DNA from: Myxococcota bacterium
GTDB taxonomy: Bacteria; Myxococcota_A; UBA9160; UBA4427
Direction of reading: 5' to 3'
Assembly (NCBI GenBank): GCA_965250285.1
Contig: OZ252299.1
Coordinates: 3,872,001-3,936,000, forward strand
DNA: 64,000 bases
Within the stretch, counting starts at the first letter, position 1; every line of letters begins with the position of its first letter. Below, piece by piece: positions 1-64,000 of the stretch. A model generated the notes under the pieces. It was not told the origin of the DNA and made no database searches. It saw nothing but the letters and a program-made list of their open reading frames with translations. The translations under genes were made by a program, and so were the position numbers.

Positions 1-1319
1 AAGAGCCCCGGGCCGCATCCCACGACGCGCGCGACGCGGCCGGCGCAACCGACCCGGCCACCCCTTCCCTCGCGCTCGCCCTGCTCTTCGCGCTGATCGG
101 CGGACTCGTGCTGAACCTCATGCCGTGCGTTCTGCCCGTGCTCGCGATCAAGGTCTTCGGTGTCGCCGAGATCGCCCACGCCGATCGCGCCACGTTGGTC
201 CGGCACGGTGTCGCCTACCTCGCCGGCGTCCTCGCTTCGATGGCCGCGCTGGCCGGCGTCGTCGTCGCGCTGCGCGCCGCCGGCACCTCGGTCGGGTGGG
301 GCTTCCAGTTCCAGGAGCCGGTCTTTCTCGCGGCGATCTGCACCCTGCTCGTCGTCTTCGCGATGAACCTCTTCGGCGTGTTCGAGGTGACCTGGCAGCC
401 TTCGGGGCCGGCCAGCGCGCCAGCGGTCGGGCCACCGACGACGCAGCGAAGCTTCTTCGAGGGCACCCTCGCCGTGGTCCTCGCCACGCCGTGTACGGCC
501 CCGTTTCTCGGTACGGCCGTCGGCTTCGCCTTCGCCGGCTCGACGACGGTGATCTTCGCGATCTTCCTCGCGATCGGCTTCGGTCTGGCTGCGCCGTATG
601 TGCTCATCACCTTCGTCCCGGGGCTCGCGCGATTCGTGCCGCGACCGGGCGCCTGGATGCTGCGCGTGCGCAGCGTGCTCGGCTTCACGCTCCTCGCCGC
701 GGCCGCATGGCTGCTCTGGGTCATGGGCCGGGCCGTCGGTGTCGATGGTCAGGGGCTGCTGCTCGCCTACCTCGTCGGGGTGGCCTTCCTCGTCTGGGTC
801 TTCGGCACGCTCCAGGCGGGACCACGCACCACCGCAGCCCGCGTCGCCGCTGCCTCGATCGCCGCCTTCGTCGTCGCGGCCCTCGCGTTGTTGCCGCTCG
901 ACCCCGCTCCGGTCGAAGCGGTCGAGGTCGCCGACGCGAGCGCAGGCGGCCCAGCAGGCACCTGGTCGCGCTGGGCGCCGACGGCCATCGATCGCGAGCG
1001 CGCGGCGGGGCGCCCGGTCTTCGTCGAGTTCACGGCCGACTGGTGCATCACGTGCAAGGTCAACGAGTCGGTGGTCCTGTCGACCGACGCCGTGCGTCAA
1101 GAGCTGACGCGACTCGACTTTGCCACGTTCAAGGCCGACTGGACGCTCCGCGACGAAGAGATCGGCCGAGCGCTCGCCGAATGGGGTCGTGCGGGTGTTC
1201 CGATGTACCTCGTCTATCCGGCCGACACCGCGCAGCGTCCGATGCTGCTGCCCGAGCTGCTCACCGTCGAGACCACCGTCGAGGCCCTGCGCGCCGCCGG
1301 ACAGGGCGAAGGGGTCTGA
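1..1319 (+). CDS. dsbD: Thiol:disulfide interchange protein DsbD/ScsB type (5'-truncated by window edge)
   Basis: Frame open from base 3. Membrane-domain Cys motifs LNLMPCVLPV and LATPCTAPFLG, multiple TM helices, and a C-terminal thioredoxin domain FTADWCITCKVNE...GVPMY. Confidence 0.92.
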   Translation, partial: EPRAASHDARDAAGATDPATPSLALALLFALIGGLVLNLMPCVLPVLAIKVFGVAEIAHADRATLVRHGVAYLAGVLASMAALAGVVVALRAAGTSVGWGFQFQEPVFLAAICTLLVVFAMNLFGVFEVTWQPSGPASAPAVGPPTTQRSFFEGTLAVVLATPCTAPFLGTAVGFAFAGSTTVIFAIFLAIGFGLAAPYVLITFVPGLARFVPRPGAWMLRVRSVLGFTLLAAAAWLLWVMGRAVGVDGQGLLLAYLVGVAFLVWVFGTLQAGPRTTAARVAAASIAAFVVAALALLPLDPAPVEAVEVADASAGGPAGTWSRWAPTAIDRERAAGRPVFVEFTADWCITCKVNESVVLSTDAVRQELTRLDFATFKADWTLRDEEIGRALAEWGRAGVPMYLVYPADTAQRPMLLPELLTVETTVEALRAAGQGEGV

Positions 1320-1334
1320 GCTTGCCCCGAACAG

Positions 1335-1374
1335 TGAGAGCTGTACTCTCACCTACTTGAGAGTCCAACTCTCA
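1335..1374. promoter_or_regulatory. Tandem palindromic operator, two copies of TGAGAG-N5-CTCTCA
   Basis: TGAGAGCTGTACTCTCA (1335-1351) and TGAGAGTCCAACTCTCA (1358-1374), intergenic upstream of the CDS at 1429. The same pair recurs at 8353-8394. Confidence 0.8.
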
Positions 1375-1428
1375 ATCATGGTCGGCACGCTGCGCAGCGG
1401 GTCGCCGGCCGACCGAGGAGGAATCGCG

Positions 1429-2190
1429 ATGAAATCGATGACGCTGGGGACGAAGCTCGGCTTCGGTGCGTTGGCCCTGGCCCTGATCTCGCTCGTCGCG
1501 TGGCAGTACCACATTCGCACGGTGGACATCCCCGAGAACCGGACGCTCTTCGTGATCGCGTTCGTGACCGCCGTCGCGCTCGGCATCGCCGCTTTCGTGA
1601 AGGGCGCGGGCTGGGCGGGGCGAATCGCGGCGGTGTTCGCGATCTTCATCGGGACGCTCTTGCCGTTCACGATCTCGGTCAGTCGACAGGATCTCGCGCC
1701 CGGCGCGATCTCGGTGGGCGACACCCTGCCGGCCTTCGCATCGGTCGACGACCGAGGCGAGCCCTTCGACTCGGAGCGCTTGAGAGGCCACCCCGTCCTC
1801 ATCAAGTTCTTTCGAGCCCACTGGTGACCCTACTGTGTCGCCGAGTTACGGCGATGGGAAGAGTTGAGGCCCGAGTTCGATCGGCGCGACGTGCAGGTTC
1901 TGACCGTCAGCACCGACCACCCGGAAGAGATTCGTGAAGGCCGAACGCGTCATGGCTTGCAGGCCATCATGCTCTCCGACCCCGAACTCGTGGTGACCGA
2001 TGCATTCGGGCTGCGCAATACGGGCTTCCACTCGGCGCCGCCGAGCGACGACACCGAGGCGTTGCCCGTACCGGCTTCGATTCTCGTCGATGCCGACGGC
2101 ACCGTACTGTGGATGGACATCGCCGAGAACTACCAACGGCGATCGCCCCCCTCGGTCGTCCTCGCGGCACTGCAGCGGTACCTCGACTGA
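1429..2190 (+). CDS. Membrane-anchored peroxiredoxin-like (AhpC/TSA, thioredoxin-fold) selenoprotein, UxxC motif, 253 aa, Sec at codon 133
   Basis: GAGGAGG RBS and ATG at 1429. ORFs 1120..1827 and 1864..2190 share a frame. Reading through TGA 1825-1827 gives IKFFRAHW-U-PYCVAELRRW, matching the family motif FyRgxWCPYC. C-terminal LPVPASILVDADG...YQRR is typical. Three N-terminal TM helices. Confidence 0.9.
1837..1855 (+). promoter_or_regulatory. Candidate bacterial SECIS hairpin
   Basis: Stem GTCGCCG/CGGCGAT with loop AGTTA. There are 16 nt between the UGA and the apical loop, and the loop has G at position 2 followed by U. CCC(1828-30)/GGG(1856-58) can form a lower stem. Confidence 0.75.
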
Positions 2191-2250
2191 AGACAGGCGC
2201 GGACGAACACTGACACCGGCGTCTTCCATAGAGCCCCCAGGAGCCCCCCC

Positions 2251-3108
2251 ATGAAGATCGGACTGATCCCCATCAACGTCACCGTCGCCAGCGTCGACGC
2301 CATGGTCGCGCTCGCGCAGAAGGCCGAATCGATCGGCCTCGAGTCGGTCTGGACGTTCGAGCACGCCATCGTGCCCACCGACTACAGCTCGAAGTACCCC
2401 TACAGCGCGGACGGCAAGATGGGGGTCACGCCCGAGACGAACTTCGTCGATCCACTCATCGCGCTGTCGGTCGTCGCCCAGGCCACCGAGACGCTCCGCC
2501 TCGGTACCGGGGTCAACATCCTCCCGCAGACGAACCCGCTGATGCTCGCCAAGCAGGCGGCCAGCCTCGACTTCGTGTCGAAGGGTCGCTTCATGCTCGG
2601 CGTCGGCATCGGTTGGTTGAAAGAAGAGTTCGAAGCCATGGGGACGCCCTTCGAGAAGCGCGGCGCCCGCTTCGACGAGTACATCGAGGCGATGCGCAAG
2701 ATCTGGTCGGGCGACACGGTCGAGCACCAGAGCGAGCACCTCAACTGGACCGGCTTCAAGAGCCATCCGCTGCCGATCCAGAGCCCCTTCCCGGTCGTGA
2801 TCGGCGGTTCGAAGGGCAAGGTCTTCGAGCGCACGGCGCGCTTCGGCAACGGCTGGTTCGCACCGACGGTCAGCGCCGACCAGCTGAAGCCGATGCTCGC
2901 GCCGCTGAGCGAAGCGTGCGCGGCTGTGGGACGCGACCCGAGCGAGATCGAGATCTCGGCGATGTGGGTGCCGGCCATGGGGCTCGACAGCCTGCGCCAA
3001 TACGAAGACCTCGGCGTCTCGCGCCTGATCGTGCCGGGCCAGACGCTCGGCGGCGATCCCATGGCCGGGCTCGACGGCCTCGCCGACGACGTGCTCGCCA
3101 AGCTCTGA
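2251..3108 (+). CDS. LLM-class (luciferase-like, probably F420- or FMN-dependent) oxidoreductase
   Basis: ESVWTFEH, DPLIALS, LGTGVNILP, LAKQAASLD, GRFMLGVGIGWLKEEF; AGGAG RBS. Confidence 0.9.
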   Translation: MKIGLIPINVTVASVDAMVALAQKAESIGLESVWTFEHAIVPTDYSSKYPYSADGKMGVTPETNFVDPLIALSVVAQATETLRLGTGVNILPQTNPLMLAKQAASLDFVSKGRFMLGVGIGWLKEEFEAMGTPFEKRGARFDEYIEAMRKIWSGDTVEHQSEHLNWTGFKSHPLPIQSPFPVVIGGSKGKVFERTARFGNGWFAPTVSADQLKPMLAPLSEACAAVGRDPSEIEISAMWVPAMGLDSLRQYEDLGVSRLIVPGQTLGGDPMAGLDGLADDVLAKL

Positions 3109-3208
3109 AACACGAGCACGCGCGCCGAGGAGCACCGTCAGAATCGCGGCGGCCGGCGCGGCGACACTCGCTGCGACTCGCCGCGGCTGAACGCAGTCGA
3201 GGGAAGCC

Positions 3209-5440
3209 ATGATCAAGAAGGCTCTGCTGGTCGTCGCCGTTCTGCTGCTGGCGTTCGCAGCGTGGCTCTACGCCGGCGCGAACGGATGGCTCGGTGAGAT
3301 CGAAGCGCCCGGTGAGATCCACGCCGGCGCCCGCCCCGCTGACACGGTGGCCGCGTACGCCGATGCGCAGACCGAGACGGCGCGCCTGCTCGGTGCGCCG
3401 CCCGACAAGCAGATCCTCTTCGGCGACTTCCACGTCCACACGACGTTCAGCTTCGACGCGTTCTTGATGAATCTGCCGCTGGTGGGTGGGGCGGGCACCC
3501 ATCCTCCGGCCGATGCGTGCGACTTCGCGCGGTTCTGCTCGGCGCTCGACTTCTGGTCGATCAACGACCACGCCGAGAATCTGACCGCTGAGCTCTGGGA
3601 TCGCACGGTCGATTCGGTCCGCGAGTGCAACGCGGTCGCGGGTGATCCGGCGAACCCCGACCTGGTCACGTACCTCGGCTGGGAGTGGAGCCACATCGGC
3701 GACCGGCCCGAGAACCACTACGGACACAAGAACGTCGTGCTGCGCGGCCTGGCGGACGACGAGATCCCGACGCGGCCGATCGCTTCGCGCGGCCCCGCAA
3801 CGCGTTCGGGGCTGAACGTGCCTTTCGCGGCCCGCGCTGCGCTCGCCACGGCGGGTGGTCAGCGTGGCCGCGACTTCGTGAAGCTGATCGGCGAGGTCAG
3901 CGACGCCGACCGGTGTCCCGAGGGCGTGCCGGTGCGCGAGCTGCCCGACGACTGCCTCGAGTCGACGGCGACCCCCGAGGCGCTCTTCGCGAAGCTCGAT
4001 GACTGGGGCTTCGACTCGATCGTGATCCCGCACGGCACGTCGTGGGGCCTCTACACGCCCGCGGGCTCCGATTGGCGCAAGCAGCTGAAGGGACACGACC
4101 CGGCGCGGCAGACCCTCGTCGAGCTCTACTCGGGCCACGGCAACTCGGAGCAGCTGCCGAGCTGGCGACCCGTCGACATGGCGGCGGACGGCTCGCTCAC
4201 GTGCCCGGCGCCGAGCGACGGCTACCTGCCGAGCTGCTGGCGCGCCGGTGAGCTGATCGAAGCGCGCTGCAAAGAGCTGGGTGAGAGCGACGCCGAGTGC
4301 GCCCGCCGCGCCGCCGACGCCCGCGCCAACTACGTCGCCGCGTTCCAGGCCGGCTGGAAGACCCTGCCCGGCTACGAGCCGAATGACTGGGTCGACGCGG
4401 GCCAGGCGCCGCAGAGCATGTTCCAACCCGCCTTCAACTATCGGCCCCGGGGCTCGGCGCAGTACATGCTGGCGATCCGCGACTTCAGCGACCCGGCCAA
4501 GCCCAAGGGCTTCGACTTCGGGTTCATCGGCTCGAGCGACACCCACACGGCACGCGGCGGCACTGGCTACAAGGAGCAGTACCGCGGCGAGATGACCGAC
4601 GGGCGGGGCAGGCAGGGCGACGCACAGACCGACGGCGGCGGCCTGTTCGGTTCGAGCAACGACGCCGACGCCCCGGTCGACGCGTCGGTGCCGTTCGTCA
4701 GCAGCGGCGAGAGCCCGCTGCAGCTCTTCGAGATCGAGCGCGGCTCGGCCTACTTCGTGACCGGCGGCCTGGTGGCCGTCCATTCCCCTGGCCGCGATCG
4801 CGACTCGATCTGGAACGCGCTGCAGAAGAAGGAGGTGTACGCGACGAGCGGTCGGCGCACGCTCCTCTGGTTCGACCTGATCGACGGCGGCGCAGCGATG
4901 CCCATGGGCTCGACGACGAGCCGCAGCGACAACCCGCGCTTTCGCGTGCGCGCGATGGGCTCGTTCGAGCAAGCACCGGGCTGCCCCGATCACGTCGTCG
5001 ATGCCCTCGGCGCGGATCGGGTCGATCACGTCTGCATGGGCGAGTGCTACAACCCGAGCACCGAGCGACGCCCAATCACCCGCATCGAGGTCGTGCGCAT
5101 CCGACCCCAGATCGCCGAAGACGAACCGGTCGACGGGCTCGTCGAAGATCCGTGGCGGGTGCTGCCCTGCCCGGCCGACGGATCGGGCTGCGTGGTCGAG
5201 TTCGCCGACGCCGAGTTCGCGGGCTCGAGCCGCGACGCCGTGTACTACGCGCGCGCGATCGAGGCGCCGGACGAGCTGATCCACGGCCGCGACCAGCTCG
5301 GCTGCGAGTACGATGCCGAGGGACGATGCATCGCGATCACCCCGTGCGGCGCGAACACGCCCGTCGCAGACGATTGCCTGGGCGTCGCCGAGCCCCGCGC
5401 GTGGTCGTCGCCGATCTTCGTCCACCACGCGGGTTCGTAA
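3209..5440 (+). CDS. DUF3604-family secreted PHP-like metallohydrolase
   Basis: N-terminal signal/anchor. GDFHVHT, NDHAE, GWEWS, IPHG, SSDTH, GGLVAV, EVYATSG, and C-terminal EPRAWSSPI. Confidence 0.85.
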   Translation: MIKKALLVVAVLLLAFAAWLYAGANGWLGEIEAPGEIHAGARPADTVAAYADAQTETARLLGAPPDKQILFGDFHVHTTFSFDAFLMNLPLVGGAGTHPPADACDFARFCSALDFWSINDHAENLTAELWDRTVDSVRECNAVAGDPANPDLVTYLGWEWSHIGDRPENHYGHKNVVLRGLADDEIPTRPIASRGPATRSGLNVPFAARAALATAGGQRGRDFVKLIGEVSDADRCPEGVPVRELPDDCLESTATPEALFAKLDDWGFDSIVIPHGTSWGLYTPAGSDWRKQLKGHDPARQTLVELYSGHGNSEQLPSWRPVDMAADGSLTCPAPSDGYLPSCWRAGELIEARCKELGESDAECARRAADARANYVAAFQAGWKTLPGYEPNDWVDAGQAPQSMFQPAFNYRPRGSAQYMLAIRDFSDPAKPKGFDFGFIGSSDTHTARGGTGYKEQYRGEMTDGRGRQGDAQTDGGGLFGSSNDADAPVDASVPFVSSGESPLQLFEIERGSAYFVTGGLVAVHSPGRDRDSIWNALQKKEVYATSGRRTLLWFDLIDGGAAMPMGSTTSRSDNPRFRVRAMGSFEQAPGCPDHVVDALGADRVDHVCMGECYNPSTERRPITRIEVVRIRPQIAEDEPVDGLVEDPWRVLPCPADGSGCVVEFADAEFAGSSRDAVYYARAIEAPDELIHGRDQLGCEYDAEGRCIAITPCGANTPVADDCLGVAEPRAWSSPIFVHHAGS

Positions 5441-5491
5441 AGCGCCGATCCACGTGAAGGCGTGCCGCCGGGATGGCGGACCACCAGCCGC

Positions 5492-7153
5492 TCAGTTCGA
5501 CCAGTAGATGTACTCGTCGTCGGGCGCGTCGGGCTGCGTCAGATCCTTGTCGATGTTGACCGGGAAAGACGCCTGACTCGCCCACGCCGGCTCGACCTGT
5601 TCGGCGTTGTGCGCCGCCAGCGCGGCGTGCAGCTCGGCCAGCTTGTCGGGTCGCTCCGCCGAGAGATCTCGCTGCTCGGTCGGGTCGTTCGTCAGATCGA
5701 AGAGCCAGCTTCGACCGGGCGGATCGCTGACGTTGAGCTTCCAGCCGCCGACGAGCGCCGACTGAGAGGCGCCGCTGCGCCAGAAGAGCGCCTCATGCGG
5801 CACGCCCTCGACCTCTCCCGTCGCGAAGGGCACCAGGTCGACGCCATCCATCGTGCGGTCGTTGGGCATCGATGCGCCGGCCGCAGCCGCCGCGGTCGCA
5901 TACATGTCGAAGTGGTGCACCGGTGCCTCGACGACCGTGCCGGGCTCGATGCGCGCCGGCCACTTCGCGAAGTACGGCACGTGAATGCCGCCCTCGAAGA
6001 GCGTGATCTTCCAGCCCCGGTAGGGGTCGTTCACGTCGGGGAGCCCGAGATACCCCGCACCGCCGTTGTCGGACGTGAACAGGACCAGCGTGTTGTCTTC
6101 GAGACCGTTTCGCCGGAGCGCCTCGAGCACCTGCCCCACGCCGCGGTCGAGACTGCGAATCATGGCCGCGTACACACGTTCGCGGTGGAGCTCGATGTGC
6201 GACAGAGCTTCGTAGTCTTCGCGGGTCGCCTGCAGCGGCGTGTGCGGCGCCCAGTGCGCCAGATAGAGAAAGAAGGGGCGATCCTTGTTCGCGTCGATCA
6301 CCTCGACCGCCTGCTGGGTGTAGTAGTCGGTCAGATACCCGTCGGGCTCGAAGGCCTCGCCGCCGTTGAACGATGCCGCGAACCCCATCGAGGCCCAAAG
6401 GAACCGGTCGATCGGGTCGAAATCCTGCTTCGAGTTCACGACGTCGGGATGGTCCTCGGGCAGATAGAGCCCGTTCGCCATGAGCAGGCTCTCTTCGAAG
6501 CCCTGATCTTCGGCGGCCATCCCGCCGCTGCGCCCGAGATGCCACTTGCCGATGTGCACCGTGTGATAGCCCTGATCCGCCAGCAGCTCGGCGATGGTGA
6601 CCTCAGAGGGCGGCATCCCCATCTGGGCGTACTCGACCGACTCGGCGCCGTCGTTCGGAATGGCCGGGCGCAGGCGGTTCGCGCGTTGGGGCATCAGGCC
6701 GACCAGCTGCATCATCCCGGGCGGTGTCGGCGTGAACTCGAAGCCGAAGCGGGTGCCATAGCGGCCCGACATCAGCGCGGCGCGCGACGGTGCGCATGTG
6801 CCATTCGCGGCGTAGCCGTTGGTGAACGTGGCGCCGTCGCTGGCAATCGAGTCGATGTGCGGCGTGGGAACGGTGCCTCCGGCAACCCCACCGCCGCCGA
6901 ACGTCAGATCGTTCCACCCCAGATCATCGGCGAGGATCAGCACGACGTTCGGCGGACGTTCGGCGGGCGCACGCCCCATCGGATCGGCACCGGTGGCCCA
7001 GACGATGTCCTGGTTCGGACCGATGGACTGACGCTGCTTCGCCATGAAGCCGATGAGGCCAAGGGCGATGTCGTCTGCGTTCATTGCCACCACCACGAGC
7101 AGCGCGAGGAGCCCCACGCTGACACCGCTGATCCACTTGGCTCGTCGACTCAT
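5492..7153 (-). CDS. Cys-type sulfatase (arylsulfatase family) with N-terminal anchor
   Basis: ATG at 7153 after AGGAG. PNVVLILADDLG, CAPSRAALMSG (CxPxR), GKWHLG, SDNGG. Confidence 0.92.
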   Translation of the reverse strand: MSRRAKWISGVSVGLLALLVVVAMNADDIALGLIGFMAKQRQSIGPNQDIVWATGADPMGRAPAERPPNVVLILADDLGWNDLTFGGGGVAGGTVPTPHIDSIASDGATFTNGYAANGTCAPSRAALMSGRYGTRFGFEFTPTPPGMMQLVGLMPQRANRLRPAIPNDGAESVEYAQMGMPPSEVTIAELLADQGYHTVHIGKWHLGRSGGMAAEDQGFEESLLMANGLYLPEDHPDVVNSKQDFDPIDRFLWASMGFAASFNGGEAFEPDGYLTDYYTQQAVEVIDANKDRPFFLYLAHWAPHTPLQATREDYEALSHIELHRERVYAAMIRSLDRGVGQVLEALRRNGLEDNTLVLFTSDNGGAGYLGLPDVNDPYRGWKITLFEGGIHVPYFAKWPARIEPGTVVEAPVHHFDMYATAAAAAGASMPNDRTMDGVDLVPFATGEVEGVPHEALFWRSGASQSALVGGWKLNVSDPPGRSWLFDLTNDPTEQRDLSAERPDKLAELHAALAAHNAEQVEPAWASQASFPVNIDKDLTQPDAPDDEYIYWSN

Positions 7154-7208
7154 CGTCTCTCCTTGCACGACCGGGCTCGCTCGCCCCATCGCCATCCGAC
7201 CCACAGAA

Positions 7209-8240
7209 TCAGTGGGCGGCGAACAGGGTCTCGCAGCCCGTGCCGTCGAGGGTGCGATCGACGACCGAACGGGCATCGTCGTCGAGGGCGGCGTAGCGTT
7301 CGCGCAGCCAGCGCAGGCACTTCGCCTGGTACACGAACGGATCCTGCACCCACGGCTGGCCATCGATCTCGCACTCGACGCGGAGCGCCCCCGACGAGAC
7401 CGCGGCGGCATTGCCGAGGAGGAAGGGGGCGTAGACGCGACCGATCTCACCGAGCAGCGCGCGAAGGGTCTCGGGCGGCTGGGTGAGGTCGACCCAGTCG
7501 TCCTCGCTCACGTCGAGGCCACTCACGTCTTCGAGGCGCTCGGTCCAGGCGTAGGCGCGGGGCGATACGTCGAGCGCGACGGCGGCAGGCGTCGGATCGG
7601 TGATCACCAGCATCGTCATCTGGCCGTAGCACGCGAAGTCGCCCGCACCGGGCCGCTCGCCGAGCAGATACGGGGTGCTCTGCATGTGAGCGTCGAAGAG
7701 CTCGAGAAAGCGGCGCCAGCTGGCCTCGATGATCGGCGCGGTCACGTCGTTCGACCCGACGACGCCGATGCGCGAGATCTGGCGCTCGGCGATCATCTTC
7801 TCGAACTGATCGCCCTGCTCGCGCGTCATCTGAATCGCCTGGCCGTAGGGCATGTACGCGCTGGCCTTCTTCGTATCGGGTGCGTAGGCCCAGCGGTAGT
7901 GGAACATGCACTTGCTGAGCCACTCGTCGGCGTAGTCTTCGATCAACGCGTCGATGAACGCGAGCGCCGGGTTCGTCGGGCGCAGCCGGCGAGCGCTCGA
8001 GAGCTCATCGAGCCGGTCGAAGATCGGCGTGGTGTCCGACATCGCTTCACCCGGCTCGCCATCCGCCCCGGGCAGCACCAGCCAAGGCAGCAGCGGCAGC
8101 GGACGGTCGGGCAGCGCCGCAGCCTCCTTGCTGCCGACCACGACGAAGCGAAACGGGAGCCGTCGAAAGCGCAACGCCGCGCGCAGCTTGCGCGTGTACG
8201 GCGAGGCGCCGACGCCGACCAGCCGCAGGTCGCCGTTCAC
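7209..8240 (-). CDS. Glutathione S-transferase family protein
   Basis: N-terminal GASPYTRKLRAALRF, SDTTPI, IEDYADEW, YLLGERPGAGDF. Confidence 0.85.
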   Translation of the reverse strand: MNGDLRLVGVGASPYTRKLRAALRFRRLPFRFVVVGSKEAAALPDRPLPLLPWLVLPGADGEPGEAMSDTTPIFDRLDELSSARRLRPTNPALAFIDALIEDYADEWLSKCMFHYRWAYAPDTKKASAYMPYGQAIQMTREQGDQFEKMIAERQISRIGVVGSNDVTAPIIEASWRRFLELFDAHMQSTPYLLGERPGAGDFACYGQMTMLVITDPTPAAVALDVSPRAYAWTERLEDVSGLDVSEDDWVDLTQPPETLRALLGEIGRVYAPFLLGNAAAVSSGALRVECEIDGQPWVQDPFVYQAKCLRWLRERYAALDDDARSVVDRTLDGTGCETLFAAH

Positions 8241-8335
8241 GCGTCGACCTCGCCGCCGTCCGGCTCGGGCGCGCGACCTTCGAGCAGGCGATGAGGCTCA
8301 ATGCCGACTCGTGCGGCAGGAAGGTGATCGTGCAT
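8237..8335 (-). CDS. Putative 32-aa leader/small ORF (MHDHLPAARVGIEPHRLLEGRAPEPDGGEVDA)
   Basis: GGAG about 9 nt upstream of ATG 8335. Its TGA overlaps the GTG start of the GST gene (GTGA coupling). Confidence 0.35.
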   Translation of the reverse strand: MHDHLPAARVGIEPHRLLEGRAPEPDGGEVDA

Positions 8336-8352
8336 GGCGGGACGCTCCGAGG

Positions 8353-8394
8353 TGAGAGTTCGACTCTCAATCCCGGATGAGAGTCCCACTCTCA
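8353..8394. promoter_or_regulatory. Tandem palindromic operator, two copies of TGAGAGT-N3-ACTCTCA
   Basis: TGAGAGTTCGACTCTCA (8353-8369) and TGAGAGTCCCACTCTCA (8378-8394), upstream of the GST/sulfatase genes on the minus strand. Confidence 0.8.
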
Positions 8395-8425
8395 CCGAGC
8401 GCCGTCAAGGGGGTCCCGGGCGACC

Positions 8426-9220
8426 TCAGAGCGCCGGCTTGGGCATCGTCACCGGGGTCGACACGACACCCCCGTGCACGCCGTAGAGCTCGCCCGTGAC
8501 GTACGAGGCGGCCGGCGAGGCCAGGTACAGCGCGCAGGCCGCGACGTCCTCGGGCGCGCCGAGGCGCCCCATGGGTGTGCGTTCCAGCATCATTCGCTCG
8601 AGATCTTCGTTCATGAAGCCGCGCAGCGCGTCGGTCAGGATCGTGCCGACGTTGATCGCATTCACGCGAATCTTCGGGGCGAAATCCTGCGCGAGCTCAC
8701 GGGTCATGAATGCGAGCGCGGCTTTCGCGGTGCCGTAGGCGACGAAGCCCGGCTGGGCGTGCACGCCCGCCATCGACGAGATGTTCACGATCGCGCCGCT
8801 GCCGCCTTCGGCGACCATCGCCGGCGCGGCCGCCTGCGAGAGCGCGAGGGCCTGGGTCACGTTGAAACGGAAGCACGCGTCGAAGTCGTCGGCCGTGAGC
8901 GTGAGCGAATCGGTGGGGCCCCAACCCCCCGCGTTGTTCACCAGCACATCGAGGCGCCCGAACGTCTCGGCCGTGCGCGCGAGTAGCTCGTCGCGTGATT
9001 CGGCCTCGAGGACATCGCACGGAACCGCGAGGGCCCGCACCCCGCGTTCGCGCACCTGGTCGGCGATCGCTTCGATCGCGTCGACGCTGCGCGCCGACAC
9101 GACGACGTCGGCGCCCGCATCGGCCATCGCGAGCGCCGTCGCCGCGCCGATGCCGCGGCCCGAGCCGGTGACGACTGCGACCGCCCCATCGAGCCTGAAT
9201 CGATCGAGGATGCTGGTCAT
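8426..9220 (-). CDS. Short-chain dehydrogenase/reductase (SDR)
   Basis: TGSGRGIG, NNAG, NISS, YGTAK; start MTSILDRF. Confidence 0.93.
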   Translation of the reverse strand: MTSILDRFRLDGAVAVVTGSGRGIGAATALAMADAGADVVVSARSVDAIEAIADQVRERGVRALAVPCDVLEAESRDELLARTAETFGRLDVLVNNAGGWGPTDSLTLTADDFDACFRFNVTQALALSQAAAPAMVAEGGSGAIVNISSMAGVHAQPGFVAYGTAKAALAFMTRELAQDFAPKIRVNAINVGTILTDALRGFMNEDLERMMLERTPMGRLGAPEDVAACALYLASPAASYVTGELYGVHGGVVSTPVTMPKPAL

Positions 9221-9255
9221 GGATCCCTCTCGTTCGTCGACGCTCGGCGCGCCGC

Positions 9256-10098
9256 TCAGTCGATGTCGCTGGCGTTGTGCCGCTCGGGCACTCGAAGCTC
9301 TTCGGCGCCCCACACCTTGTTGACGCGCTGACCGCGGCGCACCGCCGGACGTTCCTTGATCTCTTCAGCCCACCGCAGCACGTGCTCGTACGACTTCACG
9401 TCGAGAAACTCGGCCGAGTCGTAGAGCTTGCCGAGCACGAGGCCACCGTACCAGGGCCACGTGCTCATGTCGGCGATCGTGTAGTCGTCGCCGGCGAGGA
9501 ATCGGCGGTCAGCGAGATTTCGATCGAGTACGTCGAGCTGGCGCTTGACCTCCATCGCATAGCGGTCGATCGGGTACTCCCACTTCTCGGGGGCGTACGC
9601 ATAGAAGTGGCCGAAACCGCCACCGAGGAAGGGGGTCGCCGCCATCTGCCAGAAGAGCCAGGACATGCACTCGGCGCGGTCGGCGCCGTCTGCGGGCACG
9701 AAGTGGCCGAACTTCTCGGCGAGGTAGAGCAGGATCGCGCCCGATTCGAAGACGCGCGTGGGCAGCGAGGTCGAGTGGTCGACGAGCGCCGGGATCTTCG
9801 AGTTCGGGTTCGCGCCGACGAAGCCGCTGCTGAACTGGTCGCCTGCGTTGATGTTCACGAGCCAGGCATCGTACTCGGCGCCCTTCTCGCCGACAGCGAG
9901 CAGCTCTTCGAGCATGACCGTGACCTTGACGCCATTCGGCGTACCGAGCGAGTAGAGCTGGATCGGGTGCTCACCGATCTGTAGATCTTTCTCGTGGGTC
10001 GCGCCGGCGATGGGTCGATTGATGTTGGCGAAGCGGCCGCCGCTCTCCTTGTTCCAGGTCCAGACGCGCGGCGGGGTGTAATCCGATGAGTCGCTCAT
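9256..10098 (-). CDS. yghU: Glutathione-dependent disulfide-bond oxidoreductase YghU (nu-class GST)
   Basis: YTPPRVWTW...GGRFANINRPIAG, LYSLGTPNGVKV, NPNSKIPAL, FESGAIL, GGGFGHFYAYAPEK. Confidence 0.93.
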   Translation of the reverse strand: MSDSSDYTPPRVWTWNKESGGRFANINRPIAGATHEKDLQIGEHPIQLYSLGTPNGVKVTVMLEELLAVGEKGAEYDAWLVNINAGDQFSSGFVGANPNSKIPALVDHSTSLPTRVFESGAILLYLAEKFGHFVPADGADRAECMSWLFWQMAATPFLGGGFGHFYAYAPEKWEYPIDRYAMEVKRQLDVLDRNLADRRFLAGDDYTIADMSTWPWYGGLVLGKLYDSAEFLDVKSYEHVLRWAEEIKERPAVRRGQRVNKVWGAEELRVPERHNASDID

Positions 10099-10225
10099 GA
10101 TGGTCTCCTCCAGTGGGCCTCTTCGATGACCCGACGGGCCGGGGCGTCACAGGCCGCGCTGGCGCGACCCGGGTGAGTAGTGAGTTCAGCGCGTCTCGTT
10201 CATCGCGTCGGCGGCCGCGACGCGC

Positions 10226-11080
10226 TCATTCACCGAGCCCGTCGATGAAGCCGTCGATTGCCTCGAGGCACACGGCCTCGGTGAGCAGCGGGGCGTGCCC
10301 CACACGGGACACCGTCAGCGTGGCGAGGTCGGGCTTCTCTTGCTGCATGCGGTCGAGGGTGGCTGCCGCGAGGATGTCGGACGTCTCTCCGCGCACGGCG
10401 AGACCCGGCACCTGGGCGAGCGCTGGCCAGAGCCCCCACAGGTCAGCGGGGGCCGCGCCGCCCGACTCGCGGAACGGCTCGGAGATGCGCGGATCGTAGT
10501 CGGGGCGCAGGCGCCCATCGTCGCCGAGCGCGTAGGTGCGTTCGGCCATCTTGCGCCAGTCGGCCTCGTCGAAGTCGGGAAAGACGACGTCGTTCGTCTC
10601 GCGAACCGCCTTCGTCGCCTCCTCCCACGTCGATGCTTCGCCGCCCTGACCGACGTAGCTCTGAATCCGCGCGAGGCCGCGGGCGTCGATCTCGGGGCCG
10701 ATGTCGTTCAGCACGACGCCCGCGACGACGTCGGGCCTCGCCGACGCGAGCATCATGGCGAGCAAGCCGCCGAGCGAGGTGCCGATCACGACGACCCGGG
10801 GAGCGGCTGCGGCATCGAGCAGCGCCAGCACATCGCCCAGATAGGTCGTCGGCATGTAGTTCGCCGGCGTGGGATCCCAGGCCGACCGGCCGCGTCCGCG
10901 CAGGTCGGGCGACAGCACGCGACGCCGACCGTCGAGGTGCGCCGAGAGATCGTCGAAGTCACGGCTGTTGCGGGTGAGACCCGGCAGGCAGAGCACCGGG
11001 ACCCGACCTGCGGGGCCCGCGCGGTCGCGATAGAAGAGCTCGAGCCCGTCGTTCGAGGCGTAGGTTCGTTCGTTCACCAT
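10226..11080 (-). CDS. Alpha/beta hydrolase
   Basis: LPGLTRNSRDF, DLRGRGRS, GTSLGG nucleophile elbow, NDIGP, GHAP. Confidence 0.92.
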   Translation of the reverse strand: MVNERTYASNDGLELFYRDRAGPAGRVPVLCLPGLTRNSRDFDDLSAHLDGRRRVLSPDLRGRGRSAWDPTPANYMPTTYLGDVLALLDAAAAPRVVVIGTSLGGLLAMMLASARPDVVAGVVLNDIGPEIDARGLARIQSYVGQGGEASTWEEATKAVRETNDVVFPDFDEADWRKMAERTYALGDDGRLRPDYDPRISEPFRESGGAAPADLWGLWPALAQVPGLAVRGETSDILAAATLDRMQQEKPDLATLTVSRVGHAPLLTEAVCLEAIDGFIDGLGE

Positions 11081-11115
11081 GGGAGGAGCATACGCCAGGG
11101 CCGCTTGCGGCGCGC

Positions 11116-12006
11116 TCAGGCCTTGGGGCGCTCGGTGCCGAGGATCGAGACCCGACCTCCGACACGTCGATGCGGAAAGTAGTCCCAGAGCGCGTGGTGC
11201 TGCGTGCAGCGGTTGTCCCAGAACGTCAGCGTGTTCGGCGTCCACCGTACCCGGCATGTGATCTTCGGGTTGCTCTCGATGTGACGGAACAGCATGTCGA
11301 GCATCGAGCGGCTCTCGGCGCTCGAGAGTCCGACGATCTTCGTCGTGAAGCCGCTGTTCACGTACAGCAGCTTTCGACCGGTCTCCGGGTGGCGCACGAC
11401 GATCGGATGCTCGGCCTTCGGGTCGCCTTCGGGGTCTTCGACGCCGAGCCCGAGCTCGCGCTGCTCCTTGTACGGACCCGCGCCATCGTGGATCGCCGTC
11501 AGGTCGTCGAGGAAGGACTTCATCTTCTGCGACAGCAGCTCGTAGGCCATGTACATGTCGGCGTAGAGCGTGTCTCCGCCACCGACGGCCGGACACTCAC
11601 GGATGTAGAGCATCGAGCCGAGGGGCGGCATGTCGTCGCACGTCACGTCCGAGTGCCAACCGTCGCCCGGCGTGAAGGGAGAGTGCTCGTTGGTCACCAC
11701 GGGCAGGATCTCGGGGTACTCGAGGTCGGCCCCGCGCAGCTGCGGGTGCACGTGCAGCTCACCGAAGTACGCGCCGAGTCGCTTGTGTTCGGCGGGTGAG
11801 AGATCCTGGTCGGGAAAGACCAGCACCATCCAATCGAGCCAGGCCCGGCGGAGCTCCTTCAGCTGCACGTCGGACAGCGGCTGCGAGAGATCGAGCCCAC
11901 GCACCTCGGCGCCGATGTGCGGGGTGAGCGTGGTCAGCTCGAAGCCGTCGTAGTCGAGGTCGCGCTCGGGGGCGGGGACGTGGTCGGGCTTGTGTTCGAG
12001 GGCCAT
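11116..12006 (-). CDS. TauD/TfdA-family Fe(II)/2-oxoglutarate dioxygenase
   Basis: WHSDVT (HxD), GGDT, HPIVVRHPETGRK, WDNRCTQH. Confidence 0.93.
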   Translation of the reverse strand: MALEHKPDHVPAPERDLDYDGFELTTLTPHIGAEVRGLDLSQPLSDVQLKELRRAWLDWMVLVFPDQDLSPAEHKRLGAYFGELHVHPQLRGADLEYPEILPVVTNEHSPFTPGDGWHSDVTCDDMPPLGSMLYIRECPAVGGGDTLYADMYMAYELLSQKMKSFLDDLTAIHDGAGPYKEQRELGLGVEDPEGDPKAEHPIVVRHPETGRKLLYVNSGFTTKIVGLSSAESRSMLDMLFRHIESNPKITCRVRWTPNTLTFWDNRCTQHHALWDYFPHRRVGGRVSILGTERPKA

Positions 12007-12090
12007 GGGGCATCTCCTGGCATCGTCCGCGAGTCTAGCCCGTCGGCAAAGGCGGCGACGCGATTGCATGCGCCCCCCGCGCGCGCCCCT

Positions 12091-12411
12091 TCAACCCTCG
12101 ACCGCGACGAGGACATCATCGCCCTCGATCCGCACCGGGTAGCTCTCGATCGGCTGGGTCGCGGGCGGGCGCAGCACACGGCCGTCGCGCACGTCGAACG
12201 CGGCGCCGTGCAGCGGGCACAGGATGCGATGGCCGCGAAGTCGTCCCTCGCTCATCTTGGCATCGGCGTGCGAGCAGGTGTTGTCGACGGCGAAGAAGCC
12301 TTCATCGAGGTGGCAGATGACCAGCATCCGTCCCTCGACTTCGACACAGCGCATCTCGCCCACACCGATCTCGGCCTTTGACGCAACGCGCCGATACGTG
12401 GGTTGGGCCAA
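12091..12411 (-). CDS. Rieske [2Fe-2S] ferredoxin
   Basis: CSH...CPLHGAAFD; GAGG RBS with TTG start; immediately downstream of a Rieske oxygenase. Confidence 0.92.
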   Translation of the reverse strand: MAQPTYRRVASKAEIGVGEMRCVEVEGRMLVICHLDEGFFAVDNTCSHADAKMSEGRLRGHRILCPLHGAAFDVRDGRVLRPPATQPIESYPVRIEGDDVLVAVEG

Positions 12412-12437
12412 CGGGGCCTCCTCTCGCGCCGGCGGGC

Positions 12438-13769
12438 TCAGCGCTCGAGAAACTCGTCGAGGGTCAGGTTGAGCCGGCGCAGGCGCGACTCCTGGTAGTT
12501 GCCGAGCGTGCCGCTACCCCGGCGGTTGATCTTGAACCCCTTCTGCTGTGCATCGAGATTGCTCGTATCCTGATCGTAGACCGGCGCGAGCCAGCCGAGC
12601 CCTTCGGCCTCGGTGTACGACTGATCCATGTCGAGGCGAATCGGGTCGGGCGGGAGCGGGGCCTCGGCGCCCTCGGGCAGCGGTTCGAGCAGCAGCACGT
12701 CGAAGATGCACTTGTCGACGGCGTCTTCGTACGGCCGGAAGCGGTACACCATCGGGATCAGCACGCCGGCGAACAGGAACATGTTCGGAAAGAGGTGATA
12801 CTCGATCGAGTCCTGCATCACCGGGTCGCTGACGTCGGAAAGATCGACTCCGATCCGCTCGCCCAGCTGCTCACGAAGCCCCTCGGCGCTCGCGGCGCGC
12901 GATGCGGCGCTGTCTTCGAGCGGGGGCTGATCGCGAAACCGATCGGTCTGGTAGTCGTCGAGCGCCGCGGCGCTGTGATACCAGAACGTGTGGATGAAGC
13001 GCGACACGTACTTGCCGAAGATGTCGTACTGGGCGTTCGCACCGTTCGGCGCGTTGTGCGTCTCGACGTTGTGGTACGCCTCCATGAACGCCTCCTGCGC
13101 CGCCTTCCAGTTGGCGGGCAGGATCTTCTCGACGTGCACCGTGATGTGCCGCCGCTCGAGCGGAAAGTGCGCGAAGTGATCGGGCAGTACATCGAGCACG
13201 TCGCGCAGGGGCCCCGCATCGGGGTCCATGTTGATGAAGACGAAGCCACCCCACTGCTCGCAGCGCACCTCCTGCAGGCGGTGGGTGTCGTCGCTGACGT
13301 GCGGGAAGTCCCAGCGGGCGGGAATGTTGCGGATCGAGCCATCGAGATTCCACGACCAGCCGTGAAATGGACACGTGAACTGAGCGCAGTAGCCCGCCCC
13401 CTCCCCGCCGAGCAGCTTCGTCCCGCGATGCATACAGCTGTTGAGGAAGGCCTGGATCCGATCCTCTGCCGTTCGCACGACGATCACCGAGTAGGGACCG
13501 ACCTCGTAGACGTAGTGATCGCCCGGTTCGGGGATGTGCTCTTCGCGACAGGCCCACTGCCAGGCACGGGGCCACAGCCGCTCGATCTCGCGGTCGAAGA
13601 ATGCGCGCGAGGTGTAGCGGCTGAAGTCGATGTCTTCGTCGCCGAGGTACTCAGGTCGCTCTTCGAGCAGCGGAGCCGGTCCCGGCTTGCGGTCGGCGCG
13701 CAGAATGTCGGCGACGGACGGCCCCTTCGCGCGGGCATCGCCGGGTGCAGCTCGCTCGGTTCGCTTCAT
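12438..13769 (-). CDS. Rieske non-heme iron oxygenase, alpha subunit
   Basis: CMHRG...CPFHGW Rieske ligands; NWK...EAYHNVETH and DQD mononuclear Fe ligands; start MKRTER. Confidence 0.92.
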   Translation of the reverse strand: MKRTERAAPGDARAKGPSVADILRADRKPGPAPLLEERPEYLGDEDIDFSRYTSRAFFDREIERLWPRAWQWACREEHIPEPGDHYVYEVGPYSVIVVRTAEDRIQAFLNSCMHRGTKLLGGEGAGYCAQFTCPFHGWSWNLDGSIRNIPARWDFPHVSDDTHRLQEVRCEQWGGFVFINMDPDAGPLRDVLDVLPDHFAHFPLERRHITVHVEKILPANWKAAQEAFMEAYHNVETHNAPNGANAQYDIFGKYVSRFIHTFWYHSAAALDDYQTDRFRDQPPLEDSAASRAASAEGLREQLGERIGVDLSDVSDPVMQDSIEYHLFPNMFLFAGVLIPMVYRFRPYEDAVDKCIFDVLLLEPLPEGAEAPLPPDPIRLDMDQSYTEAEGLGWLAPVYDQDTSNLDAQQKGFKINRRGSGTLGNYQESRLRRLNLTLDEFLER

Positions 13770-13925
13770 GTCGCCTGACCTGTCTGCCGACTCGCCGGCG
13801 GGCACCGGCAGCGGCGTGCGAGACGCCAGATTATCGCATGGATTTCGCACACGAGACCATGCCTGCCACGCGCGGGGCGTGTCATCCTGCAACCCAACGA
13901 GACCCTCGACGACGGGTGAGGACAC

Positions 13926-14453
13926 ATGAATCGAGAGATCGGAAAGACGCCCAGCCTCGAAGCCATCGCGGATCGCATGGCGATCGAAGAAGTGATCCAC
14001 ACGCATAGCCGGGGAATCGACCGTTGCGATCGTGCCTGTATCGAATCCGCCTACTGGCCCGAGGCCGAGGTGGCCTACGGCGCGTTCGACGGGCGAGCCC
14101 ACGACTTCGCGGCCATGGTCGTGCAGGCGCTGCAGGGCGGCTACGAGCTCACGCAGCACTGCGTCGGAAACGTGCTGATCGAGCTCGACGGCCACCAGGC
14201 GAGAAGCGAGACCTACGTGTCGGCGTACCACCTGCAGAACGGCGCCACCGAAGAGATGTACTTCTCGGGCCGCTATCTGGATCGTCACGAGAAGCGGGAC
14301 GATGCCTGGAAGATCATCCATCGCACGGTCGTGATGGACTGGAGCCGTCAGTGGCCGGTCGTCGACGAGCGTGACAACCCGCTCTTTGCTGGATTCGCGA
14401 AGGGCGCGCGTCTCGACGACGACCCGCTTCACGCTTTCTTGAACCGAGACTGA
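13926..14453 (+). CDS. SnoaL/NTF2-like protein (SnoaL_4, LinA/BaiE-like)
   Basis: RGIDRCD, TQHCVGN, GRYLDR..KRD..WKI.HR. Confidence 0.88.
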   Translation: MNREIGKTPSLEAIADRMAIEEVIHTHSRGIDRCDRACIESAYWPEAEVAYGAFDGRAHDFAAMVVQALQGGYELTQHCVGNVLIELDGHQARSETYVSAYHLQNGATEEMYFSGRYLDRHEKRDDAWKIIHRTVVMDWSRQWPVVDERDNPLFAGFAKGARLDDDPLHAFLNRD

Positions 14454-14460
14454 GCCTCAG

Positions 14461-15000
14461 GTGACCCGCATGCCGAACGACCCGATCGACACGCTGCTTG
14501 CGAAGCAGGACATCTACGAGCTCTCTTGCCGATACATGCGTGGACTGGACCGCCTCGACGCCGACCTGATCAAGTCGGTGTTCACCGAAGACGCCTGGTG
14601 CGAGTACGGCATGTTCGACGGCCACGCCGCCGAGTTCGCCGACTTCGCCATGATGGCCCTCGGTGCACACGTCGCCAATCATCACATGATCGGCAACACC
14701 CTGATCGATGTCGAAGGCGAAGAGGCGTTCGGCGAGGTCTACTTCAACGCCTACCACAAGGTGCCCGCGCCCTCGGGCGATGGCTTCGAAGACCTCGTGA
14801 TCGCCGGGCGCTATATCGACCGGTACGAGCGCCGAGACGAGGTGTGGAAGATCGCCTATCGCAGCGAGCGCAACGACTGGTCGCGGACATCGCCCACCCA
14901 CGAGCCGTTCTTCGAGATGATGCCGAACACGCTGCGCGGCGGACGCCGCGACGATGCCGTCTACGAGCGAGCGAACCGGCGCCGCCCGGGCGAGCGCTGA
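14461..15000 (+). CDS. SnoaL/NTF2-like protein (paralog of 13926..14453)
   Basis: RGLDRLD, NHHMIGN, GRYIDRYERRD..WKIAYR; alternative ATG at 14470. Confidence 0.88.
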   Translation: MTRMPNDPIDTLLAKQDIYELSCRYMRGLDRLDADLIKSVFTEDAWCEYGMFDGHAAEFADFAMMALGAHVANHHMIGNTLIDVEGEEAFGEVYFNAYHKVPAPSGDGFEDLVIAGRYIDRYERRDEVWKIAYRSERNDWSRTSPTHEPFFEMMPNTLRGGRRDDAVYERANRRRPGER

Positions 15001-15008
15001 CTCGCCGG

Positions 15009-15842
15009 TCAGCTCGCGCGTTCGCGCTGACCGCCGTGCAGGATCACCTCGGGCGCGCTGCCGTGGAACGCCTGTGAAGCACCGCCGGTCGTCTGCCCTG
15101 CGTCGGCGACGAGGGTCTGGCCGGTGATGTAGCGGGCGTCGTCGCTGAGGAGGAAGAGGATCGACTGCGCGATGTCGCCGGGGTGCCCCGCAATGCCCAG
15201 CGGCGACATGCTCGCGATCGCACGGTCGGCCTTGTCGTGCGCGTCGGGATCGCCTGCGATCAACGCGCTCGTCATGTCGGTCACGGTGTTGCCCGGCGCC
15301 ACGGCGTTGACGCGGATACCGAGCGGCGCCATCTCGCACGCAGCCGACTTCGTGAGACCGACCACGCCGTGCTTGGCCATCGTATAGACGTGCGGGCCAA
15401 GGCCACCCGTGATGCCCGCCGTGCTCGCCACCGAGACGATGGCGCCCTGCCCCGCTTCACGCATCGCCCGGCCCGCGTGCTTGATGCCGAGAAACACCGC
15501 GCGCGACAGGATCGCCATCGTGCGGTCATACGCCTCGGCGCTCGTCTCCATGATCGAACCGACTGCGCCGATGATGCCGGCATTGTTGACCATGCCCTGC
15601 AGCCCACCGAAGCTGCGCTGGGCCGTCGCAACGGCCTCGGCAATGTCGTCTTCGATGCACACGTCGGCACGGCAGAAGACGGCGGCCGAGCCCAGCTCGC
15701 TCGCCAGCGCCTCGCCCTTTTCGTGCTGGAGGTCGGCGATCACCACTCGGCCGCCCTCCGCGACGACTGCGCGCGCCGTTGCCTCACCGATGCCGCTCGC
15801 CGCGCCCGTGACGACGACGCTTCGCCCTTCGAATCGACCCAT
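15009..15842 (-). CDS. SDR oxidoreductase
   Basis: TGAASGIG, NNAG, YTMAK; GGAG RBS before MGRFEG. Confidence 0.93.
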   Translation of the reverse strand: MGRFEGRSVVVTGAASGIGEATARAVVAEGGRVVIADLQHEKGEALASELGSAAVFCRADVCIEDDIAEAVATAQRSFGGLQGMVNNAGIIGAVGSIMETSAEAYDRTMAILSRAVFLGIKHAGRAMREAGQGAIVSVASTAGITGGLGPHVYTMAKHGVVGLTKSAACEMAPLGIRVNAVAPGNTVTDMTSALIAGDPDAHDKADRAIASMSPLGIAGHPGDIAQSILFLLSDDARYITGQTLVADAGQTTGGASQAFHGSAPEVILHGGQRERAS

Positions 15843-15975
15843 CGAATTTCTCCAGTCTGGGGACCGAGACGAGTCGAGACGCCGCTCGCACCCGGGTGGC
15901 GATGGACGGTAGCAGCCCGCCCGGGCCCGAACGCCACAGTCGCCCCGCGGCCAGTGGTATCGTCGTGGTGAAGCG

Positions 15976-17457
15976 ATGAGCCCTCCTGCGCCCGACTCGC
16001 CGCCCGACGCGAACCCCCCGACGCCCGCCCCGCTGTCTCGAAGCCTGGTGGTCGCGTACGGCAGTGGCCAGGCATCCGAAGGCATCGCGAACTACCTGCT
16101 GTCGACGTTGCTCCTCTTCTACTACACGTCGATCCTCGGCCTCGACGGGCGTCTGGCCGGCCTCGCCTTGCTTCTCGGCCTCGTGTTCGACGCGATCACC
16201 GACCCGCTGGTCGCCGTTGCGAGCGATCGGACGCAGTCGCGCTGGGGCCGTCGTCATCCCTACATGTTCGCTGCAGCGCTGCCACTCGCCGCGGGGCTGA
16301 TCCTCGCCTTTCGCCCGCCAGCCGAGGTGGGCGAGCAGGCCGGCCTCTTCGTCTGGCTGCTCGTGATGGTCGTCGGGATCAGGTCGGCGACGACACTCTT
16401 CCACGTGCCGCACATGGCGCTCGGCGCCGAGCTCAGCACCGACTACGACGAGCGTACGCGGGTCGTCACCGCGCGCGCCATGGCGAGCATGTTCGGCATG
16501 GCCGCCATCATCACGCTCTACTTCGGGTTGCTCGCGCTGTACGAGTCGCCCGAGTACGCCGACGTGCGTCTCAACCCCCTGCCCTACGAGCTGCACAGCC
16601 TCATCGCCGGGCTCGCCGCCGCCGGCTTCGTGCTGATCTCGACGTTCGGGTCGGCGCGCGCGATTCCCTGGCTCACGCATCCGGACGACGACGATGGTTC
16701 GAAGTCGCTCTTCGGTCGCGCACTGCGCGACATGTCCGACACGCTTCGCATCCCGGCCTTTCGCACGCTCGTCGTCGGATTCACTCTGTGCTCGCTCAGC
16801 TGGGGCTTCTCGAGTGCGATCTCGACGCATCTCGCGCTGTACTTCTGGCACGTGAGCATGGAGGTCCAGGGCATCGCCGGCGCAAGCCTGATGATCGGGA
16901 TCGTCGTGGGGATGGCGTTCTGGCGGCGCGTCGCCGAGCGGACCGACAAGAAGCCGGCGTTCGTTCTCGGCATGCTCTGGTACACGGTGTTCGCCGCGTT
17001 CGCGCCGATCGCCAAGGCGATGGGCCTCTTCCCGCCCGAGCACACGACTGCACACACGGTCGCCTACACGACCATCTCGGTCCTCGCCGCGTTCGGCGTC
17101 GCCTCGATGCTCGCGCTCTCGGGATCGATGATGGCCGACGTGACCGATGAGGACGAGCTCGCATCGGGCCGCCGACGCGAGGGCATCTTCTTCGGCGCGC
17201 ACTCGTTCGCGACCAAGCTCGCCTACGGCCTCGGGGCCGCACTCGGCGGCTTCCTCTACGAGCTCGTCGGCCTCACCCAGGGCGTGGCACCGGCCGACGC
17301 GCCCGAAGGCTCGGGCCTGCGACTCGGGCTCGCGGGGGGCTGCCTCATCGCGCTGATGATCGGCGCGGGCACCCTCACCTTCTTTCGCTACGACCTCGAC
17401 CGGAGCCGCCACGCTGCGGTCCGTGCCGAGCTCGACGCGCGCATCTCCGAGACGTGA
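15976..17457 (+). CDS. MFS transporter, glycoside-pentoside-hexuronide (GPH) family
   Basis: DAITDPL..SDRT.SRWGRRHPY, ELSTDYDERT, MMADVTD...RREG; about 12 TM. Confidence 0.92.
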   Translation: MSPPAPDSPPDANPPTPAPLSRSLVVAYGSGQASEGIANYLLSTLLLFYYTSILGLDGRLAGLALLLGLVFDAITDPLVAVASDRTQSRWGRRHPYMFAAALPLAAGLILAFRPPAEVGEQAGLFVWLLVMVVGIRSATTLFHVPHMALGAELSTDYDERTRVVTARAMASMFGMAAIITLYFGLLALYESPEYADVRLNPLPYELHSLIAGLAAAGFVLISTFGSARAIPWLTHPDDDDGSKSLFGRALRDMSDTLRIPAFRTLVVGFTLCSLSWGFSSAISTHLALYFWHVSMEVQGIAGASLMIGIVVGMAFWRRVAERTDKKPAFVLGMLWYTVFAAFAPIAKAMGLFPPEHTTAHTVAYTTISVLAAFGVASMLALSGSMMADVTDEDELASGRRREGIFFGAHSFATKLAYGLGAALGGFLYELVGLTQGVAPADAPEGSGLRLGLAGGCLIALMIGAGTLTFFRYDLDRSRHAAVRAELDARISET

Positions 17458-17564
17458 AGCCGCGCCTTCGATGTCGCTCACACCGAGTGAAGCGGTACCA
17501 TCGCGGGTCCGTCGCGTCGCCTGGTGCCCGCGCGCTGTGCCCGAACAGAGAGATGCTGGAGCCG

Positions 17565-19070
17565 ATGCCGAAGTCGTGGATGCACTTGCTGCTCGCCGCT
17601 GCAATCGCCCTGCTGACGGCGGCGTGCACCGGCGACGAGCCAGGCGAAGCTGAAACCGACGGGGACACTGCGGACCCGCGGCCGTCGATCGTGCTCGTCG
17701 TGATCGACACGCTGCGCGCCGACGCGGTCTCGGCCTATGGCCGCGTCGATGGCACCACGCCGCACATCGACGCGCTCGTTCGCGAAGGCGTGCTCTACCG
17801 GCACGCCTGGGCGACCTCGCCGTGGACGTTGCCGTCGCACGCGAGCCTCTTTACCGGCACCGACGTCGAGACCCACCGCGTCGGCATGCCCGGACGCGTC
17901 GACCTCGACGATTCGGCCGTCACGCTGGCAGAGCTGCTCGGTGAGGCGGGCTACGACACGGCGGCCATCTCAGAGAACCTGATCGTGAGCGATACGTTCG
18001 CGCTGCTGCAGGGCTTCGACTGGAAGCGCACCTCGTACAACGACAAGTCGGTGCAGCCCAGCCGCATGCGCTGGATCGACGCCTCCGATGCCATCGAAGA
18101 GTGGGTCGCCGATCGCGACGACGACCGCCCTTTCTTCCTCTTCATCAACCTCTTCGATCCGCACAACCCGTACGAGATTCGCGACGAGAACCCGTGGGTG
18201 CCCGAAGACGCCACGAACGAGGACATCCAGACGCGTCCGCCCCGACTCGAAGGCTTGATCTGCACGGCCGTGCCGCCGCCGCCCCAGCGCGAGGTGCTGC
18301 GGGGCCTGTATCACGGTGACGTCCATGCGGGCGATGCGAAGCTGAACACGATCCTCGAGCGCATCCGCGCCGTTCACGACGGTCCGATCCACACCGTGAT
18401 CACCTCGGATCACGGCGAGGCGTTCGGCGAGCGCGATCTGATGGGGCACGGCTTCGGGCTGCAGGAGTCGGTGCTCTGGGTACCCCTCATCGTGCACGGC
18501 GTCGATGGGGTCGAGCCCGCTCTCATCGATGGCAGCGTGGGCCTGATCGACATCCTGCCGACGATCCTCGGCTGGGCGGGGCTCGACGCCGACCCCGAGC
18601 TGCCCGGGCGGCCGCTGCCCACCACCAACGCCGCCGCCGAGCAGCTGCCGGCTCGATCCCTGCGCGCCGCCTACAGCGATCGATTCCAGGAGGCCGAGCG
18701 CGACTGGACCAATCAGTTGACCGATCTCGATAAGCTGCGCCAGTTCTGCGGCACCGAAGATCGCGTGTTCGGTGGGATGTACTCGCTGCTTCGATACCCC
18801 TACAAGTTCACGTGGTACGAGCAATATCCGCCCGAGCTCTTCGATCTGAGCTGGGACGCGACCGAGCGTTCGGATCAATCGGCGCTGCAGAAAGACGTGC
18901 TGCGCGGCTTCCTCGAGGAGGTCGGCCCCGCGGTCGAGAGCGCGGGGCTCAAAGGCGGCCCGGTGCTGGGGGAAGGACTCTCGCCCGAGCGCCGCCGCGC
19001 CCTCGAGGAGCTGGGCTACATCGCGACCGAAGAAGAGAACGCCGCGCCCGACGAACCCACCCGAGAATGA
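17565..19070 (+). CDS. Alkaline-phosphatase-superfamily (sulfatase-fold) lipoprotein with Thr at the nucleophile position
   Basis: Lipobox LTAAC; VIDTLRAD, WTLPSHASLFTG, FDPHNPY, SDHGE. Start uncertain (17553, 17565 or 17580). Confidence 0.85.
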   Translation: MPKSWMHLLLAAAIALLTAACTGDEPGEAETDGDTADPRPSIVLVVIDTLRADAVSAYGRVDGTTPHIDALVREGVLYRHAWATSPWTLPSHASLFTGTDVETHRVGMPGRVDLDDSAVTLAELLGEAGYDTAAISENLIVSDTFALLQGFDWKRTSYNDKSVQPSRMRWIDASDAIEEWVADRDDDRPFFLFINLFDPHNPYEIRDENPWVPEDATNEDIQTRPPRLEGLICTAVPPPPQREVLRGLYHGDVHAGDAKLNTILERIRAVHDGPIHTVITSDHGEAFGERDLMGHGFGLQESVLWVPLIVHGVDGVEPALIDGSVGLIDILPTILGWAGLDADPELPGRPLPTTNAAAEQLPARSLRAAYSDRFQEAERDWTNQLTDLDKLRQFCGTEDRVFGGMYSLLRYPYKFTWYEQYPPELFDLSWDATERSDQSALQKDVLRGFLEEVGPAVESAGLKGGPVLGEGLSPERRRALEELGYIATEEENAAPDEPTRE

Positions 19071-19079
19071 ACAGGGGCA

Positions 19080-20879
19080 TCAGCCAGATGGCGCTTCGAG
19101 CGCGGCCTCGTCGGCGCGCGGTGCCCCGAACGCGAGCAGCGCGAGCACGCACAGGCTCGCGATCACGGTGATCACCGAGGCCCCGAAGTATTCCTCGTAC
19201 GTGCGATAGAACAGCCAGCCGTTCGCGTTCCAGGCGAGACAGGCCAACACGAGCACGCCGACGACGGCCGGCCGGCGCGCAGCCCACACGAAGCCGAGTG
19301 GTACGAACTCGTAGTAGTAGTTCGTCGGGTCCGTGAGAAACGGGATGAGCGCCAACCCCGCGAGCGGCGCCTCCCAGACTTCGATGCGCGGCAGCGCCCA
19401 TCCGAAGAGCGCGAGCCCGGCGAGTGCGGTGACCCCACGCGCAATCGTCGAGAGGGTCGAGTCACCGAAGGTCCAGGCGACGACGGTGCCGAGCCCGACG
19501 CGGTTCGTCACGTCGAGCTGAGAGAACGTGCCGATCTTCTCAGCAAAGCCCGCGAGGCCTCCGAGACCGCCGGCATCGACGATGGCGATGCCCCCGAGCA
19601 AGATCGTGGTGAGGCCTGCGATGACGACGAATCGCAGACTCGACGCATCGATTCGCCGCTGCCTGAACGATTCGACCAGCCCGTGAAGCACGACCGCGCC
19701 CGCCGGCACCGCGGGAAAGACCCGCAGCGTCGTCGAGAACGCGAGCATCGCGCCCGAAGCCGCCGGGCGTCCGAGGCGCAGCAGGCACACACCGGCGAAG
19801 AGCGCCGACCACCAGAGATGCCGCAGGTACCCGTCCCCCGAAAAACCGTATCGCCACAGGTAGCCCGTGCCCCATGCGATGATGACGAGACACGCCACCT
19901 CCCAGCCGAACGCCCACGCGACGCAGGCGAAGCCAGCCCCGATCAGAACACGGTCGAGATTCTGCAGCACGAACCGAGCGGCTGGGTGATCGATCGGCAG
20001 CGCGTTCGCGACGGCACCGCCGACGGCGTTCCAGACCGGTGAGGCGTTGTACCCGAAGTCCTTCCACACGTCTCGCGGAATCGAAGGGCCCCAGTGCGGG
20101 ATGAACGACACGACGTCGTCACCGAACTCGGTCCATCGCTGGGCCGAGAACCGATCGGGGCAATCGGCGCCCTCGGCGAGGACCCGCTTCACGCCGACCA
20201 CTTTCATCGTGCGCAGGTCGCGCGCTCCGAACTTCTGGCCGGCCGGGGCGACACCGCGCTCTTCGATCGCGACCAGCGAGCACTCGTAGAGCCCGAAGTA
20301 CCCGAGCTCGTCGGCGTACTTCGAGCCGACGTAGTAGTGAAAGACGTCGGTCGATCCGAAGTCGCTCTTGTAGTTGCCGAGAAAGAGGTGGTAGTACGTG
20401 GCCACCGAGGCGAACGTCAGCGCGATGAGCAGCACGTCGCGCACGCGCTTCTGCATGGGCCGTGTTTCGAGGCGCCGACCCGCGGCAAACGCGAAGACGC
20501 CGAGCACGAGAAGCGCGGCCCGGACGAAGACGAGTTCACGGTCGTGCAGTGGCCCTCGATCGGCGCGGCGCCGCTCGGCATCTTGCGCGCGCTGATGCGC
20601 GCGCTCGGCCCGGCTCGCGCCGCTCGCTGGCTTCGCACCCTGCGCCGGGGCGACGGATCTGTCGCGCGATCGGCGATTCGCTTCGATCGGAAGGAAGCTC
20701 TTGGGTGGCTCGAGCGGAGCGAGCTCGACCTCTGCCGCGCCCCGTCGCGAATCACCGGCACCGGGGAGCACGCCGATCGTGGCCGAGAAGAGCAGCGTCG
20801 CCGCAAGAGCGACGATGAGGCGAAGCGCACTGTAGGGGACGACCACTCTCGTCATCTTCGCTCGCTCGCGCGCTCCCAT
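19080..20879 (-). CDS. Polytopic membrane protein of unknown function, GT-C/GT87-like topology
   Basis: Many hydrophobic segments plus a large soluble loop DVFHYYVGSKY..ELGY..LYEC...GYNASPVW. Start uncertain. Confidence 0.7.
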   Translation of the reverse strand: MGARERAKMTRVVVPYSALRLIVALAATLLFSATIGVLPGAGDSRRGAAEVELAPLEPPKSFLPIEANRRSRDRSVAPAQGAKPASGASRAERAHQRAQDAERRRADRGPLHDRELVFVRAALLVLGVFAFAAGRRLETRPMQKRVRDVLLIALTFASVATYYHLFLGNYKSDFGSTDVFHYYVGSKYADELGYFGLYECSLVAIEERGVAPAGQKFGARDLRTMKVVGVKRVLAEGADCPDRFSAQRWTEFGDDVVSFIPHWGPSIPRDVWKDFGYNASPVWNAVGGAVANALPIDHPAARFVLQNLDRVLIGAGFACVAWAFGWEVACLVIIAWGTGYLWRYGFSGDGYLRHLWWSALFAGVCLLRLGRPAASGAMLAFSTTLRVFPAVPAGAVVLHGLVESFRQRRIDASSLRFVVIAGLTTILLGGIAIVDAGGLGGLAGFAEKIGTFSQLDVTNRVGLGTVVAWTFGDSTLSTIARGVTALAGLALFGWALPRIEVWEAPLAGLALIPFLTDPTNYYYEFVPLGFVWAARRPAVVGVLVLACLAWNANGWLFYRTYEEYFGASVITVIASLCVLALLAFGAPRADEAALEAPSG

Positions 20880-20962
20880 TCGGTGCGAGGCACGCCCCTG
20901 CAGGCATTCCCCGTCAACGGCCGCGCCGCGAGCATAGGGGACAGCGGCTACCCTACGCCGCC

Positions 20963-22990
20963 ATGCCCCGCACCCTGCGCCGGACCCTCATCGTCGCCGC
21001 TGCATTGGTCGCGCTGATCGCGATGGTGGGCCTGTTCGTCGTTCGATCGTGGACGCCTGCACCGCCCCCCGAAAGACCGGCGGTCGCCCTCAGCGAGAGC
21101 CCGGCGGCCGCGGCGTGCCGCGTGAACGAGCCCCTGCGCCAGGCACTCTTCGGTGATCTGCACGTACACACGTCGCTCTCGAGCGACGCCTGGATGTTCG
21201 ACGTTCGGGTGCGACCGACCGACGCGTATCGATACGCAACCGGGGGTGAGGTGCTGCTCTCACCGATCGGCCCCGATGGTCGTGGCACGCGCCCCGTCCG
21301 CATCGATCGACCGCTCGACTTCGCGGCCGTGACCGATCACAGCGAGTTCCTCGGCGAGGGACGCATCTGCCTCGACCCGGCGGCGCCCGGCTACGCGAGC
21401 TCGTTCTGCGACATGTTTCGCCAGGGCGACGGCCGCAGCCCGCGCCTCGTGCTGAAGATCATGAGCCCGTGGAGCGCACGCGACGTCGAGACCTGCGGCC
21501 CCGACGGCGAAGCCTGCCTTCGCGCCTCGAGTCGCGCATGGCAAGAGGTGGTCGACGCTGCCGAAGCCTGGAACGACACGAGCGACGCCTGTTCGTTCAC
21601 GACGTTCGTCGGCTACGAGTACAGCTCGCACCGGCTCGGATCGAATCTGCACCGCAACGTGATCTTCCGAAACGCGATCGTGCCGCCGGTGCCGATCAGC
21701 TATCTGGAGGCCCACCGCGAGTGGGAGCTCTGGGAGGCCCTGCGCCGCGACTGCATCGACTCGGGCACGGGCTGCGACGTGCTCGCAATCCCGCACAACT
21801 CGAACATCAGCAACGGTCGAATGTTTGCCGTCGACTACCCCGGCGCCGATACGCTCGAGGGCCAGCGCGACCGAGCCCGGCTGCGCATGCGGGTCGAACC
21901 GGTCGTCGAAATCATGCAACACAAGGGCGACTCCGAGTGCCGGAAGGATCTCACGAACGTTCTCGGCACGATCGACGAGCTGTGTGACTTCGAGAAGTTC
22001 GAAGACTTCGCGTTCGATCGGCAGCCAGGCCCCGGCGACGTACGGGCGTGCAGCGAAGGCCGGCTGGCCGACGCCATGCCGCATCTCGGCCCCGACTGCG
22101 TTTCGCCGCTCAGCTACGTGCGGGGCGCCCTGATCGAAGGCCTCGCCGAAGAGAAGCGCATCGGCGTGAACCCGTTCAAGTTCGGCATCACCGCGAGCAC
22201 CGATACCCACAACGGTCTCGCCGGAGGCGTCGAGGAACGTACGTTCCCCGGACACCTCGGACGCGGCGACGACACAGTCGACAAGCGCGTGCGGTGGGAT
22301 TCTTCCATTCCCGGCAACGCGTCGAACAACCCGGGCGGGCTGATCGGTGTGTGGGCCGAAGAGAATTCGCGTGAGTCGATCTTCGAGGCGATTCGTCGCC
22401 GCGAGGTCTTCGGCACGAGCGGGCCGCGCATCCAGCCAAGGTTCTTTGGCGCGTGGGACGAGCCACAGGCGGCATGCGGAGATGCCGATCTCATCGCGGC
22501 GGCCGACGCGGCGGGCGTCCCGATGGGCGCGGATCTGCCGCCCCGGCCGCCCAACGCCCCTTCGCCCGTATTCGTCGCGACCGCCCTCGCCGATCCGGGT
22601 GCCGACGACAGCGGTGCACGCCTGCAGCGGCTGCAGATCGTGAAGGGATGGGTCGACGAAGACGGGCGGCACAACCAGCGCATCTTCGACGTGGCGGGTG
22701 CGGCCGACCGCGGCGCCGACGTCGATCTCGAAACGTGCACGCCCCGTGGGCCGGGCGATGACTATCTCTGCGCGGTCTTTCGGGATCCCGAGTTCGACCC
22801 GGACACAGCTGCGGTCTACTACGCGCGGGCCGTCGAGAACCCGACCTGTCGCTATTCGACCTGGCAGTGCCTCGAGCTCGACCCGAGCGAGCGGCCCCCC
22901 GAATGCGGCGAGGCGAACCCCGCGGCCACGATTCAGGAGCGGGCCTGGACGTCGCCCATCTGGTACACGCCGCCCGAGAGCGGCGCGTAG
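20963..22990 (+). CDS. DUF3604-family secreted PHP-like metallohydrolase (second copy)
   Basis: GDLHVHT, TDHSE, GYEYS, LHRNVIF, IPHNSN, QHKGDSE, STDTHN, QERAWTSPIWY. Confidence 0.9.
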   Translation: MPRTLRRTLIVAAALVALIAMVGLFVVRSWTPAPPPERPAVALSESPAAAACRVNEPLRQALFGDLHVHTSLSSDAWMFDVRVRPTDAYRYATGGEVLLSPIGPDGRGTRPVRIDRPLDFAAVTDHSEFLGEGRICLDPAAPGYASSFCDMFRQGDGRSPRLVLKIMSPWSARDVETCGPDGEACLRASSRAWQEVVDAAEAWNDTSDACSFTTFVGYEYSSHRLGSNLHRNVIFRNAIVPPVPISYLEAHREWELWEALRRDCIDSGTGCDVLAIPHNSNISNGRMFAVDYPGADTLEGQRDRARLRMRVEPVVEIMQHKGDSECRKDLTNVLGTIDELCDFEKFEDFAFDRQPGPGDVRACSEGRLADAMPHLGPDCVSPLSYVRGALIEGLAEEKRIGVNPFKFGITASTDTHNGLAGGVEERTFPGHLGRGDDTVDKRVRWDSSIPGNASNNPGGLIGVWAEENSRESIFEAIRRREVFGTSGPRIQPRFFGAWDEPQAACGDADLIAAADAAGVPMGADLPPRPPNAPSPVFVATALADPGADDSGARLQRLQIVKGWVDEDGRHNQRIFDVAGAADRGADVDLETCTPRGPGDDYLCAVFRDPEFDPDTAAVYYARAVENPTCRYSTWQCLELDPSERPPECGEANPAATIQERAWTSPIWYTPPESGA

Positions 22991-23006
22991 TCGCGCCGAA
23001 CGAGCC

Positions 23007-24713
23007 TCAATCGCCGTCGGCTGCGAGCTCCTGAAATCGCCGTCGCTGCTCGGCGCTGCCAATCATCACCAGCTCACTGCCCGCCGTGAGCTCGGTGGAC
23101 GGCGCCGGGTTCGCCGTGTACCGGCCCGAATCGCGCAGCGCAACGACGGTGAGGCCCGTTCGCGCCCCGATCCCGCTCTCCGACAGCGGTTTGCCCACGA
23201 GCTGCTTCGGCGTGTCCTCCGAGAAGAGCTCGGTGCCTTCGCCCAGCACGATCAGCTCGCGCCCGCGGACCATGGCCATGATCGTCTGAATGGCAAGCGA
23301 GCCATGCGACAGCGCGAAGTCGGCCCCGGCCCGGTGGATCGCCTGCAGGTTTCGATCGTGGCTGATGCGGCTGATGATGTGCGCCTGGCCGCCGAGCTTG
23401 CGGCAGTAGATCGCCAGGAAGAGATTGGTCGCATCGTCATTGGTCGTCAGCACGATGCTGCGCACTTCGTCGATGCCCGCTTCCTTCACGGTCTCGAGGT
23501 TCGACGCATCGCCGATGATGACGCGATCGGCCACACGCATCAGATACGGACGTAAGCGCTCGTCGGCATCGAGGATCGTGACGGGCACCTCGCGCTCGCG
23601 CAGAGCCCGGGCGACGGCCTGCCCGACCATGCCGCCGCCGATCACGAGGACCGGCGATTCGGTCGCCTGGTAGATGACGAAGAGCGCGTCGAGCTCGGTG
23701 AGCTGCTCTTCGGTGCCGACGACCACCGGCACGCTGTGCTCGGACAGGACGGTCTCGGGGCCGGCGGGCAGGAGATGCCCCTTCTCCCAGACGGCGACGA
23801 TGCTGAGCCCAGTGAGCTCACGCAGCCGGCTATCGCGCACCGTACGTCCCGGCAGAGAGGTGCCATGGATCGGGAACTCAGCGATGACGAGCTCGCCGAA
23901 CGACCCAATGCGCTGGGCCGATTGGATCACGTCGGTCACGCGAACGGCCAGCTGCTCACCGAGGCGCTGCTTGAGCGGCAGCACCTCGGTCGCACCGGCA
24001 AAGTGGAGCACGTCGATCGAATCGACGTTCTCGGCGAGGGCGACGATCGGCACGTCCTGAGCGATCTCACGTACGGTGAGCGTCACGTTGGTGTTCTGCG
24101 TGTCGCTGAGGTTCGCAAACACCAGTCGGGCCTGATCGACCTGCACCCGCTCGAACGTTCGCGCGTCGTCCCGCGGGCCGGCCACGACCTCGAGGCCGTC
24201 CCCGTTGAGGTGCGCGGCCCGGGCGACATCGGGCTCGATCACCACATAGGGCACTTCGAAGCGATCGAGTCGCTGCACGAGCCCACGCGTCAGCTCGTCG
24301 TAGGCGCAGATGACGACGTGGCCCGTGGTGCCTTTCGGGACGCGCGTCGGCGCCTGTGCACGCACCTGCGCCTCGAGCCACGGAGCGTAGAAGAAGCGAA
24401 TGAAGGTGAAGGGCGCGACGATGAGCAGCATCACGATGCCGTAGACGAGCACGAAGATCGTGAAGGCGCGGCCCATGTCGCTCTGGAAGGTGATGTCGCC
24501 GAAGCCCAGCGTGCTCATCACCGTGAGCGTCCAGTAGAGCCCGGTCAGCCAGGAGTGATCCTGCCCCTCATAGACCATGATGAGGTGGAAGAGGACCGTA
24601 AAGACGGCGATCGAGCCGGCGAGCGCGAGCGCAAAGCGCGCGAGGGCCCGAAGGTTCTGCTTCGAGTCCGGATCCTCGAGCAGGAATGAGAGCTGCGAGG
24701 GCATGAACTTCAC
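23007..24713 (-). CDS. Potassium channel with tandem RCK (TrkA-N/TrkA-C) domains
   Basis: 2-TM pore with TMSTLGFGD-type filter (VMSTLGFGDIT) followed by two RCK-N/RCK-C pairs (second has IGGGMVG). Confidence 0.9.
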   Translation of the reverse strand: MKFMPSQLSFLLEDPDSKQNLRALARFALALAGSIAVFTVLFHLIMVYEGQDHSWLTGLYWTLTVMSTLGFGDITFQSDMGRAFTIFVLVYGIVMLLIVAPFTFIRFFYAPWLEAQVRAQAPTRVPKGTTGHVVICAYDELTRGLVQRLDRFEVPYVVIEPDVARAAHLNGDGLEVVAGPRDDARTFERVQVDQARLVFANLSDTQNTNVTLTVREIAQDVPIVALAENVDSIDVLHFAGATEVLPLKQRLGEQLAVRVTDVIQSAQRIGSFGELVIAEFPIHGTSLPGRTVRDSRLRELTGLSIVAVWEKGHLLPAGPETVLSEHSVPVVVGTEEQLTELDALFVIYQATESPVLVIGGGMVGQAVARALREREVPVTILDADERLRPYLMRVADRVIIGDASNLETVKEAGIDEVRSIVLTTNDDATNLFLAIYCRKLGGQAHIISRISHDRNLQAIHRAGADFALSHGSLAIQTIMAMVRGRELIVLGEGTELFSEDTPKQLVGKPLSESGIGARTGLTVVALRDSGRYTANPAPSTELTAGSELVMIGSAEQRRRFQELAADGD

Positions 24714-24802
24714 GCCCGGGAGGGTACCTCCAGCGTCGTTGCACGCGCCATGTCGACGAGTCGCCAGCGATGGGACTCGAATGCGTGCGAGTGAGTTCTC
24801 CG

Positions 24803-26089
24803 TCAGCTCTGGTCGAGGCGCTCGACGCAGCGCAGCACCTCGGCCTGATAGGCCTTGCCACGCTCATTCACCAGGTCGATCACGTTGAGCGAGGTCGGGA
24901 CGTAGCCGAAGCCGATCTCGCGACGCGGGTTCCACTGGAAGATCGAACCGCCGAGCCCCATCCAGCCGAAGAAACCCTCACGGCCGTTGTTGAACGCACG
25001 GTCGCGTCGCGAGCTTCCGGGGGGCAGCGTCTGAAACTCGTTCACCCCGCCCTGGGTGAAATCGGTCGCGATGAAGCCCATGTCGGCGTGCACCGCATCA
25101 TCGTGCATCGCCTTCCACGCTGCCTCGCCGATCAAGCGGGTGCCCTCCCACACGCCCCCCGCGGCCATCATCGACGCAACGCGAGCAAGACCCCGGGCCG
25201 ACGCGTTGGCGTTTGCCGATGGCGTCTCACCGCGGACGACGACGGGGTCGTTGAAGTAGGCGATTCGATCCATCTTCTTGAACGGCGGCGGTGCACCGCG
25301 CACCGATGCCTTGCGAATCATCGGCAGCAGTCGCAGGAATCGGCCGATGATCTGGAAGATGTTGAGCTCGATGCGCCGGCCGAGAAACTTGGGCTTCAGG
25401 CTCTGCAGCAGCTGGAACACGAAGCCGAGTGGCGCGACCCGCGAGATGCGACCGATGTCGGGCTCTTGAACGCCGATCTGCACATCGGCGTCGATGGGGC
25501 CGCTGACCTCTTCACGCAAGAACTCGCCGATCGTGCGACCCGCCGGATCGACCCGGCGGAAGAGCTCGTTGACGATCCAGCCGCGCGTCACCGCGTGGTA
25601 CTCGCGACGCCCCTCTCGCGGAAAGCGCTGGGGATGCGGCTCGATGACGCGCCCGACCCGATTCTGCTTGATGTGCTCGACGAGTAGATCCTCGGCGTCG
25701 AGCGACGTATTGAAGGCCGCGAGCCCCGCTTCGTGCCGCATCAGGTCGGCGACCTTCAGGTCGCCCTTCCCGGCGTCAGCGAACTCGGGCCAGTAGTCAG
25801 CGACGCGCGCGCCGTAGTCGAGCAGCCCCTTGCCCGCCAACCAGGCGAGCGCAATCGATTCGAGGCTCTTGCCGCTGCTGAACACGTTGGCGAGCGAGTC
25901 GGCGCCGAACGCATCGTCTCCGACGGCCGATGCCCATAGATCGACCACCTTCTCGCCGCGGTGGTACACGCAGAGCTGCGTGTTGCGCTCCTCGAGCGTT
26001 CGCATGTTGTGTTCGTACAAGGCCCTCACCGACTCGAAGCCGGGCGCCACGGTGCCTTCGATCCGCAGTCGATCTCGCGTGCGACTCAT
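24803..26089 (-). CDS. Serine hydrolase, beta-lactamase class C/esterase family VIII
   Basis: FSSGK (SxxK), LMRHEAGL, EYHAVTRG, GWMGLGG; AGGAG RBS. Confidence 0.9.
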   Translation of the reverse strand: MSRTRDRLRIEGTVAPGFESVRALYEHNMRTLEERNTQLCVYHRGEKVVDLWASAVGDDAFGADSLANVFSSGKSLESIALAWLAGKGLLDYGARVADYWPEFADAGKGDLKVADLMRHEAGLAAFNTSLDAEDLLVEHIKQNRVGRVIEPHPQRFPREGRREYHAVTRGWIVNELFRRVDPAGRTIGEFLREEVSGPIDADVQIGVQEPDIGRISRVAPLGFVFQLLQSLKPKFLGRRIELNIFQIIGRFLRLLPMIRKASVRGAPPPFKKMDRIAYFNDPVVVRGETPSANANASARGLARVASMMAAGGVWEGTRLIGEAAWKAMHDDAVHADMGFIATDFTQGGVNEFQTLPPGSSRRDRAFNNGREGFFGWMGLGGSIFQWNPRREIGFGYVPTSLNVIDLVNERGKAYQAEVLRCVERLDQS

Positions 26090-26387
26090 CTGCTCTCCTG
26101 TGCGCGATCCCGATCGCCGGGCGCCCGGCCGAGCCCGAGCGGGCCGGACGAGCCGCGCCGGACGGGCCCAGTCGAAATCGACACGCTGCGAGCGGGCGAT
26201 CTCGGGGGAACGACCCGAGACGCTTAGCACGCCGTCTTACCGCGCGACGCGAGGCTCGTCCGGCGACGTGTGCGAGGGCGATCGCGTGCCGAGCGAGGCG
26301 GACGGTGGCTCAGTGTCCCTGCGTTTCGGCCGCAAGAGCGACCTCGCCCGATGCTAGAGTGACGAGACATCGTCTGGAGGGACATGC

Positions 26388-26957
26388 ATGTCGGATGCGC
26401 GCGTCGAGATGCTGACGGAGAGCGCTGCCGTCGAGGCGGCCGGCATGATCGGCGTCAACGAGTCGATCGCCAAGCTGAACGTGTTTCGTACACTGCTGAG
26501 ACGCCCGAAGACCGCCAAAGCGGTCAGTGATCTGCTCTTCTCGCTGCTCTTCGGGGCCGAGCTCTCCGACCGACGTCGCGAGCTGGTGATCATGCGCATC
26601 GGCTGGATCACGGGCTGCGACTACGAGTGGACGCAGCACTGGCCGATCGCCCAGGACGTGTACGGCTGCACGCCCGAAGAGCTGCTCGCCGTGCGGGAGC
26701 CCGCGGCGAGCGACCTGTTCGACGAGGGCGATCGCGCGATCCTCCAGGCAACCGACGAGCTCGTGCAGACCGGCGAGGTCACGGAGCCGACCTGGCGGCG
26801 CTGCCACGACGCGCTCGGCGACGAGGCCGCGATCGACCTCATCGCGTCGATCGGCTGTTGGGGCATGATCTCGAAGCTCGCGCGCGGCCTCCACATTCCG
26901 CTCGAGGACGGTGTCGCGTCGTGGCCGCCCGACGGGCTGGCTTCGCTGGAGGAATGA
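26388..26957 (+). CDS. Carboxymuconolactone decarboxylase/AhpD-like protein
   Basis: RRRELVIMRIG...CDYEWTQH; GGAGG RBS. Confidence 0.88.
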   Translation: MSDARVEMLTESAAVEAAGMIGVNESIAKLNVFRTLLRRPKTAKAVSDLLFSLLFGAELSDRRRELVIMRIGWITGCDYEWTQHWPIAQDVYGCTPEELLAVREPAASDLFDEGDRAILQATDELVQTGEVTEPTWRRCHDALGDEAAIDLIASIGCWGMISKLARGLHIPLEDGVASWPPDGLASLEE

Positions 26958-26958
26958 C

Positions 26959-27903
26959 ATGAGTGGCCCCCTCTCACTCCCCGATCGCGTGTCGGCTGGC
27001 GCGGTGATCTCGGGGCGCGATCGCGAATCGGTGCTGAGCCACGTTCGTCGGATCGAAGACGCGGGCTTCGACTCGGCCTGGGTCGGCGATCACGTCTCGT
27101 TCTTCATCCCGATCGTCGAGTCGCTCACGTTGCTCAGCTTCGCGGCGGCCGTGAGCGAGCGCATTCGACTCTGCACGGGGATCTACCTGCTGCCACTCAG
27201 GCCGCCCGCCGTGACGGCCAAGGTCACATCGACCCTCGATGTGTTGTCGGGCGGGCGACTGACGCTCGGCGTCGGGGTCGGGGGCGAGTTTCCGCCCGAG
27301 TTCGAGGCGGTCGGTGTCCCGGTCGGCGAGCGTGGGCCCCGAACCGACGAGACGATCGAGATCCTGCGTCGGCTCTGGAGCGAAGACGGCGTCGAGCACC
27401 ATGGGCCTCATTTCGACTTCGGCCCCGTCAGCCTCGACCCGAAGCCCCTGCAGCCCGGCGGCCCGCCGATCATCGTCGGCGGACGTCGGGGGCCGACTTT
27501 TCGCCGCGCGGGACAGCTCGGCGATGGGTACATCTCGCACATGTGCGCGCCCGATCAGTATGCGGCCAACATGAAGCTGATCGGCGATCACGCGCTGGCG
27601 GCCGGACGCGAAGGAGCGGCTTTCGAGTCGTGCGCCTTCCTCTTCACCGTGCTCGACGACGACTACGACAAAGCACATGCGAAGGCCGCGTCGATGCTGA
27701 ACACGATCTATCAGCGCGACTTCACAGAGGCGGCGAAGAAGTACTGCCTGCTCGGGCGTCCCGAAGATTGCCTCGAGCAGATGCAGGCCTTCGCGCGCAG
27801 CGGGGCGCGCCACTTCGTCTTCTCGCTGCTCTCCGACCAGGACGCGTTCTTCGAGTCGTATGAATCGGTGATCGGGCCGGGCCTCTCGCAGATCGACGTC
27901 TGA
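26959..27903 (+). CDS. LLM-class flavin/F420-dependent oxidoreductase
   Basis: DSAWVGDH, LLPLRPP..TAK..STLD.LSGGRL.LGVGVGGE; starts 1 nt after the upstream stop. Confidence 0.9.
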   Translation: MSGPLSLPDRVSAGAVISGRDRESVLSHVRRIEDAGFDSAWVGDHVSFFIPIVESLTLLSFAAAVSERIRLCTGIYLLPLRPPAVTAKVTSTLDVLSGGRLTLGVGVGGEFPPEFEAVGVPVGERGPRTDETIEILRRLWSEDGVEHHGPHFDFGPVSLDPKPLQPGGPPIIVGGRRGPTFRRAGQLGDGYISHMCAPDQYAANMKLIGDHALAAGREGAAFESCAFLFTVLDDDYDKAHAKAASMLNTIYQRDFTEAAKKYCLLGRPEDCLEQMQAFARSGARHFVFSLLSDQDAFFESYESVIGPGLSQIDV

Positions 27904-27964
27904 TGCCGCCCGAACCGGAGCAGCGAGCTCCGCACACCCACCCGCCCTCTGCAGGAGCCCCACC

Positions 27965-28612
27965 ATGTCTGCCGCCCCCTTCGATCTGACCGAAACCGAC
28001 CGGCTGCTCTCGACCACCCGCGCCGTGCGCAAGCGGCTCGACGTCGACCGGCCCGTCGAACGCGAGGTGATCCTCGACTGCATTCGCCTGTCACAGCAGG
28101 CCCCGACGGCGTCGAACACCCAGACATGGCGGTGGATGGTGGTGATGGACGCCGAGCTGCGCGGCGCGATCGCTGAAATCTATGGCCGAGGCAAGGCCTT
28201 CCTCGAGCAGGCACGCGCCGACATCCCCTCCGAAGACGCGCAGACCCATCGCGTGTACGACTCGGCCGAGTGGCTCGTCGATCATCTGCACGAGGTGCCG
28301 TGCTTCGTGATTCCGTGCGTCGAGGGCCGCCTGCCCCAGGGATCGCCGAACGGCATGGCCGCCGCGGTGTACGGGTCGATCTACCCGGCGATGTGGAGCT
28401 TCCAGCTCGCGCTTCGAAGCCGGGGCCTCGGCTCGGCGCTGACCACGATTCATCTCTTCTTCGAGCAGGAGGTCGCGGCGCTGCTCGGGATCCCCGAGGA
28501 CGTGATGCAGGTGGCGCTGCTGCCGGTGGCGTACACGCGCGGGCTCGACTTCAAGATCGCAGAGCGTCCCGGGCCCGATACGATCACGTCGTTCGATCGC
28601 TGGGGCCACTGA
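27965..28612 (+). CDS. Nitroreductase family protein
   Basis: TTRAVRKRL, QAPTASNTQ.W, LALRSRGLGS. Confidence 0.92.
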   Translation: MSAAPFDLTETDRLLSTTRAVRKRLDVDRPVEREVILDCIRLSQQAPTASNTQTWRWMVVMDAELRGAIAEIYGRGKAFLEQARADIPSEDAQTHRVYDSAEWLVDHLHEVPCFVIPCVEGRLPQGSPNGMAAAVYGSIYPAMWSFQLALRSRGLGSALTTIHLFFEQEVAALLGIPEDVMQVALLPVAYTRGLDFKIAERPGPDTITSFDRWGH

Positions 28613-28711
28613 GGGCGCACCGATGCAATTCGAGCGGGGCCAGGCCGCCCCGGTCGCCCATCGGCGCGGCGGATGCTGGCCGCTCCAGGTGCGAGCTTCT
28701 ACGCTGGCACC

Positions 28712-30373
28712 ATGACCCCTCGACTCCTCGCTTCCATCGGCTGTCTCGCCTTGCTGAGCGCGTGCTTCTCGCCGGCAGACGACCGTCCCAACGTCATCGT
28801 GATCGTGGCGGACGATCTCGGCTGGAACGACGTCGGCTATCACGGCGGCGACATCGACACACCATCACTCGATCGGCTCGCCGCCGAGGGCACGCAGCTC
28901 GATCGCTTCTACACCACGCCGATCTGCTCGCCCACCCGCGCCGCTTTGATGACGGGACGCGACCCGATTCGACTGGGTCTCGCGTACAGCGTGATCCTGC
29001 CCTGGGACAACAACGGCGTGCACCCCGACGAGCACTTCCTGCCCGAGAGCTTCCAGGCCGCGGGCTACCAGACGGCCATGGTCGGCAAGTGGCATCTCGG
29101 TCATGCACAGCAGACCTACCATCCGAACGAACGGGGCTTCGAGCACTTCTACGGTCATCTGCACACCGAGGTCGGCTTCTATCCGCCTTTCTCGAATCAG
29201 GGCGGGAAGGACTTCCAGCGCAACGGCGAATCGATCGACGACGAGGGCTACGAGACGTTCCTGCTCGCCGACGAGGTCTCGCGGTTCATTCGCGAGCGCG
29301 ACGACGACAAACCGTTCTTCCTCTACATGCCCTTCATCGCGCCGCATACGCCCCTCGATGCACCCGAAGAGCTTCAGGACAAGTACGCCGACATCGATAC
29401 CGATCTCGCGCCGGCGCGCTCGGACCACACCGATCGCACCCGGCAGATCGCGAAGATGCGCGGCGAACCGAGCGCGCGGCCGATGTATGCGGCCGTCGTC
29501 GACGCCATGGATCAGGCGGTCGGCCAGGTGCTCGACACGGTCGACGACGAAGGGCTCACCGACGATACGATCGTGCTCTTCTTCAGCGACAACGGCGGCG
29601 CAGCCTACGCGGTGGGTGGGGCCGACAACGCGCCGCTGCGGGGCGGCAAGGGCGAGACCTTCGAGGGGGGCATTCGCGTCGTCGCGCTGATGCGTTGGCC
29701 GGGTCAGATCCCGGCGGGCGGTCAGATGGACCAGATCATGTCGGTGATGGACGTCTTCCCGACCCTGGCCGACGCCGCCCGCGTCGCGCCGCGCAACGTG
29801 CGTCCAATGGATGGCCACTCGATGTGGCCCGCGATCCACGCAGGCGAGGCCCAGCCGCGCGACGGCTACCTCTTCTTCACGTCGGAGATCCCGATCTACG
29901 GGCACTTCAACGTCACCGCCTTCGACGACCAGTGGAAGCTGGTGCAGGAGATCGACCAGGATCAGCTCGAGACCCGCGTGAAGAGCTCGCTGTTCGCGAT
30001 CGACGAGGATCCCTACGAATACACCGACGTCGCGGCGCAGCACCCCGAGCGCGTCGCGGCGATGACCGAAGCCATTCGCGAGTGGCGCGCGCTCCATCCG
30101 GTGAGCGGCGTGCGATCAGTGATCGCGCCGCCCCCGGGCTGGCGCGCGCCGAAGGATTGGGCGAGCTACCCGCGACCGCTCGACGAGCTGCAAGACGAAA
30201 CGACGGTCGGCGTCGCACCGACCGAGGGCTCACTGCGTTCGCTCGACTGGATGCACGGCGAGCGTGGACGACTGATCTATGACTGCCCGATGCCGACCGG
30301 CACGCTGCGCGAGACGCTGGCGGACGAGCCGAAGTGTCCGATCACCGGCGGGTTCCCGGAGTACCACGACTAG
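28712..30373 (+). CDS. Cys-type arylsulfatase (ArsB-like), lipoprotein
   Basis: Lipobox LLSAC; PNVIVIVADDLG, CSPTRAALMTG, GKWHLG, SDNGG. Confidence 0.93.
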   Translation: MTPRLLASIGCLALLSACFSPADDRPNVIVIVADDLGWNDVGYHGGDIDTPSLDRLAAEGTQLDRFYTTPICSPTRAALMTGRDPIRLGLAYSVILPWDNNGVHPDEHFLPESFQAAGYQTAMVGKWHLGHAQQTYHPNERGFEHFYGHLHTEVGFYPPFSNQGGKDFQRNGESIDDEGYETFLLADEVSRFIRERDDDKPFFLYMPFIAPHTPLDAPEELQDKYADIDTDLAPARSDHTDRTRQIAKMRGEPSARPMYAAVVDAMDQAVGQVLDTVDDEGLTDDTIVLFFSDNGGAAYAVGGADNAPLRGGKGETFEGGIRVVALMRWPGQIPAGGQMDQIMSVMDVFPTLADAARVAPRNVRPMDGHSMWPAIHAGEAQPRDGYLFFTSEIPIYGHFNVTAFDDQWKLVQEIDQDQLETRVKSSLFAIDEDPYEYTDVAAQHPERVAAMTEAIREWRALHPVSGVRSVIAPPPGWRAPKDWASYPRPLDELQDETTVGVAPTEGSLRSLDWMHGERGRLIYDCPMPTGTLRETLADEPKCPITGGFPEYHD

Positions 30374-30391
30374 CTTCGACCCAGCGGCGTC

Positions 30392-31156
30392 TCAGCGCTT
30401 GCGCTTCTCGAGGTAGGCGCGACGCGCCTCTGCACACTCTTCATCCTGGAAGGCCGTGACGAGGCCATCGGCGTCGCCCCAGCTGCGCATCGTCCCGACC
30501 ATCTGATCGGTCACGGCGTTCACGTGGCGCTTCGTCGAGACGAGGGCGTGCGTCGCCTTCTCGGTCAGCGAGACCGCCAGGTCTACGACGTGCGCATCGA
30601 GTTCGCCCTCGGGCACCACGCGATTGAGGAACCCGAGCGACTTCGCCTCGGGCGCGTCGAAGGGGCGGCAGGTGAGGACCAGCTCTTTGGTGAGCGCCGG
30701 ACCGATCTCGCGCACCAGCCGCGGGATCCCGCCCCAGGCGAGCGGAATGCCGAGATCGACCTCCGGGATCGAGAAGCGGGCGTCCTCGGCGGCGACGCGC
30801 AGATCGCATGCCGACGCGAGCACCAACCCGCCACCGACGCACCAGCCACGGATCTTCGCGATGGTGAGCGCGCGCATGGCTTCGAGCGCGTCGGCCATCT
30901 CACGGCCGCACTCGGCACCGTCTCGCGTCGACATCTTGGTCGGTCCCGAGAAGCTGTTCAGATCGGAGCCCGCCGAGAAGGCTCGCCCGGCCCCCGAGAC
31001 GATCACGACCTTCACTTCGCGGCGTTCATCGAACCACCGCGCCGCGTGGGCGAGCTCGACCAGGGTCTCGGTGGAGAGCGGGTTCAGCTTGTCGCCGCGA
31101 TCGAGGGTGAGTCGCCCGAGGGCCCCCTCGGCTTCGACACGCAGGGTCTCGAACAT
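30392..31156 (-). CDS. Enoyl-CoA hydratase/isomerase
   Basis: FSAGSDL, GWCVGGG...CDLR, FSIPEVDLG. Confidence 0.92.
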   Translation of the reverse strand: MFETLRVEAEGALGRLTLDRGDKLNPLSTETLVELAHAARWFDERREVKVVIVSGAGRAFSAGSDLNSFSGPTKMSTRDGAECGREMADALEAMRALTIAKIRGWCVGGGLVLASACDLRVAAEDARFSIPEVDLGIPLAWGGIPRLVREIGPALTKELVLTCRPFDAPEAKSLGFLNRVVPEGELDAHVVDLAVSLTEKATHALVSTKRHVNAVTDQMVGTMRSWGDADGLVTAFQDEECAEARRAYLEKRKR

Positions 31157-31196
31157 GGTGGTGCCTCCCGGGTCGCCCGACCCGTCGTCTCCGAAG

Positions 31197-32294
31197 CTAG
31201 ATCTCGAGCACGGTTCGCACGCCCCGGCTCGCGCGCACGTCATCGAAGCCTTCGTTGATCTCGGCGAGCGGCCGGCGCGTCGTGATCATCGTCTCGAGGT
31301 CGAGCCGACCGTTGCGCCACAGGCCGATCAGGCGCGGGACGTCGCGCACCGAGTTGCAGCCGCCGAGCAGCGTCCCCATCAGCTTCTTGCCGCTCACCGT
31401 GAAGAGCGACGCCGGCGCGATCGTAATCGCCTGATCGATCGGCGGAGCGCCGACGCACACGACGCTGCCGCCGTTTCGCGTGGCGTGGAAGCACTGCGTC
31501 ACCAGGTCGGCAACGCCTGCGGTCTCGAACGCGTAGTCGACGCCGATGCCATCGGTCAGATCACGCGCGGCCATGATGATCTCGTCACTCGCAGGATCGA
31601 GCACGTGCGTCGCACCGAGCGTCTTCGCCATCTCACGACGCTGGGCGACGGGGTCGGAGACGATGATCTTCGATGCGTTCGCCAGCGACGCGCCCTGGAC
31701 CGCCGACAGGCCGATCCCGCCGAGACCGAGCACGAGCACCGTCGCGCCTTCTTCGACCTCGGCCGTATTGAGCACGGCCCCGACGCCCGTCTGCACCGCG
31801 CACCCGATCACACACGCCACGTCGACGGGCACGTCCTCGGGGATCTTGATCGCGCCCGAGGCCTGCGTCACGACGTACTCGGCGAAGCCCGCCACGTTGA
31901 GGCCGCGGTAGACGACTTCGCCGTTGCGCGAGAGACCCGTCGTTCCGTCCGGGAACGAGTTGGTCATGATGCCGGTCGAGTTGATGCAGACGCTGAACTC
32001 GCCGCGCTGGCAGAAGTAGCACTGGCCACACGGGGGCGCGGGCGTCAGCACGACCTTGTCGCCCACGGCGTGCGTGGTGACGCCCTCCCCCACCGCTTCG
32101 ACGACGCCGGCCGCCTCGTGGCCGAGGATGAGCGGCGAGATCGCCCCCATGCCGTCGGCGATGCTGATGTCGGAGTGGCAGATTCCGCAGTTGTGCACCC
32201 GCACGAGCACCTCGCCGATTCGAGGCGGGCGAATGTCGACGTCGTCGACGATCTCGATGGGCTTGCCGACCTCGGTCATCAGGGCTGCACGCAT
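31197..32294 (-). CDS. Zn-dependent alcohol dehydrogenase (class III/AdhD-like)
   Basis: CHSD, GHE, CGQCYFC...C structural Zn, GLGGIG. Confidence 0.93.
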   Translation of the reverse strand: MRAALMTEVGKPIEIVDDVDIRPPRIGEVLVRVHNCGICHSDISIADGMGAISPLILGHEAAGVVEAVGEGVTTHAVGDKVVLTPAPPCGQCYFCQRGEFSVCINSTGIMTNSFPDGTTGLSRNGEVVYRGLNVAGFAEYVVTQASGAIKIPEDVPVDVACVIGCAVQTGVGAVLNTAEVEEGATVLVLGLGGIGLSAVQGASLANASKIIVSDPVAQRREMAKTLGATHVLDPASDEIIMAARDLTDGIGVDYAFETAGVADLVTQCFHATRNGGSVVCVGAPPIDQAITIAPASLFTVSGKKLMGTLLGGCNSVRDVPRLIGLWRNGRLDLETMITTRRPLAEINEGFDDVRASRGVRTVLEI

Positions 32295-32376
32295 GGCTTC
32301 TCCATCTCTCCAGAGGAACGCAGAGTATGGCACGCACGCGCACCGGACGGGCGCCGGGTCGCGAGCGGCCCTTCGG

Positions 32377-32985
32377 TCACGACCGAGCCGCGACGAGCGC
32401 GTCGTGGACCAGCTCGAGCCGATCGTTGCCGAAGTACATGTCGTCTCGGTTCACGAACATCGTCGGCGAGCCGAAGCCTCCGCGCTCGATCAGCTCTTCG
32501 GTCGTCGCCCGCAGCCGAGCCTTGATCTCGGGCGTCGCGATCGATTCGAAGAAGGCGGCCGGCTCGAGACCGACGCTGGCCGCGATCGGTTCGAGCACGT
32601 CGGGCAGCGAGATGTCGTGCCCCTCTCCCCAGTAGGCCTCGAAGACGGCGCGGGCGAAGGCGGGCAGCACGCCGGCATCGAGCGCGACGAAGCAACCGCG
32701 CATCGCCTTCACGCTGTTCACGGGGAAGACGGCGGGCGAGCCGATCCGGATGCCCCCCTTGCGCGCCCAGTCGGCGAGATCCTTCGCGTAGTAGCGCAGC
32801 TTCGCCGGAACGGGCTGGGCGCGCTGCGCGTACACGCTGTCGTTGACGGCGTTGAACACGCCCCCGACCAGGATCGGCTTCCACACCAGCTCGGCACCGG
32901 TCTCGGCCGCGAGCGCCTCGATGCCGTTGAACGCGAGGTAGGTCCACGGACTCGAACAATCGAAGAAGAACTCGAGCGTGCGCAT
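32377..32985 (-). CDS. 2-hydroxychromene-2-carboxylate isomerase / kappa-class GST (DsbA fold)
   Basis: FFFDCSSPWTYL, GGFGSPT, YFGNDRL. Confidence 0.9.
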   Translation of the reverse strand: MRTLEFFFDCSSPWTYLAFNGIEALAAETGAELVWKPILVGGVFNAVNDSVYAQRAQPVPAKLRYYAKDLADWARKGGIRIGSPAVFPVNSVKAMRGCFVALDAGVLPAFARAVFEAYWGEGHDISLPDVLEPIAASVGLEPAAFFESIATPEIKARLRATTEELIERGGFGSPTMFVNRDDMYFGNDRLELVHDALVAARS

Positions 32986-33188
32986 GTCACCCGCCTCGGC
33001 TGGGCCACCCTCGTGGGCGGACGAACACGACGATCGGGGGACGATCGCCTCACGTCGATTTTCGCAGACGCCCGCGGCGGCGTCCCCTTCCTGGGTGAGA
33101 AATCGACCGACCCAGCGCCCCAGGCGGTCGAGCAACCGGATCCCGTGGCGCGTACCATCGATCGAGGCCGAAGGAGGGAGAACAGGTG

Positions 33189-35189
33189 ATGACGAGTCCT
33201 GGCTCGAGGCACCGATGCGCGGCGCTTCGCATCATGGCGGCGGTGAGCGCCGTCGTGCTCCTGAGCGTCGCCTGCGACGGGTCTCGCCCCATCGAATACG
33301 AGGGGCCCGTCGCGGCGTGGTCGGCCTATGGCGGCGACATCGGCGGCACGCGCTTCTCTCCACTCACCCAGATCACCCCCGACAACGTCGACGATCTCGA
33401 GATCGCATGGACGTATCACACCGGCGACGTCGACTTCGGCGAGGAGACGCTCGCCGGAACGAGCTTTCAGAACACCCCGATCGTCGTCGGCGACACGATG
33501 TACGTCTGCTCACCCCGCAACCGCGTGATCGCGCTCGATGCACGCACGGGTGAGGAGCGCTGGGTGCACGATCCGGGGGTCGATGTCGAAGGCATGTACA
33601 TCGTGACCTGCCGCGGCGTGTCGTACTACGCCGACGCGAACGCCGAAGCCGGCTCGGCCTGCGCGGAGCGCATCGTCATGGGCACGATCGACGCGCGCCT
33701 CATCTCACTCGATGCCCGAACCGGCACGCCATGCGAAGGCTTCGGCGAAGCGGGCGTCGTCGATCTCAGCGAGGGCATCGGGCATCGACTGCCGGGCGAG
33801 TACGGGGTGACGTCGCCGCCGCTGATCCTCGGCGACCTGATCGTCACGGGCACCCTGGTGCTCGACAACATCCGCGTCGACTCGCCCGGCGGCGTCGTGC
33901 GCGGCTACGACGCACGCACGGGTGAGCTGCGCTGGAGCTGGGATCCCCTGCCGCCAGGTCAGGAGTACATCGAATCGATCGACGTGAGCGGCGAGACCGT
34001 GCGCTTTCGCCGCGGCACGGCGAACGCTTGGTCGATCCTGGCCGGCGATCCCGAGCGGGGCCTGGTGTATGTGCCGACCGGCAACACGTCGCCCGACTTC
34101 TACGGCGGCATGCGGGAGGGCCTCGACTACTACTCGAGCAGCATCGTCGCGCTCTCGGCCGAGACGGGCGAGGTCGTCTGGCACTTCCAGACCGTGCATC
34201 ACGACGTGTGGGACTACGACGTGCCCTCGCAGCCCGGGCTCTTCACTTTTCCCGGTGCCGACGGCCCGATCCCCGCGGTCGTGCAGGCGACCAAGATGGG
34301 ACATCTCTACTTTCTGAATCGCGAGACCGGCGAGCCGATCTTCCCGGTCGAAGAGCGCCCGGTACCCCAGGGCGGCGTCGACGGCGAATCGCTCTCGCCG
34401 ACGCAGCCCTTCCCCACCCGCCCCGCGCCGATCCACCCGGGCGAATTCACCGCCGACGACGCCTTCGGGTTCACGCCCATCGACCGCGCGCAGTGCCGGC
34501 GCAAGATCGAGGCGCTGCGCGCCGAAGGCATCTATACACCGCCCGACGTGAAGGGCTGGGTTCAGTTCCCGAGCTACTTCGGCGGCACGAACTGGGGCAG
34601 CGTCGCCATCGATCGCGACCGCGGGCTGCTCATCGTGAACACGAGCCGCATGGCCAGCGTGCTGCGCCTGATCCCACGCGACGAGTACGACGCGGCCCAT
34701 CGCGCCGCGGCCGAGGCAGGCGAGCCCCCGCCGAGCTGGGAGCCCCAGATGGGTACGCCCTTCGCGATGACGCGCACCTTCCTGCTCTCCGACTGGGGCA
34801 TCCCGTGCAGCGCGCCACCGTGGGGCACGCTCGTCGGCATCGACATCGAGACCGGCGAGCACCGCTGGGAGGTACCGCTCGGCACGACCCGCGACTTGTC
34901 GCCCATTCCGATCGGTCTGCCGCTCGGCGCGCCGAACCAGGGGGGCCCGATCGTGACCGCATCGGGGCTGACGTTCATCGGCGCCGCCATGGACGACTAT
35001 CTGCGCGCATTCGACAGCGAAACGGGTGAAGAGCTCTGGAAGGCGAGGCTGCCGGCCGGCGGACAGGCGACGCCGCTCACGTACCGCGTCGACGAAGACG
35101 GCAAGCAGTACGTCGTCATCGCGGCCGGCGGACACGCGATCATGGGCACGAAGCTCGGCGACTCGGTCGTCGCCTACGCGCTGCCCTGA
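33189..35189 (+). CDS. PQQ-dependent dehydrogenase (glucose/quinate/shikimate family) with lipoprotein-like signal instead of a 5-TM anchor
   Basis: QITPDNV..L..AW.YHTG, TCRGV, HHDVWDYD, repeated DARTGE..W propeller blades, GGQATP; LSVAC lipobox. Confidence 0.92.
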   Translation: MTSPGSRHRCAALRIMAAVSAVVLLSVACDGSRPIEYEGPVAAWSAYGGDIGGTRFSPLTQITPDNVDDLEIAWTYHTGDVDFGEETLAGTSFQNTPIVVGDTMYVCSPRNRVIALDARTGEERWVHDPGVDVEGMYIVTCRGVSYYADANAEAGSACAERIVMGTIDARLISLDARTGTPCEGFGEAGVVDLSEGIGHRLPGEYGVTSPPLILGDLIVTGTLVLDNIRVDSPGGVVRGYDARTGELRWSWDPLPPGQEYIESIDVSGETVRFRRGTANAWSILAGDPERGLVYVPTGNTSPDFYGGMREGLDYYSSSIVALSAETGEVVWHFQTVHHDVWDYDVPSQPGLFTFPGADGPIPAVVQATKMGHLYFLNRETGEPIFPVEERPVPQGGVDGESLSPTQPFPTRPAPIHPGEFTADDAFGFTPIDRAQCRRKIEALRAEGIYTPPDVKGWVQFPSYFGGTNWGSVAIDRDRGLLIVNTSRMASVLRLIPRDEYDAAHRAAAEAGEPPPSWEPQMGTPFAMTRTFLLSDWGIPCSAPPWGTLVGIDIETGEHRWEVPLGTTRDLSPIPIGLPLGAPNQGGPIVTASGLTFIGAAMDDYLRAFDSETGEELWKARLPAGGQATPLTYRVDEDGKQYVVIAAGGHAIMGTKLGDSVVAYALP

Positions 35190-35286
35190 GCCGGGGCGCG
35201 GCTACGCTTCCAATCCTGCACCGATCGCAGCCCGAAGCGGTCGACGCACATCGACCTCGCTCCACCTCGCCCACCGGAGGATCGTC

Positions 35287-36798
35287 GTGACCGAGCCGCG
35301 CATCGACCGACGCCGATTCATCCGCGGCACGCTGGCGGCGGGTGTCGCGCTGGGGGCGCCCCTTCCGCTGCGCGCGTGGGGCGACGAGGCGTTCTCGTAC
35401 GGCGACCTCGACGCCACGGCGATGGCGCGCGCCGTGCGCGCCGGCGACATCACGCCGACCGCGCTCGTCGAATCGGCGCGCGACGCCATCGAGCAGCTCA
35501 ACCCCCGGCTCAACGCCATCGTCACCACCTTCTACGAGCACGCCTTCGAGCTGGCGGCCGAGAGCGACCGCCAGGGCCCGTTCGCCGGCGTACCCTACGT
35601 GATCAAGGATCTCTCCGAGTACGCCGGCTTCCGGACGACCTTTGGTTCGCGGATCGGCCAGAACCACATCTCGAAGAAGACCCATCCCGTCATCGAGGCA
35701 GCTCTGCAGACGGGCCTCATCCCCGTCGGCAAGAGCAACACACCCGAGTACGGCCAGCTGCCCACCACCGAGCCGCTGGCATACGGCGCCACGCGCAACC
35801 CCTGGAACCTCGAGTACAGCGCGGGGGGATCGTCGGGGGTCTCGGGCGCGGCGGTCGCATCGGGCATGGTGCCGATCGCGAGCGCGTCGGATGGCGGCGG
35901 CTCGATCCGCATCCCCGCTTGTCACTGCGGCGTGTTCGGATTGAAGGTCACGCGTGGGCGAAACGTGGCGGCCGACCCGAGCCCCATGGCCTTCTCGGTC
36001 CGCGGCGCGATCAGCCGGAGCGTGCGCGACAGCGCGGCACACGCCGTCGCGGTGCAGCAGACCGGCGGCAACGCCCCCTGGCAGCCCATCGACCTGGTGA
36101 CGGGCCCTGCGAAGCGCCGATTGAAGATCGGTCTGCTCTTCGACGGCATTGGCCACCAGCAGCCGAGCGACGAGGTCCGCGCGGCGATCCTCGAGACCGC
36201 CGAGCTGTGTCGGTCGCTGGGGCATACGGTGTCGGAGGCGACGTTCCCCGACAGCGTTCACGCCATGGGCATCCGCATGATGGACGCCACATCGAAGCGC
36301 ATCGCCGGCATCGGGCAGTTCGCCGCGCAGCAGCTGGGGCGGCCCGCAGATGAGCGCGAGTTCGAGCCCTGGACACTCCAGATGATCGAGTACTCGAACA
36401 ACGTCGCCCCCGAGCTCTTCGAGCAGAGCGTCGCTCACCTGACGCAGCAGGGGCGCGACACCCAGGCGATGTTCGAACGCTTCGACGTGGTGCTGATGCC
36501 GATCCTCACCACGCGGCCGGCGAAGATCGGCGCCTTCGCCTCGACCCCGGACGTGTCCTTCGAAGAGATGCTGCGACGCAATCAGGCGTACGTGGCCTAC
36601 ACGACGGCCTTCAACGTGTCGGGCAACCCGGCCATGTCGGTGCCCCTCTACTGGACGCAGGATGACCTGCCCATCGGCAGCCACTTTGCCGCGGGCATGG
36701 GCCAGGAGGCCACTCTGCTCGGGCTCGCGTACGAGCTCGAAGAAGCGCGTCCGTGGAAGGATCGACATCCGCCGATCTCGATCTGGAGCGACACCTGA
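35287..36798 (+). CDS. Amidase-signature enzyme with Tat signal
   Basis: GGAGG RBS, GTG start, DRRRFIR Tat motif; VIKD, GGSSG, SDGGGSIRIP. Confidence 0.92.
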   Translation: MTEPRIDRRRFIRGTLAAGVALGAPLPLRAWGDEAFSYGDLDATAMARAVRAGDITPTALVESARDAIEQLNPRLNAIVTTFYEHAFELAAESDRQGPFAGVPYVIKDLSEYAGFRTTFGSRIGQNHISKKTHPVIEAALQTGLIPVGKSNTPEYGQLPTTEPLAYGATRNPWNLEYSAGGSSGVSGAAVASGMVPIASASDGGGSIRIPACHCGVFGLKVTRGRNVAADPSPMAFSVRGAISRSVRDSAAHAVAVQQTGGNAPWQPIDLVTGPAKRRLKIGLLFDGIGHQQPSDEVRAAILETAELCRSLGHTVSEATFPDSVHAMGIRMMDATSKRIAGIGQFAAQQLGRPADEREFEPWTLQMIEYSNNVAPELFEQSVAHLTQQGRDTQAMFERFDVVLMPILTTRPAKIGAFASTPDVSFEEMLRRNQAYVAYTTAFNVSGNPAMSVPLYWTQDDLPIGSHFAAGMGQEATLLGLAYELEEARPWKDRHPPISIWSDT

Positions 36799-37883
36799 GC
36801 AACGCACCCTCGAGCGCAGCGCTGCCCCAGCAGCCCGAAGAGATCACACCCCAGTGGCTCACGGCGGCCCTCGCCGAAACCATGCCGGAAGCCCGCGTCG
36901 ACGCCGTCGAAGTGGCGGCGATCCAGCAGGGGACGAACGCGAACGCGCGGCTGCGCGTCACGTGGTCTTCGCCCGCCGGCGCACCCGACACCCTCTTTCT
37001 CAAGCTGCCGCCGCTCGACGCGAAGCGACGCGCCTCGGTGAATGCGACCGGCATGGGGCGACGCGAGGCCCTCTTCTACCAGACGCTCGCCGACCGCGTG
37101 CCCATGCGCGTCCCGCGCCGCTACGTCGCCCGCTTCGACGAGGCGACGAGCGATTTCGTCCTCGTGCTCGAAGACCTCGAAGCGTCGGCCTGTCGCCTCC
37201 CCGATCCGGTCGAGGGGCTCAGTCCTGCCCAGGCCCACCTCGCGATGGACGACTTCGCTCAGCTGCACGTGCGCTACGAAGACGAAGCGACGCGGGCGCG
37301 CGAAGCCGGCTGGGTCGAGCCGATGCCGCCCGGCAACGCCTACGGCTCGTCGATGCTCGGCTACGCCCTCGAGCATCATCGCGATCTGTTGACCGATGCG
37401 TTCGCCGAGCTCGCGGTGCTCTACGTCGAGCAGCAGGCGGCGTACGAAGCCGCGTGGGCGCGGGGGCCGCAGACCGTGATCCAGGGCGACGGGCACATCG
37501 GCAATCTCTTCCTCGACGGCGATCGCCCCGGGTTCTTCGACTGGGGGCTCATCCAGCTCGGGACCCCGATGCGCGAGGTCGGCTACTTCATCGCGCTCGC
37601 GCTCTCGCCCGAGCATCGCCGGCGACACGAGCGCGAGCTGATCGCCCACTACCTCGAGGCGCGGACCGCCGCGGGGGGCTCGGCGATCTCGTTCGACGAC
37701 GCGTGGCTCGATCATCGACTCGTCGCGAGCTACGCGGTGCCGGCCTCTTGTTCGATCGTGCTCTTTCCGGGCGGACGAAGGCCCCCGCGCGACGGTCTTT
37801 CGGGCGCGTTCCTCGACCGGGCCGAGTCTGTCATCGAAGATCTGGGAGCGCGCGAAGCACTCCGCGAGGCCACCGGGCTCTGA
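36795..37883 (+). CDS. Aminoglycoside-phosphotransferase/ecdysteroid-kinase-like phosphotransferase
   Basis: EITPQWLT, FLKLP, REALFY, LEDL, QGDGHIGN (Brenner-like), FDWG. Start uncertain (CTG 36795 or GTG 36753). Confidence 0.85.
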   Translation: MSNAPSSAALPQQPEEITPQWLTAALAETMPEARVDAVEVAAIQQGTNANARLRVTWSSPAGAPDTLFLKLPPLDAKRRASVNATGMGRREALFYQTLADRVPMRVPRRYVARFDEATSDFVLVLEDLEASACRLPDPVEGLSPAQAHLAMDDFAQLHVRYEDEATRAREAGWVEPMPPGNAYGSSMLGYALEHHRDLLTDAFAELAVLYVEQQAAYEAAWARGPQTVIQGDGHIGNLFLDGDRPGFFDWGLIQLGTPMREVGYFIALALSPEHRRRHERELIAHYLEARTAAGGSAISFDDAWLDHRLVASYAVPASCSIVLFPGGRRPPRDGLSGAFLDRAESVIEDLGAREALREATGL

Positions 37884-37917
37884 GCCGAGCCCGGCGACCT
37901 CGCGATCGGCTCAATGC

Positions 37918-38682
37918 CTAGGCGGTCTTCTTCGGTCCGCCGTGCTCGCCGGGCCAGCGCGAGCCGCTGATCGTGTCGGAGAAGGGCCAGTAGGCGTCGG
38001 GATCGAGCGGGCCCTCGAGCGTGATCTCGCGGGTCGTGGGCACCGCCTGCTGCAGCCGTGCGGACACATCGCCCCGGATCGGCAGCTGCTCGGCGATCGG
38101 ATCCCAGGGGCTGTCACGCAGCAGCAGGTCGCCCTCGACGTTCTCGATGTGCACCGGCTGGTAGGCCGACTTCACCTGCACGACGTGGGGCGGGAAGTCG
38201 TAGGCCTTCTCGGCACCGCCGACCGCGCGCGACACCTTGACCCACCACTCGTACTCGGTCCATTCGCTCGACTCGGCCGCGCCTGTGCGGTGGCCGGCGA
38301 ACTCGGCAAACGTGTAGCGCTGGTGCGTCACGCGCGCGTTCACGTTGTCGCCCATGAGGTAGTAGTCGATGTCGGCGAGGTACTTCGGCTGACCGTTCAT
38401 GTCGCGGCTGATATGCACCGCCGCCTCTTGGTCGATCGCATAGCCGAGCGCGTACAGGCCCTTCTGACCGCGATAGTCGGCGTCGACCGTCAGCAGGCAG
38501 CCGTACTCGGGCTCGTCGGGCACGGGAACACAGTAGATGGAGAGGTGGACGCCCGCGCTGTCGCTGGGATCGATCCCCGGCGGCAGCAGCGCGGCGATCT
38601 TGTCGGCATCGGTCGCGTAGTCGATCTTGAGGATCGGCCAGAACGAGATGTCACCGGCGTTCATCTTCGGGGATTCGGTCAT
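37918..38682 (-). CDS. Acetoacetate-decarboxylase-family protein
   Basis: IAALLPPG, SRDMNGQPK (Schiff-base Lys position), SPWDPIA..LP; AAGGAG RBS. Confidence 0.82.
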   Translation of the reverse strand: MTESPKMNAGDISFWPILKIDYATDADKIAALLPPGIDPSDSAGVHLSIYCVPVPDEPEYGCLLTVDADYRGQKGLYALGYAIDQEAAVHISRDMNGQPKYLADIDYYLMGDNVNARVTHQRYTFAEFAGHRTGAAESSEWTEYEWWVKVSRAVGGAEKAYDFPPHVVQVKSAYQPVHIENVEGDLLLRDSPWDPIAEQLPIRGDVSARLQQAVPTTREITLEGPLDPDAYWPFSDTISGSRWPGEHGGPKKTA

Positions 38683-38837
38683 CGTCTGCTCCTTGCCCCG
38701 GATCGGCGGATAGGTGACGCGCTAAGGCATTTAGGGCCGGGGTCGATCGAGGCTAGTGCGCGCCTCGGGCGACGTCGAGGGTCGGGCCCACACCGACGTG
38801 CGAGACGCTCCTGAGCGCACTGCCCCCGCGCTTCGTC

Positions 38838-40430
38838 TTACTGCGGCGCGATGTAATCGAGCGCGAGTCGAGCGCGCTTGTCGATGCTGTTCAGGAAGGG
38901 CAGCGTCTCTTCGCGAATCATGTGTTCGAGGCGCGGCTGCATCCATGCGAGGTGCGCGCGCTCGCCCTCGTTCGCGGTGCGGAGCCGATAGAGCAGATTG
39001 GCCATCAGCTGCTCGCGAAGCCCGTCGAAGTTCACCTCGAACATCATCTCGTCGAAGAGCCCTTCGCCGCTCTCGCCCGCGAAGATCTGCTGCACGATCT
39101 CGCCGCGATCGACGTCCCAGTTCTCATCGAGGTCGACCAGGAACGAGCAGTGTTGGCGCAGGCCCTCGAATCGAGCCGAATCGTTCATCATCGAGCGAAA
39201 GCTCGACATCGGCCACAGGTCGAGGGCACGACGGAATGCGGGCGGAGCGATGTCGGCCACGTCGAAGCGTCCGCTCGACTCGACGTCGAGGTTGTGCATG
39301 TTCTGAAAGTCGCCGACCGGCAGGCGCGTTTGCGCGAGCGGAACCAGCCCATCGAGGGGGTTCGCGATCGAGAGCGCCGAGCAGTCGAACGGGATGAACG
39401 CGCCGCGCATCGCCTTCAGGAACGCACTGCCATTGAGCATCTGCCCGACCCCGGGCATGAAGCGCTCGACCCATCGAGGCAACCGGTGGGCGTCGATCCG
39501 CTCGGGGCCATGACGGCTGAAGTCGCTCGGCCGCTCGGCGATGCCGTCGAAGGGCGCGCCCAGCCCCACGGCCAGGGCCACGGGGCTGTAGCGATGCACG
39601 CGGCCGCTTCGAGGCGAGTAGAGGAAGCGGCGCTTGTCCTTGACTCGAACGCGGCGCATGCCGAGCTGCATCGCACGGAGCGCGACCAGCCCGCCCTGAC
39701 TATGGCCGATCAAGATCATCCGGGGCGCGAACGCATCGAAGATGCGATTGATGATCTTGAGCGCCTTGTCATCGCTCAGGAGGTGCCGCTCGCCCTCCAG
39801 GTCGACGTCGAACTCGGGCAGGAACGACGCGAGCTCGGTGCGGTAGCGCCCCTCGATGCCGACGAAGGCGTCGACAGCGGTCGCCGCGTTCAGCCCCGCC
39901 AGTCGCCCGATGCGAATCTCGAAGCTCTCGTCGTGCAGGCGTTCGAGATAGTGCGACTCGGCCATCTCGCGGGAGAGCACCTGAGCCGTCGGCGAGTCGT
40001 CGAGACTGAAGATCTCCCGGATCACGGCCGGGCGATCCTCGGCTCGACGACACGAACTCTCGAGATGATCGACCAGGCGCTCGATCGTGCGCTTGAACTT
40101 TGCGGCGCGCGTGAGCTGGATCTCCTCGAGCTTGCGCCGCGCGTTCTCCTCGAGATCCTGCGCGGCGATCACCCCGAGATTGGTCCGATTCACCACCCGG
40201 CGCAGGTTCTGCTCGGTGACGAGGTGATCGGTCAGGCCACGGCCGCTCGATGCAGGGCCGAACGTGCCGGCGATGAACTCGACCAGATAGTTCTTCGGAA
40301 GGATCGACGGACGCGTTGGCGCTGGCGCCGCGCGCTGCATGTCCGTGCGCGATCCCCCGAGCCACGCGGGCGTGATCGAATCGGAGACCTGATCGACGGC
40401 TTCTCTGATGCTGCGAGCGACGAATGCCAT
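38838..40430 (-). CDS. Alpha/beta-hydrolase-fold (lipase-like) protein with long helical N-terminus
   Basis: LIGHSQGG, GLGAPFDG, DGLVP, late H (RQHC). Confidence 0.72.
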   Translation of the reverse strand: MAFVARSIREAVDQVSDSITPAWLGGSRTDMQRAAPAPTRPSILPKNYLVEFIAGTFGPASSGRGLTDHLVTEQNLRRVVNRTNLGVIAAQDLEENARRKLEEIQLTRAAKFKRTIERLVDHLESSCRRAEDRPAVIREIFSLDDSPTAQVLSREMAESHYLERLHDESFEIRIGRLAGLNAATAVDAFVGIEGRYRTELASFLPEFDVDLEGERHLLSDDKALKIINRIFDAFAPRMILIGHSQGGLVALRAMQLGMRRVRVKDKRRFLYSPRSGRVHRYSPVALAVGLGAPFDGIAERPSDFSRHGPERIDAHRLPRWVERFMPGVGQMLNGSAFLKAMRGAFIPFDCSALSIANPLDGLVPLAQTRLPVGDFQNMHNLDVESSGRFDVADIAPPAFRRALDLWPMSSFRSMMNDSARFEGLRQHCSFLVDLDENWDVDRGEIVQQIFAGESGEGLFDEMMFEVNFDGLREQLMANLLYRLRTANEGERAHLAWMQPRLEHMIREETLPFLNSIDKRARLALDYIAPQ

Positions 40431-40703
40431 GGGATTGCCGGTGAAGTCGGAGCCGAGGCTCCGGGGTCGGCCGAATTGTAGCGTCACGCACCCAAGCCCG
40501 GGGTCGCGCGGCAACCGACGTGCAGCTACGCGGCTAACCTCGACCGCGGCCCCGGTGTCTCACCGAGCACGCAAGCTGCTCATCGGCCCGTGTCCTGGAC
40601 AGTCCGCAGGTCGGGCGCTCCTTCCCGCCGCCGTCGGCGGGCCGTCGCCTCGGCGCCTGCCCGGGGTCGCTCAGAACGCACCGGGACCGGATGGAGGAGC
40701 ACC

Positions 40704-41498
40704 GTGGATCTCGACCGCTATCTCGCCCGCATCGGGTACGACGGCCCGGTCGCCCCCGATCTCGCGTGCCTGACTGCCGTTCATCGCCAGCACGCGCTGT
40801 CGATCCCCTACGAGAACGTCGATGTCCAGCTCGGACGACGACTCGACTTCGACCCGACCCGCATCTTCGAGAAGCTGGTGACGCGAAAGCGGGGCGGCTG
40901 GTGCTACGAGATGAACGGGCTGCTCGGCGCCGCGCTCGAAGCCATCGGCTTTCGCGTGACGCGCCTCGCCGGCGGCGTCGCAAGGTCGACGATCGGTGAC
41001 GAAGCGCTCGGCAACCACCTGGTGTTGCGCATCGATCTCGAAGAACCTTGGATCGCCGACGTCGGCCTGGGCGACGGCGCGCTCGAGCCGCTGCGACTCG
41101 TGAGCGGTCCCGTCGAGCAGAGCGGCCGACACTACGCGCTCGAGGCGCTCGCGCCGGGCGAGTGGCGCTTTCGCAATCACGAAGGCGCCCTGCCCCCTGA
41201 CTTCGACTTCATCGAGGCGCCCGACGAGGCGAGCCTGACGCGCTCGTGTGCACAGCTGCAGGACGACCCGACGTCACTCTTTCGACAGAACCTGCTCGTC
41301 ATGCGACCGACCACGGCGGGGACCCATCTGCTGTTCGGCCGCGTGTACAGGGCACCGAGTGGAGAGAAGCACACCCTGGCGGACGGCGACGCCCTCGTCG
41401 CGACTCTGAACGACGTCTTCGACATCGAAGACGACGGGCTGCCGGCGCTCTGGCCGGCGGTCGCCGCGCGCCATGCCGAGCTCTTCGACGACGCCTAG
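40704..41498 (+). CDS. Arylamine N-acetyltransferase
   Basis: YLARIG, IPYEN, RGGWCYE (Cys), NHL (His), ADVG (Asp); GGAGG RBS with GTG start. Confidence 0.93.
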   Translation: MDLDRYLARIGYDGPVAPDLACLTAVHRQHALSIPYENVDVQLGRRLDFDPTRIFEKLVTRKRGGWCYEMNGLLGAALEAIGFRVTRLAGGVARSTIGDEALGNHLVLRIDLEEPWIADVGLGDGALEPLRLVSGPVEQSGRHYALEALAPGEWRFRNHEGALPPDFDFIEAPDEASLTRSCAQLQDDPTSLFRQNLLVMRPTTAGTHLLFGRVYRAPSGEKHTLADGDALVATLNDVFDIEDDGLPALWPAVAARHAELFDDA

Positions 41499-41510
41499 CG
41501 TCGACTTCGT

Positions 41511-43880
41511 TCAGTCGCGACGCGGGTCTTCGTCGCGGAAGAGCAGCGGGATGCCTGTGAGCGAGCCCGGCGTCGATGCCCCGCCGCACGACAGAACGGC
41601 CCCCGAAGGCAGGATCGCGATCGAACCGATCGACTCGTCGCCGTCGTCGAAGATCGCCCCATCATCGATGAAGAAGCCGGTGCCGTTGTAGCTCGCGCGC
41701 AGCAGACCATCGGGCGTCGTACTCATCCAGAGCGCATCGGTGTGACTCTGCGCGTTGCTGCGTTGACCGGCGACCATCAGGTTGCCGTCGTCGCGCAGGG
41801 CGATGGCGTGCAGCCGGGAGCCGCGGCCAAAGAGCACGTCGGGGTTCGCCGTCAGCGGATCACCGAGGGTCACGATGCCGAGCGCCTCGTAGTCGGCGCC
41901 CGGTCCGAACGGGTTGCTGAGGCCGCCCACGAACGCTTCGTCGGGCGCGCCCTCGTCGTCGAGGCGCCAGATGGCGACCGATTCGAGCTGCTGACCGGTC
42001 GCGCTGCGCAGCGTCGCCGAGCCCGCAACCACGAGATGCCCGTCGAGCGGATCGATGACCCCGGCCTGACCGAGGCCGATGCCATCGAGCGGCCCGGTGT
42101 CAAAGATCGCCCAGTTGTCGACGATGCCGTCGGTGCCGTAGGTGAGGTCGAGGTCGCCGTCGTCTTCGAAGGCGACGATCTGCAGGTCGCGACCGCCGCG
42201 ACCGACGTTGAAACCCGCGCCGACGGTGAGCACGCGATCGCCGTCGAGGACGACGTCGACGATCTCGTCGACGGGCGCAGCCGGCACCGTGACGTGCGAG
42301 ACCACGCCGCCCGTACCGAACGTCGCGTCGAGCTCGAGCGCACTGGTGAGGCGCAGCAGCAAACGACGCATGCCGGTCGGCCCGTTGCTGGCGCCGCCGA
42401 TCCAGACGCGACCCGTCGAATCGACTTCGATATCGGCACCGAAGTCGACGAGGGTCGCGTCACCCGACAGCCCCGAATCGAGATTCACCACCTCGAACTC
42501 ACCCTCTTCGTCGACCTGGGCGACGAGGATGTTGCTCTCGAAGCCGGTCGTCGACACGCGCTGCGCGAGCACGAAAGCCGTACCGTCGACCGGTGAGACC
42601 GTAAGCGCGATCGCGCGCAGCGCGACGTCTTCGCCGACATCGTCGGCCGCGAGATAGGCCACACCGCGTTCGCCGAAGTCGGGATCGAGGGTGCCGTCTT
42701 CGAGCGTACGCCCGACGGCCAAAGCGACCCCGATCGGGTCGCGCAACAGGTAGTAGCTGTCGCCGACGGCACCCGCGGCGACACCCTCGCACGCCCCCTC
42801 GAAGTCGAGGTTCGCGTCGGTCGCGAGCGGAATGATGAAGCCCGCCCCCGCGCTGAAGTAGCGCGTCGAGAACGCCGTCTCGACGAAGACCCGCGCGTCT
42901 TCGACCGCCTCGACCCGCAGGTCGGGATTGCGACTGCCGTCGCTCTTCGGCGAGAGGTACGCGATGCGGTAGAAGCTGTTGGCCTCGGCCGACAGCTCGC
43001 GACCGACGCGCTCGAAGCTCTCGACCAGCTGCCCGAGGCTGTCGACGAAGACCGAGCCGTCGGGCCCGAGGGCCTGCAGCGCCTCGCGATCGATCTCATT
43101 GCCGACGCCGATCGAGAACGCCGTCACGTCTTCGATCGCCGCCACCGCATCGGCGAGGGGAATGTCGTTCGCGTTGTGCCCACCGTCGGTGAAGGTGACG
43201 AGCGCCTGCGAGATGAACTCGACCTCGCCGTCGGCCAACACATCGACGGCTTCGTCGCCGAGCTCTTCGGCGGCTTGAATGACGGCGCCATAGAGGTTCG
43301 TGCGATCGTCGAACACCTCGATGCGGTCGACGTTGTCGAGCGCCTCGTTGAGCGACACGGGATCGTCCGAGAAGCCGAGCGGGCGGAACTGACCGGTGAT
43401 CGGGTCTTCGATCGTGGCGGGGACGACGTCATCGGCGCCGAAGAAGAAGAGGATCGAGATGCGCGACGAAGGGTCCTGCGTCACGACGTTGATGTAGGCC
43501 TTGGCCGCGTCGATCTCGGCCGCCAGCGCCTCGGGATCCTGCGAGATCGACGAGCTCAGGTCGAGGAGCAGCACCGAGAGCAGCTGATACACACGGGGCA
43601 GCGGCAGCAGCTGCTGCTGCGCCTCGCTCGGTGAGATCGAGTCGTCGTTCTCGTAGAGGCGAAAGTCGTCGGCGGTGAGGCCGGGCAGCGGATTGCCGCG
43701 CTGGTCGAGCACCTGGATCAGCAGCGAGACCCGGCCGGGCAGATCGATGCGCGGCTCGCCTGCGACATCGATGATCTCACCGATGCGCGGCGTGTAGCTC
43801 TCGGGCCCACCCCCTTCTTCGGTGCAACCGACGACCCCGACCAGAGTGGCCATCGCGACGAGCAGGATGCGGGTGCGCAT
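41511..43880 (-). CDS. Lipoprotein with vWA (MIDAS) domain and delta-60-like beta-propeller repeats
   Basis: Lipobox VVGC; DLSSS (DxSxS), TNLYGA, FTDG; repeats LDPDFGERG, LDATFGTGG, LDLTYGTDG, LRASYNGTG. Confidence 0.85.
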   Translation of the reverse strand: MRTRILLVAMATLVGVVGCTEEGGGPESYTPRIGEIIDVAGEPRIDLPGRVSLLIQVLDQRGNPLPGLTADDFRLYENDDSISPSEAQQQLLPLPRVYQLLSVLLLDLSSSISQDPEALAAEIDAAKAYINVVTQDPSSRISILFFFGADDVVPATIEDPITGQFRPLGFSDDPVSLNEALDNVDRIEVFDDRTNLYGAVIQAAEELGDEAVDVLADGEVEFISQALVTFTDGGHNANDIPLADAVAAIEDVTAFSIGVGNEIDREALQALGPDGSVFVDSLGQLVESFERVGRELSAEANSFYRIAYLSPKSDGSRNPDLRVEAVEDARVFVETAFSTRYFSAGAGFIIPLATDANLDFEGACEGVAAGAVGDSYYLLRDPIGVALAVGRTLEDGTLDPDFGERGVAYLAADDVGEDVALRAIALTVSPVDGTAFVLAQRVSTTGFESNILVAQVDEEGEFEVVNLDSGLSGDATLVDFGADIEVDSTGRVWIGGASNGPTGMRRLLLRLTSALELDATFGTGGVVSHVTVPAAPVDEIVDVVLDGDRVLTVGAGFNVGRGGRDLQIVAFEDDGDLDLTYGTDGIVDNWAIFDTGPLDGIGLGQAGVIDPLDGHLVVAGSATLRSATGQQLESVAIWRLDDEGAPDEAFVGGLSNPFGPGADYEALGIVTLGDPLTANPDVLFGRGSRLHAIALRDDGNLMVAGQRSNAQSHTDALWMSTTPDGLLRASYNGTGFFIDDGAIFDDGDESIGSIAILPSGAVLSCGGASTPGSLTGIPLLFRDEDPRRD

Positions 43881-44128
43881 TTCGTCCCCCGTGCGGCATG
43901 CGCGAGCGAGTACGACGACGACGGCTGGGCCGACGCTCGCTCATGGACACCAAGTGCCTGGGGGGTTTCGCCACAGTCTATCGCTCCGGCCTCGATCCGG
44001 CACGACAACCCGTACCGATCGAGGTCGGTTCGACGGTCGAATGAAGTCGGTCGGAACAGAAGGTCGGCGCAGACGGGCGCAGCAGTGTCGCTCGTCACAC
44101 CCGGGGCCCAGGGTTCGGCCGGGTTGCG

Positions 44129-45439
44129 TCAGTCTCGCAGCAGACGACGCTGCTCGAACCGGAACGTCATGCCGCCCGAGAGTCGGGCCAGCTGCAGCTC
44201 CTGGGGCTCGGGCGCCGGCTCGCAGCTCGGGTCGACCCCAATCTCCCAGGCGTACTGCGCCGCCCCGGCGTCGGCGGCGTGTACCCGAGCGCGGGGGTTC
44301 ACCGCCTGCGCGATGGCGACGAGGGCCGGGTGGGGCGTCGCGCCCAGCTGGGCGAACCACGTGAGCGTCGTCTCTTCGTGGAGCGCCGGGCAGTCGTGCA
44401 GCTCGAGGCGCACGCGCCCGGCTTCGGTCAGGGCCACCCGCAAGTCGACGTAGGTGCGCGGCTGAAAGCTCGGATGCAGCTGGAAGACCTTGGCGATCGC
44501 CTCGACGTCGTCGCCCTCGATCCCGAGCGGCGCCTGCAACCGATGCACCGCCGCCATCCCGTGCCCCACCCACGTGCGGCGCAGCAGCTCTTGTGCCTTG
44601 TCCTCACCGAAATGCGAGGCCTGGCTCACGCCGTACGAGTGCATCAGCAGCAGCGCCTGCACGGCGAACTCCTGTGCGAGCGCGACGAGCGCGCTGTGCG
44701 AGAAGTCGGCCAGCTGGCAGCCCGGGTCGAAGGGCCCGGCGTAGTCGGCCCAGCCGCCCGGCTCGGCGTCGCTGCCCGGTCGCTCGACCTCGATCGCCGA
44801 GAGCTTCGACGCACGCACGACCTCGAGATTCGGGTGCTGTTCATAGGGCTGGTTGGATTCGCCGACCGACACGATCCAGCGGCAGTGCGGCCAGCGGCCC
44901 GCGCCATTGCCGCTCGGATCGTCGATGCGCGGCGGGCGATGGATCGGTCGCATCGTCATCTTCGGGTTCGTCGCCGCCGCGGTGGCGTCGAACGTCGGAT
45001 CCTCGATGTCGTGGCACATGATGCGCACGCCACGCTCGCCCCCGCTGCGCTCGACGTCGAGCAGGGCGCCGCAGTGGCAGAGCCAGAACTCGCCGTAGTC
45101 GGGCGAGTCGAGCCGGAACTGAAAGTCCATGAACTGCTGGGGCGCACCGATCTCGAGCTGCAGATTCTTGAAGACCGTGCCGACGTCGTCGCCTTCGAAG
45201 CGCATCAGCCGCTGCATGCGCTTGGAATAGATCGGGCTCGCGCCCATCCACTCTTCGATGGCCGAGCGCGTGTAGCCCTCGGCGCCGGCCTCCATCGCGA
45301 CGAGGGGCTGGCCGACGCGGTCGAGCAGATGTCCGATCAGCAGATACTCGTGACCGAGGCGTACGAGGAACGAGCGCGAGAAATCGGCGAGGCCGAGATC
45401 GGGATCGAAGGGGCCGGTGTAGTCGTCGCGCAGCGGCAC
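44129..45439 (-). CDS. Hypothetical protein of two tandem homologous domains, 436 aa
   Basis: AGGAG RBS with GTG start at 45439; internal repeat DYTGPFDP...ADFS / DYAGPFDP...ADFS 226 codons apart. Confidence 0.8.
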   Translation of the reverse strand: MPLRDDYTGPFDPDLGLADFSRSFLVRLGHEYLLIGHLLDRVGQPLVAMEAGAEGYTRSAIEEWMGASPIYSKRMQRLMRFEGDDVGTVFKNLQLEIGAPQQFMDFQFRLDSPDYGEFWLCHCGALLDVERSGGERGVRIMCHDIEDPTFDATAAATNPKMTMRPIHRPPRIDDPSGNGAGRWPHCRWIVSVGESNQPYEQHPNLEVVRASKLSAIEVERPGSDAEPGGWADYAGPFDPGCQLADFSHSALVALAQEFAVQALLLMHSYGVSQASHFGEDKAQELLRRTWVGHGMAAVHRLQAPLGIEGDDVEAIAKVFQLHPSFQPRTYVDLRVALTEAGRVRLELHDCPALHEETTLTWFAQLGATPHPALVAIAQAVNPRARVHAADAGAAQYAWEIGVDPSCEPAPEPQELQLARLSGGMTFRFEQRRLLRD

Positions 45440-45730
45440 GGGTGCTCCTGAGTTCGGGTCGGTTCCGATCGGACGGCGGGGGGCGCGCCGCGCGCCCGCG
45501 GCGTTCGGGTGGGACCCCGAAGCGTACCCCCTCGAGGTCGTGCACACCCCGCGCGGGCGCCGCCGAAGTGCCTCGCCGCGTCAGCCGATCGCGCTGGCCA
45601 GCGCTGCAGGCGCGATTGACGCTGGGCCCCGCCGCCGCCCGCGCTCGGCAGGGACGGCCAAAAAACCTGCGAGACAGACATTTCCGGGCCGCTCCGACGA
45701 CCTAGAGTCATTCATGAGGAGGCCCCGCCG

Positions 45731-47446
45731 ATGCCCTTTCCCAGGACGCTCTACAACTCCGAACACCGCGACATCGATCTGAAGGTCGTCGACGGGGTGT
45801 GGCCCGAGGGGCTGACCGGGGAGCTGGTCATCGCTGCGCCCGGGCCGCGCACGCCCGACCTCCCCTATCAGCTGTTCGCCGACGGCTACACGATCCGCAT
45901 GTCGCTCACGCCCGGCACCGACGGCGCGGCGCCCGATCGGCTGGCGTGGCGGGCGAAGAAGATCCGCGGCCCGTCGGTGCGCCTGCGCGAGAAGCGACCC
46001 GATGTCTGCGTGCCCGGTGCCGCGGGCTATTCGTCGCCGTTCGGCCTGCTCAACATGGCGAACACCGCGGTGATGCCCTGGGGCAAGCGACTCTTCGCGA
46101 CGTGGGATGTCGGCCGCCCCAACGAGATCGACCCGGTGAGCCTCGACTTCCTCGGCGAAGTCGGCACGAAGAAGAGCTGGGGCACGTCGATCCCGATCCC
46201 CGGTGCCCTGCCCTTCATCTTCTCTTCGGCGCACCCGGTCATCGACCCCGAGCGCGACTGCCTGTGGTCGGTCCGGCTCGCGCCGTCGCCCGATCATCCC
46301 GGAGAGATGGCACCGCACATCGTGCGCTGGGACGGCGAGAGCACCCAGGTGCAAACGTGGCCCGTCGAGGGCGCGCACTTCCGCGGCACGATGCACACCA
46401 TCACCCAGACTCGCGATTGGTTGATCTATATCGACTCGGGCAACTTCAAGCCCGACCCCGGTGAGATGGCGGGCGGCGAGCGCACGGTGCTGATCGACGA
46501 AGAGTCGCCCGTCTGGCTGGTGCGCAAGGACGACGTGCTCAACACGAAGCCCGGCCAGCCGGTACCGAGCAAGCCCTTCATGATCGCGCCGCCCACCGCG
46601 CACTTCTATGCGCGTTACGACGACTCGGATGGCATCAGCGTCATCTTCGAGAACATGGATCTCGAAGACCTCGCGATCTTCCACAAGCCCGGCGACATCA
46701 ACATGCTCGGCGAAGAGATCGAGGAGTGTCATCTCGGCTTCTACAACATGGCGATGGCGCCTTCGTCGTTCACCGAGGTCGAGTTCGACGTCGACTCGGG
46801 CAAGGTGAATGGACGCGGGCGACTGAGCGACGAACACACCTGGAGCAAGCAGCTCTCGGCCATCGATTGGAGCCTCAAGGGCCTCAGCAAGCCGACCCTG
46901 CATCATCAGCTGTGCCACGGGTTCCGGCCCCACGGCATCTCGAAGCGCGCGCTCGAGGTCTACAAGGACCGCGTCGACTTCGACGTCATGCCCGACGCCG
47001 AGACGCCGTGCACACTCACGACGATGAAGCGCGGCTCGCTCGACATCCACAGCCGCTACATCTACCCGAGCGTCGACGATCTGCCGACGTCGCCGATCTT
47101 CGTGCCCCGAAACCCCGGCCAGGACCGATTCGGGCTCGAAGGCACCGACCCGGGCGGCCACGACGGCTGGGTCGTCATGCCGGTGCTGAAGGATTCGGGG
47201 CTCGAGGTCGACGTCTTCGACGCGAACGCCGTGGGCGAGGGGCCCGTCGCCCGGGCCGCGGCGCCCAGCGGCGAGACCGTGCCCATGGTGCTCCACTCGT
47301 GCTGGATGCCTCATCGCGTCCCGGCGCCCGAGATGGAGCGTGTGCGATTCGGGGACGACTACGAGGAGGGCGATCTCGTCGCCCTCGACGACTCTCTCAA
47401 GGCGGTCGTCGGCGAAGTCGCGCGGGATCTCGCCGAAGGCCGCTGA
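45731..47446 (+). CDS. Carotenoid/lignostilbene cleavage oxygenase (RPE65) family
   Basis: ADG, NMANT, EIDPVSL..LG, and four Fe-ligand His candidates SAHP, TMHT, TAHF, VLHSCW; GAGGAGG RBS. Confidence 0.85.
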   Translation: MPFPRTLYNSEHRDIDLKVVDGVWPEGLTGELVIAAPGPRTPDLPYQLFADGYTIRMSLTPGTDGAAPDRLAWRAKKIRGPSVRLREKRPDVCVPGAAGYSSPFGLLNMANTAVMPWGKRLFATWDVGRPNEIDPVSLDFLGEVGTKKSWGTSIPIPGALPFIFSSAHPVIDPERDCLWSVRLAPSPDHPGEMAPHIVRWDGESTQVQTWPVEGAHFRGTMHTITQTRDWLIYIDSGNFKPDPGEMAGGERTVLIDEESPVWLVRKDDVLNTKPGQPVPSKPFMIAPPTAHFYARYDDSDGISVIFENMDLEDLAIFHKPGDINMLGEEIEECHLGFYNMAMAPSSFTEVEFDVDSGKVNGRGRLSDEHTWSKQLSAIDWSLKGLSKPTLHHQLCHGFRPHGISKRALEVYKDRVDFDVMPDAETPCTLTTMKRGSLDIHSRYIYPSVDDLPTSPIFVPRNPGQDRFGLEGTDPGGHDGWVVMPVLKDSGLEVDVFDANAVGEGPVARAAAPSGETVPMVLHSCWMPHRVPAPEMERVRFGDDYEEGDLVALDDSLKAVVGEVARDLAEGR

Positions 47447-47524
47447 ACGCGCAGTTCTCGGGACCCGCAGGATGAGTGCGCTCGGGGTGCCGCAGGGCGC
47501 CGCGCCGTCGCGTACCCTTCCCGC

Positions 47525-48595
<1,071 letters not shown>

Positions 48596-48682
48596 CTGCA
48601 GTGCGGGGCGGCGGAGCTGGGCGCGCCGGGTGATACTGACCCGTCCGGCCCCCTGCGGCCGCGTCCGAAGGAGCACCCCCCG

Positions 48683-51061
48683 ATGATCCAGCCCCTCGCA
48701 GGCCTGCGCGTGGTCGATGCCGCCGACGAGAACGGTGAGCTGTGCGGCCGCCTGCTCGCCGACCTCGGCGCCGAAGTCATCCGCATCGAGCCGTCGTCCG
48801 GTGCACCCTCGCGCCGGCTGCCGCCGCTGAGCGACGACGGCGACACGAGCCTCTACTTCGCGACGCGCAACGCCGGCAAGCGCGGGGCGCGCATCGACCT
48901 CGAGACCGAGGCGGGCCGCGAAGCACTCGACGCGCTGCTCGCCGAGGCCGACGTCTTCGTCGAATCGGGCCGGCCGGGCGAGATCGACGTCGCTGCGCTG
49001 CGGGCGAAGCACCCGCACCTGGTCGTCACCTCGATCACCGACTTCGGCCAAGACGGCCCGTACCGCGACTACGTCGGCACCGACATGGTCGGCGTCGCCA
49101 TGGGCGGCATGCTCCACCGCGCCGGCGTGCCCGAGAAGCCGCCGGTGATGATCCCGGGCCACCTCGCCTACGACGTCGCCGGCATCGCTGGCGCGTTCGG
49201 CAGCCTGATGGCGACGTTCAAGCGTCTTGCGAGCGGGCGCGGTCAACACGTCGACGTCTCGACGATGGATGCGGTCACGGGCCTCGCCGACTGGTCGATC
49301 CCGAACTACTCGCTCAACCCGAATCTCGGCCACCGCTCGGGCGCCGGCATCTACACGCTCTACCGCTGCGCCGACGGCTTCATTCGCATGATCATCCTCG
49401 TGCCGAAGCACTGGCGCGCACTGCTCGAGTGGGTCGGGCAGCCCGAAGAGCTGATGGATCCGAAGTACGACCAGTTCGTGAATCGATTGATGGAGCTCGA
49501 CAAGATCGTCGCGGTGCTCGAGCAGTTCTTCGCCGACAAGAAGAAGGTCGACGTGGCAGCCGAGGCCCAGCGCCGCGGCATTCCCGCGACGCCTCTGCTC
49601 GCGCCGGGCGAGGTGCTCGACAACGAGCACACGATCGGCCGCGGCACCTTCACATCGATCGAGGTGGCACCGGGCATGACGGCGCTCATGCCCTCGGGCT
49701 TCCTCACCGTCGATGGCGAGCGTGCCGGGCCGCGCGCCGCGCCGCCGGCCCTCGACGGCGAATCGGCGACGAGCTGGCAGAACGACGCGGCCCGCGCCGC
49801 CCTCGCAGGTGCCATGCAGGCCGCGGGCGGCGACGCACCGGCCCATCCACTCGCCGGGCTGCGCGTCGTCGACTGCGGCGTCGGCGCGGTCGGTGTCGAG
49901 GTCGGCAAGTTCATGGCCGAGTACGGTGCCGAGGTGATCAAGATCGAGTCGAGCGACGCGCCCGACTTCATCCGCGTCATCATGAGCAGCTACATGAACC
50001 CGTCGTTTCTCTCGTCGAGCCCGAGCAAGCTCTCGTTCGGCGTCGACCTGACGAAGCCCGAAGGCCGCAAGCTCGTCGAGCAGCTGGTCGCCGACGCCGA
50101 CGTGTTCATCGAGAACTCGGGCACCGGCACGTTCGAGCGGCTCGGCTTCGGCGCCGAAGATCTCAAGCGACTGAATCCGCGCATGGTCAGCTTCTCGAGC
50201 CAGAGCGTCGGCTCGTACGGACCATGGAAGGATTGGATCGGCTACGGGCCGAACACGCATCCCGTGAGTGGGCTGCAGTACCTGTGGAACTACCCGGAAG
50301 ATGAGGCTTCGCCGGCGGGCTCAACCGCGGTGCATCCCGATCACCTCGTCGGGCGCATCGGCGCGCTCGCGATCCTCGCCGGGCTGATCCGCCGGACCCA
50401 CACCGGTGAGGGCGGTCACTTCGATGCCGCCCAGTTCGAGACGCCGGTCGGCCTGCTCGGGGACCTCTTCGCGAAGGAGTCGCTCTCGCCGGGCAGCGTG
50501 CGTCCGGTGGGCAACGCGAGCGAACGCGGCGCGCCCTGGGGCTGCTACCCCTGCGCGGGCGACGACGAGTGGTGCGTGGTGTGCGTGCGCTCGGACGACG
50601 AGTGGCAGCGCTTCAAGGCGGCCATCGGCGCACCCGCGTGGGCCGACGACGCCCGCTTCGACACGACCGCCGGGCGCCTCGCTGATCGGGCGGCCCTCGA
50701 CGAGCACGTCGGCGGCTGGACCGCCGACAAGACACCGCGCGACGTGATGGAGCAGCTGCAGGCCGTCGGCGTGCCGGCCGGCATCGTGGCCCATCCCGAG
50801 CACCACCTGGGCGACCCTCAGCTCGCACACCGCGAGTTCCTGAAGCTGGTGATCCAGCCCGACTACGAGGCGATCATGCTCGAGGGGCCGCCCTTCCTCG
50901 GCGACGACCTGCCCGACGTCATCGTCGAGCCGGCACCGATGCTCGGTGAGCACACGCGCGACGTCGCATCGCGCGTGCTCGGTCTGAGCGAGGACGAGAT
51001 CGAGCGGTTGATGGCCGAGGGCGTGCTCGAAGATCCGCCCACCGAGTTCAAGCTGCTCTAG
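48683..51061 (+). CDS. Family III CoA-transferase (CaiB/BaiF), fused double domain
   Basis: Two PLAGLRVVD starts, LGAEVIRIE / YGAEVIKIE, ADVFVE / ADVFIEN, and C-terminal APMLGEHT. Confidence 0.93.
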   Translation: MIQPLAGLRVVDAADENGELCGRLLADLGAEVIRIEPSSGAPSRRLPPLSDDGDTSLYFATRNAGKRGARIDLETEAGREALDALLAEADVFVESGRPGEIDVAALRAKHPHLVVTSITDFGQDGPYRDYVGTDMVGVAMGGMLHRAGVPEKPPVMIPGHLAYDVAGIAGAFGSLMATFKRLASGRGQHVDVSTMDAVTGLADWSIPNYSLNPNLGHRSGAGIYTLYRCADGFIRMIILVPKHWRALLEWVGQPEELMDPKYDQFVNRLMELDKIVAVLEQFFADKKKVDVAAEAQRRGIPATPLLAPGEVLDNEHTIGRGTFTSIEVAPGMTALMPSGFLTVDGERAGPRAAPPALDGESATSWQNDAARAALAGAMQAAGGDAPAHPLAGLRVVDCGVGAVGVEVGKFMAEYGAEVIKIESSDAPDFIRVIMSSYMNPSFLSSSPSKLSFGVDLTKPEGRKLVEQLVADADVFIENSGTGTFERLGFGAEDLKRLNPRMVSFSSQSVGSYGPWKDWIGYGPNTHPVSGLQYLWNYPEDEASPAGSTAVHPDHLVGRIGALAILAGLIRRTHTGEGGHFDAAQFETPVGLLGDLFAKESLSPGSVRPVGNASERGAPWGCYPCAGDDEWCVVCVRSDDEWQRFKAAIGAPAWADDARFDTTAGRLADRAALDEHVGGWTADKTPRDVMEQLQAVGVPAGIVAHPEHHLGDPQLAHREFLKLVIQPDYEAIMLEGPPFLGDDLPDVIVEPAPMLGEHTRDVASRVLGLSEDEIERLMAEGVLEDPPTEFKLL

Positions 51062-51103
51062 ATCTCGAGGCCTGCGGCACGGGGCCCGCTGTCGCCCAGG
51101 CGC

Positions 51104-52264
51104 TCAGAACGGGCCGGCTCCCGGATCGAGGCCCAGCATCACGCGCCCGTAGCGCTCTCGCTGCGCGTCGAGATCGAAGACGATGTGGCACGACGCGACG
51201 TTCACGTCGCGCAGCGCGCGCTGCAGCGGATCGCTGTTGAACTGCGCGCTCGCGCCGCTGCCTTCGGCCACGTCGCCGATGACGCGCCGGGCCTGGTGCA
51301 CGGCGTGGGCGATCGAAGCGCCCCAGCGCGCTCGATCCTCGATCGTCGCTTCGTCGCGCAGCGCCATCACCTCGCGCGCCACCTCCCGAAGCAGTAGCTC
51401 GGCCTGGCGCACCTCGGTCTCGACCCGGGCGAGTCGCATCTGCGCCGGCGGCGTCTCCTTCGCCTTCTTCGGTGACATCATGCGCGTCCGCTCACCGAGG
51501 CGTTCGCGGTATCGGCGGACGACCTCGACCGCATGGCCGACGAGCGGCATCGAGGCAGCCAGGGTCAGGATCGGGATCATCGGCGTGCGATAGAGCGGGC
51601 CTTCGTGCAGCGTCGCCCCATGCGCGCAACCTGCGCTCATGTCGATGATCGAGACGGCCCTCGATTCGGGCACGACGACGTCGGGCACCACCATGTCGTG
51701 GCTTCCAGTTGCCTGCATACCGGCGACGTCCCACGTATCGTCGACCTCGACATCTTCTCTCGGCAGCGCGAAGAAGAACACGCCCTCGCCTTCGACGATC
51801 GCGCCGACGATCACCCACGTCGAGTGCATGACCCCGGTGCCCCACGACCAGCGACCCGAGAGCCGGTAGCCGCCGTCGACCTTCTCGGCCCGACCCGAGG
51901 GCGCGACCGCTGCGGGCGCGAGCACGTAGTCGGCGCTCTCGAAGAGCTCGTTCTGAAAGGCCTCGGGGAACTGACAGAACATCCAGTTGTGCTCGACGAG
52001 GAAGTTCGTCACCCAGGCCGTCGAGACGTCAGCGGCCGCGATCGTCAAGCCCACCTCGACGAACGTGTCGAGGTCGAGCTCGAGGCCGCCGAGCGCCCGC
52101 GGCACCATCATCCGGAAGACACCGGTCTCTTCGATCGCCTTCCACGACGCATCGGGGATCCGCCGCAGCTGCTCACCTTCGCGCGCGGCTGAAGCCAGCT
52201 CGGGCACGATCGCCGACACCCGCTCGACCAGCGCGCGTCCTTCTTCACAAAGCTCCGTCTTCAT
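51104..52264 (-). CDS. Acyl-CoA-dehydrogenase-fold flavin-dependent monooxygenase (HsaA/group D-like)
   Basis: GYRLSGRWSWGTGVMHSTW, DTWDVAGMQATGSHD, PLQRALRD...H. Confidence 0.88.
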   Translation of the reverse strand: MKTELCEEGRALVERVSAIVPELASAAREGEQLRRIPDASWKAIEETGVFRMMVPRALGGLELDLDTFVEVGLTIAAADVSTAWVTNFLVEHNWMFCQFPEAFQNELFESADYVLAPAAVAPSGRAEKVDGGYRLSGRWSWGTGVMHSTWVIVGAIVEGEGVFFFALPREDVEVDDTWDVAGMQATGSHDMVVPDVVVPESRAVSIIDMSAGCAHGATLHEGPLYRTPMIPILTLAASMPLVGHAVEVVRRYRERLGERTRMMSPKKAKETPPAQMRLARVETEVRQAELLLREVAREVMALRDEATIEDRARWGASIAHAVHQARRVIGDVAEGSGASAQFNSDPLQRALRDVNVASCHIVFDLDAQRERYGRVMLGLDPGAGPF

Positions 52265-52283
52265 CTCGCCTCCCCTCCGCCGC

Positions 52284-52925
52284 TCATTCGTCCGTCGCGT
52301 CGACCATCGCCATGACGTCGGTCGACGCGCCCTCGGGTGCGGCGATCTCGACGACCGGATCGTCGACGTCGTCGTACTCGAGTCGCAGGGCGCGGCTCAT
52401 GGTCGCATGCATCGCGTAGGTGCACGTGATGTAGGTGAATTCGAGGATCTCGGTATCGTCGAGATGCGCCCGCAGCGCGTCGAAGACCGCGTCGGGGACG
52501 CGTCCGTTCTCGAGCACGAGGCAGTCGGTGTAGGCGAGCACCGCTCGCTCGACGGGCGAATAGCAGTCGGCGACGCTCCAGGCGCGGATCGACTCGATCT
52601 GCTGCTCGCTGAGGCCGACGTCGCGCGAGGCCTTGCAGTGCTGCGAATAGACGAACTGACTGCCCACGACGTAGCCCGCGCGCAGCTGGCCGAGCTCGCG
52701 CAGCTTCGCCGAGAGCTTGCGATTCGGGCTGCGGTAGAACGCAAACCCCGACGTCGTGTGGTCGAAGGCATCGGGTACGCCGGCGAAGACGGTCCACCAG
52801 TTGCCTGGCGTACCGGTGGCGGTACCGGGCTCCTTCACGGGGTCGCGGTCGCCGAAGAGCATGTCGTAGATGGTGATCGCGGTGGGATGTGCATCCTTGC
52901 GGCCCACCTCTCGCAGTCGGGGCAT
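52284..52925 (-). CDS. Carboxymuconolactone decarboxylase/AhpD-like protein
   Basis: LRELGQLRAG...SQFVYSQHCK, ERAVLAYTD. Confidence 0.85.
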   Translation of the reverse strand: MPRLREVGRKDAHPTAITIYDMLFGDRDPVKEPGTATGTPGNWWTVFAGVPDAFDHTTSGFAFYRSPNRKLSAKLRELGQLRAGYVVGSQFVYSQHCKASRDVGLSEQQIESIRAWSVADCYSPVERAVLAYTDCLVLENGRVPDAVFDALRAHLDDTEILEFTYITCTYAMHATMSRALRLEYDDVDDPVVEIAAPEGASTDVMAMVDATDE

Positions 52926-52942
52926 CGGGGGTCTCCTATCGG

Positions 52943-53473
52943 CTAGGCGCTCTCACCCGCCTTGTGGAACTGGACCTTGGGCGTGTCCCCGGCCGGCGCG
53001 GGCGACTTGGCGCGCAGCAGCTCGAGCGCCTCCTTCGCGTCGTCGTCGGTGAACGGTCGGGTCAACCGCGCGAACTCGACGACGTTGCCGTCGGGATCCT
53101 CGGTGTAGATCGAGTGGATCCAGCCGTGATCGATCTCGAGCACGTCGAGGCCATGGTCGAGCCAGCGCTGCCTTCGGCGCACTATGTCGTCGGCATCGTC
53201 GGCCTGGAAGGCGAAGTGGTTCATCATCGGGTCGAGCCCGAGATCGCGATTGAGATCGGTGCGCGGGTTCTCCTGGCCGGGCACGTTCGCGACGTCCCAG
53301 AACGCGATCAGCCCCTCGGTCGTCGAGCCGGTCGAGTAGAAGACGTGCCGGCTGAAGCCGCCCTTCGCCTCGGCCACCTCGACCTTCACGAGCTCGAAGC
53401 CCATGGCCTCGGTGTAGAAGGTGTGGGTCGCTTCGATGTCCTTGATGGTCACCGCGATGTGGTTCACGCCCAT
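52943..53473 (-). CDS. VOC/glyoxalase family protein
   Basis: GVNHIAV, HFAF, SIYTEDPDGNVVEF. Confidence 0.9.
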   Translation of the reverse strand: MGVNHIAVTIKDIEATHTFYTEAMGFELVKVEVAEAKGGFSRHVFYSTGSTTEGLIAFWDVANVPGQENPRTDLNRDLGLDPMMNHFAFQADDADDIVRRRQRWLDHGLDVLEIDHGWIHSIYTEDPDGNVVEFARLTRPFTDDDAKEALELLRAKSPAPAGDTPKVQFHKAGESA

Positions 53474-53475
53474 GG

Positions 53476-54375
53476 TCAGTCCTCCCCGTTCGAGTCTCGC
53501 TCGAGCGTCAGCAGCCGCTCTTCGTACGCAGGCCAGCCGAGCAGCTCGCGCGCGTCATCGAAGCGAACGCGGCTTTCGCCGCTCGCGCCCTGCTGCGCCA
53601 GCTCACGCGCCGCGCCCTGCATCGCGTGGATGGTGTGCAGCAGCAGCGACACCGGATACAGCACGACCGCGTAGCCGATGTCGGTGAGCTCGTCGGGAGA
53701 GAGCCAGGGCGTCTTGCCGTCTTCGACGAGATTCGCCGTCTTGAAGCCCGGCACGCCCTCGCAGTAGCGACGCATCTGCTCGACGCTCTCGGGGGCCTCG
53801 AGGAATGTCACGTCGGCCCCCGCGTCGACGAAGGCTTCACAGCGCCAGAGCGCCTCGTCGAAGCCGTCGGTCGCGCAGGCGTCGGTGCGGGCCATGATGA
53901 GGACGTCGAGGCCGTGCTCTTCGCGCACGCGGGCGCATGCGCGAATGCGCTGCACCGCCTCTTCGCGGTCGACGATGGCCTTGCCCGCGGTGTGGCCGCA
54001 GCGCTTCGGCCACTGCTGGTCTTCGATCATCACGCAGGCGAGCCCGGCTCGGGCGCAGCCGAGCAGCGTGCGCTCTGCGTTGATTGCATTGCCATAGCCG
54101 GTGTCGGCATCGCCGATGATGGGCAGCGCCGTCGCCGCGCACACGCTTCGCGCCTGATCGAGCATCTCGCCGTAGCTCATGAGACCGACGTCGGGCAGGC
54201 CGAGCCGGGCGGCCGCCACCGAGAAGCCACCGACGAACCCCGCGTCGAAGCCAGCCGATTCGAGCACACGGGCCGAGAGCCCGTCGAAGCAGCCGGGGGC
54301 CTGGACCACCGAGCCCGCTTCGAGCAGCCCCCGCAGCCGTGCACCGGGCGCCTCGGACTTCGGAAACAAGGTCAC
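53476..54375 (-). CDS. Isocitrate lyase/PEP mutase superfamily C-C lyase
   Basis: GLPDVGL, DADTGYG, IEDQQWPKRCGH (catalytic Cys), ARTDA. Confidence 0.92.
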   Translation of the reverse strand: MTLFPKSEAPGARLRGLLEAGSVVQAPGCFDGLSARVLESAGFDAGFVGGFSVAAARLGLPDVGLMSYGEMLDQARSVCAATALPIIGDADTGYGNAINAERTLLGCARAGLACVMIEDQQWPKRCGHTAGKAIVDREEAVQRIRACARVREEHGLDVLIMARTDACATDGFDEALWRCEAFVDAGADVTFLEAPESVEQMRRYCEGVPGFKTANLVEDGKTPWLSPDELTDIGYAVVLYPVSLLLHTIHAMQGAARELAQQGASGESRVRFDDARELLGWPAYEERLLTLERDSNGED

Positions 54376-55073
54376 GGCGTCGGGCCCACGGCCCGCCGCT
54401 CGTCGGCGTGGGCCTGGTCATGGGCCGCCACGAGCGCGTCCTTCGCCTGCAGCACGTGCTCGGCCATCAAGCGGCCGGCCCGCTCGCCGTCGCCCGCGCA
54501 GAGCGCGTCGACGATCAGCCGATGAAACAGCGCCGAACGATCGAGCTCGTCACGCCCGAAGCGCTGGTACGCGCGCAGCACGAGCGGGTTCTCGATCGTC
54601 GAGTCGAGGGCCATGCCGAGGAAGGGGTTGCGCGCCATGTCGGCGATCTTGTGGTGGAGCGCCGCGTTGGCGGCACGCACGGCGACGAAGTCGGCGCTGT
54701 CGTCTTCGCGCGCCGCGACGTCGAATGCGTCGGCCAACCGATGCAGCGCGTCGCGATCGGCGTCGTCTGCCCGGCGGGCGGCGAGACGGCAGGCGAATGC
54801 CTCGAGCTGCGCGCGCAGCTCGTAGAGGTCGGCGATCTGCTGGCCGGTGAGCGCCCGCATCGTGGCGCCGCGGCGCTTCTCGATCTCGACGACGCCCTCG
54901 CGTTCGAGCCAGCGCAGCGCCTGGCGGACGGGCGTGCGCGAGACGCCCGCCCGCTCGGCGATCTCGGCCTCGACCAGCCGCTGGCCCGGCGCGTAGCGAC
55001 CCGCGGCGATGTCCTCGCGGATCGCCTGGTAGGCGCGGTCGGTCTGATCGGGTTGAGGAGAGGACGCGGACAC
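54372..55073 (-). CDS. GntR-family (FCD domain) transcriptional regulator
   Basis: YAPGQRLVEAEIAERAGVSRTPVRQAL..LEREG wHTH; FCD N..LH, H, EH ligands; GTGA overlap with the downstream gene. Confidence 0.93.
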   Translation of the reverse strand: MSASSPQPDQTDRAYQAIREDIAAGRYAPGQRLVEAEIAERAGVSRTPVRQALRWLEREGVVEIEKRRGATMRALTGQQIADLYELRAQLEAFACRLAARRADDADRDALHRLADAFDVAAREDDSADFVAVRAANAALHHKIADMARNPFLGMALDSTIENPLVLRAYQRFGRDELDRSALFHRLIVDALCAGDGERAGRLMAEHVLQAKDALVAAHDQAHADERRAVGPTP

Positions 55074-55075
55074 AC

Positions 55076-55141
55076 TTTTGGTATACCAAAAAGGCCGATT
55101 GTAGCCAATAATCTTCGACCGAAGGCCATTTGGTATACGAA
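55076..55141. promoter_or_regulatory. GntR/FadR-type operator pair flanking a -10 element
   Basis: Perfect 16-bp palindrome TTTTGGTATACCAAAA (55076-55091), second copy TTTGGTATACGAA (55129-55141), and TACAAT on the minus strand (55098-55103) between them. Confidence 0.8.
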
Positions 55142-55159
55142 GTGAGCGCCTCGGCGCAT

Positions 55160-56368
55160 TCAGGGCGTCGCGACCGCCTTCATCAGCTCGATCGTCTCCT
55201 CGTCGACCCCCGCCTCCCGCAGCACCTCTTCGGTGTGCTGCGAGAGCGCCGGCGCGGGCGAGCGGCCCTCGAGACGATGCCCCGACAGCTGGAACGGGGG
55301 CGTCACGCTCTCGAAGCGGCCGTGCTCGGGGTGGTCGACCTCGACGAAGCAGCCATTGGCCCGCGCCATCGGATCAGCGGTCGCCTCTGCGACGGTGCGC
55401 ACGGGCGCGGCGATGACACGGCACTGCTCGAAGTGCGCGGTCCATTCCGCCAGCGACCGGGTCGCGAACACCTCATCGAGCAGCTCGACCAGTGCGCGAC
55501 TGTTTCGGTAGCGGCCACTCGCGTCGACGAAGCGCTCGTCGTCCTTCAACTCGGGACGCTCGATGGCCTCGACCAGACGCGGCCAGTACGCGTTCGAGTC
55601 GAGCATGACGAGGAAGATCCAGCGCCCGTCCTGGCACGGATAGAAGTTCCACAGCGGGTTGCGCGGCGCGCGGCGATCGTGACGCGGCGGCACCTCGCCC
55701 GTCACGACCGACTGGGCGGTGTCGTTGCCGTTCACGTAGAGACCGACCTGCTGCAGATTCACGTCGACGATCTGCCCCTCACCCGTCTGGTCGCGCATGC
55801 GCAGCGCCGTCAGCACGCCGGAGAGCAGCGCGAGCGCCGCGGGGTGATCGCCGGCGCCACCCCGCGGAAACGCCGGCGGCGAGTCGGGATCGCGCTGTTG
55901 GTCCATCAGGCCCGAGAGCGCGAAGAACGCCGTCTGATCGAAACCGGGCGCGTCGGCCTGGGGGCCGTCGGCCGAGAAGCCGCCCATGCGCGCGAGGATC
56001 AGCTCGGGGCGCTCGGCCCGCAGCGTCTCGGCATCGAGTCCAAACTTCGCGAGGCGGCCGGGCAGCACGTTCGTCATCACGATGTCGCTGCGATCGATCA
56101 GCTTCGCGAGCACCTCTTGCGACTGCGGCAGGGCCAGATCGAGCGCCACCGACCGCTTGCCGCGGTTGTCCATCTCGAACGCGAGCCCGAGGTCGATCTC
56201 GTGTGTGTACCCGTTTCGGTACGGCGTCGCGTGGCGGTAGACCTCGCCCCAGGGCACCTCGACCTTCACGACGTCGGCACCGAGCTCGGCGAGCAGCGAG
56301 GCGGCGGCCGGAACGGCGATGTAGTTGGCGATCTCGAGCACGCGGATCCCGTCGAGGGGTCCCTTCAT
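55160..56368 (-). CDS. Family III CoA-transferase (CaiB/BaiF)
   Basis: MKGPLDGIRVLE, LGADVVKVE, NRGKRSVALDL, AGDH, APALSQHT. Confidence 0.93.
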   Translation of the reverse strand: MKGPLDGIRVLEIANYIAVPAAASLLAELGADVVKVEVPWGEVYRHATPYRNGYTHEIDLGLAFEMDNRGKRSVALDLALPQSQEVLAKLIDRSDIVMTNVLPGRLAKFGLDAETLRAERPELILARMGGFSADGPQADAPGFDQTAFFALSGLMDQQRDPDSPPAFPRGGAGDHPAALALLSGVLTALRMRDQTGEGQIVDVNLQQVGLYVNGNDTAQSVVTGEVPPRHDRRAPRNPLWNFYPCQDGRWIFLVMLDSNAYWPRLVEAIERPELKDDERFVDASGRYRNSRALVELLDEVFATRSLAEWTAHFEQCRVIAAPVRTVAEATADPMARANGCFVEVDHPEHGRFESVTPPFQLSGHRLEGRSPAPALSQHTEEVLREAGVDEETIELMKAVATP

Positions 56369-56551
56369 GGCTGTTTCCTCGTCTCGGACGCGCGGGCCCG
56401 ACGGTGGATCTGCTTCGGTCGACCCCGCCGAGGCGGGCCCCCCACGATAGGGGGGCGCAGCCGGGCTGTCTCGATCGTCTGGTCGCGCCCTGGCGCTCGC
56501 CGCGCAGGCGACACTTGGCTGCGGCGCCGCCGAGAGCGCATAATGACCCGG

Positions 56552-58009
56552 ATGTCCATTCACGATCGACTCACCGAAGAGATCCGCAAGGGCCCGAGCG
56601 GCCCCGAGGTGGGCGCCTTCTTCGACCTCGATCAGACCCTGCTCGCCGGTTTCTCGGCCTCGGCCTTCTTTCAAGAGCGCCTGCTCTCGGGCCGCATGGC
56701 GCCCGCCGACGTCGCCGAGTCGCTGCTCGGGACGCTCTCGTTCGCGCTCGGCCGCACCGGCTTCTCGGGCCTCATGTCGGCCACGACGGCCGCCTACCGC
56801 GGCATCGCCGAGTCGACGCTCGAGACCGTGGGTCAGGAGGTGTTCGAGAAGCACCTGGCCACGCAGATCTTTCCCGAGTCGCGCGCGCTGGTCGAAGCCC
56901 ACCAGGCCATGGGACATACCGTGGCGATCATCTCATCGGCGACGCGCTACCAGGCCGAGCCCATGGCGCGCGAGCTCGGGATCGAACACGTGATGTGCAC
57001 CGAGCTCGTCGTCGAGAACGGCGCGTTCACGGGCGAGGTCGTCCACCCGACCTGCTACGGCGAAGGCAAGGCCGACGCCGGGCGTCGACTGGCGCGGCGC
57101 CACGGGCTCGACCTCGACCAGAGCTGGTTCTACACCGACAGCCACGAAGATCTGCCTCTGCTCGACATCGTGGGACGTCCTCGCCCGCTCAATCCGAACC
57201 CCAAGCTCGCGCAGATCGCCAAGGAGCGGCGCTGGCCGGTGCGGCGCTTCACGAGCCGCGGGCGTCCCAGCGTCGGCGACCTCGTTCGAACGGGCCTGAC
57301 GTACGCGAGCGTGGCGCCCTCGCTCTGGGCCGGGGCGGCGGCCGGCGTGGTGAACGGCTCGATGCGTGAGGCGATCAACGTCGCGGGCGCCGTCTGGGGC
57401 GACCTGGCGACGTCGCTCGCGGGCATCGACCTGCGCATCGAGGGCGAGGAGCACCTCTGGAGCGATCGTCCGGCCGTCTTCATCTTCAATCATCAGAGTC
57501 AGCTCGACGCCGTATTGATGATCAAGATGCTGCGCCGCGACCTGACCGGCGTCGGCAAGCAGGAGATCAGGCGCAACCCCATCTTCGGACCGATCTTCGG
57601 CGCCGCGGGCGTCGTCTTCATCGATCGCTTCGATCGCAAGAAGGCCATCGAGGCGCTGAAGCCGGCCGTTCAGGCGCTGCACGAGGGGCGCTCACTCGTC
57701 ATCGCGCCCGAGGGCACGCGCTCGCTGACGCCCCGGCCCGGCCCGTTCAAGAAGGGCGCGTTCCACATCGCGATGCAGGCGAAGGTGCCGATCGTGCCCG
57801 TCGTTTTTCGCAACGTGCTCGACGCGATGCCGAAGAACGCGCTCGTCGTGCGCCCCGCCACCGTCGAGGCGGTCGTGCTGCCACCGATCGACACCAGCGA
57901 CTGGCGCGTCGACGAGCTCGACCGGAACATCGCCGATGTGCGTCAGCGCTACCTCGACGTCCTCGACTCGGATTCACCCGGCGCCGAAGCCCCACGACGG
58001 GCGGAGTAG
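56552..58009 (+). CDS. Bifunctional HAD-IB phosphatase / 1-acylglycerol-3-phosphate acyltransferase (PlsC)
   Basis: FFDLDQTL, ISSA, GEGK, YTDS..DLP (HAD); NHQSQLD, FIDR, PEGTR (acyltransferase). Alternative ATG at 56543. Confidence 0.92.
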   Translation: MSIHDRLTEEIRKGPSGPEVGAFFDLDQTLLAGFSASAFFQERLLSGRMAPADVAESLLGTLSFALGRTGFSGLMSATTAAYRGIAESTLETVGQEVFEKHLATQIFPESRALVEAHQAMGHTVAIISSATRYQAEPMARELGIEHVMCTELVVENGAFTGEVVHPTCYGEGKADAGRRLARRHGLDLDQSWFYTDSHEDLPLLDIVGRPRPLNPNPKLAQIAKERRWPVRRFTSRGRPSVGDLVRTGLTYASVAPSLWAGAAAGVVNGSMREAINVAGAVWGDLATSLAGIDLRIEGEEHLWSDRPAVFIFNHQSQLDAVLMIKMLRRDLTGVGKQEIRRNPIFGPIFGAAGVVFIDRFDRKKAIEALKPAVQALHEGRSLVIAPEGTRSLTPRPGPFKKGAFHIAMQAKVPIVPVVFRNVLDAMPKNALVVRPATVEAVVLPPIDTSDWRVDELDRNIADVRQRYLDVLDSDSPGAEAPRRAE

Positions 58010-58015
58010 GAGTCG

Positions 58016-59023
58016 ATGCCGATGGAGCTGCGCGTCTCGGTGCTCGGCGCCGGATCGTTCGGCACCACGATCGCGCACCTGGCCGCGCGCAACGCGCCGG
58101 TCACGCTCTGGTGCCGCCGCACGGAGACCGCGGACGAGATCAACCGCGCGCACACGCATACGCGCTACCTCGACGGGTATTCGATCGACCCCGACGTTCG
58201 GGCCACAGCGTCGCTCGAAGAGGCCGTGCGCGAGGCCGACGTGCTGGTGCTCGGCGTGCCGTCGGTGGGCATGCGCGAGGTGCTGGGCGAGGTCGCACGC
58301 CACATTCGACCGTGGGTGCCGATCGTGAGCCTGGCGAAGGGCCTCGAGCCCGAATCCAACCTGCGCATGACGCAGGTGATTCGCGAAGAGCTGCCCGACC
58401 ACCGCGCCGGCGCGCTCACCGGGCCCAACCTCGCGAAGGAGATCATGGGTGGGATGGCCGCGGCGAGCGTGATCGCGTTCGAAGACGCCGAGGTCGCGCG
58501 GCAGCTCCAGGCCGTCTTCAACTCGGGCCTCTTTCGCGTCTACACGAACCCCGACGTGATCGGCTGCGAGCTCGGCGGCGCACTCAAGAACGTCATCGCC
58601 ATCGCCGCCGGAATGGGCGATGGCCTGGGCGTCGGCGACAACACGCGAGCAGCGATCCTCTCGCGCGGCCTGGCCGAGCTGACGCGGCTCGGCGTCGCCA
58701 TGGGGGGGCAGCCGGCCACGTTTGCGGGCCTGGCCGGCATCGGCGACCTGATCGCGACCTGCAGCAGCAAGCAGAGCCGCAACCGCTTCGTCGGCGAAGA
58801 GCTCGGGCGCGGCCAGAAGATCGACCAGATCATTGCCGGAATGAAGCAGGTCGCGGAGGGCGTCAAGACGACGCGCGTGGTGATGGATCTCGGTCGGCAG
58901 TTCGACCTCGACCTGCCGATCACGCGCGACGTGTACGGCGTGCTCTATGAAGGTCGGACGGCGCTGCAGGCCTACCGCGGCCTGGTGCGGCGCGACCCGG
59001 GCGCCGAGAGCGAGCCGGGCTGA
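58016..59023 (+). CDS. gpsA: NAD(P)H-dependent glycerol-3-phosphate dehydrogenase
   Basis: GAGSFG, SLAKG, GPNLAKE, GGALKNVIAIAAG, GIGDLIATC...SRNR, VAEGV. Confidence 0.95.
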   Translation: MPMELRVSVLGAGSFGTTIAHLAARNAPVTLWCRRTETADEINRAHTHTRYLDGYSIDPDVRATASLEEAVREADVLVLGVPSVGMREVLGEVARHIRPWVPIVSLAKGLEPESNLRMTQVIREELPDHRAGALTGPNLAKEIMGGMAAASVIAFEDAEVARQLQAVFNSGLFRVYTNPDVIGCELGGALKNVIAIAAGMGDGLGVGDNTRAAILSRGLAELTRLGVAMGGQPATFAGLAGIGDLIATCSSKQSRNRFVGEELGRGQKIDQIIAGMKQVAEGVKTTRVVMDLGRQFDLDLPITRDVYGVLYEGRTALQAYRGLVRRDPGAESEPG

Positions 59024-59079
59024 AACCGAGCCAACGATACGGATATTCAGCGAGCCCGGCTGAGCCCTCGGCGCGCCCG

Positions 59080-59799
59080 CTACTCGGGCACCGCAAGATC
59101 GCTGCGCCAGATGCGTCGACACGTCGACAGCGCCTCGACGACGATGTCGCGGCTGAGACTCGAGTTGGTGAACGTGTACCGGATCGGCACCTCTTCGATG
59201 CGCAGACCCGCGCGGTAGACCCAAGCGAGGGCTTCGATGTGGAAGTCGAAGGCGCGACACCCCATCGGTGCGCGCACGAGCAGCTCGGCGGCACGTCGTG
59301 AATACGAGCGATAGCCCGACGTCACGTCGGTGAGGCGCGCGCCGCCCCAGGGCACCCGTCGCCCCTCGAGCGCCAGGTTCATCAATCGGTTGCCGGCCCA
59401 TGAGAGCAGGCGACGCCGCATCGGCACGTCGATCACTTCATCGCGCACGCCGAGCACGAGGTCGGCGTCGGCCCGCTCGACAAAGAGCGGGATCGCATCG
59501 GGGTCGTGCGAGAGCCCGGCGTCCATCGTGATGCAGTGCGTGTAGTCGCCGGTCAATGCCCAGCGAAAGCCGTCGAGGATCGCGCCCGCGATGTGCGTGT
59601 TTCGCTCGTGACGCACGACGTGGACGGCCCCCGCTTCGGCGGCGAGTTCGGCCGTACCGTCGCGGCTGCCGTCATCGACCACGCAGACGGGCGCGTGTAC
59701 GCGGGCCCGCTTCACGACCTCGGCGATCGTGTCGGCTTCGTTGAGGGCCGGCACCACGACCACCGGCCGGGGCGCATCGGGCGCGGCGGCCTGGGTCAA
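59080..59799 (-). CDS. GT2 glycosyltransferase, polyprenol-phosphate glycosyl synthase (Dpm1/Ppm1/GtrB-like)
   Basis: VPALNEA, VDDGSRDGT, MDAGLSH, DVTSGYR, EVPI; TTG start overlapping the upstream TGA. Confidence 0.88.
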   Translation of the reverse strand: MTQAAAPDAPRPVVVVPALNEADTIAEVVKRARVHAPVCVVDDGSRDGTAELAAEAGAVHVVRHERNTHIAGAILDGFRWALTGDYTHCITMDAGLSHDPDAIPLFVERADADLVLGVRDEVIDVPMRRRLLSWAGNRLMNLALEGRRVPWGGARLTDVTSGYRSYSRRAAELLVRAPMGCRAFDFHIEALAWVYRAGLRIEEVPIRYTFTNSSLSRDIVVEALSTCRRIWRSDLAVPE

Positions 59800-60560
59800 C
59801 GGCGCTCCCCGGCGCCCGCCCTCGCCGCGTCGGCGCGCTCGCGGTTCTCGATCTCGGCGCGCTCGATGTCCTCGGGTGTGTTGATGTTCACGTAGACGTC
59901 GCCGATGTCGAAGGCCCGTACAGGCAGCCCGTCGTCGATCGCGCACTGGATCAGATCGGGCAGCTCCTTCTCGTTGCGACTCTGGTTGATGGGCGTGAGG
60001 TCGATGTAGTCGAAGATCTTCGACCGGAAGATGCAGTTGCCGGTCCCACGCACGTCGTTGTGTGGCCGGCGAGGCTTCTCGATCAGGCGGTAGATGCGTC
60101 GGTCGCGATCGTCTTCGATCACCGCGTAGGTCTTCTGGATCTCGGCCGCATCGGCCTCGTGCACGACGCCGCAGATCACGAAGAGCTGCTGCTCTTCGAA
60201 CATGCGCACCATCTCTTCGTGGTGCGGCGACCAGAGGATCTCATCGGCCAGGAAGAGCATGAAGTCGCTGCCGTCGACGACCTCTTTCGCACACTCGATG
60301 GCGTGCACGAGACCGTGCCGGTCCTGCTGGATCACGTAGCGAATTCGCGTGCCGTGATACTCGATGCCGAAGGCGTTGATGATCGCCTCAGCGCGGTACC
60401 CGACGACCATCACGATCTCGTCGACGCCGGCGCGCACGGCGTTCTCGAGGCTGTACTCGACGAGCGGCTTGCCGAACAGCCGAAGCATGCACTTGTTGCC
60501 GTCGTCGGGCTGCGCACCGAGCCGGCTGCCACGCCCCGCAGCGAGGATCAGCGCCTTCAT
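59796..60560 (-). CDS. Sugar-1-phosphate nucleotidyltransferase
   Basis: MKALILAAGRGSRL, NKCML, LIEKP, ELPD, NINTPED; ATGA overlap. Confidence 0.92.
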   Translation of the reverse strand: MKALILAAGRGSRLGAQPDDGNKCMLRLFGKPLVEYSLENAVRAGVDEIVMVVGYRAEAIINAFGIEYHGTRIRYVIQQDRHGLVHAIECAKEVVDGSDFMLFLADEILWSPHHEEMVRMFEEQQLFVICGVVHEADAAEIQKTYAVIEDDRDRRIYRLIEKPRRPHNDVRGTGNCIFRSKIFDYIDLTPINQSRNEKELPDLIQCAIDDGLPVRAFDIGDVYVNINTPEDIERAEIENRERADAARAGAGERR

Positions 60561-61615
60561 CGAGCCGCGCCCCCGGCCATGGCGCCTTCTCCGTCGAAGA
60601 GCGCGCGATGCGTATCGACCCACTCGATCAGCTGCGGCACCCCCTCGGCAGGTCGCACCGTCGGCTCCCAGCCGAAGCCCTCGCGCGCCCGCGTGATGTC
60701 GCAGACGAAGTACTTGAGATCACCGAAGCGCGCCGGCTCGAATCGAACTTCGGTCTTGCGGCCGCTGACGCGATCGATCTCGTCGATGCACTCGAGCAGC
60801 GAGATCATGTGATCGGGCCCACCACCGACGTTGTAGATGCCAGCGGCCCCGCGCTCGTAGAAGCACTCGAAGGCGCGCGCGACGTCGGTCGCATACAGGA
60901 TGTCGCGAAGCTGCTTGCCGGTGCCGAAGATCGTGACCGGCCAACCGATCGCGTTGCGAATGCAGAAGTTCGCCACCCAGCCGTGGTCCTCACCGCCGAG
61001 CTGGCGCGGCCCGTAGATGCCGGTCAGCCGAAAGCTCGCTGCTCGCAGGCCGTAGCTCGACGCGTAGACCGACACGTAGTGCTCGGCCGCGGCCTTCGAC
61101 CCGTGGAGCGGGGTCAGATACCCCTCCATGGTCCGGGCGTCCTCGGCGATGGCCGGCGGATCGAGCTCGTAGCGGGTCTCGGTCTCGGTGAGCGCGTCGT
61201 TCACCCAGTTGCCGTACACGTGGACGGTCGCGCACGACGCGACCGGAATCGAGTGTCGACGCGCCGCCTCGAGCACGTGCACCGTGCCCGTCACGTTCGT
61301 CGACAGGTCGAGGAGCGGGTCTTCGAGGCTGATCGTGACGGCGGGCTGGGCCGCGGTGTGCACGATGTAGTCACATCGACTCGCATGGTCGAGCACGGCG
61401 TCGAGGTGGCGGATGTCTTCGCGCACCATCTCGACGCCCATGGCCTCGAGCAGGTTCCAGTTGTGGTCGCGGGCGAGGTCACTCTGATAGCCGGTCCGGT
61501 CGAGCTCCGACTTCGTCATGTTGTCGAACGAGACCACCTCCCAGCCCAGGCCGAGAAAGTGCTCGCAGACGTGCGAGCCCAGAAAGCCGCACCCGCCGGT
61601 CACCATCACTTTCAC
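60557..61615 (-). CDS. NAD-dependent NDP-sugar epimerase/dehydratase (CDP-paratose 2-epimerase-like) with atypical active site
   Basis: TGGCGFLG, HTAAQPAVT.S, IYGPRQ.G.EDHGWVA, GTGKQLRD; TPLHGSK replaces PYxxSK. Confidence 0.88.
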   Translation of the reverse strand: MKVMVTGGCGFLGSHVCEHFLGLGWEVVSFDNMTKSELDRTGYQSDLARDHNWNLLEAMGVEMVREDIRHLDAVLDHASRCDYIVHTAAQPAVTISLEDPLLDLSTNVTGTVHVLEAARRHSIPVASCATVHVYGNWVNDALTETETRYELDPPAIAEDARTMEGYLTPLHGSKAAAEHYVSVYASSYGLRAASFRLTGIYGPRQLGGEDHGWVANFCIRNAIGWPVTIFGTGKQLRDILYATDVARAFECFYERGAAGIYNVGGGPDHMISLLECIDEIDRVSGRKTEVRFEPARFGDLKYFVCDITRAREGFGWEPTVRPAEGVPQLIEWVDTHRALFDGEGAMAGGAAR

Positions 61616-61745
61616 GTCGACGGCCTCGCGCTCGTCGTCGGTGCCTCGAACGGGCCCGACAGGGAAGGGAGGGCGATTCTATCACGGGTCGTCGGTCGGG
61701 ATCTACGCCCGACCGGGGTGGCCCAATGCGTGAAGGGCGCGTGCG

Positions 61746-63248
61746 TCAGGGGTCGAAGGGGCGGATCCAAGGCTTCGCGCGGTCTTCGAAGTTGTTGTAG
61801 ACGGGCCCGCGCACGCTGTTGAAGAACTCTGGAGAGAATGGACCGCTTCCGCTGCGGGCGGAGTGACCGATGATCGCGATCGGCACGGCCGAGGCGATGA
61901 ACCCGATGCCGACCGCGAGGGCCACGAGCTCGGCGAACGCCGCCCTTGGCAGCACGCGCGCGAGCGCGATGCCCGCCGTGAAGCCCCCCCACATGGCGGT
62001 CAACGAGAAGAGATCCCAGTCGTAGGGCCCGTACACGGGGCGGATCATCAGGGCATAGATCCCGAGCGGGACCAGCCCCGCGAGCAGAAACCGCATGTCG
62101 CGATCGCCGACGAAGACGTGCCGCTCGAACGCGACCAGGCAGCCGAGCAGCCAGGGCGCAACGGGCGCCATGATGAAGAAGGCGTTGGCGAGATAGAAGA
62201 CGTGCTCGGGTGAGAGCAGTGTGTATCGCGTGCCGGGGCCCTCGGCCTGGAAGACGCGAATCCACACGTCGCCTCCAGTCGCCTCGTCGGCGGTCCCCCA
62301 GCGCACGAACTTGTCGACGGCGGGCTGGAGATCGGCCGCGTGGCCGGCGAGCACGAGCACGACGAGAAACACGATCGTCGGCGCCAACGCGACGACGGCG
62401 CCCCGCGTGAGCCGCGACACGACCTCATTCGTTGCGGGCATGCGGCGCGCATCGACGTCGCGGCCGAAGAGCACGAAGAGCAGGCTCGGACCGAGGAACA
62501 AGAACTGCAGGTGGACCCAGACGCCGACCCCGTACGCGAAGCAGACGACGGCCGGACCGACCCGACCCTGCGAGTGCGCGACCGACGCATAGAGATAGAC
62601 GCCGGTCGCCGCGAGCACGTAGGGATAGACCTCGATGTGCCCGAAGAACACGCGCACCAGCCCGGTGCCGACCGCCAGCGCGACGATCCAGCCTGCCTGG
62701 CGGACGTCTCCCACGAGGCCGCGGGCCGCGGCGTAGAGACCGAAGACGGTGATCGGGGCGCAGACGCTCGCCAGCAGGTGGACGAGTCGCTTGCCGCCGA
62801 TCCCGGTCCACTCGCCGAAGCGGAACCCACCCTGCAGAAAGAACGTCGCGCCGATGTCGGGAAAGAAGAACAGCGCCGGGTCGACATTCATCGCCCAGAG
62901 CAGAATGCGCGAGTCGCCGAAGATCAGATCGGTGCTGAGCGCGAAACACAGCGCCGTCAGCGCGACAGCGGCTGATCCGGCAGCGACACGCCCATGCCGA
63001 GCCCCAAGGACGAATGGGGCCTCGATGATCGGGATCAAGGCGCGGCGCACGGCCGGGACCGACCAGGCGATGAGCGCGACCGCGAACGAGACCCCCACGA
63101 ACGGCGGCAGATAGCGCCAGAGCGCCGCGCCCCAGACCGCGCTCGCCGCCGGCCACACGTCGAGCTCGAGCACGAAGACGAGCGGGAGCCCGACCGCGAG
63201 CCCGATCGTGGCGACGTGTGCGAGTCGAGCCGAGCGATCGGTGGCCAT
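61746..63248 (-). CDS. Polytopic membrane protein, probable GT-C-fold glycosyltransferase
   Basis: More than 10 hydrophobic segments, acidic loop motifs (FGDSR, FFGHIEVY, PYDWDLF); located within a sugar-nucleotide/GT2 locus. Confidence 0.6.
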   Translation of the reverse strand: MATDRSARLAHVATIGLAVGLPLVFVLELDVWPAASAVWGAALWRYLPPFVGVSFAVALIAWSVPAVRRALIPIIEAPFVLGARHGRVAAGSAAVALTALCFALSTDLIFGDSRILLWAMNVDPALFFFPDIGATFFLQGGFRFGEWTGIGGKRLVHLLASVCAPITVFGLYAAARGLVGDVRQAGWIVALAVGTGLVRVFFGHIEVYPYVLAATGVYLYASVAHSQGRVGPAVVCFAYGVGVWVHLQFLFLGPSLLFVLFGRDVDARRMPATNEVVSRLTRGAVVALAPTIVFLVVLVLAGHAADLQPAVDKFVRWGTADEATGGDVWIRVFQAEGPGTRYTLLSPEHVFYLANAFFIMAPVAPWLLGCLVAFERHVFVGDRDMRFLLAGLVPLGIYALMIRPVYGPYDWDLFSLTAMWGGFTAGIALARVLPRAAFAELVALAVGIGFIASAVPIAIIGHSARSGSGPFSPEFFNSVRGPVYNNFEDRAKPWIRPFDP

Positions 63249-63260
63249 CGCCGGCGCAGC

Positions 63261-64000
63261 TTAGGGGATGGCGCCGTCGCGGGCCGGCGGCCGTGGCGAC
63301 GCGTCGTCGAGCGCGTCGGCGATGGCCTCTGCGGCGACGGCGTGCCCCCGGCTCGTCGGGTGGTAGAGATCGAAGAAGAGAGGCGCGTCGCTCTCGACGG
63401 CCGCCTGTTCGAAAGCGGGCAGCAGATCGATGAAACCGGCCCCGACCTCGGCCGCCACTTCGGCCAGCTGTCCTTGTAGATCGACCCCCTGCCCCGACTC
63501 GAGCTGAGCTGGATGCGGAAAGCCCACGATCACTACTCGGGCGCCCTCGAGGCCAGCGGTCTCGACCATCTCGGCGTAGCGATCCCGCAGCCATTCGCGG
63601 TGGGGGCCTGGCTTCAGATCGATGGCAGCCATCGAGCGCAGGATCTGCAGCGAATCGTCGGGGGCGATGATCGCGCGCAGCCGTCGGCAGATCTCCCACG
63701 GACCACATGGGTTCGCCCGGGCGACGCGCTCGCCGCCCGGGAACGCCGCATCGGGCAGCTCGCCGAGGGCGCCGCGCGTCGCCGCGTCGAAGTGCAGCGT
63801 GGGATCGTTGAGATCGTTGATGCAGAACTGCACGAGAACGACGTCGGGCGCGTAGCGCATGCCCCTTCCTTCGAGCCACGCGGCCTCGTTGAAGGGCCCA
63901 TACCCGCTCACGCCGAGATTGACGACCTCGGTGTCACCGTCTTCAGAGAGCCGCGCCTCGAGGCGGCGCGCGAAGGTCTCGGCCTCGGCGACGCCATAGC
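63261..64000 (-). CDS. SGNH/GDSL hydrolase family protein (5'-truncated by window edge)
   Basis: YGVAEAETF, VVNLGVSGY (block II), CIND (block III), DLYHP (block V). Confidence 0.9.
   Translation of the reverse strand, partial: YGVAEAETFARRLEARLSEDGDTEVVNLGVSGYGPFNEAAWLEGRGMRYAPDVVLVQFCINDLNDPTLHFDAATRGALGELPDAAFPGGERVARANPCGPWEICRRLRAIIAPDDSLQILRSMAAIDLKPGPHREWLRDRYAEMVETAGLEGARVVIVGFPHPAQLESGQGVDLQGQLAEVAAEVGAGFIDLLPAFEQAAVESDAPLFFDLYHPTSRGHAVAAEAIADALDDASPRPPARDGAIP

Follow-up and report, generated by a model that had tools for sequence, protein, structure and literature searches.

The window, by which we mean the whole 64,000-nucleotide stretch of myxobacterial DNA that was analysed, opens inside an scsB gene, which is followed on the same strand by a gene for a 253-residue protein with an in-frame TGA. 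Under translation table 11 this second gene appears as two open reading frames, 1120..1827 and 1864..2190, which lie in the same frame. When TGA is translated as selenocysteine (Sec, U), the frame is open; it has one TGA in its interior, at 1825-1827, and ends with the TGA at 2188-2190. Counted from ATG 1429, the active site lies in the context FFRAHW-U133-PYC; translation might instead start at ATG 1438. The read-through protein matches PF00578 with 83.1 bits (cut-off 26) over residues 96-228, a match that runs across the TGA. The two reading frames form one gene, as the original prediction had held. The locus is made up of the following features:

3..1319, + strand: 3' part of scsB, encoding a 772-residue DsbD-superfamily electron transporter, the likely electron donor (DsbD_N, DsbD_TM and Thioredoxin_7 above cut-off; Cys pairs; Lys mark; linkage)
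1415..1421, + strand: Shine-Dalgarno-like GAGGAGG, 7 nt 5' of ATG 1429 (sequence)
1429..2190, + strand: selenoprotein gene, 253 residues, three membrane helices and a Prx-like domain (read-through frame, PF00578, family TGA, AlphaFold2)
1444..1677, + strand: three-helix membrane anchor, residues 6-30, 39-57 and 62-83, without a Pfam family (AlphaFold2, hydropathy)
1696..2187, + strand: Prx-like thioredoxin-fold domain with U133-P-Y-C136 and invariant R129, P215 and R238 (PF00578, BCP/AhpE fold, invariant columns)
1825..1827, + strand: UGA selenocysteine codon (TGA conserved; homologues with Cys)
1837..1855, + strand: bacterial SECIS hairpin, stem 1837-1843/1849-1855, loop AGUUA 1844-1848 (fold, fit to the consensus of PMC13188914, frozen synonymous codons, compensatory changes)

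Between positions 1200 and 2400 there was no Rfam match at E<=1, and a promoter or terminator consensus was not found at the locus. Downstream lie genes for an F420-dependent LLM oxidoreductase (2251-3108, TIGR03619 above cut-off) and a DUF3604 protein (3209-5440), neighbours that are not conserved. The LLM-oxidoreductase gene was considered as a partner and rejected: its cluster occurs in 4 of 120 loci, two of which belong to the clade that contains our gene (clade A, described below).

The TGA at 1825-1827 is almost certainly read as selenocysteine, judging by comparison across the family. In the column of U133, 118 of the 120 extracted loci carry TGA and the remaining two TGT (locus L042, a Cys form) and TGC, and the motif W-C-P-[YF]-C occurs in 85 of 97 database matches. 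Exactly one in-frame TGA is present in each of the 116 matches with E<=1e-25, which come from 96 of the 225 genomes of the class. The genome itself encodes selA, selB and selD above cut-offs together with tRNA-Sec(UCA), and of the 96 genomes that bear the family 93 have selA, the three others being assemblies that are 68-87% complete. Contigs from runs X1, X2 and X3 span position 1825 without a differing letter; all three runs belong to a single study, and X1 is possibly itself the source. The original prediction of a hidden selenoprotein with a UxxC active site, its TGA standing at the first Cys of the family motif, is thus borne out as W-U133-P-Y-C136, and the checks that it had proposed, on the homologues' column, the Sec genes and a possible assembly error, all turned out in its favour. 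In the genome's own SelD (G000:C1 ~5313100, minus strand; L010), the N-terminal motif contains a Cys and not a Sec.

The hairpin that follows the UGA (16 nt after it, 7 bp stem, loop AGUUA, -11.4 kcal/mol) agrees with the bSECIS model set out in PMC13188914, in whose text the loop lies 16-37 nt past the UGA, the stem has 4-16 bp, a G falls within the first two loop positions and the minimum free energy is at or below -7.5. Folding z-scores of 0.28 to -0.89 are uninformative, and the energy alone is ordinary. Support for the element comes instead from its codons, which are frozen among the TGA loci (n=109): Val is GTC in 108 of 108, Glu is GAG in 109 of 109, Leu is TTR in 109 of 109 against a background of 10%, and Arg is CGA in 109 of 109 against 12%. 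In two loci both sides of a base pair have been altered in a compensatory manner, and in the Cys form L042 the codon constraint is relaxed. Six distant TGA relatives (L144, L145 and L061-L064) have another N-terminal membrane region (WP-x-x-RD-x-PW, with an Arg-rich loop 2) and a hairpin that folds unlike the family SECIS.

It is extremely improbable that the TGA is a true stop or an error, or that it is decoded as Trp or Cys. The database entry for one homologue, P0063, does show Trp here, probably through the annotator's choice of code. Against this stand the conservation of both halves of the gene around the TGA, the complete Sec machinery, and the use of TGA as the ordinary stop of this gene and of neighbouring ones. 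On the conserved TGA, the frozen SECIS and the identical contigs of the three runs, we dismissed an assembly error, a pseudogene and a different genetic code as explanations.

In a sample of 401 genomes of the phylum, 35 had the membrane anchor, and every one of these belonged to this class. Named database records that contain the family come from Myxococcota, Polyangiaceae and Ca. Binatia MAGs, and truncated ones from Gammaproteobacteria MAGs. Among 150 database representatives, 88 stop exactly at the Trp preceding the Sec codon and 59 end short of the motif, which leaves 3 full-length Cys forms; the N-terminal half of our own gene is recorded as a complete 132-residue protein. Annotation pipelines do split the gene, as had been anticipated. 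In a quick tree the Binatia-type Cys forms make up one clade amid the Sec forms, and their Cys is for this reason probably derived. Sporadic Cys forms (P0003, P0004, P0005 and P0006) are also nested among Sec forms, two of them in clade A, which suggests repeated changes from Sec to Cys.

In the AlphaFold2 model (pLDDT 96), helices 6-30, 39-57 and 62-83 precede the thioredoxin-fold domain. Hydropathy agrees on three hydrophobic helices, and the predicted N-terminal membrane anchor is confirmed to this extent. No Pfam family matched the anchor in more than 6 of 67 members, the best E value being 1.4e-4. The nearest solved folds are the BCP/PrxQ and AhpE peroxiredoxins (3drn, 5id2 and 5enu; Z 21.5, rmsd 1.6, 146 aligned), and there is a further match to human prostamide/prostaglandin F synthase (Z 15.7, rmsd 2.5, 139 aligned); structure matches to the whole model span residues 79-253 at most. 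R129, H131, P215 and R238 are invariant in the family. Unlike in BCP/PrxQ and AhpE, the motif PxxxTxxC is replaced by RxxWUxxC, such that BCP YPKDNTPGC aligns with FRGHWCPYC of the family profile, and the invariant Pro215 occupies the column of the catalytic Arg of BCP, where it also aligns with a Pro of ResA. Taking the definition of a true peroxiredoxin by PxxxTxxC from the text of PMC3322552, we rejected this assignment for our protein. The absence of PxxxTxxC and the Pro in place of the Arg argue for a Prx-like reductase of the dithiol type, and we consider the protein to be probably such an enzyme and not a peroxidase. The earlier label of a peroxiredoxin-like protein holds for the scaffold, but the missing peroxiredoxin catalytic residues had gone unnoticed. 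By analogy with thioredoxin chemistry, Sec is likely to be the nucleophile and Cys136 the resolving residue. No NCBIfam model reached its cut-off; SelL_rel_redox (NF040769) scored 33.5 against 120 and WAxxUGC_long (NF041054) 27.2 against 300.

A tree built on the soluble domain alone (in its careful version, on 68 of 149 rows) places the gene in clade A with support 100/98. For each protein we calculated a K/R bias by subtracting the Lys and Arg residues in loop 1 and in the linker that follows helix 3 from those in the N-terminus and loop 2. Nine loci that were distant or partial were left out, as were rows whose loops were truncated or that had no clear N-terminal Met (4 of 32 clade-A rows and 18 of 79 other Sec rows). 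In clade A the bias averages +1.5 (range 0 to +4), being positive in 23 of 28 rows and 0 in the other 5, whereas the other Sec forms average -5.0 (61 of 61 below 0) and the Cys forms -4.5 (82 of 82 below 0). By the positive-inside rule, the negative bias would put the catalytic domain of the non-A forms in the cytoplasm, a pattern found in 143 of 143 scored members outside clade A and overlooked in the original prediction. All 28 clade-A rows, versus 1 of 143 others, have Lys or Arg in the N-terminus as well as in loop 2, and loop 1 and the linker are poorer in these residues in clade A, with about two kept in loop 1. When acidic residues are counted as well, the net-charge bias is positive in all 28 clade-A rows. 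The soluble domain is also more acidic in clade A (-7.0 versus -1.3 and +3.2). From these charge patterns we expect that the clade-A protein faces outward in most of its molecules, which we regard as likely. The outward placement of the Sec domain had been proposed from the charges of this one protein; the clade-wide pattern and the scsB linkage described below speak for it, but the protein's own bias is just 0 to +1, and the argument as first made was thin.

The genome carries both charge classes. A paralogue of the non-A class (G000:C1:2320385-2321122, minus strand) is 47% identical to the clade-A protein, and its model has the same three helices, so that the two have an equal number of spans while the bias of their classes is reversed in sign (+1.5 versus -5.0), the clade-A value being small. 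Both classes occur together in 17 of 31 clade-A genomes (one of these, G190, assigned through the identity of a fragment). At locus L025 (G006:C10:669-2534) a clade-A gene and a gene of the other class stand in tandem. A change from inward to outward is the direction favoured by the best tree, though it is not firm: an AU test did not reject the other forms as a single clade (p 0.31), and the distant outgroup is likewise Arg-rich in loop 2. The same genome holds six further Prx-like genes with W-TGA-P-x-C, at G000:C1 2490358(+), 4424434(+), 4544201(+), 2346508(-), 1311786(-) and 2320738(-). The plus-strand trio has an extra N-terminal domain and hydrophobic C-terminal helices, a second membrane-anchored architecture.

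The upstream gene begins before the window, at G000:C1:3871001. In addition to its three domain matches, its product contains the Cys pairs CKIDC, PC..PC and WCITC, two Cys apiece in domains alpha, beta and gamma. The text of PMC3322552 gives a Lys at +8 of the first beta-domain Cys as the mark of ScsB; this Lys is present here (PCVLPVLAIK), as in 27 of 27 homologues examined. The identity of the gene as scsB had escaped the original prediction. Of the 26 clade-A loci that have 1 kb or more of upstream sequence, 18 have scsB directly upstream, versus 0 of 84 other loci, and the linkage persists in families f1, f9, f11 and f12. The scsB genes so linked group in a clade of their own (support 100), in which the four families are mixed, and by eye their groupings resemble the selenoprotein tree. 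The linkage may represent one ancestral event, and the 18 loci are thus not 18 tests. At eight metagenome loci of the clade-A type, two of them with less than 700 nt upstream, scsB was upstream in none; at one of the eight, L176, an scsB start lies directly downstream in a separate arrangement. This gene (L176:1791-2906) contains the ScsB alpha domain and the start of the first beta helix followed by unrelated sequence, and is truncated or mis-joined. Presence of scsB anywhere in the genome is a weak discriminator, as it occurs in 28 of the 31 genomes with clade A, 41 of the 65 with the other form only and 53 of the 129 without the family.

At other scsB genes, the position behind scsB is taken by a signal-peptide gene in 5 of 10 cases examined, and these we take to be TlpA-like or PrxL-like from their motifs. 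Exported clients encoded near scsB are described in PMC3322552. The linkage and this use of the position suggest that our protein is a direct ScsB client, an assignment that we hold to be reasonably plausible. A second scsB of the genome (G000:C1:5222455-5224638, minus strand; L149), 48-50% identical, is followed by a signal-peptide TlpA-like gene with WCPPC and a gene for a probable outer-membrane protein.

The reading that we prefer, and consider moderately probable, is that of an envelope-facing Sec enzyme likely reduced by the adjacent ScsB. UGA would be decoded as Sec within a thioredoxin-type UxxC of a three-helix membrane protein. Electrons would pass from cytoplasmic thioredoxin to the beta, then the gamma and then the alpha domain of ScsB and on to the Se-S bond between U133 and C136, and the resulting selenolate, on the outer side of the inner membrane, would reduce disulfides or oxidised thiols and possibly peroxides as well. 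Clade A would be derived from an inward-facing form in which Lys and Arg moved out of loop 1 and the linker behind helix 3 into the N-terminus and loop 2, a shift that would invert the entire protein, while many cells would retain one copy of each form. As to the larger history, in which one selenoenzyme family in two opposite orientations arose when the gene was duplicated, flipped together with its 165-residue Sec domain and took a dedicated ScsB, the two-gene unit then spreading together, we see the chances as evenly balanced.

The main alternatives concern where the Sec domain faces. The selenoprotein could face the cytoplasm and be reduced there by thioredoxin, the charge shift being drift and the scsB linkage shared regulation or chance. 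Such an arrangement would suit the uniform inward pattern outside clade A, the two or so Lys or Arg residues that clade A retains in loop 1, and the lack of an adjacent scsB at 8 of 26 clade-A and 7 of 8 metagenome loci. We nevertheless find it unlikely, since basic residues were gained at the N-terminus and loop 2 in every scored clade-A row and lost from loop 1 and the linker, exported clients occupy the position behind scsB at other loci, and the linkage has been maintained over four families. Insertion of clade A in both directions, so as to serve both compartments, appears quite unlikely, given the uniformly positive net-charge bias and the inward-type copy that 17 of 31 clade-A genomes keep as well. 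To our knowledge the dual-topology proteins that have been listed also have no large soluble domain, a further point against it. Those listed in PMC3962082 have 3-4 spans, which is likewise counted against dual topology, and their bias of -2 to +1 is the point in its favour, as the clade-A values lie within or near this range.

A different question is the substrate. At the same location the protein might act mainly as a selenium peroxidase on membrane lipid or other hydroperoxides, with R129, H131 and R238 standing in for the peroxiredoxin triad, an alternative that overlaps the preferred reading in all but the substrate and that we treat as possible but doubtful. The BCP/AhpE fold, the invariant basic residues, an anchor that would keep the site close to lipid and the match to prostamide/prostaglandin F synthase all point towards it. 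Against it are the replaced motif and the Pro at the Arg position, and the Prx-like ScsB client PrxL is reported in PMC3322552 to have undetectable peroxidase activity.

The gene is a member of a selenoprotein family that has been catalogued: Prx-like thiol:disulfide oxidoreductases with PF00578 and UxxC or UxxU are given in Table 1 of PMC13188914 and in PMC1088965. As in the proteins described in these sources, it has the PF00578 domain, a thioredoxin-like UxxC in place of TxxU, and an in-frame UGA with SECIS, and the present genes may already be included under 'Prx-like' in BSepDB. It differs from the catalogued proteins in the three-helix anchor without a Pfam family, the two classes of charge bias and the link to scsB; the words 'transmembrane' and 'periplasm' do not occur in the main text of PMC13188914. 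The Caulobacter crescentus ScsB clients TlpA, PrxL, PprX and ScsC, as presented in PMC3322552, are similar in having a thioredoxin fold encoded beside scsB and predicted to lie outside the cytoplasm, and PrxL is similar in its Prx-like scaffold without the peroxidase residues. By contrast with these clients, our protein has a Sec nucleophile, a three-helix anchor instead of a signal peptide and close paralogues that are predicted to face the cytoplasm.

A precedent for the two charge classes is found in the membrane homologues YdgE/YdgF and YdgQ/YdgL, which have equal numbers of spans and an opposite positive-charge bias (PMC3962082). The inverted homologues that we found described are small pairs that form anti-parallel heterodimers, whereas the two forms of the present family are mostly unlinked and have an odd number of spans, and here the flip would carry a catalytic domain of 165 residues into a different compartment, with a different electron donor. 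The literature that we searched, mostly open-access main text, contained no description of the anchor, the two charge classes, the scsB link or the flip. What appears to be new is the division of the family by its membrane charge bias and the tie of clade A to scsB.

Should the larger history of two opposite orientations be true, both faces of the inner membrane would be served by the same selenoenzyme in many cells, among them this one. A real flip would be a natural inversion of topology that moved an enzyme to a new compartment and a new electron donor. Independently of its orientation, the gene adds a widespread selenoprotein subfamily where databases hold a 128-residue hypothetical membrane protein. 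The presence of two 47%-identical paralogues in one genome makes the flip idea testable, and likewise the question of what selenium buys in an oxidising envelope.
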